Part shown: one piece after another, positions 1-64,000 of the stretch
Layout of the letters: every line of letters starts with the position of its first letter
Position numbering within the stretch: position 1 is the first letter of the stretch
Translations under genes and position numbers: made by a program
Assembly (NCBI GenBank): GCA_963833575.1
Contig: CAWHXY010000007.1
Span: 256,001 to 320,000 of the forward strand
Direction: 5' to 3'
From: Candidatus Bathyarchaeota archaeon
GTDB taxonomy: Archaea > Thermoproteota > Bathyarchaeia > Bathyarchaeales > Bathycorpusculaceae
Length of the DNA: 64,000 nucleotides
Notes under the pieces: generated by a model
Databases searched by the model: none
What the model was told of the DNA's origin: nothing
What the model saw: the letters and a program-made list of their open reading frames with translations, nothing else

Positions 1-739
1 ACGAAACAACCGTTAGAGCAGAGGTCAAGGTTTTGTAGAAGAAATCGTAGTGTTTGACATGCCCTAATTCGTGGGCTGCCACTGCCGCTATTTCATCATT
101 GTCAAGTATGTTCAGTAGCCCAATTGAAAAAACAACAGTTGAATTTTCGCCATACCCAATGGTAAAAGCATTTGGTCGTAGGTCCTCGACAACCCCAATT
201 TTTGGGGTTACAATAGATAATTTACTAGATAATTCCACAACTTTGGCTTGAAGCCATTGATGCTCATCTGGAGAAAGAGAAATTACATGCAGGATCTTTC
301 TTGCTACACGATCATCTGCCGCAAGCATACACAAGGCAAAGAAGCCACCCGCTACTAACCCGATTAAGCACAATATTCCTGTCACTGAAATGACAGAAAC
401 TGTCGGGACGGTCGCGACTGAAACAAAAAAACTTGGCGGTGGTATGGGAGGCATTGGGGAATTAATAAAAAACCCACTAATCGCTCCCGAAGTAATTGAT
501 CCTGTTGCGGTCCTCAAAAGCGAACCGTCTGTTTGAATGGATGCTGAAGGGACAAAAACAAGCATAACTATGAAGGAAACAGCCAATGGGACAAGGTACA
601 TCAGACTTCTTGTTCTCTGCCCCAGAAAATTGGTGAACCGTAAAAGGATTTTGATGCAGACAAAAGAAATAACCAGAGATAGTACTGAATAGTAGAAATA
701 AGGCTGAAAAATCTGGTTGAGTATTGTTTCAAAACTCAT
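1..739 (-). CDS. M56/M48-family membrane zinc metalloprotease (BlaR1/HtpX-like), truncated by the window edge
   Basis: Not in the ORF track. Manual translation from ATG 739: MSFETILNQIFQPYFYYSVLSLVISF...PNAFTIGYG...GLLNILDNDEIAAVAAHELGHVKH (HExxH). Overlaps the end of the blaI-like gene. Confidence 0.85.
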   Translation of the reverse strand, partial: MSFETILNQIFQPYFYYSVLSLVISFVCIKILLRFTNFLGQRTRSLMYLVPLAVSFIVMLVFVPSASIQTDGSLLRTATGSITSGAISGFFINSPMPPIPPPSFFVSVATVPTVSVISVTGILCLIGLVAGGFFALCMLAADDRVARKILHVISLSPDEHQWLQAKVVELSSKLSIVTPKIGVVEDLRPNAFTIGYGENSTVVFSIGLLNILDNDEIAAVAAHELGHVKHYDFFYKTLTSALTVVS

Positions 740-1217
740 TCAGGCACTTTCCCAGAATCACTGGTTTTTTCTTTTTTGCCATGCTCTCGTTTAGCTGAAG
801 TTTTATGGCTTTGCGTTCTTCCTCGTTTAAGCAAGTTTCATCTACGAGGCAGTTAGCAACTACTTCGCCAAAATTGTCAATAAGACTGGAAAGAACTTCT
901 CGAACCGCTGATTTCTGGAAACTGTGTTTTTCGAGGGCTGGCCAATAAACGTAGTAGAGTCCGCCTCTTCCCTTCTCTATTTTGCGATCCAGCAGGTGCT
1001 TCTCAAAAAGTCTGTCCATAGTGGACATGACGGTTGTATAAGCTATACTTTTTGTTTTTTTGAGAGCTTCATAGATTTCTCTTACGGTGGTAGGTGTTTT
1101 TTTTGAAGCCCAGATTGCTTCCATGATGTTTGATTCTAGTGGACCTAGGAAGGCTTCCAATGCTTTGCCTTCTATATTGTATTGTGAAACATCTGGTTTC
1201 TTTTTGTCTTCTGCCAT
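729..1217 (-). CDS. BlaI/MecI/CopY family transcriptional repressor
   Basis: LGPLESNIMEAIW...TVREIYEAL...IAYTTVMSTMDRLFEKHLL winged-helix signature; adjacent to the M56-like peptidase. Confidence 0.9.
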   Translation of the reverse strand: MAEDKKKPDVSQYNIEGKALEAFLGPLESNIMEAIWASKKTPTTVREIYEALKKTKSIAYTTVMSTMDRLFEKHLLDRKIEKGRGGLYYVYWPALEKHSFQKSAVREVLSSLIDNFGEVVANCLVDETCLNEEERKAIKLQLNESMAKKKKPVILGKCLNEF

Positions 1218-1232
1218 CGCTTGACAACCGCA

Positions 1233-1251
1233 CTACTATCACCTATAGTAG
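1233..1251. promoter_or_regulatory. Putative BlaI-family operator (7-5-7 inverted repeat)
   Basis: CTACTAT-CACCT-ATAGTAG perfect inverted repeat between a minus-strand TATA-like TTAAAG (1254-1259) and the ATG at 1217. Confidence 0.65.
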
Positions 1252-1286
1252 CTCTTTAACGTTTCGAAACTTCTGGGCACTCAATG

Positions 1287-2522
1287 CTACGATATTTTTT
1301 CAATGGCCACCGAAACGGTTTGCGTTTGTCCACTTCTTACAACCGTGAAACTAGCAGCTTGCCCAGGCAACGTATGTTGCTCCAGATAAGACAGCAAGTC
1401 ATCAGTATTTGTTATTCTAACTCCATTGATTGCAATCACAATATCGCCTCCGATCATAACGTTTGATCCCAGAATCGTGGCTTGTGTTGTACCACCTTTA
1501 AGCCCATTCTGTGCCGATACGCTTTCGACAAGCCAACCATAAGTAACACTGGTCCCCATAGCTTGAGCAATCTGATAATTCATATCTCTTCCCTGCGCAT
1601 TAATTGTTGGATGTTGAGTATACGAGCCCGATGTAGCTAATGAGTTGAGTTCACGCGTTATTGTGTCAGAAGGAATTGCAAAACCTAAACCTTGAGAGTT
1701 GCTAATATCGGCTGTGGTAATACCGACAACTTCGCCCGAGTAATCTAGAAGAGGACCTCCTGAGTTTCCAGGATTGATGGCTGTGCTTGTTTGAATAATA
1801 TCCGGAATTGTTTGGCCAGCATTGCTTGAACTTGATTGTTCAGTTATTGTTCGCCCTAGTGAGCTTATTACTCCAGTTGTTAATGTTCCAGATAAGCCGT
1901 ACGGTGAACCTACGGCAACCACGGGATCACCTACTTGCAGAGTGTCAGAGCTAACAAGTGTCAAAGAAGCTATGCCGCTAGGCATTGGAGTTATGGATAA
2001 GACCGCAAGATCTGCAAGAGGGTCTGAACCTAGCACGTTTGCCGGATATGCGTTGCCGTCAGCAAAAGTAACTGTTTCATTTGTTGCGCCCTGTATCACG
2101 TGGTTATTGGTGACAATTACTTGCTGGCCATTTACGGTTGTAATGAAACCTGACCCTTGTTGTAGAGAGTAACCCGCGATTTGCCCAAAGAAACTGTAAG
2201 CAGGCACAAGGTCTTGGATAATGACCACAGAAGATTTTACGCCTTGATACAATTCAGAAAGCGAAACATTAGAGCCCACCAGAAAAGTTGCGCTCGAGTT
2301 TGAGAAGTTGGTTGGATTTTGAGTGTAACTTTGTAGTTGGTTTTGTAAATTATTGATTTTTCCATCTAAATTTGAGTAAGTCGCCGCGAACCCCACTAAA
2401 CTTCCGGCAATCAAACCCACGAAAACAAGAACGATTAATACAGTTGCTGAAAAACGTTTAGTTTTTTGTGGTGGGGGAAGAGAAGGAAAAATTGGCGGGG
2501 CTGGTGTGGGTGGAGTTTCCAT
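1287..2522 (-). CDS. htrA: HtrA/DegP-like membrane-anchored serine protease with PDZ domain
   Basis: N-terminal TM helix, TNNHVI, DLAVL, AINPGNSGGPL, C-terminal PDZ (GGDIVIAING). Confidence 0.9.
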   Translation of the reverse strand: METPPTPAPPIFPSLPPPQKTKRFSATVLIVLVFVGLIAGSLVGFAATYSNLDGKINNLQNQLQSYTQNPTNFSNSSATFLVGSNVSLSELYQGVKSSVVIIQDLVPAYSFFGQIAGYSLQQGSGFITTVNGQQVIVTNNHVIQGATNETVTFADGNAYPANVLGSDPLADLAVLSITPMPSGIASLTLVSSDTLQVGDPVVAVGSPYGLSGTLTTGVISSLGRTITEQSSSSNAGQTIPDIIQTSTAINPGNSGGPLLDYSGEVVGITTADISNSQGLGFAIPSDTITRELNSLATSGSYTQHPTINAQGRDMNYQIAQAMGTSVTYGWLVESVSAQNGLKGGTTQATILGSNVMIGGDIVIAINGVRITNTDDLLSYLEQHTLPGQAASFTVVRSGQTQTVSVAIEKIS

Positions 2523-2542
2523 AAAAATGGCCTCAATTATTA

Positions 2543-3346
2543 TTAGAAAAGTTCATCAGTCGCATAAATAGCTTTTTTGCAACTGGGACACTTTTCGTCA
2601 TTTGCTTGAATTCTACTTCCGCAATGTGGGCAGGTCTGGCTCTTCTTACTTAAATGGAGACCTGGCATTTCTTTAACTATTTTTCCATCTTTAAGAAGCA
2701 ACATGCGCTCAGTATTTCGTGCGGCTTGACTATCATGTGTGACCATGATTATGGTTGTGCCTTGGGTGAGGTTTAGGTTTGCAAGCAACTTAATGATCCC
2801 TTGCTTATTTTGACTATCCAAGTTTCCCGTAGGTTCATCAGCGAGAATAAAAGCAGGATTGTTCGCCAAAGCGCGAGCTATTGCCACTCTTTGTTGTTCT
2901 CCGGCGCTGAGGCGTTGTGGCCTGTGATTTTCTCGTCCAGAAAGACCAACCATAGCTAAGAGTTCACTTGCTTTTTTCTTTCGTTCACTTTTAGATTTTA
3001 CTCGCCCTTCCATGGGTAACTCGATATTTTCTCTAGCATTTAGGTAGGGTAATAGGTTGAAGGTTTGGAATACGAAACCCATCTTGTCTCGTCTAATTTT
3101 ATAGAGCTGATTTTCAGGTAAGTTAGTAACGTCAACGCCGTCTAGTAGAACTTGACCACTTGTTGGCTTGTCAATGCACCCAATTACATTTAGCAGCGTG
3201 GTTTTGCCTGAGCCTGAAGGACCCATAATTGCCACAAACTCGCCAGCATTAATTGTAAGATTCAGATTTGACAAAGCTGGGACGGCGCTTTTGCCAAGAC
3301 TGTAGGATTTGCTTAGTTTTTCAATCTGTAGGACTGGTTTACTCAT
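2543..3346 (-). CDS. ABC ATP-binding protein (LolD/MacB type) with C-terminal zinc ribbon
   Basis: [34 protein letters not shown]; C-terminal CPHC...CPSC. Confidence 0.9.
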
Positions 3347-4823
3347 ATTTCATCGCCTCTGCGGGTCTTATTTTTGCTGCTCTCCATGCAGGATATAGAC
3401 TGCCTAATGTTCCAAGTAAAACGGCTGCACCGAACAATATCAGAACAAGTTCAGGATTCAATGTCGCTACTGATAAGCCGCTTACTCTCGTAGTGCCTGA
3501 AATAAACCCAGCCGTTCTGCTTCCTATGCCCACGCTTGGAAGTAACAATGATGAAAGAGTAGGAGCTGCCACACTGCCAATTGCAATACCAACTACACCG
3601 GCAATTATACTTAATAAAATGCCTTCAAGCATAAATTGCCCCATTACCGTAGAGTTACTAAAACCGATAGCTTTGAGCGTGCCAATTTCTTTAGTTCGTT
3701 CCTTAACCGTGTAAAGCATTACAAACAACACTATCAAACTTGTTGCTGCGACAACCACAATAATTTCTTCTACAGCCGTTGAATACGTTTGACTATTAGT
3801 TGTTTGAGCAGTAGCAAGTTCAGTATTATAGGTGGTTTGCAGTGTTTGAAGCTGAGTTAAACGTGTTTGATCTGTGGTGACAGTAAGTTCAGGATGCATT
3901 GTACTTAGAGTTGTAGCAACTTGGGAAACGTCACCGCTGTTTTGGGCAAAGACTGCAAGACTAGTTATATACCCAGTATTGTTGGTGATTGCCTGGGCGT
4001 CGGATAGGTTCATGAATAGTGTTTGGGTCTGCGAAACCGATGATGGACTATAGATGCCTACAACAGTAAAGGGTTGATTCAAAATAGTAATAGTGTCACC
4101 TACTCCCGCATTGAAGTATGCTGAGTTATTTTCGCTAAGTAATACTTCCCCACTAGCGCCTGCCTGTAAATTGGTTCCAGAAGTAATGTTTGTCGGCAAG
4201 ACGGGATAATTATCTATAAGGTCAGAAGTCAATGGAATGCCCTCAATAGTGTAATTAACAGCTAGTCGCGTGATGTCTCGAGAATATCCGTTGAAAGATA
4301 CTGTTGTTGTTACATTTTGTCCTTCAGAGGCTTGGAGTATAGGCTCAACAGCTGCAACTCCAGAGATCGTACTGTTGATGTCAGAATATAGACTTTCATT
4401 CATAGGATTAGATTGGCCACCACTAAATGCGCCGCCGCCAAACTGACCACCTACCGTGCCGCCGCCAAACTGACCTGGTTGGAAGCCACCGGTATTGCCA
4501 GATGCGCCGCCGCCAAACTGACCGGCAATATAACCGCTACCACCTGATGTAGTGGAGCCGCCAAAGTTTCGAAAACCGAAACCTGAAAAACTTGGCGCAA
4601 GGCTGCAGTCTATTTGAGTTGCAGTTTGGTTAATTGTAGCGCTAGTTTGATTAATAACATTGCCTAGGTTTGTCGCTGCGGTGCTGGCTGTCTTCTGATT
4701 AGCCAAAACACCTGCTGGAATTGAAACCATAATTGCCATGGAAAAACCTAACGCTATGATTACGAGTAAAGCTCGAATTTTACGACGTGAAATATTTCTT
4801 ATTGCTCTGTTTATTATTCCCAT
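3339..4823 (-). CDS. MacB/FtsX-family ABC permease
   Basis: RNISRRKIRALL N-terminus, [31 protein letters not shown]. Start placed at MGIINR. Confidence 0.9.
   Translation of the reverse strand: MGIINRAIRNISRRKIRALLVIIALGFSMAIMVSIPAGVLANQKTASTAATNLGNVINQTSATINQTATQIDCSLAPSFSGFGFRNFGGSTTSGGSGYIAGQFGGGASGNTGGFQPGQFGGGTVGGQFGGGAFSGGQSNPMNESLYSDINSTISGVAAVEPILQASEGQNVTTTVSFNGYSRDITRLAVNYTIEGIPLTSDLIDNYPVLPTNITSGTNLQAGASGEVLLSENNSAYFNAGVGDTITILNQPFTVVGIYSPSSVSQTQTLFMNLSDAQAITNNTGYITSLAVFAQNSGDVSQVATTLSTMHPELTVTTDQTRLTQLQTLQTTYNTELATAQTTNSQTYSTAVEEIIVVVAATSLIVLFVMLYTVKERTKEIGTLKAIGFSNSTVMGQFMLEGILLSIIAGVVGIAIGSVAAPTLSSLLLPSVGIGSRTAGFISGTTRVSGLSVATLNPELVLILFGAAVLLGTLGSLYPAWRAAKIRPAEAMKYE
4431..4523. 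repeat. Three exact 18-bp intragenic repeats encoding GQFGGG
   Basis: GCCGCCGCCAAACTGACC at 4431-4448, 4458-4475 and 4506-4523. Confidence 0.9.
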
Positions 4824-5164
4824 ATTTTCTCTTCTCACTCATTATTTTGAAAAAGGCAACCAAAAAGAGAATCGACGGGGTTTTTTATTTGGGCAGTTAT
4901 AGGGCTTTGGACTTGTTTTCTAATTCGAATCCTCTTCTTGATTGCCTTTCCCTGAATATCTGCGAAGAGTTATTAAACAATTTTTCAAAATCTCACCCAA
5001 ATCTGACCCCAATCCAAAGTTATCAATAATTTGATAATAATATTAAGGAAATAGAAAATAATCGAAATAGCAAATTATTTTGCGATCGTTAAAAAAAGAG
5101 GTATAGAAAATTTGAATTAATATTTCAATTATTAAAAAACTAATAATTTATTTCTACCAAAAAA

Positions 5165-6145
5165 TTATGGTGGTGGAGGAGGAGGCGGGGGAGGTGGCGG
5201 AGGTTCAAACTGAGAAGTTTTGCGTCGCATCCTAAATAGAACTAGCGCAACAAGTACTACTAAAATGATTACAACTACAATTACAATAGCGTATATCGTC
5301 CCTAAAGACAGTGAACCAGTAGATCCTGTAGGTTGCGTTGATGCTGTTTGGGTATAAGTTGGCGTAGGTGTTACTGTAGGAGTAGGAGTTACTTGAACAG
5401 TTAGCGGCAGATACTGAATCAACAAAGAATAATTTGTTATTGAGCTAGACAATTGCGCTGTGTTATCTATAGGTGTTGCAGTAAACCTAGCAACATTGCC
5501 TGGTGAGAGTGAACTTGATAAATAATCTGTGTAATTTAATCCTACAACTGTATCAGAAGCGTTATAAAATGTCGAAACAACCCAAACTTGCCCGGTAGTC
5601 TGAGTGCCAGTGTTCTGAACTGAGCCCGTCACTGCGTAAGTACCTGTGGTATTATCCAATGCGGCAGAGATTGATCCAGCGGGTATTTGCAAACCTGTAT
5701 ACTGAGTTTGATTTGAATCCGCAACGAAGGCAACTGCAACGCTAACGTTGGTAACTAAGGGTTCCCAGCTATTGTCTTGGGTCACGCTATTTTGAGGAGT
5801 GAAGTCCAAGTAGAAAGGAGCTTTCTGGCCAGGAAGGAGAATAGTTGCGTATGCAGGAGCTTCTGCCGAAGCCAAAGCACCCCCTGTAGCATTATAAGCA
5901 ACGCCTGTAACAATTACCTCACTCAGTGCATTAGAACCTACATCTGTTACTTCACCGACGGCAATCAAGTCGCCAATGTAAGTAGCTGTAGTAGTAGTTG
6001 CAGGAGCAACATACCAGCTGTAAGTAAGAACTTTAGCTTCTGATGTATCCGCTTTCACTTGTGGCGTTGACAACAACGTACATGAAGCTAATATTAAAGT
6101 GAAAAGAACTATCGCAATTAATGCCTTTTTCAAATTATTCCCCAC
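5165..6145 (-). CDS. Exported, membrane-anchored protein with two FxLYD-like Ig domains, PT linker and poly-Pro tail
   Basis: Signal peptide; GEVTDVG...AYNATG...LLPGQKAPF and GSVQNTG...FYNASD...LSPGNVARF repeats; TM helix, RMRRK, then 12 Pro. Confidence 0.7.
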   Translation of the reverse strand: MGNNLKKALIAIVLFTLILASCTLLSTPQVKADTSEAKVLTYSWYVAPATTTTATYIGDLIAVGEVTDVGSNALSEVIVTGVAYNATGGALASAEAPAYATILLPGQKAPFYLDFTPQNSVTQDNSWEPLVTNVSVAVAFVADSNQTQYTGLQIPAGSISAALDNTTGTYAVTGSVQNTGTQTTGQVWVVSTFYNASDTVVGLNYTDYLSSSLSPGNVARFTATPIDNTAQLSSSITNYSLLIQYLPLTVQVTPTPTVTPTPTYTQTASTQPTGSTGSLSLGTIYAIVIVVVIILVVLVALVLFRMRRKTSQFEPPPPPPPPPPPP

Positions 6146-6328
6146 CTGCAGTCCTATAGAAGAACTACTTCTTCAGTGAAGAGTTATTAAACTTTTTTCA
6201 AAATTAAGCCCAAATAATCGTGTTAAACTTTGAATCAATATGATAAGGCAAATTCGTTTTTTATAATGAATGCAAACATTAAAGAAGACTTTAAGTGTAG
6301 AGTCTGGCAAAGTTGGAGTTGCAAAACA

Positions 6329-7012
6329 ATGGAAAGGTCAGCTATTATTTTAGCTAATGAGTCCTCAAACAAGTTCGGGGAAGACAAAGGTTTATTGAAA
6401 CTGGTTAACAAACCCTTAATAGACTATGTCCTAAAGGCGGTCAAAGATGTCGTTCAAGAAGTGATCATTGTCACAAACTCAAAGGAACAGGCAAAGCTAT
6501 ATGCCAAATTGGTCTCGCCTAACGTCAGGTTTGTCACGGATGCGGATGAATCCAAAGGGTTCTTAGGCGCAGCTTTAGCTGGTTTTGAGGCGGCTGAAGG
6601 GAAATATTCGTTGATTTTGCCGTTTGATTCTCCGTTTGTTTCCCCTGATGTTTTGACACTGCTTCTTGACTGTGCTGTAGGTAAGTCAGCGGTTGTTGTT
6701 AGGTCGCCTGATTGTGAGGTTGAAACTTTACATGCTGTTTACAATACTAAGGTGGCTCTGGAAGCCACCAAAGAAACGTTAGCATGCGGTGAGTTTGACT
6801 TGGAAGCAATGGCGGAAAGATTGCGTGGAGTACGATATATGTCAACAATGGTTATTGAGCAGCTGGACCCCGATTTCAAAACGTTCTTCAGGATAATTAC
6901 TCCGTTGGACCTAAAGAAAGCGGTTATTATGTTAAAGCCTAGAACATCAAAGTCAAAAAAAGGTGCTGCGAAAGCTGCCCAGATGCCCATTCGAAGATCT
7001 AAAAAACATTAG
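6329..7012 (+). CDS. MobA-like NTP transferase with degenerate motifs
   Basis: AIILANESSNKFGEDKGLLKLVNKPLIDYV, PFDSPF, ETLHAVY. Start moved to ATG 6329. Confidence 0.75.
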   Translation: MERSAIILANESSNKFGEDKGLLKLVNKPLIDYVLKAVKDVVQEVIIVTNSKEQAKLYAKLVSPNVRFVTDADESKGFLGAALAGFEAAEGKYSLILPFDSPFVSPDVLTLLLDCAVGKSAVVVRSPDCEVETLHAVYNTKVALEATKETLACGEFDLEAMAERLRGVRYMSTMVIEQLDPDFKTFFRIITPLDLKKAVIMLKPRTSKSKKGAAKAAQMPIRRSKKH

Positions 7013-7327
7013 TTAGAACCTGTTGTAGTATTAATGCAATCACATCATTATTTATGGTTAAACACTCAGTAAGTTGCATAAAGCGCATAGGATCCTAAGA
7101 AATCCAAAAGCGTTTGGCAAATCAACGGTTAACTGAAACGCAAACACATAAATCAGGTTCCCCCTCTCTTCCGAAAAACTTTTAGTTTGCGTCAAGTTAA
7201 ATACGAATTTGCCAATTAAAATTTTTGAAAACATCAGTTTTTTAAATTCCTCCATTGAGATTTGCAGCAGAAACGCAACACGTGACTAACGTGACACAAT
7301 CAAATATCGTAACAGAAAATAAGTTCA

Positions 7328-7410
7328 TTTCTTCTTTCAAATTCTATAATAATAAGAATAATTGGCTGAAGGAAGAAGTGTGTATTTTTCCAATTTCTTC
7401 TTCTACTTGT
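7328..7410. repeat. Degenerate copy of the AGAAGAAG hairpin repeat family
   Basis: GAAGAAGTGTGTATTTTTCCAATTTCTTCTTCTACTTG resembles unit 2 at 16413-16450; TTTCTTCTTTCAA (7328-7340) is the reverse complement of TTGAAAGAAGAAA. Confidence 0.45.
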
Positions 7411-7439
7411 TTATCAGAATGATGCAACTAATCAGCAAT

Positions 7440-8453
7440 TTAAAGTGGAGGTTTAGAGGTTTTCTTATCGTTTAACGTTTTTATCCATAGTTTAAACTCA
7501 GGGGATGGCGGAAAGTCATGATAGAGCTGTTTTCGTTTGGATTCAAGAAACAAGTTCTCATTGCCTATGTATTCTGCAGATGTCAGTAAACTGTGACTAA
7601 CTTTTGATGCTCTCTCAAAGACTGAATTCATTTTTTGCTTCCAAGATTCGTCACGCAATGCGTGATGTTCTAAAATGACCAAGGGCACTGCCTCGACAAT
7701 GCGCTCCAAGTTTCTCAAACCCTGATCCAACTGAGCCATTTCAACTCTGAATCCACCAAGGTAAAATGGCGGTCCTCCTAACATAATTGTGGTCGGCGCT
7801 TCCTTCAAAATTAATTCGAGCGTATGATTTGAAATTGGCCCTTGAACATCAGGCGCAAACATGAAATGTTCATCGTTACAAATTACGTTTGCGATTATCA
7901 CCCATCCAAACATCGAATCATCCGAGCCGTGTGCGACAGCTTCAGAAAAGCGCAAAGTAGTTCCACCGAGAATGAATGTTTTTCCGTCTGCAGCTTCCAA
8001 ACTTTTAGCATGTTTGCCGCCTGTTTTTTGGAAAAGCCAAGCACGTTGTCTTTGACTAGCATTTATTTTTTCTTTAGGATTTTTCATTAAAACTGTTTTA
8101 TCCTGATAGATTTGCCGAGCAGTTTCGTTTGCCTCGGTCCAGTTCACCACCCAATCCTCATATGACGGGGTATGATGATCAAAGTGGTAATGGCTAATCG
8201 TTACAATCGATGCCTTGTCCGCAGCTTCCGCTATTTTTTTGCGCAGCTTACTGATGGTTTGAAACTCAATGGGGTGAGGCGGCAAACTGAAACGATACGG
8301 ACAGAGCGATATTCCAGCATCCAGAAGCACCGAAACATCAGGTGTTTCCACTAAAGTGCACATAGAGCGAACACCAAAGCTTTCTGCCGCCAATGGCGTA
8401 ACCTTGATTTTGCTTAATGGGTTATTGATTTTTTCTTTCTCCATATTTAGCAT
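7440..8453 (-). CDS. UPF0282-like metallo-beta-lactamase fold hydrolase
   Basis: PLAAESFGVRSMCTLVET, ISHYHFDHHTP, PDVQGP, LEHHALRD. Confidence 0.8.
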   Translation of the reverse strand: MLNMEKEKINNPLSKIKVTPLAAESFGVRSMCTLVETPDVSVLLDAGISLCPYRFSLPPHPIEFQTISKLRKKIAEAADKASIVTISHYHFDHHTPSYEDWVVNWTEANETARQIYQDKTVLMKNPKEKINASQRQRAWLFQKTGGKHAKSLEAADGKTFILGGTTLRFSEAVAHGSDDSMFGWVIIANVICNDEHFMFAPDVQGPISNHTLELILKEAPTTIMLGGPPFYLGGFRVEMAQLDQGLRNLERIVEAVPLVILEHHALRDESWKQKMNSVFERASKVSHSLLTSAEYIGNENLFLESKRKQLYHDFPPSPEFKLWIKTLNDKKTSKPPL

Positions 8454-8654
8454 TCACGTTAAGTAATCCTTTCTAATTCCTAACTTGATTGAGTGTAAAA
8501 TGGATTCCGCCAATAGATACTCCCTTTTTTCTCTAGGTTCAGTCGTAATTAAGATGACCCAAATAGATCCTGTTAGTTCTCATTTAGACTTCAACATTCA
8601 ACAAAGAGATTAGTAACTTAGGAGAGTAAAAATCGCTTACCAACACATTTTAAT

Positions 8655-9131
8655 ATGTTTACTTGCTCAATTTTTTTAGGTGAAAAAATGGAGAGCATAA
8701 CTCTTTTTATGATACCTGATAATGATGTAAATAAGACTCATAAGAAAATAGCAGTTGAGTTTCTCAGTTTAATTGGTTCGGGAAAACCAAAAGATGGCTT
8801 GCGTTTCTTTGCGCCGGACTGCAAGACTCACAATCCATATGTTCTTGGAGGTATGAACGAATTAGTTGATGCAATGATAGCAGTACAGAAACAAGGCTCA
8901 CAAGGAATCTTAAAAGGGTCTACGGCTGACTTTAAACTCAGTATTAAGCAGGTTCTTGCCGAAGGTAACCTAGTTGCAGTGCATACACAAATCTCCAGTT
9001 CAAAACCTAGCGAAGGAGGACTAAGGCAAGTTCATCTTTTCCGTTTTATGGGAGACAAGATAGTTGAGTATTGGGATATCAGCCAAATGGTATCTGAGAA
9101 CGCGCCTAATGGAGCTGGAGCATTTTCGTAA
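8655..9131 (+). CDS. SnoaL/NTF2-like protein
   Basis: THNPYV...LAEGNLVAVH...HLFRFMGDKIVEYWD. True start probably further downstream. Confidence 0.8.
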   Translation: MFTCSIFLGEKMESITLFMIPDNDVNKTHKKIAVEFLSLIGSGKPKDGLRFFAPDCKTHNPYVLGGMNELVDAMIAVQKQGSQGILKGSTADFKLSIKQVLAEGNLVAVHTQISSSKPSEGGLRQVHLFRFMGDKIVEYWDISQMVSENAPNGAGAFS

Positions 9132-9237
9132 AAAGATCTTTGGCTAAAGTTGCTGTGCCATCACAATCACAAACTGTTAAGTTCAAAGCTTCCCAGCACT
9201 AGAACAAGGATTAACCTATTTTTAGGAAAGATAAGAA

Positions 9238-9804
9238 ATGAGCCAAAAACCTAGTGATACCAAAAACTTGGAAGTTGCAACGCTTGCCGCAGGCTGCTTC
9301 TGGTGCACGGAAGCCGCGTTTAGCATAATCAAAGGAGTTGAAAGAATTGAGCCTGGTTACACGGGCGGCAATGTACCTAATCCCTCTTACGAACAGGTTT
9401 CAACGGGCAAAACGGGACATGCTGAAGCAGCACAGATATTTTTTGACCCCAAACTGATAAGTTACAAAGAAATTTTGGAAATTTACTTTACGATGCATGA
9501 TCCGACTTCATTGAATCGGCAAGGAGCAGACGTTGGAACTCAGTATCGATCGGCGATTTTCTATAATAATCAAGAGCAGAAAACTACCGCTGAAGCTTTG
9601 ATTGAAGAAATTACCAAAGAAGCCATTTTTGACAAACCGATCGTTACCCGCATTGAGCCATTGAAAGTGTTTTATGATGCTGAAACCTACCACAAAGACT
9701 ACTACAAAAAACATCCAAAAGAGCCATATTGCCAGGTTGTAATTGCACCTAAAATTGCTAAATTACAACAAAGGTTTTTTGACAAAATCAAGGTACCTTT
9801 GTGA
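9238..9804 (+). CDS. msrA: Peptide methionine sulfoxide reductase A
   Basis: GCFWCTEA active site, TGHAEA, HDPTSLNRQGADVGTQYRSAIF. Confidence 0.97.
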   Translation: MSQKPSDTKNLEVATLAAGCFWCTEAAFSIIKGVERIEPGYTGGNVPNPSYEQVSTGKTGHAEAAQIFFDPKLISYKEILEIYFTMHDPTSLNRQGADVGTQYRSAIFYNNQEQKTTAEALIEEITKEAIFDKPIVTRIEPLKVFYDAETYHKDYYKKHPKEPYCQVVIAPKIAKLQQRFFDKIKVPL

Positions 9805-10329
9805 TAACACAAAAAACCTATTTCGACCAACGTCAATGACGTTTTAAAGGAGATTGAAGGGGCGTAGGAAAAAGATTTCCTGCCAATTATCGCGCCAAAC
9901 AAAAGGCAAGTTTTTGACAAATGAAATTAGCCTTCATAACTAAAGAATGCAGTTAGTCAAACGAGACTGCAACGGGAACCGTTATCAAAGTAAGTAATAT
10001 TGGTGTTACTCCTCAAGAAAGAGTCGCTGCGACTGTGAGAATGGACAATGCAATTATGGTTTGTCTCATTAGTGCCCTTTTTTGAATTTCGGTGACATTC
10101 GGTGATGACAAATTCAAAGAAACCACAAAGTCTATTCGACTCATTAATATTCTAAATTAATCTAAGTTTTACACCAATGTTTTAATGAAAGCATAAGTTT
10201 GTTCTTGCTGGGTGGGCGATGACGACTCTGGCCCCGAAGACTATCATGGATGATGAGGATCTTGAGTGCGTATCTTGCATTTGATTTTCGAATGCACGCA
10301 TAAGAGCCCACCTAACGTTTCATGCAAAA

Positions 10330-10722
10330 CTATTTAACTGCGGATTCTGCAATCTCCACTATGCCTGAGATGTTTTTGAGCAACATGTCTGGAATATTGT
10401 GGCGTTCTTTTTGATACAATGGCGAGTTGTAGGATACCCAGACTTTTCCATTTGTATCGTCAGAAACAAGTACTTTCAGCGGAAAATCGATGGCAAGAGT
10501 TGGTGCAGCAATCATCAAAGGCGTACCAGCTTTTGGGTTACCGAAGATAACTAATTGTGCAGGATTCATTTTTAGTCCTGCCTTTTCGGCTTCTGCACTA
10601 AAACTTATGTTAGCGAAAATTGTGAGCCCTCGAGATAGGACAGTTGATTTTAACCGTTCAAATGTTTCCCCAAAAGAATGTTCACTTTGCACCTGCACGA
10701 TGCCGTTCTTAAGAGTTGACAA
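10330..10722 (-). CDS. DUF302 family protein
   Basis: VIFGNPKAGTPLMIAAPTLAIDFPLKVLV motif. Confidence 0.85.
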   Translation of the reverse strand: MSTLKNGIVQVQSEHSFGETFERLKSTVLSRGLTIFANISFSAEAEKAGLKMNPAQLVIFGNPKAGTPLMIAAPTLAIDFPLKVLVSDDTNGKVWVSYNSPLYQKERHNIPDMLLKNISGIVEIAESAVK

Positions 10723-10864
10723 TCGTGAGTCACATTAAGTGGTTTACGTTTGCTTCTAATTATTGGTTTCGTTAAACTCAGATCGCTTCCGAAAGCCTCG
10801 TTGAAATTAATCTTACGTTCTGCAAAATTTCAAACGCAACGTTAAAGAGTTACTTTCTCGTTGA

Positions 10865-11800
10865 CTAAGTTTTAGCTTCTGAGGGTCTAAGAGAACCTTC
10901 TGCTGTCTGTCTCCGGAAATGGATGAGACCATTTTTGAACGCTTCAACCATTTTCCTACCGTTTATCAAAATTAACGAAACCAGCATTATCGTCGGAATC
11001 CAGGCCGGCGTATAAAGAGGCGTTGCTGTGCCTGAGCCTAAAACCATGTTAACAAACCCCTGCCCTACTCCAGGGTAGAAAACCACCAGATTGGTCACAA
11101 ACAACGTCAATGTCAAAGAAATTACAGATAATCTTAGCTTGTTCTTATTGTAGAAAAGAAAAAGCGGCAATGCCAAGAGAGCAAATCTAGGATCAAACGC
11201 TCCCAATGCAAAGACGAGACCTGAGAGGACAGGTTTACTTTTATAGCCTAGATAAAACGATACAAGCAAAAGAAACGAGAGTAAGATTTTTGCTTGACCT
11301 TCTGCCCAACTCATAAAGTAACTAACGGATAATCCCCTACCGGGCATTGGGTAAGGCAACAGTAAGACAAGAATTAAAATCACAAAAACGGCGACTGGGT
11401 TTTTCTTTTCCAATAGCTTGTAGAGTAGCAATGCCATCAGCGGAAGCAGGGCAAACTGGACTGCATCGAAAACCCAGAATGCTTGATAATAGCTCAGGTT
11501 GGTTAGTGGCAAAATTAAGACGAGAAAAGAGGGGAGGTACTTGTAGGGAGTTAGGGAAGGGTAGATTGTTGGTTCGCCGTCAGGCAGGGATTCTGCGGTG
11601 AATATTTGGGATGGGTTATGTAGCATTCGCCAAGCTGCTATATAATATACTGAAAAATCCCGCGGCAAGTTTGCTCCGCCTAAGTTAAGCGGATGATTCA
11701 TGGTTGGATAAGCTGTAGAGAGTGTGTAAAAGTTTAATCCTATAATGATAATGATAGTTAAAGCGAGAAGGAGTTTTTTCGATTTTAGTTGATTTAACAC
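10865..11800 (-). CDS. GT87/DUF2029-like polytopic glycosyltransferase
   Basis: DFSVYYIAAWRM...YKYLPSFLVLILPL, EGQ motif, multiple TM helices. Confidence 0.7.
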   Translation of the reverse strand: MLNQLKSKKLLLALTIIIIIGLNFYTLSTAYPTMNHPLNLGGANLPRDFSVYYIAAWRMLHNPSQIFTAESLPDGEPTIYPSLTPYKYLPSFLVLILPLTNLSYYQAFWVFDAVQFALLPLMALLLYKLLEKKNPVAVFVILILVLLLPYPMPGRGLSVSYFMSWAEGQAKILLSFLLLVSFYLGYKSKPVLSGLVFALGAFDPRFALLALPLFLFYNKNKLRLSVISLTLTLFVTNLVVFYPGVGQGFVNMVLGSGTATPLYTPAWIPTIMLVSLILINGRKMVEAFKNGLIHFRRQTAEGSLRPSEAKT

Positions 11801-12117
11801 GCTCAGGTATTAGCACTCTCGATTGTCATTTTATCTTGTGGCTCAATTAAAAACTATTTTGCTTTGGCAAGCGCTTGTTATTATTTTCTTCCGCCAACAC
11901 ATAATTTCCTATTTTGTAAATCCAGTCTTGTTGTGAATAATGAAAAAATGTCTTAAAAAATAAACGTTGAATAGACTTTTTTGAAATGCTTTTTACCATG
12001 TTTCTTCTAAAAAGTCAAATCGGAAAATCTAATCTTGCCTGCGCTTGGACGAGACAAATTTAAAGAAAACATGAGACTTAAGTGAGAACAAGGTCAACGG
12101 AAACTGTAGTCGATAAT

Positions 12118-12696
12118 TTATTTTTCGCCCGGTGGCTTTTCCCATAATTGAAGTTTCTGTTTCTTAAGTTCAGTTCGTTTCTTCTGCAAGTAATTGTACA
12201 TTGTATGGTGCTCGCAACCATCAATTATCATTTGTACTGCATTTCGTGCAGCATCGGACTCTTCAAAACTGCCAATTATGCCTACAGTATGACCGTAAAC
12301 TACCACATCAGCCTCAGTTAACTCTTCGATCAATTTTCTTGTTTTGCCTTCTGCGCCTATTACTCTGCCTTTGATGCGTTTAATATCTGATTCTGATCGC
12401 CCAAAAATAATGCGTAAATCTATCAGGTCGAAAATGTCATCTTCGTTGCGTATTAGTCGGAAAGCTGTTTCTGGTGGAAAGCCTCTGCCGATTGCTGTTA
12501 CAACATCTTTGGCTTTTAATAGTAAAGAGGGGTCCTTTGCGTTTTCTGAAAGTATGAGGGTTACGCTTCCTTCAGTGTCAATTTCAAGTTTAACTTCAAG
12601 TTTCTCTTCGATAAACTTCTTAACTTTGCCTTCAGGACCAATCAGTATGCCAACGCGCTCTTTAGGAATTTTAACAAACATGTCTGGACGGGACAT
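12118..12696 (-). CDS. KH-domain pre-rRNA processing protein (Dim2/Pno1 family)
   Basis: Two KH GxxG loops (LIGPEGKVK, VIGAEGKTR); follows rio1 in the conserved archaeal operon. Confidence 0.92.
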   Translation of the reverse strand: MSRPDMFVKIPKERVGILIGPEGKVKKFIEEKLEVKLEIDTEGSVTLILSENAKDPSLLLKAKDVVTAIGRGFPPETAFRLIRNEDDIFDLIDLRIIFGRSESDIKRIKGRVIGAEGKTRKLIEELTEADVVVYGHTVGIIGSFEESDAARNAVQMIIDGCEHHTMYNYLQKKRTELKKQKLQLWEKPPGEK

Positions 12697-13481
12697 TACG
12701 TACCAACAACCATTTTATGAAACTCTTCAACTGGAATTACTTTAACATTTAACCGACTAAAGAACCTATTCACATTCTCCAAATCTCTACGCAGCATAAA
12801 ATCGGCCATGGGATGCTGAATTGAAACCGACTGCGAAACATCAAAAACAATGGGTCTGCCTTTCCACATCATAATGTTGTATTCGCTCAGGTCACCGTGG
12901 ACAATTTTGGCTTTTTGGTAGAGACGTTTGATATAAGTAACAAGGATTTTGTATACTTTTTCCGGGTTAACTGGTGCCCGCTCCTTCAGTGAGGGCGCAC
13001 TAACCCCTTCCTTCCCAATAAACTCCATAACCACAACATTGCTTTTGACAGCTATTGGCTTTGGAACACGCACCTTTGCATCTGTCGCTTCTTGTAAATT
13101 CCGAAACTCCTTTTGTGCCCAAACAGCCATCAGCGACCGAGTATCATGTTTAACGTCTTTGAAGCGGGGATCACCTTCAATGTATTTGTGCATGCCTCTT
13201 TTGAATTCGGCTGAAGAAGTTAAGTAAATTTTTACTGCTAAATCTACGCCTTCTTTGGTTGTGCCCCAATAAACGCGCGCTTCTTTACCTGAACTGACAA
13301 CACCGTTAAGCTCATAGAACACGCCGCTATTGAGCATGTCAAAGACAACCATGCGGGTGGTTTGGTCAAAAACTTCCTCTACAGTGGCGCGTTCCTTGGA
13401 CTTATCATGTGTTAACATTTTATCTCTGCGTTCTATTCTTCTTTCGGTATGAGCTATACGTTCTTGTGCTTTTCTAGACAT
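12696..13481 (-). CDS. rio1: RIO1 serine protein kinase
   Basis: SSGKEARVY, AVKIY, WAQKEFRNL, VHGDLSEYNI. Start placed at MSRKAQ. Confidence 0.93.
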   Translation of the reverse strand: MSRKAQERIAHTERRIERRDKMLTHDKSKERATVEEVFDQTTRMVVFDMLNSGVFYELNGVVSSGKEARVYWGTTKEGVDLAVKIYLTSSAEFKRGMHKYIEGDPRFKDVKHDTRSLMAVWAQKEFRNLQEATDAKVRVPKPIAVKSNVVVMEFIGKEGVSAPSLKERAPVNPEKVYKILVTYIKRLYQKAKIVHGDLSEYNIMMWKGRPIVFDVSQSVSIQHPMADFMLRRDLENVNRFFSRLNVKVIPVEEFHKMVVGT

Positions 13482-13580
13482 AATATCCAAACATCTTAAT
13501 CGTGATTGGGTATTTAAAAACAATCAAACATGAAAAACCAGTTGCACGCGAAATAAACGGAAACATTAAAATTTTGAAAA

Positions 13581-13886
13581 TTAAAGGGTTAAAATCCCCT
13601 TGCGTCTTAGAGTATCGGCTTGCCCATGTGTATAGCGCCAAACAACATCGCCACGTTTGTCAGTCTGGAAATCCCATGGCGAAACAATAACTATATCTCC
13701 CTCGCGAATCCAGACACGCCTCTTCATTTTTCCGCGGATACGACACAAGCGTTCGGCACCATCTTGACATTTAACTAGGATACGGTCAAAACCAAGCAGT
13801 TTTATAACCACACCTAATACCTCGCCTTGTCCAGGATAAACTAATTCGCCGATTGCGCCTTCGCTTAATACTTTTTTCTTTCCCAA
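13581..13886 (-). CDS. eif1a: Translation initiation factor aIF-1A
   Basis: RLCRIRGKMKRRVWIREGDIVIVSPWDFQ; TTG start. Confidence 0.96.
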   Translation of the reverse strand: MGKKKVLSEGAIGELVYPGQGEVLGVVIKLLGFDRILVKCQDGAERLCRIRGKMKRRVWIREGDIVIVSPWDFQTDKRGDVVWRYTHGQADTLRRKGILTL

Positions 13887-14273
13887 ACGCTAAACCTCGT
13901 TTGACTTGAAAAATTAATGTTTAGCTTGCTTAAAAGCATGTTCTCAAAATAAGCGATAGGTTTTGAATGAAGGCTCATTTTTGAAAACTGTGAGTTGCTC
14001 ACTAGTTTTGACGCTAAAGAGCAAATGTTGGCAATTTTGCTTACTCGTTTGGTGCTTTTAAACAAAAATTTTGAGAAGCATAGTTCACTAAGTTTTCAGT
14101 CGTTCAATTAGCTAGCGAAGCTGAATTAGCTGATTTAGGAAGCTAACTTCGTACGTAAATTGTTTAAATAGCGTGGGTAAGTAGGCTTTTTGGCGAATTG
14201 AACTTTTCAAAAACCAATAAAACCTTCAGGGGTCTACTCTGAAATCAAGAAACTTCGGGGAGAGCTTACTCAA

Positions 14274-15602
14274 ATGATTGTGGAAGAAAATGTGAATCGC
14301 ATTAGGTCTAAGGCTTTTCTTAAAATGAGAGTTGGCACAAAAACAATTCTTGATGACTGGAAAGATTACCGATGGCAACTGAAAAATTCAATAAAAACCA
14401 TTGAAGCATTTGAAGAAGCTACAGAAATTAGATTTTCTGATGAAGAATATGGGAAGCTTGAAAAAACAATTCAAAAATTCCCTCTCAGTATTACTCCTTA
14501 CTATGCATCTTTAATAGAAAAAGAGAATTATCGTAACGATCCTATCTTCAAGCAAGCATTTCCTGACCCGGCTGAGTTAATAATTTCAAAATGCGACATG
14601 AGAGATCCACTGCATGAAGACAAAGACAGGCCAACAAAAGGCATTACCCACAGATATCCCGATCGAGTACTCTTTTTAGTAAGCAACTGTTGTGCAATGT
14701 ATTGCAGGCATTGTACAAGAAAAAGAAAGGTAGGCGACCCAGACTACATTCCATCAAGAGAGCAAATATTAGCTGGGATTTGCTATATAAGAAAAAATCC
14801 GCAAATCCGTGATGTCTTGCTTTCCGGCGGCGACCCCCTTATGCTGCCTGATGAATATCTAGATTGGATTCTTACAGAACTAAATAGAATTAAACATGTC
14901 GAGGTCATACGTATTGGTTCAAGAATACCAGTCGTTCTCCCATTCAGGATAACCAAAGAACTTACTAACTTACTAAAAAAGCATCATCCACTTTGGCTAA
15001 ATACACAGTTTAACCATCCAAGAGAATTGACTCCAGATTCACAAGAAGCTCTAAAACGGTTAGCCGATGCAGGGATACCACTGGGAAATCAAACGGTCTT
15101 GTTGGCAGGTGTAAACGATTGTCCGCAAATCATGAAGAAACTGAATCAAAAACTCGTTAAGAACAGGGTCCGCCCTTATTACCTGTTCCAATGCGACCTC
15201 TCTGAAGGGCTTTCTCATTTTCGAACTTCGATTGGAAAGGGCGTTGAAATTATGGAAAGCCTTGTAGGGCATACTAGCGGTTTCGCAGTGCCAAGATATG
15301 TTGTAGATGCACCTGGAGGGGGAGGAAAAATTCCTGTTATGCCAAATTACATTATCTCTTGGTCAACAAATAAGGTGATTTTGCGAAACTATGAGGGCGT
15401 TATCACTACGTATGAGGAACCTGAAAATTACAAAGCCACTTCATGTAACAACAACTGTGATAAATGTACGCCCAAATCAAATTTCATGAATACCGATCCT
15501 CCGACTGGAGTTGAAAAATTACTATCCGATGAGGACAGAACAATCTCACTTGTACCAGATGGGAACCTCCGCCTGAAAAGAAGGGAAAAAAGCGAATCAT
15601 AA
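14274..15602 (+). CDS. ablA: Lysine 2,3-aminomutase (radical SAM, AblA/KamA type)
   Basis: [21 protein letters not shown] (CxxxCxxC), [10 protein letters not shown] (PLP lysine), LRNYEG, C-terminal CxxxCxxC. Confidence 0.92.
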
Positions 15603-15607
15603 GAGGT

Positions 15608-16294
15608 ATGCGAATGACTGAAACCAAAGAAAATCTCCCGTTTAAGATCCGAAACTTGGAACTACAAGACATTAAAGAAGTATACAAGTTGCTTACTGCA
15701 AATAGACCCTATGTAGGATTAAATTCCCGATACACATATTTTATTTTAGCTAAAGACTTCGCAGATACCTGCGTTGTCGCCGAACACGAAGGCAAAATTG
15801 TAGCGTTTTCTTCAGGATACATCTCACCCAATAAGAAAGACACTTTTTTCAGTTGGGAAGCAGTTGTTCACGAGGATTTTAGAGGAAATAATCTGCAAAA
15901 ACTAATGTTACTCCATCAAATTGCAGGTAAACGAGTTAAGTATTTTGAAGGAACAATTAACCCTTCAAATGAGGCATCGAAAAAAAGTTTTCGTGGGTTA
16001 GCGCAGTTACTGAAAACGAAATGTGAAGAAAACATGCTTTTTAACGGGGATGATTTTGAAAATGACGGCCATGAACCAGAGATTTTGTTTAGAATCGGTC
16101 CCTTTTCAAAAGAGCAGGTAAATAAGACTATGCGATTTTCTGAAAGGAATCATGAACCCATTGAAAAATCGATGTTCATGCAGTTGGATGACAATGCTTC
16201 CAATTTAGAATACACGAAATCAAATCAAACATATAACATAACATCGAAGCTAAAGATGAGTCATGTTTCGGGTAATATGGAACTGACTTGTTAG
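15608..16294 (+). CDS. EctA-like GNAT diamino-acid N-acetyltransferase
   Basis: LNSRYTYFILAKDFADTCVVAE, GTINPSNEASKKSF and HEPEILFRIGPF follow the EctA pattern (LNSxYxY..F.xTCxVAE..TIxxxNxAS..HxxExLxRIGP). Confidence 0.8.
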   Translation: MRMTETKENLPFKIRNLELQDIKEVYKLLTANRPYVGLNSRYTYFILAKDFADTCVVAEHEGKIVAFSSGYISPNKKDTFFSWEAVVHEDFRGNNLQKLMLLHQIAGKRVKYFEGTINPSNEASKKSFRGLAQLLKTKCEENMLFNGDDFENDGHEPEILFRIGPFSKEQVNKTMRFSERNHEPIEKSMFMQLDDNASNLEYTKSNQTYNITSKLKMSHVSGNMELTC

Positions 16295-16340
16295 ATTCTT
16301 AACCCTTATTGGTAAGAACCGATAAAGTTGAATTATTCAA

Positions 16341-16476
16341 AGAAGAACACACCTTGAAAGAAGAAGTAGGACACGGTGCACCCTGCGATTGTCCTACTTC
16401 TTCTAACTTGTAAAAGAAGAAGTGCGCACCTAGCAAGTTTCTCCTTCTTTCATTGGTTAGGAGTTCCTGGTGAGCT
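16341..16476. repeat. Hairpin-repeat array, locus A
   Basis: 15-bp perfect IR AGAAGAAGTAGGACA/TGTCCTACTTCTTCT (16359-16404); second IR at 16413-16450; homologous to 40701-40865. Confidence 0.85.
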
Positions 16477-16624
16477 TTCGAGAGTTGAGGCGGGCTTAAG
16501 ATTTTGTCGACTAAATTGCTTTGGACACTGAGGGGATTTAAAGAAATGACCTTTTAGTCTTCTCTGGGACGATGTAAGTTTAAATTTCTCAACGCTTGAA
16601 TATGATAAATGGTGTATTTGCCAA

Positions 16625-17440
16625 GTGTCCTACGTCTTCAACATACCATACCGAAATAACGCTAAACTCAAACAAGTAATGGAACGAATCAAGGAAGACA
16701 AAAAATTGCAAACATACTGGAAATGCGCCAACGTCATGGCAATAGAGCGTATGGGCTACACCGACCATGGACCAACGCACGTAAAAATAGTATCCAACAT
16801 TGCTCTAAGACTTCTGCGCATTCTCATCGAAAAAAAACTCATAACACCCAGCATAGTGGAAAATTACAAAATGCAAAACGATGATGCTGAGGTAGTTGTC
16901 GTCTTAAGCTCAATCTTTCATGATTTAGGCATGATTGTGCAAAGGCACAGGCATGAACAATATAGTGTAATCCTAGCATTGGAATTTCTTGAAAAATGTT
17001 TGACACCAACCTACAATGAGGAGCAACAGGCAATAATAACTTCAGAGGTCTTGCATGCTATTGTGTCCCACGAAGAAACTCCCAGAAATGAGCCAACCCA
17101 TAAAATATTAACAAAAGAAGCAGGCATAGTGGGAATCGCCGATGCCTTGGACATGGAAGCTGGAAGAGCACGAATACCATTCCAAGCAGGCAAAATAGAC
17201 ATACACGCAGTATCAGCGCTCTCCATTGAAAAAGTTGAAGTGGAATGTGCTGAAAACACTAAAAATGGAGAAAAACCAATCAACATCAAAATTAAAATGT
17301 CTAACTCCGCAGGTGTATTCCAAATTGATGAGCTACTGAAACCAAGAATCGTCAACTCAGGGCTTGAACAATTCTTCCATGTAATCGCTGAAATCACAGG
17401 CGAAAAAGAAAACAGGATTATTGAAAAATTCGAGATTTAA
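16625..17440 (+). CDS. HD-domain phosphohydrolase (archaeal)
   Basis: YTDHGPTHVKIV, IFHDLGM, IADALDMEAGRARIPF, DIHAVSALSI. Confidence 0.87.
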   Translation: MSYVFNIPYRNNAKLKQVMERIKEDKKLQTYWKCANVMAIERMGYTDHGPTHVKIVSNIALRLLRILIEKKLITPSIVENYKMQNDDAEVVVVLSSIFHDLGMIVQRHRHEQYSVILALEFLEKCLTPTYNEEQQAIITSEVLHAIVSHEETPRNEPTHKILTKEAGIVGIADALDMEAGRARIPFQAGKIDIHAVSALSIEKVEVECAENTKNGEKPINIKIKMSNSAGVFQIDELLKPRIVNSGLEQFFHVIAEITGEKENRIIEKFEI

Positions 17441-17463
17441 GACATTTTTGAGGAAACCAACAC

Positions 17464-19188
17464 TTGATCCATGAATATGACGTTGTGGTTGTTGGCGGCG
17501 GAATCGCAGGATTATATACTGCATTAACTGCAGCTGAAAATTGTCGAGTTGCCGTGGTTAGTAAAGTGCATGTTACACGTTCCCATTCAGTTGCTGCGCA
17601 AGGAGGAATAGCAGCTAGCCTTGGAAACGAAGAAGAGGACCATTGGGAATGGCACATGTACGACACGGTTAAAGGCAGCGATTATCTGGCAGATCAAGAC
17701 GCAGTTGAAATTTTGGCTGAAGAAGCACCAAAAGCCATAATCTCCCTTGAAAACATGGGCGTGCCATTTACCCGTAACCTACAGGGCAAAATTGAGCAAC
17801 GCACATTTGGAGGACACACAAGAAATTACGGGCAGGCACCTGTTAAACGGGCATGTTACGTTTCTGATCGCACGGGCAGAGCAATAATGGATACGCTCTA
17901 TGATCGTTGCCAAACCGTAGGCGTAGACTTTTTCAATGAAGTATTTATTTTGAAGCTATTGTTTTCAGGCGAGCATTGTTGCGGCGTTGCGGGCTACGAT
18001 ATAGCCACAGGCAAACCCGAGGTTTTTCATGCAAAAGCAGTCGTGTTAGCTACTGGTGGAAGCGGCAAAATCTTCAAAACCACATCGAACGGGTTTGCGT
18101 CGACAGCCGATGGTTTCGCATTGGCAATGGATTCTCTTATTCCAATCGAAGACATGGAGTTTGTTCAGTTTCACCCCACAGGCATTTACGGTCTTGGAAT
18201 CCTCATAAGCGAGGCGGCTCGTGCTGAAGGGGGAGTGCTACGGAACGGCAATGGCGAGCGTTTTATGGAGCGTTATGCGCCGACCTTGAAGGATTTGGCT
18301 CCGAGAGACATTATTTCAAGAGCAATCTTAACTGAGATAATGGAAGGCAGAGGCGTGGAAGGTAAAGACTTTGTACATCTCGACCTGACACAAATTGGCA
18401 AAGAAAAATTAATGGAAAAGCTGCCTGAAATCTCATCTTTCGTTGAGACTTATTTAGGAATTGATCCAGGGGAAACGCATATTCCTGTTGCTCCAACTTG
18501 CCACTACATGATGGGTGGAATCCCCACTGATTATGAAGGACACGTTTTAAATGGCAAAGCGGAAACTGTCCTGCCTGGTCTTTTCGCTGTTGGTGAATGC
18601 GCATGTGTTAGCGTTCACGGAGCAAACCGTTTAGGATGTAACTCGCTAATTGACTTAGTCGTTTTTGGAAGCAGAACCGGCATGAGCGTCGCTAAGCACG
18701 CAGAAGAAAAAGATTTGCCGTCCCTTCCCCAGCAAGCTGAGAACATTGTGCTTGACAAAGTTAATCTTTTATTATCTTCTGATGGGAATGAGCGTGTACC
18801 CGTTTTGCGTGCGGCATTACAGTGTATAATGACTGAGAAATGTAGTGTTTTCAGAAATGGTGATAAACTTGAACAAGCGCTAGATCAAGTCTGTCAACTA
18901 GAAAAGAGGATGCTCAACATTGGCTTAGACAATAAAGGCAAGGTATTCAACTATGAGCTTCAAGAGGCGCTAGAGCTAGGTAATATGCTGAAAACCGCGA
19001 GAGCAATAGTTTTTTCCGCTCTTCAGCGAAAAGAAAGCCGTGGTTCCCATTACCGCAACGATTACCCAGAAAGAAACGACCAAGATAGACCAAGACATAC
19101 TTTAGTTAACATGACGCCAGACGGGCTTAAAGTCACTTATAAACCCGCATCTATCACGCGGTTTACGCCTGAAAAACGGAGATACTAA
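17464..19188 (+). CDS. sdhA: Succinate dehydrogenase/fumarate reductase flavoprotein subunit
   Basis: GGGIAG, RSHSVAAQGG (covalent FAD His), QFHPTG, LAPRD, CHYMMGG, HGANRLG, ESRGSHYR. Confidence 0.93.
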   Translation: MIHEYDVVVVGGGIAGLYTALTAAENCRVAVVSKVHVTRSHSVAAQGGIAASLGNEEEDHWEWHMYDTVKGSDYLADQDAVEILAEEAPKAIISLENMGVPFTRNLQGKIEQRTFGGHTRNYGQAPVKRACYVSDRTGRAIMDTLYDRCQTVGVDFFNEVFILKLLFSGEHCCGVAGYDIATGKPEVFHAKAVVLATGGSGKIFKTTSNGFASTADGFALAMDSLIPIEDMEFVQFHPTGIYGLGILISEAARAEGGVLRNGNGERFMERYAPTLKDLAPRDIISRAILTEIMEGRGVEGKDFVHLDLTQIGKEKLMEKLPEISSFVETYLGIDPGETHIPVAPTCHYMMGGIPTDYEGHVLNGKAETVLPGLFAVGECACVSVHGANRLGCNSLIDLVVFGSRTGMSVAKHAEEKDLPSLPQQAENIVLDKVNLLLSSDGNERVPVLRAALQCIMTEKCSVFRNGDKLEQALDQVCQLEKRMLNIGLDNKGKVFNYELQEALELGNMLKTARAIVFSALQRKESRGSHYRNDYPERNDQDRPRHTLVNMTPDGLKVTYKPASITRFTPEKRRY

Positions 19189-19189
19189 C

Positions 19190-19915
19190 ATGAAAGTTAC
19201 ATTGAAGGTTTATCGTTTTAACCCTGAAACCGACTTGGAACCACACTACGACATTTTCAAAGTTGAAGCCAACCTCAAAGATCGAATCCTTGATTGTCTA
19301 AACAAAATCAGGTGGGAACAGGACAGCAGTTTAGCTTATAGGCTGTCTTGCGCTCATGGAATTTGCGGTTCAGATGCAGTAAGTATCAATGGCATACCTG
19401 CTTTAGCCTGCCAAAAACTAATCAGAGACTATGATTATACGCAGGAGCTTGTGATTGAACCGCTAAAATTTTTCCCAGTAACTAAAGACCTAATTGTAGA
19501 CATGGCGCCTTTCTTTGAAAGGATAAAATCCATACACCCAAACCATCCGTCACAAACCCTTGATGCGCCACAAGAAAAAGAACGTCTTCAAAGTATTGAG
19601 GAACGCGGCAAAATCGACGGCGCCATCAAGTGTATACTGTGTGGCTGTTGCGTGGCTGCTTGCCCAGTTATCCTGGAGCAAGAGCAAAGATTCATCGGTC
19701 CCGCCGCCATCTTAAGATCGCAAAAATACATTTTTGACTCTCGATCAACCGGTGTAATTGAGCGGATGCAGGTTATGGAGAAGCCCTATGGAATTTGGGG
19801 CTGCAAAAGCTACTTCATGTGCACAATTGTATGTCCGAAGAAAATTAAAGTAACAGAACAGATACTAAAGACTAAGAAGAAAATAATTCAGGAACTTCAT
19901 CCTAAAAGCGAGTAA
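19190..19915 (+). CDS. sdhB: Succinate dehydrogenase/fumarate reductase Fe-S subunit
   Basis: SCAHGICGSD...LAC; CILCGCCVAACP; CKSYFMCTIVCP. Confidence 0.93.
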   Translation: MKVTLKVYRFNPETDLEPHYDIFKVEANLKDRILDCLNKIRWEQDSSLAYRLSCAHGICGSDAVSINGIPALACQKLIRDYDYTQELVIEPLKFFPVTKDLIVDMAPFFERIKSIHPNHPSQTLDAPQEKERLQSIEERGKIDGAIKCILCGCCVAACPVILEQEQRFIGPAAILRSQKYIFDSRSTGVIERMQVMEKPYGIWGCKSYFMCTIVCPKKIKVTEQILKTKKKIIQELHPKSE

Positions 19916-19930
19916 AGAGATCTGAAGTAA

Positions 19931-21334
19931 ATGGATACAAGAAAAGAGATTGATCCTTTAGGTGAGAAAGCAATTCCTAAAGACGCTTATTATGGGATTC
20001 AAACGCTTCGGGCAACCGAAAATTTTCCTGTAAGCGGAATCAAAGCACCTCTGCCGTTCATTAAAGCATATGTCCTTGTGAAAAAGTCAGCGGCCATTGC
20101 AAACGCTCAATTGGGTTGCTTGGAAGAGAAGAAGGCAAAAGCAATCATTCAAGCATGTAACGAATTGTTGGCAGGCAAACTTGTCGACCAATTTGTCGTT
20201 GACATTTTTCAAGCAGGTGCTGGCACATCTTTTAACATGAATGTCAATGAGGTTTTGGCGAACCGAGCGCTGGAAATTTTGGGCAGAGCCAAAGGCGAAT
20301 ACAAAACTGTGAGCCCGAACGACCATGTAAATTTAGGGCAGTCTACTAATGACACGTTTCCTACAGCACTTCACGTTTCAGTTCTCATGTCTTTGCAACC
20401 GTTGCTTTCTACGCTCAATGAGTTAGCTGATGCGTTTTACGTTTTAGGTAAAAAATATGCTCATTTGTTAAAATCGGGAAGGACACATCTCCAAGATGCT
20501 GTGCCAGTGACGATAGGTCAAGAATTCAGTGCCTACGGTTCGGCAATTGCTAATGCTTGTGCAGAGCTGAGGAAAAGACAAGAAAACTTGTATTCTGTAG
20601 CTTTAGGCGGCACAGCAGTTGGAACTGGAGCTAATTCACACCCTAACTACAAACTCCTCGCAATAGCAGAATTAGGTAGAATGACTGGTTTCCCACTTAA
20701 GGCGGCATCAAACAATTTTGAAGCCCTCCAAAGTCAAAGGCCAGCACAGACGGTTTCAAGTAGTCTTAAAGAATTGGCTCTTGAGCTTACCAGAATTGCA
20801 AATGACCTGCGCCTTCTCGCTTCCGGCCCTACAACTGGCTTGAACGAGATTGTGCTTCCGCCTGTCCAACCTGGATCATCTATTATGCCGGGAAAAGTGA
20901 ACCCAGTAATGGCCGAATGCTTAGACATGGTGGCGTATCAAGTAGTTGGAAATGATTTGGCGACATCCTTAGCGGTTCAAGCTGGGCAATTGGAACTCAA
21001 CGTTATGACCCCAACGATCATGTATAACATACTGTTCTCAATTCAAATCCTAACCAACTACATTCCAGTTTTTACAGCAAAATGCGTCAGAGGCATAACC
21101 GTAAACGAGAAACAATGCAGTCAATTCTTGGAAAAGAACCCATCCTTAGCCACACTTCTATCACCCTACATCGGCTATTTGGAAGCAGCAAAGATCGCCA
21201 AACAAGCTCAAGCAGAAAACCGCTCAATCAAAGAAATAGCGTTAGAAAAGAAACTTCTTAAATCAGAAGATATCGAAAAAATATTTAACCATAAAAATCT
21301 GCTAAACGAACAATCAAATAAAATTAAAGACTAA
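19931..21334 (+). CDS. aspA: Aspartate ammonia-lyase (class II fumarase not excluded)
   Basis: YYGIQTLRATENF, QAGAGTSFNMN, GRTHLQDAVP, GSSIMPGKVNP. Confidence 0.75.
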   Translation: MDTRKEIDPLGEKAIPKDAYYGIQTLRATENFPVSGIKAPLPFIKAYVLVKKSAAIANAQLGCLEEKKAKAIIQACNELLAGKLVDQFVVDIFQAGAGTSFNMNVNEVLANRALEILGRAKGEYKTVSPNDHVNLGQSTNDTFPTALHVSVLMSLQPLLSTLNELADAFYVLGKKYAHLLKSGRTHLQDAVPVTIGQEFSAYGSAIANACAELRKRQENLYSVALGGTAVGTGANSHPNYKLLAIAELGRMTGFPLKAASNNFEALQSQRPAQTVSSSLKELALELTRIANDLRLLASGPTTGLNEIVLPPVQPGSSIMPGKVNPVMAECLDMVAYQVVGNDLATSLAVQAGQLELNVMTPTIMYNILFSIQILTNYIPVFTAKCVRGITVNEKQCSQFLEKNPSLATLLSPYIGYLEAAKIAKQAQAENRSIKEIALEKKLLKSEDIEKIFNHKNLLNEQSNKIKD

Positions 21335-21436
21335 GTGACTAATAACTAAATTCTTTAGCCAAAAGACCGCAATTAAGATATGACTATCTTAGTTGTCAAA
21401 GACTTTGAACAAAAAGTTCTTTGATCATGTTGAAAG

Positions 21437-22831
21437 TTAACCTGACGTGCCGAAGCCGCTTACTGTGACTCCAACATTTGATGAGCTAGAGCTTGATTGT
21501 GCATCAACAACGATAGCCCAAATTATATCCTGCGAAGGATACAACTGCATTAAATCGTCATTACTCAACCATACGGAACTACTATTAGTAAATGTCTTAG
21601 CTACGCCGGCGGACATAACATTATCAACAAACTCCAACCGAATCCTAACAGTAACAACTTCATTTGTTTGGAAATTGCCAGTAACCTGAATTTTAGGTGT
21701 GAAACTAAAGATTTTAAGAGGAAGCATCTGAATAGTTGCGTTTGTCCCATACTGACCGCTTAAGCCTATGGGTACATTCACGTTTTGTCTTTCAAAAGCA
21801 GTCGAAGCTCCTGAAATCCATATTCCATAGGGGTTATGAATCATTGCAGTTAAATTACCCAAAAAACTCACGCCGCTATCTAGTATAGGCGGATATTTAG
21901 CGGTTTGTCCAATGTCAATTGCGTAGATGTCGTTGGGTTGGTCAGTGAAGGATTCGAAAACCACTCCGACTAGGAGGGATTGAGTCATTGTTCCGTCAAG
22001 CAAAAGTCCAGTTTGATTTGTTACCCCATCTTCACCCATCCACACTCTAACATCTTGCAATTGACTGTCCGAAAACTCAGCCAATGGCTCCACATTAATG
22101 GCTACACTGTTGTCTCTAAGGTTAAAAAAGCAACGATCAATTTGGGAACTTGCATACGAGCCAGTTGCGGAACCCGTTGCATTGTCGGGTGGAGTTCGAA
22201 AAGTTATGCCTTCGGTTGCGTTGAAGAAGTTGCAATCTTCAATTTTGGTGTTTTCACTCCAAGTGTTTGTGTTGGCAATTTCAATGCCAATTGAGGTATT
22301 CTCGAAAATCACATTGGAAATTGTTGTTCCAAATGAGTTTTCAATTCTTACGGTTCCATTTATGATAGTTAAGCCTGAGATTGTTGCATATTGTGAATAG
22401 GTGTAGTTATCTCCTCTGATGGTAATTTTGTGGCCGTTTCCAATTATGATTGCTTGATCGCCGATGATTTTTGCATTTATTTTGTTTGAGACATTAACGT
22501 CCGAGGTTAAGGTGTACGTTCCAGCGTTGAGATAAACGCTGTTTCCCGTGTCAAGTGCGCTGTCAAGAATTAAAGAAACGCTTCCGCTATTTGTTATGGA
22601 GCCAGTTAACATATTTTTTAATTGATAATCAGTACTCGCTTTTGAAATAACAAAATTATATGGAACAGCTCCAACGGGTCCGCTGGTTCGTTCAAAAATC
22701 AGGAAAGTGTTGAATGCGGAGAAGGCAAGTAAAGCTACGAGAAAAATAATGATAAGGCGTTTAGAGAGAGTTATGTTAGAGTTAGCTTTCATCTTAAAGG
22801 CTCGGACAATTTGGAATACTGTATGAACCAT
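21437..22831 (-). CDS. Membrane-anchored/secreted protein, probable beta-helix
   Basis: N-terminal hydrophobic helix; VYLNAGTYTL then Asn/Ile/Gly-rich repeats; many N-x-S/T sites. Confidence 0.6.
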   Translation of the reverse strand: MVHTVFQIVRAFKMKANSNITLSKRLIIIFLVALLAFSAFNTFLIFERTSGPVGAVPYNFVISKASTDYQLKNMLTGSITNSGSVSLILDSALDTGNSVYLNAGTYTLTSDVNVSNKINAKIIGDQAIIIGNGHKITIRGDNYTYSQYATISGLTIINGTVRIENSFGTTISNVIFENTSIGIEIANTNTWSENTKIEDCNFFNATEGITFRTPPDNATGSATGSYASSQIDRCFFNLRDNSVAINVEPLAEFSDSQLQDVRVWMGEDGVTNQTGLLLDGTMTQSLLVGVVFESFTDQPNDIYAIDIGQTAKYPPILDSGVSFLGNLTAMIHNPYGIWISGASTAFERQNVNVPIGLSGQYGTNATIQMLPLKIFSFTPKIQVTGNFQTNEVVTVRIRLEFVDNVMSAGVAKTFTNSSSVWLSNDDLMQLYPSQDIIWAIVVDAQSSSSSSNVGVTVSGFGTSG

Positions 22832-22999
22832 CGTTAATAAAATTTTATGGAATCACGCATGCGAAGATAAGGTATAGGATAGTTGACAATCGGTGGAAAT
22901 AATTTTTTCGAGAAAAAAATATTAATTCAACTTGGCGTTTTGATAAAAAAACTTCTTTTAAAAACATGTTAAGTCAATCTTAAGCGAGCAATAAGCAGA

Positions 23000-23296
23000 T
23001 TAGAGTTTCACTATTTGCGCATGAGGTATGCCCTCGATTTTTATCACTGCTTCAGGATGCACGTAACCTTTTGATATTGCTTTTTCAACGCATGCTTGCC
23101 CTACAAGGTTTACTATAGTAGAGTTATCAATCATGCTCATGGCTTCTTCAACTGTTGCTTTTCGACCATTATAAAACTCATCTTTAATATGGAAAACAAT
23201 TTTGCCTTCTCGAAGTGTCTTGCCAAGTAGGTCGCTGTCGCAAACAGCTAACAACACGTTTCTGCCGACTTGTTTTAGGTTTACGTAGACTTCCAT
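23000..23296 (-). CDS. DUF424 family protein
   Basis: LLAVCDSDLLGKTLREG...FYNG...IVNLVG...IEGIPHAQ. Confidence 0.88.
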   Translation of the reverse strand: MEVYVNLKQVGRNVLLAVCDSDLLGKTLREGKIVFHIKDEFYNGRKATVEEAMSMIDNSTIVNLVGQACVEKAISKGYVHPEAVIKIEGIPHAQIVKL

Positions 23297-23308
23297 TTTT
23301 TAGCTCTC

Positions 23309-23728
23309 TCAAAGCTGTTTAATTGATGATTTTGCGCCGCAAGCATTACATACCAAAAACGAAAGCCGTTTTTCCTTAACAATTCGAGTATCTGGCCGCT
23401 TGCAAACGGGACAAATTACATAACTCTCCAAATACCGTTGCAGTAAACGTTCAAAACTATCGCCGCGAAATTTTCCTTGGAAAATTGCTCTTGAATCTTG
23501 AAAAGTCGCTGCGGTAGCCATTTCTCTTGTTAAGAACTTTAATATGTGCTGAGGATCACGATCTAAAGCTTCAGCAACATCCTTAAAATTGGAAATAATC
23601 GTTCGCATTCCAACTGTGTTAACATATAATCTTGGTAATTCTAAACGTTCACGTTTCGCAGAGACTTCGGGCATTTGTGCGCACGCTTTCTTTAGCAGTT
23701 CGTCGTAATTGAAGGACATATTTCGCAT
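23309..23728 (-). CDS. eif2b: Translation initiation factor aIF-2 beta subunit
   Basis: RTIISNFKDVAEALDRDPQHILKFL; CPVCKRPDT...CNACGA zinc ribbon. Confidence 0.95.
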   Translation of the reverse strand: MRNMSFNYDELLKKACAQMPEVSAKRERLELPRLYVNTVGMRTIISNFKDVAEALDRDPQHILKFLTREMATAATFQDSRAIFQGKFRGDSFERLLQRYLESYVICPVCKRPDTRIVKEKRLSFLVCNACGAKSSIKQL

Positions 23729-23876
23729 CTCACCAAATCATTATGCTATGATCTATTTAAAAATTCTAATGCGAAGAGCATTAATTGATATGGGATCTCA
23801 TATTTTCTATTGACAACTAATATAAATTCGAAGGTAACAATCATCATAAGCTTGAGCTTACATATGGGGCTATCTA

Positions 23877-24848
23877 ATGAGCAATGAACAAAAAACCATC
23901 AGGATAGAGGACATTAATCAGCAAATCGAAAAACTTAGGAAGCAAGCTGAAACAGCTGCGGTCCAAATCACGAAACACATTGAGCAACGAAATCAGTTGA
24001 ACGACTTAGTAAAGAAAAGCCATCAAGAAATCAATGACTTAAAAACTGAGCGGGATAGCATAAATGAAAAAGTTAAGCTGCTAAAGATGCAAAGAGACGA
24101 AATCAGAGCAAAGGCCACACCTATCATAGAACAAATCAATGTTAGAAAAGAAAAAATTGCAGAATACAAAAAGAAAGTACCACGCGAAAGACAACAGGAC
24201 TTACAGCAAGAACTTGAAGCAATAGAATGGAAGATTCAGACAACATCTCTTGATTTACAAGAAGAAAAACGGATGATTGAGAATGTTAAAGAGCTGGAAA
24301 CTCTTCTCAGTGCATACAAAAAAATCGATAAACAAAATTCGAAAATTAAGGACTTAATAATTCAAAAGAAAGCCATTGAAGATGAAGCGGACGTATTTCA
24401 CAATGAATTAACTGATCTAGCAAAAAAGAGTCAAGATTTACATACAAAAATGATCGAAAAAGTCAACGCTGTCAAAATAAGCAGGGCCCAAGCTGACGGT
24501 CTTCATCAAGCGTATGTTAAGACAAAAGAAGAAATTTTAGGCATGCAGGTGAAAATTGCAGAGCTAACTGGACAGTTACGCGGTTTGAAAACTGCATTGT
24601 ATGAGGAAGAAAAAATCCGAAGATTGGCGTCTCAGCAAGCTTATAGGGAAAGACAGAATGCATATAAAGAAAGAGAAAAAGCTGCGGAAGAACAACAACA
24701 GGTTGTCAAAGAAAAGCAACAGGCTATTAAAGAGAAACTTGGGGCTGAGGCTAAAGAAAAATTGAAAAAAGGCGAAAAATTAAGTTGGAATGAGTTTCAG
24801 CTTGCTTTAGGCGACGATCCTGAAGAAGACTCTGAGACCAAAAATTAA
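23877..24848 (+). CDS. Archaeal coiled-coil protein (COG1340-like)
   Basis: Heptad-rich; IEWKIQTTSLDLQEEK; KLKKGEKLSWNE end; upstream of DUF373. Confidence 0.8.
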   Translation: MSNEQKTIRIEDINQQIEKLRKQAETAAVQITKHIEQRNQLNDLVKKSHQEINDLKTERDSINEKVKLLKMQRDEIRAKATPIIEQINVRKEKIAEYKKKVPRERQQDLQQELEAIEWKIQTTSLDLQEEKRMIENVKELETLLSAYKKIDKQNSKIKDLIIQKKAIEDEADVFHNELTDLAKKSQDLHTKMIEKVNAVKISRAQADGLHQAYVKTKEEILGMQVKIAELTGQLRGLKTALYEEEKIRRLASQQAYRERQNAYKEREKAAEEQQQVVKEKQQAIKEKLGAEAKEKLKKGEKLSWNEFQLALGDDPEEDSETKN

Positions 24849-24878
24849 AGTTACCTTACACAGTATGATGGGAATAGA

Positions 24879-26132
24879 GTGAGGATGGCTAAAAAGGAAA
24901 CGCAAGAAGCAACGCAAAAACGTATCCTAATTTTATGTGTTGATAGAGATGGCGATTTAGAAGTTAAGGCAGGAGTAAAAACACCGCTTCTTGGAAGAAC
25001 CGCAAACTTAGACGGGGCAGTTTCCTTAGCTTTAAGAGACCCAGAAGAACCAGATGCGAACGCCATGTTTGAGGCGGTCCGACTATATGACAGATTGCAA
25101 AACGAAAAGCAACCTGAAGAAATTTTTGAAGTCGCCACAATATCTGGTTCTGATTTAGGCGGAGTTAGCGCGGACCGAAAATTAGTCTCTGAACTAAATA
25201 ATTTACTTGAGACTTTTAGTGCCAAGGAAGTAATTTTGGTTAGTGATGGTTATTCTGATGAAGCAATATTGCCTCTTGTTGAATCCAGAGTACCGGTTTC
25301 TTCAGTCCGTCGAATCGTAATCAAACATAGTGAATCAATTGAAGAGACAGCGGCACTTTTTACAAAATATATGAAGTTGCTAGTCGATAATCCAAGATAT
25401 GCCCGCCTAGCATTGGGTTTGCCGGGCTTATTGGTTTTTATTTTCGGTATCCTTTGGGCTATCAATAACTACGTTTATCCCGGCGCTATTTATTATTACG
25501 GCATAGCAATCGTAATTGTCATTGGCGGTTACTTACTCATCAAAGGCTTTGGCATTGACAGATCAGCTAAAGACGCCTATAAGTGGGTAAGAGAATATTC
25601 ACCACCATCAATACCGATTCAATTTTCAAATTACACAATTTTCGCTGGAATTTTATGCGTTGCAGTTAGTGTTTACCTTGGAATAGCATACGTTTCTCTT
25701 AATGCGGGACCATTTCCAAATAATTTAACCGGCTGGATTTCTACTACGCCTAAAATAGCAACTTTCTTTATAAAAGGTTTCCAAGACCTGTTAATCTCGG
25801 GTTTGATCATTGTTCTTTTTGGGCGAAGCGTGCGTCTATACATCGAAAGAGATTCAAGATTACTTCGCAATGTTGCTTTGATTGTTTTTGTTGCATGGTT
25901 TCGTTGGATTCTTGCAGCAACGGCAAACGTGATTTACAGCATATACTCCTCAAACGGACAGTCAATAATAGATTTCAATAACCAGAATTTTTCGATGTTT
26001 ATTTTTACAATAATAGTTGGCATTCTAATCGGCATTGCTTCTGTGCTTTTAATTTACATAGCTAGCAGATCCACTAAAAACTTCTTCCAACAGACTGAAA
26101 AGCAACCCGAAAAAAATCAAGCTTCAAAATAG
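24879..26132 (+). CDS. DUF373 family membrane protein
   Basis: LILCVDRDGDL...DPEEPDANAMFEAV...VSDGYSDE plus TM helices. Confidence 0.88.
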   Translation: MRMAKKETQEATQKRILILCVDRDGDLEVKAGVKTPLLGRTANLDGAVSLALRDPEEPDANAMFEAVRLYDRLQNEKQPEEIFEVATISGSDLGGVSADRKLVSELNNLLETFSAKEVILVSDGYSDEAILPLVESRVPVSSVRRIVIKHSESIEETAALFTKYMKLLVDNPRYARLALGLPGLLVFIFGILWAINNYVYPGAIYYYGIAIVIVIGGYLLIKGFGIDRSAKDAYKWVREYSPPSIPIQFSNYTIFAGILCVAVSVYLGIAYVSLNAGPFPNNLTGWISTTPKIATFFIKGFQDLLISGLIIVLFGRSVRLYIERDSRLLRNVALIVFVAWFRWILAATANVIYSIYSSNGQSIIDFNNQNFSMFIFTIIVGILIGIASVLLIYIASRSTKNFFQQTEKQPEKNQASK

Positions 26133-26247
26133 TTTTGTCCAGAGTTTATTTTGAATTTTGGGGCAAGATTTAATTGAAACTATCAATGTTTAGACTATAA
26201 TGCATCTAGAAAATGCGTTGAACGTCTAAAATGCGAGGTCACGCTTA

Positions 26248-27045
26248 GTGCTAAAAAAAATGCTTTCTGTTATTGGCGCTTACAAAGTTTATGAGAAATG
26301 GCTTTGGCAACAAGTCAAAAGCGGAGTAAAGCCCGAACATATTGCTATAATTCTAGATGGCAATAGGCGTTGGGCAAACGAGCAGGAAGCTAAGCCTTTG
26401 TTGTTACAGGATAAATGGGGTCATGCTGAAGGTGCCGACACTGTTGAATTGCTTTTAGATTGGTGCCACCTTATTAACGTAAAATATGTTACACTCTATA
26501 CGTTTTCCACTGAGAATTTTGCGAGACACTCGGATGAAGTTGAAAAAATAATGCAGCTTGCTGATGAGAGATTCCGCAAGCTCCTAAAAGACGAGCGTTT
26601 ACATCGGGATAAGATTCATATTAAAGTTATGGGTAGAGTTAATTTGTTGCCTAAAAGTTTACAGGAAACCATCGCACTACTTGAAAAGGCGACTGCAGAT
26701 TATGATTCTTATTTCTGGAATTTCGCTTTCGCATATGGGGGCAGAGCTGAAATTGTTGATGCGACTAAACAGATTGCGATGAAAGTAAAAGACGGCGAAT
26801 TAGACGTGGATGATGTTACTGAAAGTACTTTCGAAAAGTACCTCTACACATCGCATATGGACAAGCAGGACCCTGACATGATAATTCGCACTTCAGGAGA
26901 GGAACGATTAAGCGGTTTCTTGCTTTGGCAAGCCGCCTACAGCGAACTTTTGTTTTTAGACGTATATTGGCCTGAATTCCGCCTGATCGACCTATTAAGA
27001 GCCATCAGGACTTTTCAGAACAGGAAACGTCGTTTCGGCTCTTAA
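26248..27045 (+). CDS. uppS: cis-prenyltransferase (polyprenyl diphosphate synthase)
   Basis: HIAIILDGNRRWA, FSTENF, YGGRAEI, IRTSGEERLSGFLLWQ, RRFG. Confidence 0.96.
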   Translation: MLKKMLSVIGAYKVYEKWLWQQVKSGVKPEHIAIILDGNRRWANEQEAKPLLLQDKWGHAEGADTVELLLDWCHLINVKYVTLYTFSTENFARHSDEVEKIMQLADERFRKLLKDERLHRDKIHIKVMGRVNLLPKSLQETIALLEKATADYDSYFWNFAFAYGGRAEIVDATKQIAMKVKDGELDVDDVTESTFEKYLYTSHMDKQDPDMIIRTSGEERLSGFLLWQAAYSELLFLDVYWPEFRLIDLLRAIRTFQNRKRRFGS

Positions 27046-27060
27046 ACAATAACTTCAAAA

Positions 27061-28284
27061 CTAAGTGCGCTTTTTGGCGCTAACTATTGAGATAACATCC
27101 CTGTCTTTCAAGATAGCATCTTCTCCAATTCTTCTTTTGTCACGCGCATCAACGGCGTAGATGAAGCTTTCGCCAAGCTCACTGTGAATTATGTAGGCGA
27201 ATTGTCTTGCCGTTGTTCCCTTTGGAATCAGGTAAGTGTCTGGCAGGACTCGGCCGTTATGATCTGAGAGATGTTCTAAATCTTCAACAGGATAGACTGT
27301 TATCATGTTGAGCAGTTTGAAGTAAGCCAAATTCATAGCGTTTTGGACGCCTGTAGACCCGTTTTTAACTAGCACTTTTTCTCGAATAGCTTCCAAAGCC
27401 TTAATTTGACCTGCGGACAATTTTTCTGACTGTGTTATCTTAAAGTCAGAGTCACCTGGTTTGTAATCGACTAATTGTTTCTCAGCTGCGCGTCTAAGCC
27501 CTAGTTCAGCTTCAGCCGAACATGGAATTACCATGTAATTAAGGTCTTTCATCCGTTTTAGATTCGCTTCGGCGGTTGGCAAATCAATCTTGTTTGCAAC
27601 TATGAGCATCGGTTTTGACATTTTTCTTAAAGTGTCAACAAATCTGTAAAAGTCTTCATCAGACCATGTGGTTGGTTTGTCTATGTTTAGGTTGGCGGTT
27701 CGGATTGCTTCAGCTACAAGTTGACGTCTTATGCCTAACCCTGTTAATCGGTCTTCAAGGGGCAGGGCAATGCCTTTTTTATCTGCTTCAGCTGTTCTAG
27801 CGATTTTTGACCAATCTTTTTTGAGGATGGTAACCATCCACATGGTTATTTCATGTTCAAGAAACTTAACATCTTCTAGCGGATCATGTTCACCTGGTTT
27901 GCATGAGCGTCCTTCGCAGTCGGTTCCCCCTGAAGCGTCAACTACGTGGACAAGTGCATCTGCTCTACGGATTTCGTCTAAGAATTGGTTGCCTAACCCG
28001 CGTCCTTCCCATGCACCGGGAACAATCCCTGCGATATCGATTAATTCGACTGGAACAAGCCTCACGCCATCAAGACAAAGTGAGTTTTTTGGGCTGTCTT
28101 TTACTTTGAATTCTTCATGAACACATTTTGTCCGTACGAAGCCGACGCCCCTGTTTGGTTTAATCGTAGTGAAAGGATAATTGGCTATTTCAGCAGCTAC
28201 TAGAGTAGCTGCGCTAAAGAATGTGGATTTGCCAGTGTTAGGCTTTCCAACTACACCAAGTAAACGCGAATAAGACCGTTGCAT
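27061..28284 (-). CDS. ychF: Obg-family NTPase YchF/Ygr210 with TGS domain
   Basis: GKPNTGKST, ANYPFTTI, DIAG, GLGNQFL, NKID. Confidence 0.9.
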   Translation of the reverse strand: MQRSYSRLLGVVGKPNTGKSTFFSAATLVAAEIANYPFTTIKPNRGVGFVRTKCVHEEFKVKDSPKNSLCLDGVRLVPVELIDIAGIVPGAWEGRGLGNQFLDEIRRADALVHVVDASGGTDCEGRSCKPGEHDPLEDVKFLEHEITMWMVTILKKDWSKIARTAEADKKGIALPLEDRLTGLGIRRQLVAEAIRTANLNIDKPTTWSDEDFYRFVDTLRKMSKPMLIVANKIDLPTAEANLKRMKDLNYMVIPCSAEAELGLRRAAEKQLVDYKPGDSDFKITQSEKLSAGQIKALEAIREKVLVKNGSTGVQNAMNLAYFKLLNMITVYPVEDLEHLSDHNGRVLPDTYLIPKGTTARQFAYIIHSELGESFIYAVDARDKRRIGEDAILKDRDVISIVSAKKRT

Positions 28285-28465
28285 TTGTCAAGTCACATAG
28301 TATAGTTGCTATTCATAATGCTATATTACTTACGCTTCCAAAGTCAAGTTAGTTGCTTGCGGGTTGTGTTCTACAAAAGACTGACATACCCAATTATCCG
28401 ACATAATAATAAACAACCGATGGATACCTATCAATATCCATATATCACGAAGCGATTGAAACAAA

Positions 28466-30919
28466 GTGAAACATACATCCGTAAACGAACTGTTCATAAT
28501 CATTGTTATTGCTTTGTTTGTTGCGAGTTACCCTCCACAAATTAAAACAACCTTAGCTGTGGCAGATGATAATTGGGTAGCGCATCCCATGCACATACTG
28601 CAATCTGCTGAACCCTCAAGTTACCCTCACGGCATTTCGCCAAGCCAAATGAAAACTGCATATAACCTTCCTTCAACTGGTGGCAACGGAAGCACAATTG
28701 CAATAGTTGACGTTAATGACACGCCGACAATAAGGACTGATTTATCAATTTTTTCAACCACATTCGGTTTAACAAGCCCGACAAATTACAGCTTCGAAAT
28801 CGTAGAAATGCCAGGAGTTGGCACAGCAAGCAATGATTGGATGACGGAAACTTGTCTCGATGTTGAATGGGCACATGCCATTGCGCCAGATGCTAAAATA
28901 TTGTTGGTTGAGGCCCAGTCTGCTAGTACTCATGATCTACTTTCAGCTATGGACTATGCAAGGAATCAGCCAAATGTGGTGGCAGTTTCTATGAGCTGGG
29001 GTGGCCAGGAGTTTTTTGGAGAAAATAACTTTGACTCACATTTTACAAGCGCTTATGGCGCAGTTTTCTTTGCATCTTCGGGTGACGAGGGTGCAGGTAC
29101 AGGAGTTAGCTGGCCTGCTAGTTCATCAAATGTTGTTGGTGTTGGAGGAACGACACTTAACATCACTGACAATGGTACAGTGAGTTCCGAGATTGCATGG
29201 AGCGGAAGCGGCGGCGGAATGAGCGCTTATGAATCATCACCAAAGTATCAAACCATTTTTGGGTTGACGTTTCCTCACCGCTCAGTACCTGACATTTCTT
29301 ATGATGCCGGATCGGGAGTTGCTATATATTGCAACGCTAGCGGCGGTTGGTTATCTGTAGGGGGTACAAGTGCGGGTGCACCTCAGTGGGCTGCAATTCA
29401 AGCTCTTGGAGTATCGGCAACAAACGCCAATTTGTATGGTAAAGCAAAATCAGCTTATTCTTCTTACTTTAGAGATATCACTAGTGGTACAAACGGAGGC
29501 TTCAATGCAACAACAGGGTACGATTGTGTGACAGGATTGGGAAGCCCCCTAACATTTGATTTTAGTTCACACCTTTCAGTTTCTCCAACCTCAGGTCCAG
29601 CAGGAGGCCTAATTACAATTAACGGAATAGGTTTTACACCCGGGAGTTCCGTTAACATTTCGTATTTAAGTCCTTTGAGTTCTTCTTGGGTTTCAATAGT
29701 AAGTAATTCGCCAATAACAGCTCAAAATTTTAGTTACAACTTCAATGCTCCAGACTTATTACAAAATAATCCTGCAAACGATAGCCAACCCCTATTTGAC
29801 AACCTCATTTTTCGGGCACAAGATAACAGCAACGGAAATTCCTATAATACAACCATTCCCTATACTGAATGGCGAAAGGGCTTAACACAAGTAGCTGAAG
29901 CAGTCGCAACTGGAGTATATGGAAACAATACAGATCTGTCGACAACAGCTTTTGTTCAAAACAACCAATCAATTAGTGTGGCAGGTAATTGGTTTAACCC
30001 AGGCAATGTAAGTTTGATAATAGATGGAACAACAAATTTAGGCATTGTAGCAACTGATTCAACTGGATTTTTTAATACAACCCTTCAAGTGCCAAACATT
30101 ATCGCAGGACAACACAGGTTAAACATAGAAGACAGCGCCTCCAGTTTCTGCGTAAACATAACTCGTTTGCCTGCAGTAACCAACGATTACGACGGAAAAT
30201 GGCACACTTCACCGTTCAACATCACTTTAACTCCAGACTACAACGTTGATGAAACATATTATTCTATAAGCAGTGGCCAAGTTTTCAGTGTTAGCACTAA
30301 TGGTCAACCGTCCATAACCACTGACGGCAGCAATAACACTCTTGAATATTGGAGCGCATGGAATGTTTATGGAACAGGAAACATGAATCTTACACACGTG
30401 ACCTTAACAGGAATTCAACTAGACACAATACCACCTCAAGGGTCAATTTCAATTAATAATGGTGAAATAACCACTTCCTCAAGCTCTGTGGCGTTAACCG
30501 TTACCGCAACGGATACTCTATCAGGAGTCAGCCAAATGCGATTTGCTAACAACAATGCCACATGGGACCAAAGCCAATGGGGACCATACGCAAATAGTCA
30601 AGAATGGCAGTTAACAAACGGAGACGGCTCCAAAACAGTTTATTGCCAAATAAAAGATAACGCTGGTTTAATAACAACCATTAGCAGCTCAATTACATTA
30701 AGTACTCCGCAAGCAACACAAACATCATCGCCCTCAATATCAACTCCAACCCCGACCCAGACACCATCACTTACTCCAACGCCTTCTCCCACCACTTCGC
30801 CAACAACCCAACCTTCACCTGGGGCAATAGTTCCCGAATTAAGCATCCCAATGTTACTCATCCTTACTATTTTGGCAACTCTTGTACTCTCAGTTACCTA
30901 CAAAAGAAAACAGCAATGA
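28466..30919 (+). CDS. Sedolisin (S53) peptidase with Ig-like domains, PT linker and PEF-CTERM-like anchor
   Basis: ETCLDVEW (Glu/Asp), SSGDEG, GGTSAGAPQW, GYDCVTGLGSP; C-terminal VPEL + TM + KRK. Confidence 0.88.
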   Translation: MKHTSVNELFIIIVIALFVASYPPQIKTTLAVADDNWVAHPMHILQSAEPSSYPHGISPSQMKTAYNLPSTGGNGSTIAIVDVNDTPTIRTDLSIFSTTFGLTSPTNYSFEIVEMPGVGTASNDWMTETCLDVEWAHAIAPDAKILLVEAQSASTHDLLSAMDYARNQPNVVAVSMSWGGQEFFGENNFDSHFTSAYGAVFFASSGDEGAGTGVSWPASSSNVVGVGGTTLNITDNGTVSSEIAWSGSGGGMSAYESSPKYQTIFGLTFPHRSVPDISYDAGSGVAIYCNASGGWLSVGGTSAGAPQWAAIQALGVSATNANLYGKAKSAYSSYFRDITSGTNGGFNATTGYDCVTGLGSPLTFDFSSHLSVSPTSGPAGGLITINGIGFTPGSSVNISYLSPLSSSWVSIVSNSPITAQNFSYNFNAPDLLQNNPANDSQPLFDNLIFRAQDNSNGNSYNTTIPYTEWRKGLTQVAEAVATGVYGNNTDLSTTAFVQNNQSISVAGNWFNPGNVSLIIDGTTNLGIVATDSTGFFNTTLQVPNIIAGQHRLNIEDSASSFCVNITRLPAVTNDYDGKWHTSPFNITLTPDYNVDETYYSISSGQVFSVSTNGQPSITTDGSNNTLEYWSAWNVYGTGNMNLTHVTLTGIQLDTIPPQGSISINNGEITTSSSSVALTVTATDTLSGVSQMRFANNNATWDQSQWGPYANSQEWQLTNGDGSKTVYCQIKDNAGLITTISSSITLSTPQATQTSSPSISTPTPTQTPSLTPTPSPTTSPTTQPSPGAIVPELSIPMLLILTILATLVLSVTYKRKQQ

Positions 30920-31017
30920 AATGGCAATCGTAGACTTGGCTTATTAATGATTGAATTTTGAAATTCTGATACGTTTTTAAGTTCAGTTGGTTCAAGTTTT
31001 GTTTGAAGAGATAGAAT

Positions 31018-31686
31018 ATGAAAATTGCCGAAGGAATCGACCAAGTAGAAGGAACCAACTGCAATGTTTACTTCATTGAAGACCAGGATAAACTGATTCT
31101 AATTGACACAGGGTTGCCTCGAAGTGATAAAAAAATTGTGAAGTATATTGAGTCTATTCGTCGCAAGCCAACTGATGTCTCAACTATTGTGATCACTCAT
31201 TTTCATATTGACCACACTGGAAGTCTCAAGAAAATGAAAGAAATAACTAATGCAAAGGTTGCAGTTGGCGAATTTGATGCAGAAATTGTTGCTGGAAAAA
31301 AGGCACCGCCTAAGCCAAAGAACTTAATGTTCAGAGCGTTTAGCTCAATCGTTAAACCTGCTCCCGTCGAACCTGATTTGATTCTTAAAGAGAACGATAA
31401 AATTGGACCTTTAACAGTTATTCATGTTCCCGGCCATTCAGCTGGAAGCATTTCACTAATTGATGAACAAAGAAAAGTGTTGTTTGTTGGGGACGCCTTA
31501 AGGTTTGTAGATGGTAAAATTACGGAGTCACCTGGGCAATTCAATTTGAATACGGAAAAAGCAAAAGAGTCAATAGGAAAAATTTCAACGTTCGATTTTG
31601 ATCTAATGCTGGGCGGTCATGGCAAGCCATTGATAGGCAATGCATCGCAGAAAGTGAAAGAGTTCTATGCTACTTTGAAGAAGTAA
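31018..31686 (+). CDS. MBL-fold metallo-hydrolase
   Basis: LIDTG, THFHIDHTG, PGHSAG, GDA, GGHG. Confidence 0.9.
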   Translation: MKIAEGIDQVEGTNCNVYFIEDQDKLILIDTGLPRSDKKIVKYIESIRRKPTDVSTIVITHFHIDHTGSLKKMKEITNAKVAVGEFDAEIVAGKKAPPKPKNLMFRAFSSIVKPAPVEPDLILKENDKIGPLTVIHVPGHSAGSISLIDEQRKVLFVGDALRFVDGKITESPGQFNLNTEKAKESIGKISTFDFDLMLGGHGKPLIGNASQKVKEFYATLKK

Positions 31687-31806
31687 CCTTGGCTTCTGAC
31701 TTATCCTTTACATTTCCGGGTCCGTTGAAGCAGGTTTTTTTTATTATCGCCTAAGGGATACACGGATTTTAAAGATTGCTTGAAGGCTTTGGATATTTGA
31801 AAATAG

Positions 31807-32625
31807 CTAAATATTACTTTCCGATGAACCTTTTTGTATTTTTTTGGCGCTTGGGCCCTTCAACTCTAAAAGCGAATCTAATGTTTTATGGCACTTGCTG
31901 CACTGCAACATTGCATTGCCACAGGCAGGACAGAACAACTCATGTTTATGCAAACGATCTAATATCTCCATAAGATCCGCTTTATTCTGCAAAGCGCGCG
32001 GAGTATCCTGCTTCATCTGAAGCTCAACAGAGTCTTTTTGCGTTTGTTCATTTCCGCTTGATACAATTTCGGTGTAAATTTTGGTTATGCTCGCTTTGCC
32101 TTCGCGTAGCTTCTGCTTGTCATCTTCGCTTGCTTCTTCTAGTATTTTCTTGCCTCGTTCAAATGTACGTGTCGAAACACCCGCTTTCTTAGCTACAATT
32201 TCGGTTGCTTTAGCCTTAAGCTCAGGCTCCGCGTCTTCCGACGCTAATCCTAACTGCAAATTTCGCCCGTTTTGGCCACCTTTAGATTGCCGTTTCTTTG
32301 CCAATGCTTTTTCTATCTCAAGTAATGGCACGGCTAACTCCACAAGCTGAAAATTGTTCAGATGACGACGTCTGAGGTTTGCTTCAATAACAAATTTCTT
32401 TTCCAGCAGTTTGTCGTCAAATTTGCGCACTTCAAAATCTGGCTCAACGCCAAGTTCGGTGCATGCACGGTAACGGTGATGCCCATCTAAAACTTCTAAG
32501 TCTTCGTTCACTATTATGGGGTAATGTTGTCCTTCAGATTGTATTGATGCTCTAAGCTCGGCGAATTCTTCATCAGACATCTGAGGAAGCAATTTTTCGT
32601 AATCTGGGTTTAAGCGTAAGCTCAT
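31807..32625 (-). CDS. ParB/Srx N-terminal domain protein with HTH and C-terminal zinc ribbon
   Basis: LLPQMSDEEFAELRASI...VLDGHHRYRAC...EANLRRRHL; IVAKKAGVSTRT; CPAC...CSKC. Confidence 0.8.
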   Translation of the reverse strand: MSLRLNPDYEKLLPQMSDEEFAELRASIQSEGQHYPIIVNEDLEVLDGHHRYRACTELGVEPDFEVRKFDDKLLEKKFVIEANLRRRHLNNFQLVELAVPLLEIEKALAKKRQSKGGQNGRNLQLGLASEDAEPELKAKATEIVAKKAGVSTRTFERGKKILEEASEDDKQKLREGKASITKIYTEIVSSGNEQTQKDSVELQMKQDTPRALQNKADLMEILDRLHKHELFCPACGNAMLQCSKCHKTLDSLLELKGPSAKKIQKGSSESNI

Positions 32626-32974
32626 GGCAGTCGCCGTTTGTTTATCTTTACAGGTTATTATTTAAGTTAAGGGTACAAATGGCTTGGGAAGGATTCCGGT
32701 TAAAGCTAAACACTTAAAATCTTAGCTCCATGATACACCAACATAGTCTTTTCTTGAGGCTCATGTATTTAGTGTAAGTGACAATCTGTGAATATTGTTT
32801 GGCGAATCAAATTAACAAAAATGCGACTATCTCTCTCTCCTCGCTCTTCCAGAATTTTTTTAGTCGCACAGTTAATATGATTGGTTCGCCATCCCCACTT
32901 TTAACTATTTTGATAAACCGCTATTTTGAATAATGCTAATCATAGACTTAATCAGAAATCATTTAACTAGAAAT

Positions 32975-35900
32975 TCAATAAGTTTCTTTTCCGTTTGAAT
33001 TAACGGATGGAATTGAAATTACAAATTTTGCCCCTTTCCCTGGTTCAACTGTTTCTTTAATTTGCCAACCGTAAACCTCAATCATTTTCCTTGATAGGAA
33101 CAAACCGTAGCCAGTGCTGCCTCCGGTGCTGAAGCCTTCTTTGAAAAGCTGCGACTTGTCTTCTGCTGAAATGCCTACGCCGTCATCCTCATAAACCAAT
33201 TGTAGCTCACTCTGGTTGCCTTTTTCATAGTACACTCTGGCGGAAGTAGTTTTTTTGCCGTATTTTGTTGTGTTGTCAATAAAGTTGTAAAAGAGTTGTC
33301 TAAGAAATGAATCTGCCAGTAAGCTTAAGCCGTGGCAATTGTTGATAACTTTGATGTTTAAGTCTGAAAAAAGCGCCGTCGCATCATTAAGCATATTCTC
33401 AACATTAACGTATTTTAGTTCTTCGACACCTAGTTGCTCATACATTTTTGCAAACTCGAAAATCCGTACTGAATCCTTAACTGCCTGTTCAATCTTGTTT
33501 ATTCCATTAAGAATGTCCGCCTGATTCGTGCATCTCTTTCTTAGCAGATAAGTGTTTGCAATTATCGTAAAAAGTTTGTTCCTAACATCGTGCCGAGTTA
33601 AGCTACCTACAACATTGAGCTTCTCATTAAGGAAGAACAGTTTGCCCACTGCATCCTCCATTGCATTTTCAGCCTTTTTCCGCTCAGAAATATCCCTTGT
33701 AATGCTGAGAACAAGTTTTTTTCCGTCTTGACTAAATAACCGTGCGTGAATTTCCGATTGCAACAGAGTTCCATCTTTCCGTATTTGTGTAGAGTTAAAA
33801 ACTGAATCGCCTTTTTTCAGCAGACTCTCAATTCTAGGCGCAATTAATTTTTCAGTTCCAAGTGCGTCCAACTTGTAAACATTCAGTCTAGACATTTCGT
33901 CTTTGGTATACCCCGTGGAATTACAAGCTGCATCATTAAAGAAAACTATATTTCCTTCCAAATCATGAACCAAAATTGAATCAGTAGCTAATTCAAATAT
34001 ATTCGCAGCCATTTGGCGATCTGCCTCAGCTTTTTTGCGTTCTGTGATTGGAATTGCAAGTTCAAGAGCCGCCATAGTAACGCCATTTTTGTCTTTGAGC
34101 GGGGTTACTTAAGTTCGATCCAAATTTTTTCGCCGACTGAATTTATAGTTTCGTATTCATGGGTGTCGAAAGATACGTTTTTTTCAAAGACTTTTTTTAC
34201 ACCGCAATTGAGACAAATCGTATCTAATTCATTAAAAGTCTGAAAACACTTTTTGTTTGAATTATCAATAATATTTCTAAGAAGCGAGTTAGCCCAAAAG
34301 ATGCGATAGTCTTTGCCAATAATTGCTAGACCAGCGCCGATGCTTTCACCCACCCTTTCAAGAACGTCATATTTCTGCTTTTGTTCTAATTCTATTTTTT
34401 TCCGTTCGCTGATGTCCTCTAATTCAACTATGAAAAGGTCAGGTTTCCCTTCTGTTTCTCTAACTGCGCTAACTGTAACTTTTCCATTAATTGTTGTTCC
34501 GTCTTTTCTTATGTAACGTTTCTCTTGGCTGAAAGAAGTGAGACGCCCTAGTTTTAGATTTTCCACTTTTGAAGTACTTTCACTAATTTCGTCAGGATGT
34601 GTAATGTCTCTGAAACTCAGTTTTTTTAGTTCATTCTCTGAGTAACCTAGAATTTTGCAGAAAGATTCGTTGGCACTTAGGAAAAACTGTTTTTTATCAG
34701 AGGTCGCTATTCCAATGGGGGCATTCGAAATAATTGCTTCTAGTTGTTCTTCATTTTTCTTGAGCAATTCCTCAGTTTTTTTGCGTTCGGTAATGTCGGT
34801 TATTATGCCCATGACCGCTTTTTCGCCGTTGTAATCTATCAGTTTTATTGTTATTATTGCATTAATTCTTGTGTCTGATCGAGTCACGAGAGCATACTCA
34901 TAAGGAGGAACAGCTTCGCCCCTCATATGTTTGGTGAAAGAAGATTCAAGCAATTCAACATCTTCTGGTGCAATTATGGAAAGGAAATTAAAGTTAGGAG
35001 AATAAAACTCCGCTCGACTTATTCCCATGTTATCTTCGCATTTCTTATTTGCATAAACAATTTTGCTTCTGCAGTTGATGAAAATCATGTTAGGCGATTC
35101 TTCTGCTAGATTCTTGAATTTTTCTTAACTCTCTTTTAGTGTCTCTTCAGTCTTTTTTCGTTCGGAAATATCTATTGCCAGTGCTCTAAATCCATTTATC
35201 GTGTTTTTTGATTTTCGGGGTGTAGCAGTCACAATTATTGGAATAGTAGATCCATCTTTTTTTAGAAGTGTGTACTCGCTGTAAATGTTACAACCAGTGG
35301 CCAATAACTTTTGAATATTCTTAGTTGCTTTTTCCCTATCTTCTGGAACGAGGAACTCAAGAGCATTCAATCCCTTTTCAAGATCTACATGAGAAATGCC
35401 AGTAATCTCAAAACCCTTATCATTAACATACACAACCTTTCCACTTGCTTCTGCTTCAAAAACAATGTCTGGCAAAGAATTCGCTAGTTCTCTATACCTT
35501 TCTTCGCTTTCCAGGAGATTCTCCTGGGTCTTCCTGCGTTCTGTTATATCTAAGAACATGCCTTGAATAGCTGGTTCTCCCATGTATTCAATGCGGTTTG
35601 AAAATACTTCCAGCCAAACAATTGACCTACCCTTTCGCATTGCCCTAAACTCGAGACTTGATTTAGCTTGCACTCCATGCAATCGTCCGTCTAAGCGACT
35701 AAAGAAAACTACTTTGTCGTCGTCGTGTACCAATCCTGCAACTTCGAGCGGTGAGAGTGACCTCAACTCTTCAACTGAAAAACCTAATATGTTTCCCATA
35801 GCTGAGTTGGCAAAAACTATCCTTAATGGAGAGGTTTGAGTAATTAGTATGCCCTGAAGTGACTTCTCCACTAGTGTGCGATACTTAATTTCTGACTCAA

Positions 35901-36372
35901 TAAGCAGCTGCTTAGACTTCTTACGTTCTACTGTTTTGTTTATGGCATCTGCCAATTCGCAGTAAACTGTTTGAGGCGAGCCATTCTTGTTGATGTAGCG
36001 GTCATCACCTAGATTCAACGCCTTAACAACAACTTCCTCCCTTCCTTTTCCAGTAAACAAGATAAAGGGAATATCATTTCGCTGTTCTCTGAGTTCTTTC
36101 AAAAAGTCTAATCCATTCTTCATAGGCATTTCATAGTCGGAAATTACAGCATCATAGTTTTGTTGTTCCATTTTCTTGAGAGCTTCAGAAACGGATGTTG
36201 CATAATCTATCTCAAAGTTGTTCTCATCAGATAATATCATCCTTGAAGTTTCTAGTAGACATAAGTCATCATCAACATGTAAAACTCGAATTGCATTTTT
36301 TTTGTCCGACAGAGTAAGCGTTGCCGCCACATCAATGGTTTGGCATTCCTTATTGGGCGTTTGTATCGGCAA
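32975..36372 (-). pseudogene. REC-multiPAS-histidine kinase disrupted by one nonsense codon and one frameshift
   Basis: Three ORFs join into one gene: ...ETLKES-TAA(35125-27)-EKFKNLAEESPNMIF in frame; ...WIELK / VTPLKDKNGVTMAALE frameshift near 34108; TRHDVRN H-box; YEDDGVG and GSTGYGLF boxes. Confidence 0.85.
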
Positions 36373-36548
36373 TTCCTCGGCTGGAATAGTAAATTAATAA
36401 TATAATTAATCCGTTATGAATTAGAAATATTGATCTTAGAATGATTATGATCTGACAAAAAGGCAACTCTTTAAGGTATCAATGAAGAAGAATTAGCGAA
36501 AAGAAACTTTATTGCGCCGAATTGCTATTTAGATATGGAGAGGATTGA

Positions 36549-36812
36549 ATGTTTTGTCCATTTTGTGGCAGACAAGTTAAAGACAATTTTTTATTTTGCA
36601 TATTTTGTGGGAAAGCGTTGCCGCAGAAAAGTTCTCTTCCGCCTGTGACTCAATCGATACCTCAGATAAATGCACATCCTCAAACGTCTTCTCCGAGAAA
36701 AAGAGTATCAAATAATGTAAAAAAAGGTATAGTTACGGGTATTCTGGTAGTGGGACTCATTTTCGTAGTACTTCAGATTTACTATCCTGATATATTTCCT
36801 TGGAATTGGTAG
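36549..36812 (+). CDS. Zinc-ribbon protein with C-terminal TM helix
   Basis: MFCPFCG...FCIFCG; GGAGG SD upstream; hydrophobic C-terminus. Confidence 0.75.
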   Translation: MFCPFCGRQVKDNFLFCIFCGKALPQKSSLPPVTQSIPQINAHPQTSSPRKRVSNNVKKGIVTGILVVGLIFVVLQIYYPDIFPWNW

Positions 36813-37068
36813 AGCACAAACCATCGTCGATGAAAAACAGATAAATGCAAAAGCTCACATAATCATGTTTCAGGATGTCTTGGCCAAACTGCTCTTACTT
36901 GTGGAAACTAAATGAATTTGATTAAGGATTTGAAAACCACAAGTATTATTAAACTGCATGCACCTAAAATTATTAAACTAATAAATATTAAAAATCTCAT
37001 CAAAGCGAGTAAGCTCGCTTTATGTGATTTACATAATTAAATAACTCACAAATAGGAAGTGCACACTT

Positions 37069-38244
37069 ACGGGAACATCCCAAACATTTACGATAAAGTA
37101 CGTTATACACGCGAGATTTGATATTGAAGGTGTAGTTGAAAAACCCGATGTTATAGGCGCAGTTTTTGGTCAAACCGAAGGGCTTTTTGGACCTGAACTT
37201 GACCTGCGAGAACTTCAGAAAACAGGACGCATCGGCAGAATCGAAATTGACTTACACTCAAAAAATGACAAAACCAATGGCTCAATAACTATTCCAACAA
37301 GTTTAGATAGGGTTTCAACCGCGCTGATAGCAGCAAGCATAGAAAGCATTAATCGTGTTGGTCCATGCTCAGCAAAAGTAAGCATAGACAGAATCGAAGA
37401 CATCCGCGAAGCACGAAGAAAAATAATTATTGACCGAGCAAAAGAAATCCTCCATAAATGGACTATAGAATCAATGCCAAGCGTCGATGACGTTTACAAG
37501 GAAATTTCTGAAACCATGAAAGTTGGCAAAGTTGAAAAGTACGGTCCAGAAGATTTGCCTGCCGGTCCAGGATTAGATACTGCTAAAGAAATTTTTGTTG
37601 TTGAAGGACGCGCTGACATAATTAATTTAATGCGTTGCGGAATTTTCAACACTGTTGCTCTTGAAGGCGCTAAAGTTCCTGAATCAATAAAGAAGCTAAC
37701 TAAAGAAAAGCCAGCAACGGCATTACTAGATGGTGACCGAGGCGGCGATTTGATACTTAAAGAGCTAATGCAAGTTACGAACGTCAAATTTGTCGGTCGC
37801 GCTCCAAGAGGCAAAGAAATTGAGGAATGCAACTGCAAAGAAATTGCTGAAGCCATAGAAAATAAACTTCCGATAGCAGAAGCCGTAGCTCCCCCTAAAC
37901 CCGCTAAGAAACCTGAACCGCCAGCTCCGCACCGAATCAAAATTGAAGTTCCAGAACCCGTAAGTCAAGCGGCAAAAGCATTGCAGGGTACACTAGAAGC
38001 GGTTCTACTCAACGAGAAATTTGAATTTATCGAGCGTCTCCCAGTAAGCCAGTTAGCAGAGAAACTCCAGCAAGTAACAGGTGTAGACACAGTAGTTTTT
38101 GACGGCATCATTACACAGAGAATCGTTGACATCGCAGGCGAGAAAAACATTAGGCGTATTGTTGCTTCACGCATTTCAGAGGCAGTAAAACCAGCATTAA
38201 ACGTTGAACTGGTAACTTTCCAAGACGCAGTCGCTCAAGCTTAA
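37069..38244 (+). CDS. dnaG: Archaeal DnaG-type TOPRIM protein (exosome-associated); probable ACG start
   Basis: The frame upstream of the tracked ORF is open and encodes the conserved KYVIHARFDIEGVVEKPDVIGAVFGQTEGLFGPELDLRELQKTGRIGRI; TOPRIM VVEGRAD and DGDRGG. Confidence 0.92.
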   Translation, partial: TGTSQTFTIKYVIHARFDIEGVVEKPDVIGAVFGQTEGLFGPELDLRELQKTGRIGRIEIDLHSKNDKTNGSITIPTSLDRVSTALIAASIESINRVGPCSAKVSIDRIEDIREARRKIIIDRAKEILHKWTIESMPSVDDVYKEISETMKVGKVEKYGPEDLPAGPGLDTAKEIFVVEGRADIINLMRCGIFNTVALEGAKVPESIKKLTKEKPATALLDGDRGGDLILKELMQVTNVKFVGRAPRGKEIEECNCKEIAEAIENKLPIAEAVAPPKPAKKPEPPAPHRIKIEVPEPVSQAAKALQGTLEAVLLNEKFEFIERLPVSQLAEKLQQVTGVDTVVFDGIITQRIVDIAGEKNIRRIVASRISEAVKPALNVELVTFQDAVAQA

Positions 38245-40637
38245 AAGTAGTCCGTTAAGCTTCTGCTTTCTTCACTTTCTTTGAGACCTTTAGTAATTAG
38301 ATCTCTTTCGGATACGTTGAAGAACCCAAGTATTCTGGCTGCTGCTGGCACTATCTGGTTGGTTATGTAGTATTCAACATCTACTTCCTCGATCTTGGCG
38401 AATTGGAAAGGTTTCACGCGACTATAAAATCGACCTTTGCCGGATAATACGACAAAACCGACTTTGTCGCCAGCCGTTAGTCGCCAGCCTTTCTCTTTTA
38501 GCATTTTCGCCGCTTCGACATGTGGAGCCCGAATAGCATATTGTTCGGGTGATTTGGTTAATGTTTTCCAAATTATTAGGTTTCGCAAAGGAACTTTCCT
38601 CTTTCTTAGCTCGGATATTACCTCATGCACATAATCAATTGCGTTCTTAGGCGATTGCTCCTTTAAAATTACCTCAAGAACATGTTCCTGCACTTTCTTA
38701 GCTACTTGTGCCCAGTCGCCACGAATAACTTCTAACCCGACAATGTCTAGAGTACCGTCGCCTCGGAGGCCCGCATACCGTTTTTTTGCTTCTGTAAAGA
38801 AAACGCGTTTGTAAACTTCACTAACTTCCACTTCCAAACCTAACTCTTCCCAAATTTCAACTTTGAGCTCTTGGAGCTTTTTCCCATCGTTGGTCAAAAA
38901 TAGACTATCTGTGTCACCGTAAATAATCTTTAAACCCTTCGCTTCTGCTAAATGGGTAGCGTTTAAAATTGAGTGTCTGCCCCAAGCTGAGGCTGCTTCC
39001 GCTACGGGTTTAATGTACCATCTTGCTCCAATCCAGCCGGCGTATCCATAAGTAGCATTGGTAATGATTTTTACTGCCTTTTGCCTTGCATCTAAAATAC
39101 TGTATTCAACTGTACTGGGATCTAGTTTCTTCATTTGAATACGTATTTTGTTTCTCACATCTATCAAATAGGTTAATGCTTCTTTGTAGAATCCTGGTGG
39201 TGCTTTGCGGAAACGGTGCCCCACTTCTGGTGCTTCGTAAACCCCAGCGGGTGGTTCAGTCTCATTTGGTGCAATGTAGGTATCAGGGGAAAGGTTGTAT
39301 CTTATCATTATGTTTGGGTACATTGATTTAAAATCTAAAACCGCAATGTTGTCGTGCAAGCCAGGTTTTGGGTTAAGCACTAACCCGCCAGCGTATGGAC
39401 GATATGGCTGCTCTATCCTTCTGGGAATAAGTTCGCCCATTTTAGAGGTTTGCTTAATCAAAAACCACTCCACCCTAAAACCAACTGCTGCGGTCATAAC
39501 GTGGTCCAGTGGCAAACTAACCAAGCTTGATAGTTCCATAGAAAAATCAAGTAGCAACATTGCACAGCTTTGGATTTTTCGAACTTGATTTAAGTTGAAT
39601 TCTTTGAGCGCTTCTCGTTTTTGTGGTTGGTCCCAGTACTCGGAAAATTCAACATCCTCGATTTCCTTGTCTGACTGGTTTTTCATTACACCCAAGTAAT
39701 AGGCAAGGTTAGATAGTGTTTTGACTTTCACTTCTGGGAAAACATCCATGAAGTCGGCGAGATCTACGTTGGCAATACCTGTAAATGAGACGTGACCATA
39801 AATGCTGGTGTGGGGCTCTTTTTTGCCGCGATCTATGTCGAAGGTTCGTTTTAGTCTGTGGCTTCTCTTTATCAGGTAATCCCAGTCTTGAGCGTTAGCG
39901 CCAAAACTAACGATTATGTCTGGGTCAAACTGGCAAACATAATCGATAAACTCCTGAAGGAGTGGCTTATCGTTTTTGTCTTCTTCTGCTAGAAACTGCT
40001 TTTCGTCTCCGTTGCTGGCAACGACGGAGATCATTATTATCGGGTTTCTGTCTGGTTTAGGCGAACCTTCCTGACTATAATTAATCATTGAGAAACTAAG
40101 CGTTTTAAGCCGTGGCTTGTCGACACAATCTAGTAGCTTAGGAATAGATTTTGCGACGTAAACCTTGTCAACTCTTACGCCTAATTTCGCTCCTTCTTCC
40201 TCAGCCTCCACTTCATGCCAAGCACAAGGCGCAATATCATTATCAATTAAGTACCGCATGGCAACGCGAATATCATCTTCGAGGCATTCTTTTATCCCTT
40301 CGAAGCTTCGAAGTTGCTTTGCAAGCTTCATCGTTTCCGTTGCAACCTTACAATAAACTTTTATTGCATGCACAGACCTGCCGAAGAAGCGGCGCTCAAC
40401 AATTTGCACTTTCACAATTGAAGATTCATAAGAGCTCACTATTTCTGATGCAATCTTCGAAACATCAAATCCTTCCTTCACCACAGCATAAAAATAACCA
40501 ATAACTTCTCTATCAATAACGAGCACTCGACACCCATTCTGGTCAATTCCCCAAAGCCACAACTCAATAGCGTCATTATCAATTTTTGGGTTAATGTCTA
40601 AGAGCCAAAAAGTTAGTTTCAACAAATCCGCCAACAT
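38241..40637 (-). CDS. polB: Family B DNA polymerase (PolB3-like) with degenerate 3'-5' exonuclease motifs
   Basis: DFKSMYP, KIITNATYGY and YGDTDS intact; C-terminal PIP-like RSLTDYF. Confidence 0.93.
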   Translation of the reverse strand: MLADLLKLTFWLLDINPKIDNDAIELWLWGIDQNGCRVLVIDREVIGYFYAVVKEGFDVSKIASEIVSSYESSIVKVQIVERRFFGRSVHAIKVYCKVATETMKLAKQLRSFEGIKECLEDDIRVAMRYLIDNDIAPCAWHEVEAEEEGAKLGVRVDKVYVAKSIPKLLDCVDKPRLKTLSFSMINYSQEGSPKPDRNPIIMISVVASNGDEKQFLAEEDKNDKPLLQEFIDYVCQFDPDIIVSFGANAQDWDYLIKRSHRLKRTFDIDRGKKEPHTSIYGHVSFTGIANVDLADFMDVFPEVKVKTLSNLAYYLGVMKNQSDKEIEDVEFSEYWDQPQKREALKEFNLNQVRKIQSCAMLLLDFSMELSSLVSLPLDHVMTAAVGFRVEWFLIKQTSKMGELIPRRIEQPYRPYAGGLVLNPKPGLHDNIAVLDFKSMYPNIMIRYNLSPDTYIAPNETEPPAGVYEAPEVGHRFRKAPPGFYKEALTYLIDVRNKIRIQMKKLDPSTVEYSILDARQKAVKIITNATYGYAGWIGARWYIKPVAEAASAWGRHSILNATHLAEAKGLKIIYGDTDSLFLTNDGKKLQELKVEIWEELGLEVEVSEVYKRVFFTEAKKRYAGLRGDGTLDIVGLEVIRGDWAQVAKKVQEHVLEVILKEQSPKNAIDYVHEVISELRKRKVPLRNLIIWKTLTKSPEQYAIRAPHVEAAKMLKEKGWRLTAGDKVGFVVLSGKGRFYSRVKPFQFAKIEEVDVEYYITNQIVPAAARILGFFNVSERDLITKGLKESEESRSLTDYF

Positions 40638-40700
40638 AATAGAAATATAAATTGAGAGATTAAAAATTACCGAAAGAAGCGTGAATCGTTTGCTTAAATG

Positions 40701-40865
40701 AGAACAACAACAGTTGGTGGGTGCACCGGGTGTTGTTCTTCTCTTGAAAGAAGAAGGAGGACAATCGCAGGGTGCACCGCGTCCTTCTTCTACCCGAGCG
40801 TAACCTAAGAAGATAAACTTCGTATGGGCGCACTTCTTCTACCTGTTAGGAGTATCTTATGAGCT
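40701..40865. repeat. Hairpin-repeat array, locus B (three units)
   Basis: AGAACAACA..TGTTGTTCT; AGAAGAAGGAGGAC..GTCCTTCTTCT; AAGAAG..CTTCTT; cores GGTGCACC, GGTGCACC, GCGCAC. Confidence 0.85.
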
Positions 40866-40961
40866 ACAGCGTATCATTGCGATAAATGTAAATTTTAAAG
40901 GGCCAATATCGAGAGTAGTTAGTTTTAAGTTTCACGGCGTAAACTTCATTTTGGTTATTTT

Positions 40962-41888
40962 ATGACGTCTCAAGAAGTTCTGATTGAAGCGCAGGGTTTA
41001 ACAAAGAAATTTGATGATTTCACTGCAGTAGATCATATAGACTTTAAAGTTTACAAGGGTGAATGTGTAGGTTTCTTGGGACCTAACGGTGCAGGCAAAA
41101 CTACAACGGTTCGGATGATGTATTGTTTTTTGCCGCCAACCTCTGGAGAATTAAAGCTTGCAGGCTTGAGTGTTAACAAGGATTGCAGAGAAATAAAGAA
41201 TCTTGTTGGTGTAGCGCCTCAAGAGGACAATTTAGATCCAGATTTCACTGTTATAAAAAACCTCACTGTTTATTGCCGTTATTTTGGTATCCCAAAAGAT
41301 GAAGCTCTTAAACGGGCGAATGAGCAGCTGAAGTTTTTTCAACTTGAGGAAAAAAGAGATGTGTCTATAGCTGCCTTGTCGGGAGGCTTGAAGCGTCGTT
41401 TGATTTTTGCAAGGGCTCTAATAAATCAGCCTCAAATTCTTCTTTTAGATGAGCCAACAACAGGTTTAGATCCGCAGGCTCGCCATTTGGCTTGGGATGA
41501 AGTGCGGAACTTGAAGAAAAAGCAAGTTACGATAATTTTAACCACACACTACATGGATGAAGCTGCAGTCCTATGCGACCGCATACTCATAGTTGATAAA
41601 GGCAAAATCATTGAGGAAGGCAGCCCCGCTGAACTGGTGAAGAAGCATGTTGGCGAAGAGGTTTTGGAAGTTGATTATGACGAGAAATTGCTGCCCAGTT
41701 TAAAAGAGGCGTTTTCAGATGCACGTTTTGAGCATTTAGGTGACCGACTGCAAATCTTCACCGACAAACCTCATGGGGTTTTTGAAGGCTTCCTAAAAGA
41801 GCACCCCATGCAAAATGTAACCATACGTACAGCTAATCTTGAGGATGTTTTCCTTAAACTAACAGGAAGGGGCTTGAGAGAAGAATGA
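40962..41888 (+). CDS. ABC-2 exporter ATP-binding protein (NodI-like)
   Basis: GPNGAGKTT, PQEDNLDPDFTV, LSGGLKRRL, DEPTTGLDPQARH. Confidence 0.9.
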   Translation: MTSQEVLIEAQGLTKKFDDFTAVDHIDFKVYKGECVGFLGPNGAGKTTTVRMMYCFLPPTSGELKLAGLSVNKDCREIKNLVGVAPQEDNLDPDFTVIKNLTVYCRYFGIPKDEALKRANEQLKFFQLEEKRDVSIAALSGGLKRRLIFARALINQPQILLLDEPTTGLDPQARHLAWDEVRNLKKKQVTIILTTHYMDEAAVLCDRILIVDKGKIIEEGSPAELVKKHVGEEVLEVDYDEKLLPSLKEAFSDARFEHLGDRLQIFTDKPHGVFEGFLKEHPMQNVTIRTANLEDVFLKLTGRGLREE

Positions 41889-42718
41889 CCAGCCCCAACC
41901 TGCGCAAGTCTCCAGCCCGTTTCGCCCTTCCAAGATTGTCCTATAGGGTTTGGATGGTTTGGCGCCGCAACTTTGATGTCTTCACAAAAACTATAGCCGT
42001 TAATTTCTTGCCTTCACTTCTTGAACCCATACTGTACCTACTGGCTTTCGGCTTTGGACTTGGCGGCTTCATACCAAGCATTCGAGGCCAATCATACATC
42101 AGTTTTATTGCGCCCGCACTAGTGGCAATTTCCGTCATGAACGGCTCTTTCTTTGAATGCACTTTTGCTTCTTTCGTTCGCATGTACTTCCAAAAAACCT
42201 TTGACGCCATCGTTGCCACGCCCGTTAGTGTTGAAGAAGTGGTTGCAGGAGAACTTCTTTGGGGAGCAACCCGAGCAACAATTAACACAACCATTGTATT
42301 GGCGGTGGTTGCCGCTTTCGGGTTAATTTCAAGCCCACTATTTTTATTGGTTATCCCGTTCGCTTTTTTTGGCGGTTTGATGTTTGCTTCTATGGCAATG
42401 TGCTTTACCTCGGTTGCGCCAAATATTGACTTCTTTAATTTTCCCTCATTTCTGTTTTTGACGCCAATGTTCTTTTTATGTGGCACATTCTTCCCATTGA
42501 CATCTTTGCCTGTTGCGGCACAAGGAACCGCCTTGACAGTTTTGCCCTTAACTCATGTTGTAAATATTACCAGAGGCCTAATTTCGGGGAAACTGGAACC
42601 AATCCTCGGTTTGAGCCCTGCAACGTTAATACTTGTAAGTTTAACATGGATAATAGCAGTTACAATTTTCTTCTTTATACTTAGCATTAATCTGATGAAA
42701 AAACGGTTAACAAGCTAA
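41885..42718 (+). CDS. ABC-2 permease (NodJ-like)
   Basis: EPILYLLAFGFGLG...FIAPAL...GELLWGATR; ATGA overlap with the ATPase gene. Confidence 0.9.
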   Translation: MTSPNLRKSPARFALPRLSYRVWMVWRRNFDVFTKTIAVNFLPSLLEPILYLLAFGFGLGGFIPSIRGQSYISFIAPALVAISVMNGSFFECTFASFVRMYFQKTFDAIVATPVSVEEVVAGELLWGATRATINTTIVLAVVAAFGLISSPLFLLVIPFAFFGGLMFASMAMCFTSVAPNIDFFNFPSFLFLTPMFFLCGTFFPLTSLPVAAQGTALTVLPLTHVVNITRGLISGKLEPILGLSPATLILVSLTWIIAVTIFFFILSINLMKKRLTS

Positions 42719-42760
42719 ACTATCTTAACCTATAGTCGCCACTCAGTGGAAGAAAATTAA

Positions 42761-43684
42761 TTACAGCTTTATCTCTTTAATTTCTGCGATGACAAGATAG
42801 AAAGTCGCTAGTCCCTTCCATTTGCCCCATGAGTTAGCAATTTCACGTGCCTCCTCAGCCTTTATCGGTTTACCTTTGCAGTAATATTCTGAAATCACTC
42901 GTCTAACACCTAAATCGTCAGCTGGAAAGGCATCTAACTTTTGCATTCCTCTAAGCATAGTTAACTCAGCTGTCCAAATCCCAATGCCTCTGATTGCGTC
43001 AAGCTCTGAAATGATTTCTTCGGGATTTTGTTGAGTTTTTAGGTTCTCAAGATCCAGGTTGCCTTCAAAAATTAATTGGGCTGCTCCTTGAATGTACTCG
43101 GCTTTACGTCTACTTAAGCCAACTTGTTGTATCTCATCGATGCTTGTTCTGGCTATTGTTTGGGGTGTTGGGAACGCAAAGTAAGTCACTCCATCTATAT
43201 CTATATGGTCGCCGAGTTTTTTTGTTAAACGTTCCTCTAATGCGACTGCAACTTTAATCGAGATTTGCTGTTCAATTATGGAGTCAACCAACGATTCAAA
43301 AACAGTTGGGGTTGTCGGATTCTTTAATCCATACAGCCGTTCAGTTAATTTATGCATTATAGGCTCGTTTTTTATATCGCTGTAAAAAGAGCAAAGATCA
43401 AAGTCAAGGTTGAAAATGAATGTTAACATTTCCTCAGCTTTTCGCTTAATCTCGGATGCAATAGGTTGGTTTGATTTTACTTCAAGAGTTATTCTTGGTT
43501 GCTCAACCGTTCCTGCTGAGGATAATTTAACCAGGAGAAGATCACCATTGATTTTTAAGACTTGACAGAATTGACCATTTTCAAACGATCGAATCTGTTT
43601 GTCGCCGCTGCTAAATATAAGAGCAGTCAAATCAAAGTCAAGGGGCGCTTGCGGCTTAATCGTTATGATTTCGGTGAAGGTCAT
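42761..43684 (-). CDS. alkA: DNA-3-methyladenine glycosylase II (HhH-GPD)
   Basis: FESLVDSIIEQQIS, IRGIGIWTAE, FPADDLGVRR. Confidence 0.88.
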   Translation of the reverse strand: MTFTEIITIKPQAPLDFDLTALIFSSGDKQIRSFENGQFCQVLKINGDLLLVKLSSAGTVEQPRITLEVKSNQPIASEIKRKAEEMLTFIFNLDFDLCSFYSDIKNEPIMHKLTERLYGLKNPTTPTVFESLVDSIIEQQISIKVAVALEERLTKKLGDHIDIDGVTYFAFPTPQTIARTSIDEIQQVGLSRRKAEYIQGAAQLIFEGNLDLENLKTQQNPEEIISELDAIRGIGIWTAELTMLRGMQKLDAFPADDLGVRRVISEYYCKGKPIKAEEAREIANSWGKWKGLATFYLVIAEIKEIKL

Positions 43685-43781
43685 CTTGCCTCATCTCAAA
43701 TGCTGACTTTACAGCTTCAGCGAAAATATTAAAGATTTTTAACTACAAAGCGCGTTGTAAGCGAGTAACGGATGGTTAATC

Positions 43782-44456
43782 ATGCGTCTAGTCGTGCGAA
43801 TAGGCGGTTCAGTAGTAGCATCACCGGTAAACACCAAGTTAATGAGCGAATACGCTGACCTAATAAAAACTGTGAAAAGTCAAGGCCATGAGGTTGCGGT
43901 GGTTGTTGGAGGCGGCGCTTTGGCACGGGAATTCATCAAAATTGCAAAAGATTTAGGTTTAGATATGCAGGGGCAGGATGAAATTGCCATTTCTTGTTCG
44001 CGTTTGTTTGCTCAGCTTTTCCTCAAAAGACTCGGCGAAGTTGGCTGCAGCAAAGTGGCTATAACGCTTGATGATGCAGCGCAGTGCCTTAACGAGGGAA
44101 AGGTTGTTGTTATGGGGGGTTTGAAACCTGGAATCACCACGGATACCGTTGCAGCGTTGGTTGCTGAGCGGGTAAACGCGGATTTACTGGTTAAGGGCAC
44201 CGACCAAGAAGGCGTTTATGACAAAGACCCCAGAAAGCACGCGGACGCAGTTAAGCTTGATCACCTGAGTTTTGATGATTTGTCAAAGGTTTTTGAAGGG
44301 AGCGTGCATAAAGCAGGGATTCATCAGATTATTGATCCTGAAGCTATTAAAGTTTTGAAGCGTCATCGTTTTAAATTGATTGTTGTTAACGGCTTTAAGC
44401 CCGAGAATATTCTGGCAGCTGTTAATGGTGATGAAGTGGGCACTATTATTAGCTAA
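43782..44456 (+). CDS. pyrH: Uridylate kinase (archaeal)
   Basis: IGGSV, VVVGGGALAREFI, PGITTDTVAA, GVYDKDP. Confidence 0.92.
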   Translation: MRLVVRIGGSVVASPVNTKLMSEYADLIKTVKSQGHEVAVVVGGGALAREFIKIAKDLGLDMQGQDEIAISCSRLFAQLFLKRLGEVGCSKVAITLDDAAQCLNEGKVVVMGGLKPGITTDTVAALVAERVNADLLVKGTDQEGVYDKDPRKHADAVKLDHLSFDDLSKVFEGSVHKAGIHQIIDPEAIKVLKRHRFKLIVVNGFKPENILAAVNGDEVGTIIS

Positions 44457-44500
44457 TTTTTCATCTTTTACGATTTTTTGTTGTTATTTTTTCCTACATG

Positions 44501-44559
44501 TTTAAATATCACTTGCGATATCGCATGTGATGTCAAATACGATATCGATAACGATATCG
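44501..44559 (+). promoter_or_regulatory. TATA box followed by three CGATATCG palindromes (putative PadR operator)
   Basis: TTTAAATA 44501-44508; TGCGATATCGCA 44514-44525; CGATATCG at 44540-44547 and 44552-44559; ATG at 44574. Confidence 0.7.
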
Positions 44560-44573
44560 AAGGCGATAATATA

Positions 44574-45197
44574 ATGGATAAAGAAGAAAGAGAAGAAAAA
44601 AAACAAATCAAACATGAAATGCGCGAAGAAAAACACATGATGTTCCACAGGCGAAACTGGCTACGCCACAACGCCATGGTTCCAAAAGGATTCCTACGCT
44701 ACCACGTACTAGAAGCACTCAACGAAAAAGCAATGTCCGGTTCAGAATTAATGGATGAAATCCAAAAACACACAGGCGGAACTTGGAAACCCAGCCCAGG
44801 CTCAATCTACCCCCTACTTGCATGGTTACAAGACAACACGTACATAACTGAACTCCCTACAGAGAACGGATTTAAACGCTATGAATTAACAAAAACTGGC
44901 AAAGATTTTCTTGAGGAGCAAACCAAAATCAGAGATAAATTCACGCAGGACTCAGGATTCCTGGCAAGCCCATTTTTTGACAGATTCTTTGGCAAAATAC
45001 CTGAAGAAAAGTCAAATCAAATTCGTTTGTCGATGAAGAGGTTGTTTGTTTCATCGATAAAACTGGCTAAGGCTATGAGAGAAAGCTATTCTGAAAAAGA
45101 TTTAGATGAAGCGTTAAAGGTGCTTGATGAAGCCTCGACAAAACTTGAAGATATAAGAAGTAAAATGACAGCTGGAACTGAAAATGAGTCAAAATGA
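44574..45197 (+). CDS. PadR-family transcriptional regulator
   Basis: KGFLRYHVLEAL...WKPSPGSIYPLL...YELTKTG. Start moved to ATG 44574. Confidence 0.92.
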   Translation: MDKEEREEKKQIKHEMREEKHMMFHRRNWLRHNAMVPKGFLRYHVLEALNEKAMSGSELMDEIQKHTGGTWKPSPGSIYPLLAWLQDNTYITELPTENGFKRYELTKTGKDFLEEQTKIRDKFTQDSGFLASPFFDRFFGKIPEEKSNQIRLSMKRLFVSSIKLAKAMRESYSEKDLDEALKVLDEASTKLEDIRSKMTAGTENESK

Positions 45198-46191
45198 AGA
45201 CGTTATAAAAGTTGAAGGATTAACCAAAGTTTACAACCACAGTCTAACCGCGGTTGATCACATAGACTTCAGCGTTAAAAGGGGAGAAATCTTTGGTTTT
45301 CTTGGACCCAACGGCGCAGGAAAAACAACTACCATCAAAATGCTCATAACAGTCATAAGACCCACAGAAGGAACAGCAACTATACTGAGCGGCGACATTG
45401 CAAAACAAAGCATGGAAGTACGAGCAGCAATTGGCGTAGTCCCACAAGAATATACTGCAGACGAGGACTTAACCGGAATTGAAAACATTCTGTTGTGCGC
45501 TGACCTCTATGGCATTCCACGTTCAGTGTCGAAAAAACGGGCTGCAGACCTTTTGAATTTAGTTGAGTTAACAGCATTCAAAGATAAACGAGTTCAAACT
45601 TTTTCAGGCGGCATGCGTAGAAGGCTAGAGTTGGCATGCGGCTTAATTAATCGTCCCAAAGTCCTATTCCTAGATGAACCTACATTAGGATTAGATGTGC
45701 AAACTCGAGCAGCTACTTGGAATTACGTTAAGATGCTCAAAAAAGAATTCGGCATGACCCTTTTCTTAACAACACACTACCTTGAAGAAGCAGATGCCCT
45801 CTGCGACCGCATAGCCATAATTGACCATGGAAAAATCGTTGTCGTCGGCAGTCCAACAGAGCTTAAAGACAGTTTAGGCGGAGACATCATAACGCTTAGC
45901 ATTCAAAAAGAAGAAGACATCACCGGATTAATCAGCAAAATTGAGCATGTAAAAGAAGTTAAAAAAGAAAACGGCTCATACATGATCAAATCATCAAACG
46001 GAGAGCTAACGGCACCCTTAATCATCGAAGCATTAAGAAAAAGCGGACAGGTTGTAACGAAGCTTGCATTAACAAAACCAACATTGAACGAGGTTTACCT
46101 ACAATATACTGGAAAATCTATGCGTGATGCAGAGGAATCTCGGGAAACAGTAATGCAACAGAGAATGGCTATGAGGAGATCACGAGCATGA
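45184..46191 (+). CDS. DrrA-like ABC exporter ATP-binding protein
   Basis: GPNGAGKTT, FSGGMRRRLE, DEPTLGLD. Confidence 0.92.
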   Translation: MSQNEDVIKVEGLTKVYNHSLTAVDHIDFSVKRGEIFGFLGPNGAGKTTTIKMLITVIRPTEGTATILSGDIAKQSMEVRAAIGVVPQEYTADEDLTGIENILLCADLYGIPRSVSKKRAADLLNLVELTAFKDKRVQTFSGGMRRRLELACGLINRPKVLFLDEPTLGLDVQTRAATWNYVKMLKKEFGMTLFLTTHYLEEADALCDRIAIIDHGKIVVVGSPTELKDSLGGDIITLSIQKEEDITGLISKIEHVKEVKKENGSYMIKSSNGELTAPLIIEALRKSGQVVTKLALTKPTLNEVYLQYTGKSMRDAEESRETVMQQRMAMRRSRA

Positions 46192-47033
46192 GCGAAACAG
46201 ATGAAAACCAAGTTTCAAAAAGCCGAATGCACGGTCTGTGGGCCTTAACCAACAGAGAACTTAAAAAATGGTATCAGCAACCGTTCGTTTTAGCCATGGG
46301 AATAATTCAGCCGATCCTTTGGTTAGCTCTGCTTGGAAAAGCGATGAACATAGGCAATATCGTAACAGGTATTCCAGGCATAGATCCTACAAAGGTTATG
46401 ATGGCGACATTTGGAACAAAAGATTATTTCTCGTTCATGTCGATGAGCATGGTAGCCTTCACCGTAGTATTTACAACGGCGTTTGTGGGCATGTCTGTAG
46501 TTTGGGATAAACGATTGGGTTTCATGAATAAAGTCTTAAGCACTCCAGTATCACGATCGGCTATAATCCTATCAAAAGTATTTGCGGCAAGCGTCCGAGC
46601 AATCTTTCAAGCAGCCATCGTAGCAGCTGTAGCATTCGCATTAGGACTCAGCACTGGAAGCAACTTCGCATGGTACAGCATACTTGGAATATTCGCTATA
46701 GTATTCCTAATCAGTGTTGGCTTATCATCATTCTTCACCGCCCTAACGTTAAGAGCAACAAGAATGGAGATGCCTCAAGCAATCTTCCAACTCGTAACTC
46801 TACCATTAATGTTTGCAAGCAGCGCCTACTTCCCAATTGCCCAAATGCCAAGTTGGCTCCAAGCAATAGCAAACGTTAACCCAATATCATACACAATCGA
46901 CGCAGTAAGAAGACTAATGGTGTTCAGCGACGGATTCAAACAGCTACCACTTGACTTTGCATACGTCGGAGTCTTTGCAGTCATTGTAACAGTCATATGC
47001 GTAGTACTCTCATGGAGATACCTGAACAAGTAA
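46188..47033 (+). CDS. DrrB-like ABC-2 permease
   Basis: QPILWLAL, VWDKRLGFM, NPISYTIDAVR. Confidence 0.9.
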   Translation: MSETDENQVSKSRMHGLWALTNRELKKWYQQPFVLAMGIIQPILWLALLGKAMNIGNIVTGIPGIDPTKVMMATFGTKDYFSFMSMSMVAFTVVFTTAFVGMSVVWDKRLGFMNKVLSTPVSRSAIILSKVFAASVRAIFQAAIVAAVAFALGLSTGSNFAWYSILGIFAIVFLISVGLSSFFTALTLRATRMEMPQAIFQLVTLPLMFASSAYFPIAQMPSWLQAIANVNPISYTIDAVRRLMVFSDGFKQLPLDFAYVGVFAVIVTVICVVLSWRYLNK

Positions 47034-47143
47034 TGCAAAAAAATTAAAACAAAAACACAATTTCCCTTTTTTAATGTAACTAGTCCTTATAAGAATGAAC
47101 CATTTCCATTTTCAATACAATAAACAAAGGAGCAAAAAAAGCT

Positions 47144-47833
47144 ATGACAACAATTGTCGAAGCAATAGACCTGAAAAAAACTTACATGCTTGGAAAAGTC
47201 CCTGTTGAAGCGCTTCGAGGGGTAAACCTCAAAGTTGAAACTGGAGACTTCGTTTCCATCCTTGGACCGTCCGGAAGCGGCAAATCCACAATGCTAAACA
47301 TGATAGGCGCATTAGACAAACCGACTTCCGGAACTATGCTGATAGACGGCGTTGACATATCTAAACTCAACGACAACCAATTAGCTGATTTGCGAAAGCG
47401 AATTGGTTTTGTTTTCCAATTTTTCAATTTGATACCTAGATTAACCGCGAAAGATAATGTTGAATTGTCTATGTCTATTGCGGATATGGGTAAAGCTGAA
47501 CGGAGGAAAAAAGCGATAGAGCTTCTTGAAACCGTAGGTTTGAAAGATCGAATTAATCATAAGCCCGCTGAACTCAGCGGTGGACAGCAACAACGTGTGG
47601 CCATTGCTCGCGCTTTAGCAAACAGTCCTAAATTTCTTTTGCTTGATGAGCCGACAGGCAACATTGATTCCAAAACCGCAAGTGAAGTTATCGCTTTAAT
47701 CAACAAGTTGAACACAGAACAAAATGTTAGTATAATTATGGTTACTCATGACCAACATTTAGCTAGAGAAGCCAAAAGAACTGCGCAAATGTTTGATGGT
47801 CAAATTATATCTGAAGTGGTGAATGAAAGATGA
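47144..47833 (+). CDS. ABC ATP-binding protein (LolD/MacB type)
   Basis: [32 protein letters not shown]. Confidence 0.93.
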
Positions 47834-49182
47834 AAACCTATGATATTTTTGGTTACTCATTTAGCGCAATTAGACTCCGCAAATTAAGAGCGGCTTTGAC
47901 AACTTTAGGCGTTGTTATTGGCATCGCAGCCATTGTGGCTTTGTTATCGATTACTCAGGGCTTGCAGACCACCATAACGGGTTCGCTTAATCGAGGATTG
48001 TCAGCTACTACATTAATTGTTGTGCCTGGCAGCAATGCACTGGGCGGAATTGGCTCTAGTGGTTCAACCACAAGTGGCGGCACAAGTGGTTTCGGCGGGC
48101 GTGGAAGTGGAGGACCTGGAGGAGGCATATCTTTGGGTGGTTCAAGCGCCAGCAGCTCTGGTTTCGCATTATATATTAATTACACTAGTCAAATTGACGC
48201 TTTATCACCTGACATTAATTCTTCAACGGCTGTTATACAAAGAACTGGGTACATAAACACGGGAACCGTAAGTGAAGCCGTAAGCATTTACGGCGTTAAT
48301 TATGGTGAGTATTCAAATCAATATCCCACAACGTTTGTGGCAGGTTCAGGAACTATTCCAACAAGTCCAAGTGATAACCAAATAGTTGTGGGAACAAGAA
48401 TAGTTGACCCTAGAGAAAATGGTACAACTCTCTTTAGTGCGGGCAACAACGTAGAAATAGATTGGACCAACGCGTCAACTCTACAAATAGTAAACGAGAC
48501 TTACATAGCAAATGTTGCAGGGGTGCTCCAAAAAGTTGGCGGTTTTGGCGCTACCGGACCCTCGGACTCAGGTATATACATGCCACTGAGTAAGGCAGAG
48601 AACTTCTTTGGAACCGACCAATGCGACTACATAATTGTCCAGTTAAAGAACAGCAACAATGCAACCATCAACAATGTTACTAAAGCGATTACTGATCATT
48701 TCAGCGGTCAAGTTACTGTCATCTCTTCAACAGCGGTACTAAGTTTGCTATCAACTATCTTTGGCACCATACAATTTTTCCTCGGCGGAATAGCAGCAAT
48801 TTCTTTAATCGTAGCAGGTGTCGGCATAATGAACATAATGATAGTTTCTTTAATTGAGCGGACACGAGAAATCGGAATTCTAAAAGCTTTAGGCATGAAA
48901 AGTCGAACAGTCTTAATGATTTTCCTAGGTGAATCAGTGATAGTTGGGGTAATCGGCGCAATAGGTGGAATCATTTTAGGCTGGGTTGTTGCAAATGTTA
49001 CAACTGGAATTTTAGCTTCAGGGCTTTTTGGGGGAAGCGGATTTCAAGTGACGCCGTTACTTACGCCAGAGGTTTTTGTGGGTGCCCTAGGCTTTGGAGT
49101 TGGAGTTAGCGTAATCTTTGCATTATACCCTGCCTGGCGTGCATCTAAGCTCAAGCCAGTAGAAGCTTTAAGATACGAATAG
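47830..49182 (+). CDS. MacB/FtsX-family ABC permease
   Basis: KLRAALTTLGVVIGIAA, GIMNIM...ERTREIGILKALG, YPAWRASKLKPVEALRYE. Confidence 0.92.
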   Translation: MKTYDIFGYSFSAIRLRKLRAALTTLGVVIGIAAIVALLSITQGLQTTITGSLNRGLSATTLIVVPGSNALGGIGSSGSTTSGGTSGFGGRGSGGPGGGISLGGSSASSSGFALYINYTSQIDALSPDINSSTAVIQRTGYINTGTVSEAVSIYGVNYGEYSNQYPTTFVAGSGTIPTSPSDNQIVVGTRIVDPRENGTTLFSAGNNVEIDWTNASTLQIVNETYIANVAGVLQKVGGFGATGPSDSGIYMPLSKAENFFGTDQCDYIIVQLKNSNNATINNVTKAITDHFSGQVTVISSTAVLSLLSTIFGTIQFFLGGIAAISLIVAGVGIMNIMIVSLIERTREIGILKALGMKSRTVLMIFLGESVIVGVIGAIGGIILGWVVANVTTGILASGLFGGSGFQVTPLLTPEVFVGALGFGVGVSVIFALYPAWRASKLKPVEALRYE

Positions 49183-49207
49183 CATTGAATCATAATAGGC
49201 GTTTGCA

Positions 49208-49651
49208 ATGAAGGGGATGTACCCTGATCAGCCGGTCGTAGGTGTCGGTGTAGTAATAGTCAATGAAGGCAAAATTGCTCTTATCAAGCGGGGAAATGAG
49301 CCAAGCAAAGGCAAGTGGACAATTCCTGGTGGAATAGTTGAACTTGCTGAAAGCCCAGAGTCAGCTGTTCTTCGAGAAGCTAAAGAAGAAACTGGCTTGG
49401 ACTCTGATAACCCAATCTTACTTGATGTTGTAAGCAACGTTGATTTAGATGAGCTAGGCAAAGTCAAGTATCATTATGTCATAATTGACTATTTAGTGCA
49501 TGTTAGAAGCGGAATAGCGAAGGCTTCAAGTGACGCGGCAGATTTGCATTGGGTACCATTTCAAGAAGTGGAAAACTACAATTTAACGTCATCATTTCGA
49601 CTTTTCTTCAGAAACAACAGAGAAAAACTCGAAAAATCTAATTCCTATTAA
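49208..49651 (+). CDS. Nudix hydrolase
   Basis: Nudix box GGIVELAESPESAVLREAKEETGL. Confidence 0.9.
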   Translation: MKGMYPDQPVVGVGVVIVNEGKIALIKRGNEPSKGKWTIPGGIVELAESPESAVLREAKEETGLDSDNPILLDVVSNVDLDELGKVKYHYVIIDYLVHVRSGIAKASSDAADLHWVPFQEVENYNLTSSFRLFFRNNREKLEKSNSY

Positions 49652-51095
49652 AGAATAGCCGAGTTTCACCCATCGTTTTGATGTCTAAGGCTCGGACTCT
49701 TGCAACAATTGGAAAATCACCCACTACTTTGCCAAGTGTTAGACAATGATGTGGCGGCAGATCACGAGCGATAGACCTTACCGTTTCTGCATCTACACGT
49801 GCAGCTCTTGAAACAACATCTAGATCATGTTCGTTCGTAAAGTTGAAGAGGAAAATGTTGTCGGCTTGGCGATAAATGGTTTCTTGGATGGTGTCAGGCT
49901 GGTTTGTAATGAATGTCGTGAATATGCCATAGTGGCGCATTCTGGTTACAATGTCGTCCCAGTAAGTTTCTCTTAGGTAGAGGTGTGCTTCTTCTGCGAA
50001 GAGGAAAACTGCTTTTAGTTTCCAGTTTGAGAGAGAATCGACCAGTTTTCCAAGAACGTATTCAACCACGATTTGACGATCTATGTTTGATGTATTCTTT
50101 AGGTTTATGACAATGGCACCACCTTGGTCTTTGGATTTCAAAATGCTCTCATCGAGCAGTGTGGCTTCGCCTGGGCAATCAGTGAAGAATCCGGAGTTAG
50201 CAAACGAGTGAAACCTTGAAGCTAACGCGTCCCGCACGTGCTGGTTGCAGTTTAAATCTCGAATTGCTTCGCCTAAAGCTTGCATGGTGAGTTTACCCTG
50301 CTCTTTTAGCATTTTCCACAAACGTCTAAACTCGCGGGCGGAAGTGCCTGGCAAATGCAACGCATTTACGAGAATACCCATTACCGTGTTTAAAGGAAGT
50401 TGTTCAAGGGCTACCTTGAAGTTCTGAGACGGAGCTAAAGTGTGGATTTTGTCGTAGTACATGTTTCTTTTGCCATCATTTGTCATACCTAAGCTGCTGT
50501 ATTCGCCGTTTAAGTCAAAGATGACTACGGTTGCTTTGTACCCGACAAGGTTAACCATTAACAGTTTGGAAAGATGGGATTTGCCACAGCCCTTCTTACC
50601 AGTAATGATGTTTAGTGTGCCGTCTAAGGCTGTTGCATCGATGGTTAATAGAGAAGAGTCTTTTGTGCCTCCCAACATAATAGGTAGTTTTCCTTCGGTT
50701 TTTGCCAGCCTCATTAGCATGGGAATTGACAATTTTTTGATTGTGGATTGTGAACGGCTGGGAAGCCAACTGCTACTCGGGCTCAACATTTCATTTTCCC
50801 ACGTCGCCCTTATTTTGCAGATCAAAAGGCTGGCATCTTGAATGTAGGTGATATGTGGAGCAATCTCCATGGGATCAATATCTTCGCCTTGCAAGGGTTC
50901 TCCTCCATCTGGCAAAGTTCGCAAAAGCTCTTCGAGTACGCCTGGAACAGCGGCAAACTGAACATCAATAACTTGGGCGATCAACGCTTTTCCAGCATCT
51001 TGGTCCTCTATGAGCAAGTAGTCACCCTTTTCGGCGTTCTCAGTTGGGAAACTAATGACTTGAAGGATGTTTCCTTCCTTTTTGTACAGTTTCAT
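49638..51095 (-). CDS. herA: HerA-family (FtsK/HerA) ATPase
   Basis: N-terminal HAS-like barrel, Walker A GKKGCGKS, FDLNGEY, Walker B FAEEAH, RMRHYG, TNQP. Confidence 0.85.
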   Translation of the reverse strand: MKLYKKEGNILQVISFPTENAEKGDYLLIEDQDAGKALIAQVIDVQFAAVPGVLEELLRTLPDGGEPLQGEDIDPMEIAPHITYIQDASLLICKIRATWENEMLSPSSSWLPSRSQSTIKKLSIPMLMRLAKTEGKLPIMLGGTKDSSLLTIDATALDGTLNIITGKKGCGKSHLSKLLMVNLVGYKATVVIFDLNGEYSSLGMTNDGKRNMYYDKIHTLAPSQNFKVALEQLPLNTVMGILVNALHLPGTSAREFRRLWKMLKEQGKLTMQALGEAIRDLNCNQHVRDALASRFHSFANSGFFTDCPGEATLLDESILKSKDQGGAIVINLKNTSNIDRQIVVEYVLGKLVDSLSNWKLKAVFLFAEEAHLYLRETYWDDIVTRMRHYGIFTTFITNQPDTIQETIYRQADNIFLFNFTNEHDLDVVSRAARVDAETVRSIARDLPPHHCLTLGKVVGDFPIVARVRALDIKTMGETRLFFNRN

Positions 51096-52171
51096 GAGTA
51101 GATTTCTCCTTTACCAAATGGACCAAAAAGCAGCTTGTGCATATCAGGTCGATTGATCATTTGTATACCATGTTTGCGAGTTATGAAATGCTTCATAGCT
51201 AAGACTTCGTTAGCCGTAAAAGTACAGAGGATATGAGAAAGCCGCAAAGTCTCAGGGTAGCTTTGCGTATAAAGGTCATTGCCCAACAGTTTCTGTATAG
51301 CATCCATTCTTTGCTCTATGGGCGTTTCTCTGTCAATATCTAAGCGAAAAGCAAAGTTGGCTCTGCTTAAGCGCGCCACGTAAACATCGCCTAACAATAT
51401 TATTGGAGCTTTAGAATGCAAACCAGTAGTTTCGAGTAAATAGGGCGGATCACGGTTTGGAAGTTGCTCAGTTATCAAGATCCCGTTTGCCCTGAGCGTG
51501 GTTGCTTTTGAAAAAGCAAGCACGGTGCTATTGTTTCTTCTTGCGCAAGATAAAATTTCTTTAAGCCGTTGAACGGGGGTATCGATGGTGCCAGATGTCA
51601 GGGAACCGTCGAAAAGCAATACGCCATGGTTTATGGTTTTGGCAAGCATTGTTTGCATCCACCTTTCAAGGAGGCTGGCGAGTCGGGTGGGCATTTGCAT
51701 AATATTTGGTGCAACTTGGTGATTGCTGTTGTACGTTGTGCTGAAATAGGCGTGTTCAAGTGTGTTGAAGAGTTGGTTTTTGTTTTCTTCAGTTATGTGG
51801 AATATGAAAGGGCCGAGGCGGGTGTATTTGTAGGATCGATTTTGTTTCCAAGCAGTTGCTCCGCGGATGGCAATTATAATGCCTGTGCTTGTTTCTCCGA
51901 TTTTGATGGTTGAGGTGTCTACTGCGGCTACTAGGGTTTCTTGGTGGTCTGGTTTTATTGGAATTGGTTCTGGTTTAACCTGTAGGTTGGATGGGTATTG
52001 CTCGGTTACGCGGAATTGTTGAAAGTTGTCCGTGTTTAGGTCTATGTGTTGATGTTGTACGTGTTTGAGTGAGTAGAGGCTTTGTTCTAGGAAGCGTTGG
52101 GGGAGGATTGTGTCGATGGTTGGTTGTGGAAAATTATATTTGTTAGTAATTGTATATTGTTCAATCACCAT
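51092..52171 (-). CDS. nurA: NurA-family nuclease
   Basis: VAAVDTS, LLFDGSL, AFSK, FRLDI, YPETLRLSH; ATGA overlap with herA. Confidence 0.8.
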   Translation of the reverse strand: MVIEQYTITNKYNFPQPTIDTILPQRFLEQSLYSLKHVQHQHIDLNTDNFQQFRVTEQYPSNLQVKPEPIPIKPDHQETLVAAVDTSTIKIGETSTGIIIAIRGATAWKQNRSYKYTRLGPFIFHITEENKNQLFNTLEHAYFSTTYNSNHQVAPNIMQMPTRLASLLERWMQTMLAKTINHGVLLFDGSLTSGTIDTPVQRLKEILSCARRNNSTVLAFSKATTLRANGILITEQLPNRDPPYLLETTGLHSKAPIILLGDVYVARLSRANFAFRLDIDRETPIEQRMDAIQKLLGNDLYTQSYPETLRLSHILCTFTANEVLAMKHFITRKHGIQMINRPDMHKLLFGPFGKGEIYS

Positions 52172-52252
52172 GATTCACCAATATTCAATATCTTTATTGG
52201 TGAAATACTTAAATATTGTGCATGTGCATCTTGTACAATTCAATATACAATA

Positions 52253-52669
52253 GTGAAAGAATTGACACAAAACTCGCAAAACCCACCAATCAAAGTAAAG
52301 ATGAAAGTCGGCGATATAGAATTCGAAATCGAAGCCCAAGCTGACCAAATCCAAACCGCCGTAGACAGAATACTCGCTACAGTCACCGACCGACTAAAAA
52401 ACACAAACCTCGCCCAAGTCGCCGAACGCCAAACCCCACCACCCAGAGCAGAAACATGCAAAGGCGTCATCCAAAAACTCTGGGAAGACAACTGGTTTAC
52501 AGAACCAAGAGGCCTAGACGACGTCCACACCGAACTCGCACGCAAAGGATTCCACTATGACCGCACAGCAGTAGCACACGCACTAGTCGACCTAGTTAAA
52601 GACAACATACTTACACGCATAGGCAAACCACGCCGATACCAATACGCACAGAAAAGACCACCAACATGA
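52253..52669 (+). CDS. Small protein with C-terminal winged-helix-like domain
   Basis: VKMKVGDIEFEIEA N-domain; LWEDNWFTEPRGLDDVHTEL...LVKDNILTRIG...YQY. Start uncertain. Confidence 0.7.
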   Translation: MKELTQNSQNPPIKVKMKVGDIEFEIEAQADQIQTAVDRILATVTDRLKNTNLAQVAERQTPPPRAETCKGVIQKLWEDNWFTEPRGLDDVHTELARKGFHYDRTAVAHALVDLVKDNILTRIGKPRRYQYAQKRPPT

Positions 52670-52721
52670 GACCAAAGGCACTGTTGAAAGTTTTAAATAG
52701 CAAATGACCTAACGAAGTTTC

Positions 52722-53213
52722 ATGCAAGTCACCGATTTAGTTCGCTACAATCATATTGTCCGCGGTTTGTATTTTGACGCTATGACGAAATTGCAGTGGA
52801 GTGAAGTTGTAGCAGATAGGGGTTTAAGTTTTGATTCTTTGCGTAACGTGTTTTTGCATTTAACCCTTGTTGAGGATAGGTGGATTAGCTATACTATTCC
52901 AGGTCGGTTCAAAGATTGGGTTGACCCTGAGGTTACATCTTTTGTGGATATGGATTCATTGAAGAAATACATGCAACTTGTGAAAGACAATACCGAGGCG
53001 TACTTGCGAGAGCTTTCTACAGAAAAATTAAATAAACAAATCATTATCCCGTGGGGCAACAAGCCAAACACAAAAATCACCATTGAAACAGCGCTAACTC
53101 ATATGGTAATGGAAGACATGATTCACTATGGAGAATTATCCGCTGCCTTGTGGCAAATAGGTTTGGAAGCGCCCTACATGGGTTTTTGGCGCTACAACCA
53201 CCAGCATCCCTAA
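52722..53213 (+). CDS. DinB/YfiT family protein
   Basis: SLRNVFLHLTLVEDRW...ALTHMVMEDMIHYGELSAAL. Confidence 0.8.
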   Translation: MQVTDLVRYNHIVRGLYFDAMTKLQWSEVVADRGLSFDSLRNVFLHLTLVEDRWISYTIPGRFKDWVDPEVTSFVDMDSLKKYMQLVKDNTEAYLRELSTEKLNKQIIIPWGNKPNTKITIETALTHMVMEDMIHYGELSAALWQIGLEAPYMGFWRYNHQHP

Positions 53214-53293
53214 ATTAGTAAAGTTTAAAACATATTTTGCTTATTATATTTCAGTGAATTTCTAAAGAATTAATTGTAAGTGGAGGTGAAATT

Positions 53294-53731
53294 TTGCCGG
53301 ATATTGTTGACGCCGCAATGTCATCAGGTATGTCAAAACTTGCCGAAGCAGTAAAAGCAGCAGGACTCGTTGACACACTTAAAGGTCCTGGACCATTTAC
53401 GGTTTTTGCACCCACAGATGAAGCATTCAATAAAATACCCAAAGATCAATGGGACATGCTCATGAAAGATCCAATAAAGCTCAAAGAAGTCTTAACTTAC
53501 CACGTAGTTGAAGGAAAAATGCTAGCCGCGGATTTGATGCAGCACGAATATTTACAAACAGTTTCAGGAGGAGAATTAAAGATAGACGCTAAACGTTGGC
53601 ACCTACATAGAAACATGAAAGTTAACGATGCAAACATCATCAAACCAGACTTAATAGTAGATAATGGAGTTTGCCATGCCATTGACAAAGTCTTAATGCC
53701 GAAGATGGCGGGTATAGAAGAAAAAATGTAA
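53294..53731 (+). CDS. Fasciclin (FAS1) domain protein
   Basis: AAGLVDTLKGPGPFTVFAPTDEAF, LTYHVV, NGVCHAIDKVLMP; GGAGGTG SD. Confidence 0.93.
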   Translation: MPDIVDAAMSSGMSKLAEAVKAAGLVDTLKGPGPFTVFAPTDEAFNKIPKDQWDMLMKDPIKLKEVLTYHVVEGKMLAADLMQHEYLQTVSGGELKIDAKRWHLHRNMKVNDANIIKPDLIVDNGVCHAIDKVLMPKMAGIEEKM

Positions 53732-54204
53732 GCAAAGAAGCCTGCTATTTGCAGGACCTCTGTTTTTTAAAAACCAACTTTAAATACACTTAATTTTTTT
53801 AGCCTTGTCCCTATTGTTAATTCAAAAATCTCGAACCGTCCTTTGATCGGTGACATGGAAAAAATGGTGGCTTAGCCAACCCTTCAGGGAATAATAAATT
53901 TGGCAGATTTTTACTCGAAAAATGACTGAGAGTTGCGTTTAAATTTTTCAAGTGCGAAGGTAGAATTAAGCCAAAAAGCACTTCCATGATGTAAAACAAA
54001 AAAAGGTAAAGTAATTTGGGGGCTTATTTAGTTTTTTTTAGCGGTCGGTTTTGGGCTTGCTTTAGGTTTCGGCTTTTCCTGAGACGAAGCCCATTTTAGT
54101 TTTTTATTGGTAAAGCAAAACAAAATGTGTTGTTGCTCCTTATTGCAGTCACAATTCTTTAAGTATGTTATGAAACAAGTATTAAATAAATTGGTTTAAT
54201 CTGC

Positions 54205-54441
54205 ATGGATTTTGTTGAAACTATTGAGTTCTCAAAGAAATTTCCTACTTGTCGTCCAAAAGTGTTCAAAGGATTTATGGAATGGGGTATTTATGATACT
54301 GAAACCGAGGGATACGTAGTTCTGGCTGATTCGGATTTAGCCAAGAAAACATGCTCTGATGAATTGGACGATTATGTTAAGAGCCATAAATTAAGAATAA
54401 ACCAATGCAAAGATTACTTAATGATTTGCACACTTTGTTAA
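54205..54441 (+). CDS. Hypothetical protein
   Basis: 78-aa ORF with ATG start and an AT-rich promoter-like region upstream. Confidence 0.55.
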   Translation: MDFVETIEFSKKFPTCRPKVFKGFMEWGIYDTETEGYVVLADSDLAKKTCSDELDDYVKSHKLRINQCKDYLMICTLC

Positions 54442-54459
54442 TTTCTTGGGCTCATTAAG

Positions 54460-54699
54460 TTAGGATTTTAATTTTGAACGGAAAACTGTTCGTTCGTTTG
54501 ACGTTAGCATTTCTAAATCATGTTTCATAACAATTTTTTCTAAACATGCAGTTTCTGACGGGTGAGGCGCCCAACTAATGTTAAGTTCCCAACTATCACT
54601 AGCTCGGTTATGTGCAATAGACACAGCTTTGGCACTACGGAACGACTCGCAATCAGCCATTATTTCCTTCAACAACGAAACTGCACCTAGCCTATCCAT
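54460..54699 (-). CDS. Hypothetical protein
   Basis: MDRLGAVSLLKEI... preceded by a GGGGAGAG purine tract and TTTAAAT. Confidence 0.55.
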   Translation of the reverse strand: MDRLGAVSLLKEIMADCESFRSAKAVSIAHNRASDSWELNISWAPHPSETACLEKIVMKHDLEMLTSNERTVFRSKLKS

Positions 54700-54945
54700 A
54701 GCCACTCTCTCCCCGCTCTCTGTGCGTACACAAAGCAATTTAAAGCTTACTCGCTAAACCTCAAAAAACCTCTTCGCAGATTTCTTAGCAAAATTTGTTT
54801 ATGAGATGTTAACTTCCCATTCTACGACAGATTCGATTGTGAAATGATAAACTTTAGTAAATAGTTAGTAGGCTAAAACCGAGAAACTACACCCAACCTT
54901 AGACGGCTAAAATAATTTGAAATCGACTTACAAGATCGTAATTTC

Positions 54946-55296
54946 TTAAATTAGAAGTTTAATTTCGCCAAAGCCATCACATTCTTGGCAGACAAATCTG
55001 GATTCTCTTCCTCTGCCTAAACAAGAAGGACAACATTCTGCTAGACCGTCTGGAAAAAGGCGCCATCCGGTTCCACAACATTTTTCACATCTTTGACCCA
55101 ATAAGGTGTCAATCTTATTCCAACCTGTTCCGCTACAAACTTTGCACCTAACGCGCTTATACTTAAGTTGGGTTTCTTCATTGGAATTATCAATGATTGC
55201 TCGCAATTTGTTGCACCGGTAATTCATTGTCTTATATGGAATTTGATATTTAGGATTTATTAACTGCTGGTTTTGATTCTTAATCAAAATCAGCAA
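54946..55296 (-). CDS. Stand-alone DnaJ-type CxxCxGxG zinc-finger protein
   Basis: CKVCSGTG, CEKCCGTG, CPSCLGRG, CQECDGFG. Start uncertain. Confidence 0.7.
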   Translation of the reverse strand: MLILIKNQNQQLINPKYQIPYKTMNYRCNKLRAIIDNSNEETQLKYKRVRCKVCSGTGWNKIDTLLGQRCEKCCGTGWRLFPDGLAECCPSCLGRGRESRFVCQECDGFGEIKLLI

Positions 55297-55312
55297 ATAA
55301 CTAACTTGCGTT

Positions 55313-55732
55313 TTAGAGCAGTTTCCTTATTTTCTGTGCCATATCATCAAGTTTATTTCGCTCAACCTCTTTGAGGTCGCTAAAACGTGGCATTTTCTGC
55401 CCCTCAAACCGTGGAACAACGTGTACATGTAGGTGGAATATGTCTTGTCCTGCTGCTCTGCCGTTTTGCTGGATAATGCTGATCCCATCGGAGCCAGTTG
55501 CTTTCTTGATAGGACATGAAACCATCTTCACAACATTATGAACATTGGTTAACTCATTTGCAGGAATATCAAAAATGTCAAAATAATGAGCCTTTGGAAT
55601 AACGAGCGCGTGGCCCAAGTTTAATGGCCTTATATCAAGAAAAGCCATCACCGATTCATCTTCGTAAATGATGCTTGCTGGAGCTTGCTTACCTACTATT
55701 TTGCAGAATATACATGACCTATCAAACGCCAA
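55313..55732 (-). CDS. HIT family nucleotide hydrolase
   Basis: CIFCKI, AFLDIRP, NGRAAGQDIFHLHVHVVPR. Confidence 0.94.
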   Translation of the reverse strand: MAFDRSCIFCKIVGKQAPASIIYEDESVMAFLDIRPLNLGHALVIPKAHYFDIFDIPANELTNVHNVVKMVSCPIKKATGSDGISIIQQNGRAAGQDIFHLHVHVVPRFEGQKMPRFSDLKEVERNKLDDMAQKIRKLL

Positions 55733-55821
55733 AGCGAGCCACCATTAGTTCTTTGCCTTTTGCAATCAGTTTATATGAATGGCACTTCATATTTCTTTCA
55801 GTTAGATTTGAGGTTTAAGAA

Positions 55822-56109
55822 ATGAGCACTTTAGAGGATAAGGTACGTGTGGAAGTGGGCAAAGTAGAAGATCCAGAAACTGGACAATCATTCGCTGAAA
55901 TGCAAATGATTCAAAGTGTGAAAGAAACAGCGCCCGGCGAAGTGACCGTAGAATTCGTACCTACAAGCCCATTCTGTCCTATAGCTTTCAAACTTGCCGC
56001 TGACATCAAAGCCGCAGCAAAAACTGTTCCAGGAGTCCAAAAAGCATTAGTTTTCTGCCGCGGACACGCAATGGAACAACAAATCAACGAAATGACAAAC
56101 AAGCAATAA
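55822..56109 (+). CDS. DUF59/SufT-like Fe-S assembly protein
   Basis: VEDPETG, PTSPFCPIA. Confidence 0.85.
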   Translation: MSTLEDKVRVEVGKVEDPETGQSFAEMQMIQSVKETAPGEVTVEFVPTSPFCPIAFKLAADIKAAAKTVPGVQKALVFCRGHAMEQQINEMTNKQ

Positions 56110-56161
56110 AGCAATTTTTCTTTGTTTCTTTTTTCAATTTTCAAAAAAAATAAAGTTCATG

Positions 56162-56467
56162 TTATTTCAGGTATCTGGATTTGCTGTGGTGTGATTCTTC
56201 TCGCTCAATTGAGCCAGTGTAGTCTCTGAATCCAGTATGGAGCTTCGCTCTAATCTCAAAGCGTAGCTTAGAAACATTTTTTGCGTAACTCTTCAGCATC
56301 ATCACTAACTTGTACAGATTCATTTGTCTAGCACTCACTAAGAACGCTACTATACTAATTGAAGCAAACAACGCAACGAGTGGATTGACTAATGCTGCCA
56401 GCGAACCGACGGTTGCAAGCAGTGTAAAGTAAAAGATGCTTCTCAGTTTTTTCATATTTGCCGCCAA
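56162..56467 (-). CDS. Small hypothetical membrane protein
   Basis: Two hydrophobic segments followed by a basic tail. Confidence 0.55.
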   Translation of the reverse strand: MAANMKKLRSIFYFTLLATVGSLAALVNPLVALFASISIVAFLVSARQMNLYKLVMMLKSYAKNVSKLRFEIRAKLHTGFRDYTGSIEREESHHSKSRYLK

Positions 56468-56609
56468 TACTGCATGAGCGGAAGTTGCTTAAAGGCGTTT
56501 CACTGTGAAATTTGCCCTAAAAAGCGATTCAGACGCTAATCAAGATAGAAATTAGAAAATGAGTTGGGATTAGCCTTTACAAAAAATTAAGTTTTTGGGC
56601 AACCAATTC

Positions 56610-57383
56610 TTATTTCATCCTGCTGAATGCCCACGTTCCAATTGCAATCATTATTAAATCAAACAAGGCTACGATTCCAATATCTGTCCATAAAGGCTGA
56701 ATCTGCAGCGGAGACCACTTTGAGCCTAAAATTACGCTTCTTAAAGCGTCAACACCATAAGTCAGTGGGTTCCAGGCAGAAACGGTCGTTAACCAACTTG
56801 GAAGGGAGATTCCGGGTCCTTTAAGGGGGAACAATGCACCGCTCAAAAAGAACAAGGGCAGATTAATGAATGTCTGAATAGCACCAAAGGACTCTAGAGT
56901 ACCTATTAAACTTGCTATTGTTAAGCCGATGCTTACTAAACCGAAAGTTATGAGCACCATGATTGGCAAGGCGTAAATGACAGTCACTGGATCAATCGAT
57001 ATGCCAATTGCTATACCTATCACAAACACCATTATGCCCTGAAGGAACGATGATGTACTGTCACCGACCATCTTACCCAGAAAAATGGTAAAACGTGAAA
57101 CTGGCGAGACCAAAATTTCTTTCATAAACCCAAATTCTTTGTCCCAAAGAACGCTAATTCCCATAAACATTGAAGTGAAAAGCAATGTTTGACCAACAAT
57201 TCCTGGGAAAATAACCTGCTGATAACTGAAGCCAGGTATTGCAAACCTAACCCCAAAGCCTGCACCGAAAATTACAAGCCAAAGCAATGGTTGAATAAAC
57301 ATGCTGACAAGTCTTGTTCTATCTCGTAGAAACCGCTTGATTTCCCGTAGCCAAAGGGTGTAGAAACCGCGAATTTCGGTCAT
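56610..57383 (-). CDS. DrrB-like ABC-2 permease
   Basis: QPLLWLVIFG, LWDKEFGFMKEILVSP, NPLTYGVDALR. Confidence 0.9.
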   Translation of the reverse strand: MTEIRGFYTLWLREIKRFLRDRTRLVSMFIQPLLWLVIFGAGFGVRFAIPGFSYQQVIFPGIVGQTLLFTSMFMGISVLWDKEFGFMKEILVSPVSRFTIFLGKMVGDSTSSFLQGIMVFVIGIAIGISIDPVTVIYALPIMVLITFGLVSIGLTIASLIGTLESFGAIQTFINLPLFFLSGALFPLKGPGISLPSWLTTVSAWNPLTYGVDALRSVILGSKWSPLQIQPLWTDIGIVALFDLIMIAIGTWAFSRMK

Positions 57384-58369
57384 TTTATTGCTCTCCTTTG
57401 GATAGCTGCCATGCCATGAAGTTCTTTGCCTGAATCTTCACGAATTGATTTCCCGGTATAGTGCAAGAATACATCTTCAAGGTTAGGCTCGCGTAAAACT
57501 ATCGATTCAACGTAAATATTATTTTGAGTAGCCAATTCCATAATTCTGGGCATTACTGCTTTTCCATTGCGAACGGTGATTTCCAAGGAACCGCCAACAA
57601 TTTGTTTTTTCTCAAGCCCTAACATTCTTGTCGCCAAATCTGATAATACATCTATATTGTTTGCTTTAACCGCCACAACGTCTCCTTCAAGCGTCTCTTT
57701 GAGTCTAGCAGGGGAATCCAAAATCACAATTTTGCCGTGATCCATAATTGCAATGCGATCTGAAAGCCGATCTGCCTCATCCATATAATGGGTTGTTAGA
57801 ACCACTGTAATATCTTCGGCTTTTTTTAGTTCTTTAATGTATTTCCAGATGTGGTCTCTTGTTTGTGGATCCAAACCAACTGTAGGTTCATCTAAGAACA
57901 AAACTTTAGGATAATGGATCAAACCGCGCCCAATCTCTAGTCTTCGCCTCATGCCACCCGAATAGGTACGAAGTAAATCATCTGCTCTATCTTCTAACTC
58001 AACAAGTTTTAAAATTCGGTTTATTCTTTCTTTTTGCTCAGATGCTGGAACCCCATAGAGGTTGGCGTGCATGTAAAGGTTTTCTTTTCCAGTTAACCTG
58101 TCGTCTATACTAGGTTCTTGAAAGACAATACCGATAGACCTGCGTACTTTGTTTGCTTCTTTCACTATGTCAAAGCCGTTTACTGTAGCAGAGCCGGAAG
58201 TTGGTCTGAGAATCGTGCATAGCATAGACACAGTCGTAGTTTTGCCTGCACCATTAGGACCAAGCAATCCAAAGACTTCGCCTTATTCCACTGTTATGTC
58301 TAACTTATCAACTGCTTTTATCAAACCGTAAGTTTTTGTTAATTGGTGGGTTTCAATGATATGAGACAT
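57380..58369 (-). pseudogene. DrrA-like ABC ATPase with an in-frame TAA at codon 29
   Basis: ATG 58369: MSHIIETHQLTKTYGLIKAVDKLDITVE-TAA(58283-85)-GEVFGLLGPNGAGKTT; remainder intact. Confidence 0.75.
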
Positions 58370-58519
58370 TTTTCAGTTTTCTCTTTCTGCTATTGGAGCA
58401 TAAAGGGATTTAATTTTTATTTGCACCATTTAAGCACATAGGAATAATAACTAAAAATTTTCCATAACGTTAAAATTTGAATGATCACATTATCATTTAT
58501 AGTGATTTTTTTGCCAGAA

Positions 58520-58948
58520 ATGAATTTTGAAGGAATAGCAACTTGGAAAGGTGGAACCGAATGCTCACTTTCAGTGAAAGGAAAAGAACTTGTTACAGTT
58601 AGTCCACCGCCGATGTTTGGCGGAAAAGAAGGCTATTGTGTTCCTGAAGACATTTTTGCTGCTGCCTTAGCTTCATGCATAAACACGCTATTTATGTTGA
58701 TTGCCAATAACAGTCAGCTTGGACTCAAAAATCTTGAAACCAAAGCAAACGTAACCATGAACATAGAAGGTATGGAGAAACTAATCTTTACAAACGTGCA
58801 TTTCAATATGAACGTAGCTTTAGAAACCGACAATGAACGAGAACGCAAAAAAGCTACAACAGTATATGGCATGGCGCAGAAAATTTGTCCAATAAGACAG
58901 TCATGGGGCGAAGCCGTTCCAATAACCTTTGAGCTGAACTTTAACTAA
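58520..58948 (+). CDS. OsmC/Ohr family protein
   Basis: PPPMFGG...PEDIFAAALASC...KICPI. Start placed at MNFEG. Confidence 0.87.
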   Translation: MNFEGIATWKGGTECSLSVKGKELVTVSPPPMFGGKEGYCVPEDIFAAALASCINTLFMLIANNSQLGLKNLETKANVTMNIEGMEKLIFTNVHFNMNVALETDNERERKKATTVYGMAQKICPIRQSWGEAVPITFELNFN

Positions 58949-59378
58949 GATAAAAGTCAAATCCACTTTTTCTTTTTTCATGAAACCAAATTTTCGCAAA
59001 ACTCTAGTTTTATTCGTTAGTCTTCCAGAAGAACAACTTTGGACAAAGCTGTTGTGTAATTTTCTTCAAAAATTAAAGCTTACACCCTGGTTAGACCAAT
59101 CTGAAACTTCTAAATTATTGAATGCTAAAATCCTTCAAATTCTATTCCTAAAATTGATATACTCTTTGTGTTGAAATAACTGTCTTATATATTCAGGATT
59201 AATTCTTAAAATAAAGGGTAGTAAAAATGGAGTCCGATCACAAATCAAAAGACAACAGGTCCATTGAATTGGAAAAAATATGTGGTGAATGGAGCATATA
59301 CCCAAAACAGATTGACCGCCATAGACCACAACGATCAGCATGCAACTCGACTATCTTTCAATAGACAACGGATTTTTT

Positions 59379-60320
59379 ATGTCGAAATTTCAAATCTACA
59401 ATGATTATTCAGGCAAATTTCGTTTTCGTTTAATAGCTGAAAACAACCAAATTGCAGCCATGGGAGAAGCCTACGAGCAACATGCAAGCTGCATCAATGG
59501 AATAAGAAGCATTCAAAATAATTGCAGCGCAGAAATCGAAGACCTAACTATAAAAGATCGCAAAATGCTTAATCCGAAATACCAAATCTATAAAGACAAA
59601 ACAGAAAAATTTAGGTTCCGACTGAAAGCTCCAAACGGCGAAATTATCGCTGAAGGGGAAGAATACGAGTCTAAGGAAGGATGCCTCAATGGTATCGCAG
59701 TAGTTAGAAGCAGTTGTGATGCAGAAATTGAAGATTTACCGGTCAAGAATAAAACAATTCAGGAAGACGTTGTTCCTCCTAAAATTGAAGAACCAACTTT
59801 AACTCCAAAAACAAAACCTGAAGCAGCGTCAGGCGCCCAAACAGTAAAAGATGAGGAAGTGGCTCCCACAAAAATCGAAACGCCAAGGGCACCCTCAACT
59901 GCCGATATCATTTTGCTTGAACCTGAGGAGATGGAAGAATGGATTCAAACAGTACCAATAACAATGACAAAAAGTACGCCAAAAAGCAAGCTTCCAACAG
60001 AAACTACGCTAGAATTGTACCCCTCACCCGAAAAAATGAATGTAGGCGAATTTGTGATTTTGAAGGGAAAACTTTCTGAGGGCGACTCGGGAAAAGGCAT
60101 ATCTAACGCCAAAATCATAATTTACGAACACGATACATCCGTTTTAGGTTACGCTTACTTAGCCCGTGGAGTAACTGGAGAAGATGGTTCTTTCAATATT
60201 GCTTGGAAAGCTAAACACTTAACATGGAGAAAAAACACAGGAAGAATCTATGCTGAGTTTTTTGGAAATGAAAGAGTCAAACCTTCAAGAAGTAGCATTC
60301 AATCGGTCATAATAAATTGA
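59379..60320 (+). CDS. Tandem DUF1508 (YegP-like) protein fused to a P/E/T linker and Ig-like C-terminal domain
   Basis: FRFRLIAENNQIAAMGEAY..CINGI and FRFRLKAPNGEIIAEGEEY..CLNGI; C-terminal LKGKL..GISNAKIIIY..TGEDGSF. Confidence 0.8.
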   Translation: MSKFQIYNDYSGKFRFRLIAENNQIAAMGEAYEQHASCINGIRSIQNNCSAEIEDLTIKDRKMLNPKYQIYKDKTEKFRFRLKAPNGEIIAEGEEYESKEGCLNGIAVVRSSCDAEIEDLPVKNKTIQEDVVPPKIEEPTLTPKTKPEAASGAQTVKDEEVAPTKIETPRAPSTADIILLEPEEMEEWIQTVPITMTKSTPKSKLPTETTLELYPSPEKMNVGEFVILKGKLSEGDSGKGISNAKIIIYEHDTSVLGYAYLARGVTGEDGSFNIAWKAKHLTWRKNTGRIYAEFFGNERVKPSRSSIQSVIIN

Positions 60321-60463
60321 TTTTAGCTTCAACAATCTAGGAATCAAAAAAGTAGGTTTTTTAGATAAGGACAACCTTAACTTTATCAACTTGCCCCGCT
60401 TTAATTCTGTCAGATTACAACATTTACAAGAACTTTCTTTGACGGTTCTAAAAAGAGGTCTTG

Positions 60464-61813
60464 TTATTTTGCCGATTCGCTCATGATCGGCAATTTCACT
60501 ACGAATTTAGTCCCTTTGCCGGGCGCACTACTAGCTGAAATAGTGCCGTTACGGGCTTCCACGAAACGTTTGCATATAGGTAGTCCTAGACCCATTCCTT
60601 GTGGCTTGGTTGTGAAAAGTGGAGTCCAAAGTTTCTGTAGGGTTTCTTCGATCATTCCAACACCGGTATCTTCAAAACTGAAAGACAAAATGTCATCAAC
60701 TCTCCCGCTTGTGATCGCGAGTGTTCCGCCGTTGGGCATTGCGTCGAAGGCATTTCTTATTAAATTAACAAAAACTCTTATCATTTTGTCTTTATCAACA
60801 GCAAACTTAGGTTCGTCCTTTGGATTTTTCACGATGTTGATTTTTTCGGGCACTTTGAGGAGAACTAATGAATCTTCCAAGAGGGACTTTGGATCTGTTT
60901 CGCTTAGATTCAACTTTATTTCTTTAGAATAGTCGAGAAGGTCGTTTATTATTTTATTAGATTGATCTACCGACTTCTCGATCGTAGCAATCATTTCATT
61001 TTCTTTTTCGTCTAGTTTTGAACCTGCCTTCTTTTTTAGATAATAGGAAGCGTTAACTATACTTGAAAGTGGATTGCGCAAATCATGCCCAACCATTGCC
61101 GCTAATTGCCCAATATTTGCCATTCTCTCTGCTTTTCTCAGTTCCACGGTTTTTTCCTCGACTATCTCCTCTAGATTTTTTGAGTGCTTCTCAAGTTCGC
61201 GTTGAAGCTCAAAATTTTTGGTTAAGTCTTGGAAGCTTTTTCGACGGTAGATCTGTAATTGCCATGAGCCTAACAAGGCAATGACATTTGCTAGAAGTAG
61301 CCCGAAAAATATAGTGAATACATAGGGGAGTGAAGAAGGCTGCTGAAACCACAAGATGATTGCAACTTCGCCTATCGTCGCACTTGACGCTATTAATATT
61401 TGGTTAGTAAACCGATTGGGTGTTATTAGATATATCACAAATATTGCAATTATTGTGATTAGAACATGCACAGTGAAGTTTTGTGGTCGTGTCGCGTTTA
61501 TTATTCCGCTAAAAAACAATATAACTAACGAATAAGCAGTGATGGATTGGTCGTATTTCTTGTAATTTTTTACTTTGGTTATTTGGACAAGCTCAAAAAT
61601 AGTGTAAAATAAAATTCCAAACCTGAGTCCTATTAGCCCATAGAATTCTGTTGATAATCCAAACAGTTCGAAATCGTTAAAGGCAAACAAAATTATTGGT
61701 ACTACAAATAACAGTATTGCCAATCTAACTTGTATTATGTCTTTGTGAACATAGAATTCTCTGCAGCTGACCCCTTGATTACCAGGCAATTCAAGCTGCA
61801 GTTTTGTGAACAT
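60464..61813 (-). CDS. Membrane sensor histidine kinase
   Basis: About six TM helices, VGHDLRNPL, NLIRNAFDAM, DTGVG, GMGLGL. Confidence 0.92.
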   Translation of the reverse strand: MFTKLQLELPGNQGVSCREFYVHKDIIQVRLAILLFVVPIILFAFNDFELFGLSTEFYGLIGLRFGILFYTIFELVQITKVKNYKKYDQSITAYSLVILFFSGIINATRPQNFTVHVLITIIAIFVIYLITPNRFTNQILIASSATIGEVAIILWFQQPSSLPYVFTIFFGLLLANVIALLGSWQLQIYRRKSFQDLTKNFELQRELEKHSKNLEEIVEEKTVELRKAERMANIGQLAAMVGHDLRNPLSSIVNASYYLKKKAGSKLDEKENEMIATIEKSVDQSNKIINDLLDYSKEIKLNLSETDPKSLLEDSLVLLKVPEKINIVKNPKDEPKFAVDKDKMIRVFVNLIRNAFDAMPNGGTLAITSGRVDDILSFSFEDTGVGMIEETLQKLWTPLFTTKPQGMGLGLPICKRFVEARNGTISASSAPGKGTKFVVKLPIMSESAK

Positions 61814-62198
61814 GCTGTAGAATTCTTCCTAAGTCTATTTTTAAGTTTTATGGAAGATATTTATCAATTGCACAACTAGGATTGAGAAAGTGTTCAATAT
61901 TCTTGTAAGATTAGTCAGATTCTGATGCATACGATTTGTTGATTAGGATTTGCTTTGAATTCACAAAATGGTGCTGACAAGATATTTTATCCTCTAATAC
62001 AACCATTGTATCTAACACGAAACACTATAGTTTTGGTAAATCGGAAAATGAAACCTAAAATTAAGAAAATAACCAAACTATGCTTTTCAAAAATAGAACA
62101 AAACAACACATTCACAAACACAAATAAGAGACTCTACGTTATACGCATTAGCCTTAAATACCGAAGCTTTTCTATTTTGCTGTAAGCGGGGAAGCTCT

Positions 62199-62972
62199 AT
62201 GTCCACTCCATACGCAGTTGAACTAAAAGACGTAACTAAACGGTATAATGAAATAGTTGCAGTAAACAACCTTAATCTTTCCATTAGTACAGGTGAAATA
62301 TTCGGTCTTTTGGGACCAAACGGTTCAGGAAAATCAACCACTCTCAAAATGCTGCTAGGTTTGGTGCCGTCAGATTTTGGAAGCATCACCGTTTTAGGAT
62401 TAGATGTTCAAAAAAATTCTGTTGAGGTTAAGCGGCTTGTTGGGTATGTTCCGGAAGCAGCAAACATTTACGAGTTCTTAACGGGAATTGAATATCTTGA
62501 CTTTATAGCAGACATATATGGAGTGCCAACAGCTGAGAAAAAGCAGAGAATAACCGAGTATCTTAAGGCGCTCCAACTTGAAGGACGAGAAGGTGATATG
62601 ATTAACAGTTACTCAGACGGCATGAGAAAAAAAATTAGCTTAATCTCAGCTTTTCTGCATAAACCTAAGTTGTTGTTGCTTGATGAGCCGCTTAATGCAC
62701 TCGATCCCCGCTCAGCAAGAATAGTTAAGGATTTTCTTCATTCGCTTAAAGGGCAAGGTGTAACCACCATTATGTCTACGCATGTGCTTGAAATTGCAGA
62801 AGCCATTTGCGATAGAATAGGCATAATGTATCAGGGCAACATTTTGGCTCTTGGAAACATGGAGGAACTTCGGCAAAAAGCTAGTTTGCCTAATTCAGGC
62901 TTAGAAGATATATTCTTGAAGTTAACTGGAACAGAAGACCTTAGAGCAGTTGTTGAGGAACTTACTCGATGA
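62199..62972 (+). CDS. ABC transporter ATP-binding protein
   Basis: GPNGSGKST, YSDGMRKK, LLDEPLNALD. Confidence 0.92.
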   Translation: MSTPYAVELKDVTKRYNEIVAVNNLNLSISTGEIFGLLGPNGSGKSTTLKMLLGLVPSDFGSITVLGLDVQKNSVEVKRLVGYVPEAANIYEFLTGIEYLDFIADIYGVPTAEKKQRITEYLKALQLEGREGDMINSYSDGMRKKISLISAFLHKPKLLLLDEPLNALDPRSARIVKDFLHSLKGQGVTTIMSTHVLEIAEAICDRIGIMYQGNILALGNMEELRQKASLPNSGLEDIFLKLTGTEDLRAVVEELTR

Positions 62973-64000
62973 ATTGGAAGAACGTCCTCTACCTGCTACG
63001 GGTTGATCGCAAATCTGGCAGGCTTATTAGAGGCATAAAAGCCACAAGGTACAAAGAAAATAGTTTTCTGGCTTATTGGCCTTATTGGGCAGCTGCCATA
63101 ATCGGAGTAGTCGGCGGGATATTGGGGGTTTTGATTGCATCTGCGGCTTACTCGCAAGGAACTCCTGCGGGTTTGCCGTCACTGGGACAAGCAGCACTGA
63201 GCTTTTTCGCTGTGTTACCAACCCTTACAATAATTGCTAGTTTAGTATTTACATTGCTTCAACAAATTCAACTTGCGGGTCTGAAACCTTCAGGGCAAGT
63301 GATATATGCTCTACCTGTAACTTGGGAAGAGCACACTTTAGCATCCATCTTATCTAACCTCTTAGGTTGGCCAATTGCGTTAGTAACGGGCTTATCAGCT
63401 GGAATAATTGTTTTTTCAGCTTTTAACGGGTTAATTCTTCAAGCATTACTTACCGTAGTCATAATGGCTGCGGCAGCTTTCATGGCTAGCTCCATAACAG
63501 AAATTTTGAGAATTATCCAAGTCCGTTTTACAGGCGCCGTTTACAAGTCAAGTGGGAGAGGAGCGATATGGGTAAGATTGATCGGTACGCTTCTTTTCTT
63601 CATTATATTCTACATATTTTATTTCTACGTGGTCAATAGCTTTGGTTCGTTCATAACAAATTTATCCGCAGCTCAGAACGCTGCGTGGTATGTACCCTTA
63701 ATTTGGCTTGCTCTGATCCTTTCCTACGCCGTCAAAGGACTATTTTTGCAAGGGGTTTTGTTCTCGATATTATCCTCTCTGTTCATAGCAATTTTATACT
63801 TTCTGGCAGTTGCCTTAAACAAACGATATGGATTTTATGAACCACCAGCGATCACGATTCAAAAAAGCGGATTTTACGCGCCGAAAACAGGGCTGCTAGG
63901 TAGAATTGGTTTCTCCAATGTTGAAGCAGCAATAATTAGAAAAGATCTTCGTGCTTTCACTAGAAGACGAGAATTAATTAGCGTTTACATTGCACCTATA
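62969..64000 (+). CDS. Putative ABC exporter permease, truncated by the window edge
   Basis: ATGA overlap with the ATPase gene; MNWKNVLYLLRVDRKSGRLIRG... multi-TM frame reaching the window end (...IIRKDLRAFTRRRE). Confidence 0.8.
   Translation, partial: MNWKNVLYLLRVDRKSGRLIRGIKATRYKENSFLAYWPYWAAAIIGVVGGILGVLIASAAYSQGTPAGLPSLGQAALSFFAVLPTLTIIASLVFTLLQQIQLAGLKPSGQVIYALPVTWEEHTLASILSNLLGWPIALVTGLSAGIIVFSAFNGLILQALLTVVIMAAAAFMASSITEILRIIQVRFTGAVYKSSGRGAIWVRLIGTLLFFIIFYIFYFYVVNSFGSFITNLSAAQNAAWYVPLIWLALILSYAVKGLFLQGVLFSILSSLFIAILYFLAVALNKRYGFYEPPAITIQKSGFYAPKTGLLGRIGFSNVEAAIIRKDLRAFTRRRELISVYIAPI

Follow-up and report, generated by a model that had tools for sequence, protein, structure and literature searches.

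In the Hin/Gin, Fim and shufflon systems, segments of hundreds to thousands of bp are inverted between inverted repeats in a recombinase-dependent manner. Hairpin loops between short inverted repeats of plastid non-coding DNA have undergone recurrent, homoplasious inversions that differ between close relatives, and in the flip/flop termini of parvoviruses the interior of a hairpin occurs in two reverse-complementary orientations between unchanged arms, as a product of hairpin-primed replication of linear genome ends. Pneumococcal BOX elements are modular, intergenic, non-coding repeats that form stable stem-loops and are polymorphic for presence or absence. When templates are switched between short inverted repeats, the arms are described as becoming homogenised and the spacer as becoming inverted (PMC8604942). 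Loop-only inversions in rRNA and microRNA hairpins, which in rRNA are mostly of 4 nt and reach 7–8 nt, have been ascribed to template-switch mutations, and the same report names a compensatory change together with a loop inversion as the signature of template switching (PMC8794818). REPs are characterised as sequences of 20–40 bp, usually with >100 copies per genome (PMC2817692, PMC3733652), which are marked by GTAG or CGTC tags and linked to a RAYT gene (PMC2817692, PMC3116915, PMC3733652).

The two loci described here, A and B, belong to a dispersed repeat that is non-coding and non-autonomous and is best read as a MITE/REP-like mobile repeat. Its host is an uncultured archaeal genus, probably within the Bathyarchaeia. 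As in template-switch inversion, the spacers of some of the hairpins in the repeat are reverse-complemented whilst the arms are kept or, perhaps, homogenised, but the repeat differs from the reported template-switch cases in having loops of 14–23 nt, multiple copies, about a dozen flips in three genomes and, probably, exchange between copies. The plastid inversions concern single-copy loci, whereas the archaeal ones occur in a dispersed repeat of a cellular chromosome and, unlike the parvovirus termini, at internal chromosomal sites.

The stretch of DNA that was analysed (the window, 64,000 nt) corresponds to G000:C7:256001–320000, G000 being the source genome (2.75 Mb, 41% GC, 8 contigs). Locus B (40698–40881, plus strand; HMM match C7:296698–296881) is a complete element in which all three loops are forward, with H0 at 40701–40743 (arms AGAACAACAACA / TGTTGTTCTTCT, GGTGCACC in the loop), H1 at 40749–40791 and H2 at 40807–40840, all on the plus strand. 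Locus A, also on the plus strand, is an inserted element at 16303–16556 made up of an upstream remnant, a truncated H0, H1, H2 and a tail. The truncated H0 (AAAGAAGAACACACC, 16339–16353) has its loop and right arm deleted, and GAAGAACACACC at this locus can be read as resembling the left end of an inverted H0. The H1 hairpin (16359–16404) has arms at 16359–16373 and 16390–16404 that form a 15-bp stem, 100% complementary, around a 16-nt loop (16374–16389). This loop is the reverse complement of the family consensus and of the loop of the orthologous locus L089 (13/16), and matches the reverse complement of the locus B loop exactly (16/16). H2 (16412–16450) has its left arm at 16412–16422, an inverted loop at 16423–16440 and its right arm at 16441–16450, and is followed by the tail module (..GGTTAGGAGTTCCTGGTGAGCTTTCGAGAGTTGAGG..CTTAAG.., 16451–16556) in forward orientation. 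The pattern AGAAGAAG-N(10–40)-CTTCTTCT occurs twice in the window, against 0 occurrences in each of 100 dinucleotide shuffles.

An earlier note on this DNA had compared the two loci string by string, and all of the strings it quoted were found where it had placed them. The reverse complement of A 16373–16390 (ACGGTGCACCCTGCGATT) matches B 40763–40780 at 17/18 positions, the unit-2 strings are as described in both loci, and the linker CTTGAAAGAAGAAG and the tail have the same orientation in A and B and are co-linear. A single detail needed correction, in that the tail spacer from GTTAGGAGT to TGAGCT is 6 nt at both loci rather than the 7 nt claimed.

A profile HMM built from an alignment of 13 forward copies and run on the G000 genome gave 26 matches at 19 loci, of which 16 are composite copies, one (C7:244k) is degenerate and two are solo hairpins (H1 at C4:993.7k and H2 at C4:593.6k), and BLAST queries of A and B matched the same genome at 26 places. 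With further copies in the related genomes G040 and G009, the proposal of a dispersed family of intergenic hairpin units is borne out. A full copy is about 270 nt long and consists of an upstream module, three hairpins in the fixed order H0-H1-H2 and a tail, and this order, the linkers, the upstream module and the tail are kept across the 16 composite copies. The upstream module of about 40 nt continues, in some of the copies, into a conserved stretch, GCGA..GATTTATCAAAA..CTTTTGRATTT. The arms of H0 (GAACAACAAC) are followed by a TTG linker, those of H1 (GAAGGAGGAC) by a linker of about 10 nt, and those of H2 (AAGAAGAAG) by the tail of about 80–100 nt. The stems are near-perfect palindromes in which (GAA)n/(AAC)n-type purine tracts face pyrimidine tracts, and when folded the element forms three strong hairpins (−65 kcal/mol, z = −3.5). 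A perfect inverted repeat of 15 nt, TGAAAGAAGAAGAAC/GTTCTTCTTCTTTCA (L059), encloses the three hairpins, and is simply an H0 left arm paired with an H2 right arm. G000 holds about 50 hairpins of 35–46 nt in all.

Several other identities were considered for parts of the element. The upstream module, which holds a putative TATA-like GATTTATCAAAA, was rejected as a general promoter motif, since neither it nor the other modules recur elsewhere in the G000 genome, and it is thus part of the element. The tail was likewise rejected as a ribosome-binding site with a small ORF, the start varying (ATG, GTG, TTG, ATT) and the stops being unconserved. The tail consensus (e.g., window 16465–16490; L010 ~470–500) has CTGATGAG and then a small stem, CTTTCAAG..TTGAAG, a combination reminiscent of a hammerhead core; CTGATGAG varies between copies, is without an Rfam match and was rejected as hammerhead-like. 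At C7:244186–244306 in G000 and at L042/L043 in G009, H0 and H1 are fused into one hairpin (GAACAAC..GCGCACAGCAC..GTCCT), a fusion that is recurrent at different loci in two genomes and that looks like a deletion between AGCAC(C/T)G-type motifs common to both loops.

The earlier note had named a match to a known non-coding RNA as an observation that would speak against it. The window gave 0 matches to Rfam 15 at the gathering threshold and no tRNA, and the four element loci searched at E<=1 gave chance-level matches (23–27 bits vs gathering scores of 50–100). The single match above gathering score at those four loci is a tRNA downstream of the C4:744k element, with the tRNA model matching 119 nt at 47.7 bits (L006 652–770; C4:744701–744819) about 160 nt downstream of that element and co-oriented with it; it is presumably an intron-containing archaeal tRNA. 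An exact IUPAC scan for H1 across 185,579 species genomes, from which the organism's own genome was perhaps omitted, returned one unrelated match, in an actinobacterial MAG. The literature searched held no description of the repeat family and Rfam no match, so that, as far as these show, the family is new, whereas the mutational process is a known one.

The orientation of individual hairpins was assessed by per-hairpin segmentation of 41 elements of G000, G009 and G040, which gave 104 hairpins. The interiors of 80 were forward, 10 were inverted with respect to linkers and tail, and 14 were unclear; two of the unclear hairpins look inverted by eye (C4:600k H2 and G009 L037 H2), and most of the others are spurious pairings across linkers. 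Inverted interiors are found in G000 at locus A (H1, H2), C8:141k (H1) and C4:600k (H0, H1, H2), in G009 at L036 (H2), L037 (H2) and L038 (H0), and in G040 at L083 (H0) and L086 (H0, H2). The G000 inversions were confirmed independently by opposite-strand HMM matches of single hairpins, as at locus A, where the skeleton matches on the plus strand and H1 (C7:272353–272405) and H2 (272409–272452) give separate minus-strand matches, a split-strand pattern that was also seen at C8:141k (H1 only) and C4:600k (H0, H1 and H2). Segmentation and split-strand matches alike agree with the earlier note that the interiors of single units are inverted whilst unit order, linkers and tail are unmoved. As only the interiors flip, inversion of whole loci is rejected as the source of the flips, as the note had argued.

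The hairpins have stems of 8–16 paired bases and spacers of 14–23 nt between the arms. Stems are longer in inverted hairpins, with a mean of 13.3 vs 11.8 paired bases (one-sided Mann–Whitney p = 0.009, n = 11 vs 81, the copies being non-independent). In inverted H0 copies the asymmetry of the inner arms is swapped, with CAACAC|CC on the left and GTTGTTG on the right, which places the breakpoints within the stem, in its outer, perfectly palindromic part. The flips are clustered, in A (H1, H2 and probably H0), C4:600k (all three) and G040 L086 (H0 and H2), and this clustering counts against independent rare events at a rate of about one in ten hairpins. The conserved loop motifs, AGCACCG among them, occur mostly in one orientation; this one-sidedness may reflect selection on orientation, in which case flips would perhaps be non-neutral.

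Comparison of orthologous loci, which the earlier note had proposed as a check, establishes from the assembled genomes that orientation differs at the same locus between relatives and that the flips happen in place. Locus A and L089 align at about 90% in the flanks, in the upstream module, along both arms of H1 and over H2 and the tail, and the HD protein next to L089 is 96% identical, yet the 16-nt H1 loop has 0 identical columns, its reverse complement matching at 13/16. The H1 stem is a perfect 15 bp in A, whereas in L089 its seventh pair is a T.C mismatch. Both loci have an inverted H2, and H0, truncated in A, is intact and forward in L089. Contigs from Logan, which represent relatives at 88–99% likeness with a word share of about 0.1 and include no source-strain contigs, add two observations on this locus: in a contig of run X3, 78 nt replace window 16313–16353, and a contig of run X2, with a loose end at 16390, runs into the HD gene with H1 of locus A forward.

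Orientation also differs between C6:224k and G009 L036 (H2), between C4:492k and both G040 L083 and G009 L038 (H0), between C8:141k and L082 (H1), and between L080 and L037 (H2). Seven orthologous loci are alike, namely C7:618k/L069, C4:465k/L071, C4:744k/L078, C4:1070k/L079/L016, C7:207k/L081, C5:102k/L027 and B/L033, the last being the G009 ortholog of locus B in the same orientation. An assembly artefact was rejected as the source of these differences, as the flipped state recurs in independent assemblies and the stems are shorter than typical assembly k-mers.

At C4:600k (600300–600490), the upstream module, hairpin order, linkers and tail lie on the minus strand and the three loops are forward on the plus strand. 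In its G009 ortholog, L041, H1, H2 and the tail are forward on the gene's strand, so that the skeleton of C4:600k is on the opposite strand to that of L041, with the loops keeping the strand of the upstream radical-SAM gene. This state needs four nested events or another process, and no single known event explains it. Several of the archaeal repeats share arm sequence, and nested inversions are therefore conceivable, as in invertible switches.

Many copies were found in two genomes of the same genus, G040 (at least 13 loci) and G009 (at least 11), with a few each in G013 and G041 and weak partial matches only elsewhere in the genus. In one search, 11 of 31 genomes matched at E<=0.01, and in another, in which 8 candidates per genome were scored, matches to the element region were present in 5 of 41 genomes. 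Several sites are occupied in one relative and empty in another. The site of locus A is empty in G009, where on contig C13 about 9 nt separate the ablB stop from the sequence upstream of the HD gene, and likewise in the metagenome locus L090, with the element present in L089. Among 80 metagenome loci that neighbour the HD gene, 72 of them with at least 200 nt upstream, only L089 carries a family element upstream of that gene, L103 and L142 having other hairpins; those of L103 sit between ablB and the HD gene, as locus A does. At C4:150k, the flanking genes are 0–13 nt apart in G040, G013 and G033, and in G041 there is the same short gap by coordinates, against a 485-nt insert with the element in G000. 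Conversely, the G000 sites that correspond to G040 copies L077 and L080 are empty, and those of L073 and L086 hold unrelated sequence.

Such presence/absence polymorphism between relatives points to a mobile element. No target-site duplication was found at two filled/empty pairs (A vs G009; C4:150k vs G040, G013 and G033), and there are no terminal inverted repeats at the true insert ends of A and C4:150k. In its modularity and stem-loops the repeat is like the BOX-like MITEs, but it differs from them in lacking both of these features at the two pairs.

The likeness to REPs, BIMEs and REPINs lies in intergenic palindromic hairpins, composite arrays and the occurrence of interiors in both orientations, 80 of the 90 classifiable ones being forward, and the term "REP-like" used in the earlier note can stand as an analogy. 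The defining features of the REP/RAYT system are not present, however. The repeat occupies 19 loci, is a three-hairpin composite of about 270 nt, has no intact Y1 gene and no GTAG or CGTC tag, and G000 lacks the intact Y1_Tnp gene near the copies that a REP/RAYT system requires. Furthermore, its interiors flip inside a fixed skeleton, and the arms, order and linkers do not alternate. An alternative is that each hairpin is a mobile unit of its own, inserting either way round like single REPs in a BIME, so that mixed orientations would reflect separate insertions. A solo H1 and a solo H2 do exist, and other species of the genus combine similar hairpins differently, in arrays with similar purine/pyrimidine stems and unrelated loops (L020 and L029 in G007, L030 in G010, L031 in G001, and L103 and L142 from metagenomes), the stems being (GAA)n, GAACAACAAC, GAAGAAGAAAAAA or GAAGTAGTAGTC. 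REPs within BIMEs are also described as alternating in orientation (PMC2817692). Assembly of the element from independently inserting hairpins is nevertheless highly improbable, as order, linkers, upstream module and tail are constant in the 16 composite copies, orthologous loci differ in the hairpin interior only with both arms and the flanks aligning, and no intact RAYT-like gene was found in G000.

Locus A is surrounded by genes for a lysine 2,3-aminomutase (AblA), an acetyltransferase, an HD-domain protein and fumarate-reductase-like subunits. Window 14274–16294 holds an ablA-ablB-like pair, in which the aminomutase (TIGR03820, 734 bits) is followed by an acetyltransferase that scores as EctA-like; this pair suggests synthesis of an osmolyte of the N-acetyl-beta-lysine type. 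The element of locus A comes directly after the pair. In a protein atlas, the cluster nearest to the HD protein is 95% archaeal and most commonly from Candidatus Bathyarchaeota. Locus B lies 82 nt upstream of an ABC-transporter ATPase gene (40962–41888), co-oriented with it, and has a family-B DNA polymerase gene beside it, and our reading of one translation places a pelota-like protein downstream of another copy. Copies in general tend to sit 80–150 nt upstream of diverse, unrelated genes, and 7 of the 9 in tandem gene contexts are co-oriented with the downstream gene, a weak trend based on crude ORF calls. A contig from an RNA library (run X17) spans 16502–17300 and continues upstream into a diverged tail; it is no demonstration that the element is transcribed.

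The earlier note had offered a site-specific recombinase, an HUH enzyme or replication template switching as the cause of flipping. The genome search gave no linked candidate for a dedicated flipping enzyme. The sole Y1/HUH (PF01797) gene in G000 is a frameshifted IS200-type tnpA (C7:653945–654303; L052 1343–1803), split into two frames with a TGA and leaving ORFs of 64 and 94 aa in overlapping frames, and no hairpin copies lie near it. Inspection of 3.3 kb at this broken gene revealed no tnpB-like ORF. No serine recombinase was found in G000, the genome being 94% complete, and none of the five tyrosine-recombinase matches (C6:133k, C1:0.8k, C2:0.8k, C7:19k and C4:4k) adjoins a copy. Three of the latter lie within about 5 kb of contig starts (C1:827–1237, C2:778–1311 and C4:4201–4719) and may represent a repeated integrated element that breaks the assembly.

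A programmed micro-inverton, in which a recombinase or HUH/Y1 enzyme would recognise the stems and flip the loops as a regulatory switch, is accordingly difficult to sustain, although it would accommodate flips that are recurrent and bounded exactly by stems, their clustering in A, C4:600k and G040 L086, and the conserved loop motifs. The only Y1 gene is broken and unlinked, serine recombinases were not found and tyrosine recombinases are not beside copies. The spacers of 14–23 bp, with no recombinase linked to them, are far below the lengths of segments that known recombinases, such as those of the Hin/Gin-type switches, invert. One orientation is common to 80 of the 90 classifiable hairpins and most positional orthologs agree, which points to rare mutational events rather than an active switch. 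We regard such a switch as very unlikely.

Inversion of the loops by stem-mediated template switching, possibly with gene conversion between copies, is the explanation we favour, with moderate confidence, and among the three mechanisms put forward in the earlier note template switching fits best. The element inserts into intergenic DNA, the arms of each hairpin are short inverted repeats around a spacer of 14–23 nt, and the spacer is occasionally inverted, probably when a polymerase switches templates between arms that belong either to a single hairpin or to different copies. Spacer inversion of this kind requires no dedicated enzyme. Template switching is favoured by the lack of a linked enzyme, the short spacers, the stable orientation, the longer stems of inverted hairpins and the perfect stem at A, and in three ortholog comparisons the changed segment is the reverse complement of the spacer bounded by inverted-repeat arms, as template switching would leave it. 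We likewise infer that the flips are near-neutral.

There is also the question of whether the flips arose where they are now found or were imported, a loop being pasted in the opposite way round by gene conversion or a template switch when two copies were aligned through their palindromic stems in inverted register. Signs of concerted evolution would fit such import: in 13 positional-ortholog pairs, the best same-genome paralog beats the ortholog for 11 of 13 first members (with 2 ties), and 10 of 13 second members are closer to a paralog, although these identities come from short, low-complexity alignments. Loop motifs are typical of the species and not of the locus, being mostly CGCAGGGAGCACCG in G000 and mostly GCACACAGCACCGCG in G040, and the inverted H1 loop of A, once reverse-complemented, is identical to the B loop, a match that fits import from another copy equally well. 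The three differences from the reverse complement of the L089 loop are, however, compatible with the divergence of about 10% in the flanks, and import is for us the less probable course, one we would call unlikely. It too is stem-based and enzyme-free, and is thus a variant of template switching in the stems rather than its opposite. Exchange between copies is itself likely, judging by copies within a genome being more alike than positional orthologs, and such exchange may, via the palindromic stems, itself deliver reversed loops.

It is conceivable, if doubtful, that loop orientation matters, with the conserved motifs serving as strand-specific sites on a transcript or on single-stranded DNA and flipping acting as a slow, heritable toggle by which these sites would be lost or regained, either alone or in concert. 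If this were true, selection or some concerted process that acts on the folded hairpins would lie behind the three co-occurring flips at A and C4:600k, and behind the C4:600k skeleton that is inverted relative to L041 while its loops keep the strand of the gene. More broadly, the (GAA)n-stemmed arrays with species-specific loops that are found across the genus might conceivably form a natural setting in which hairpin modules are created, homogenised and reshuffled by template switching.

So far as Rfam and the literature searched show, the modular hairpin repeat of this uncultured archaeal genus had not been described before, and it constitutes a natural replicate set of dozens of near-identical hairpins at known orthologous positions in several genomes. 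With about one flip per ten hairpins at 9–14% DNA divergence, this set lets spacer inversion be counted against point substitution, and makes it possible to ask how stem length affects flipping in an archaeon, for which we know of no such data. Alignment-based divergence estimates and SNP calling over such hairpins misread one inversion as a cluster of substitutions.
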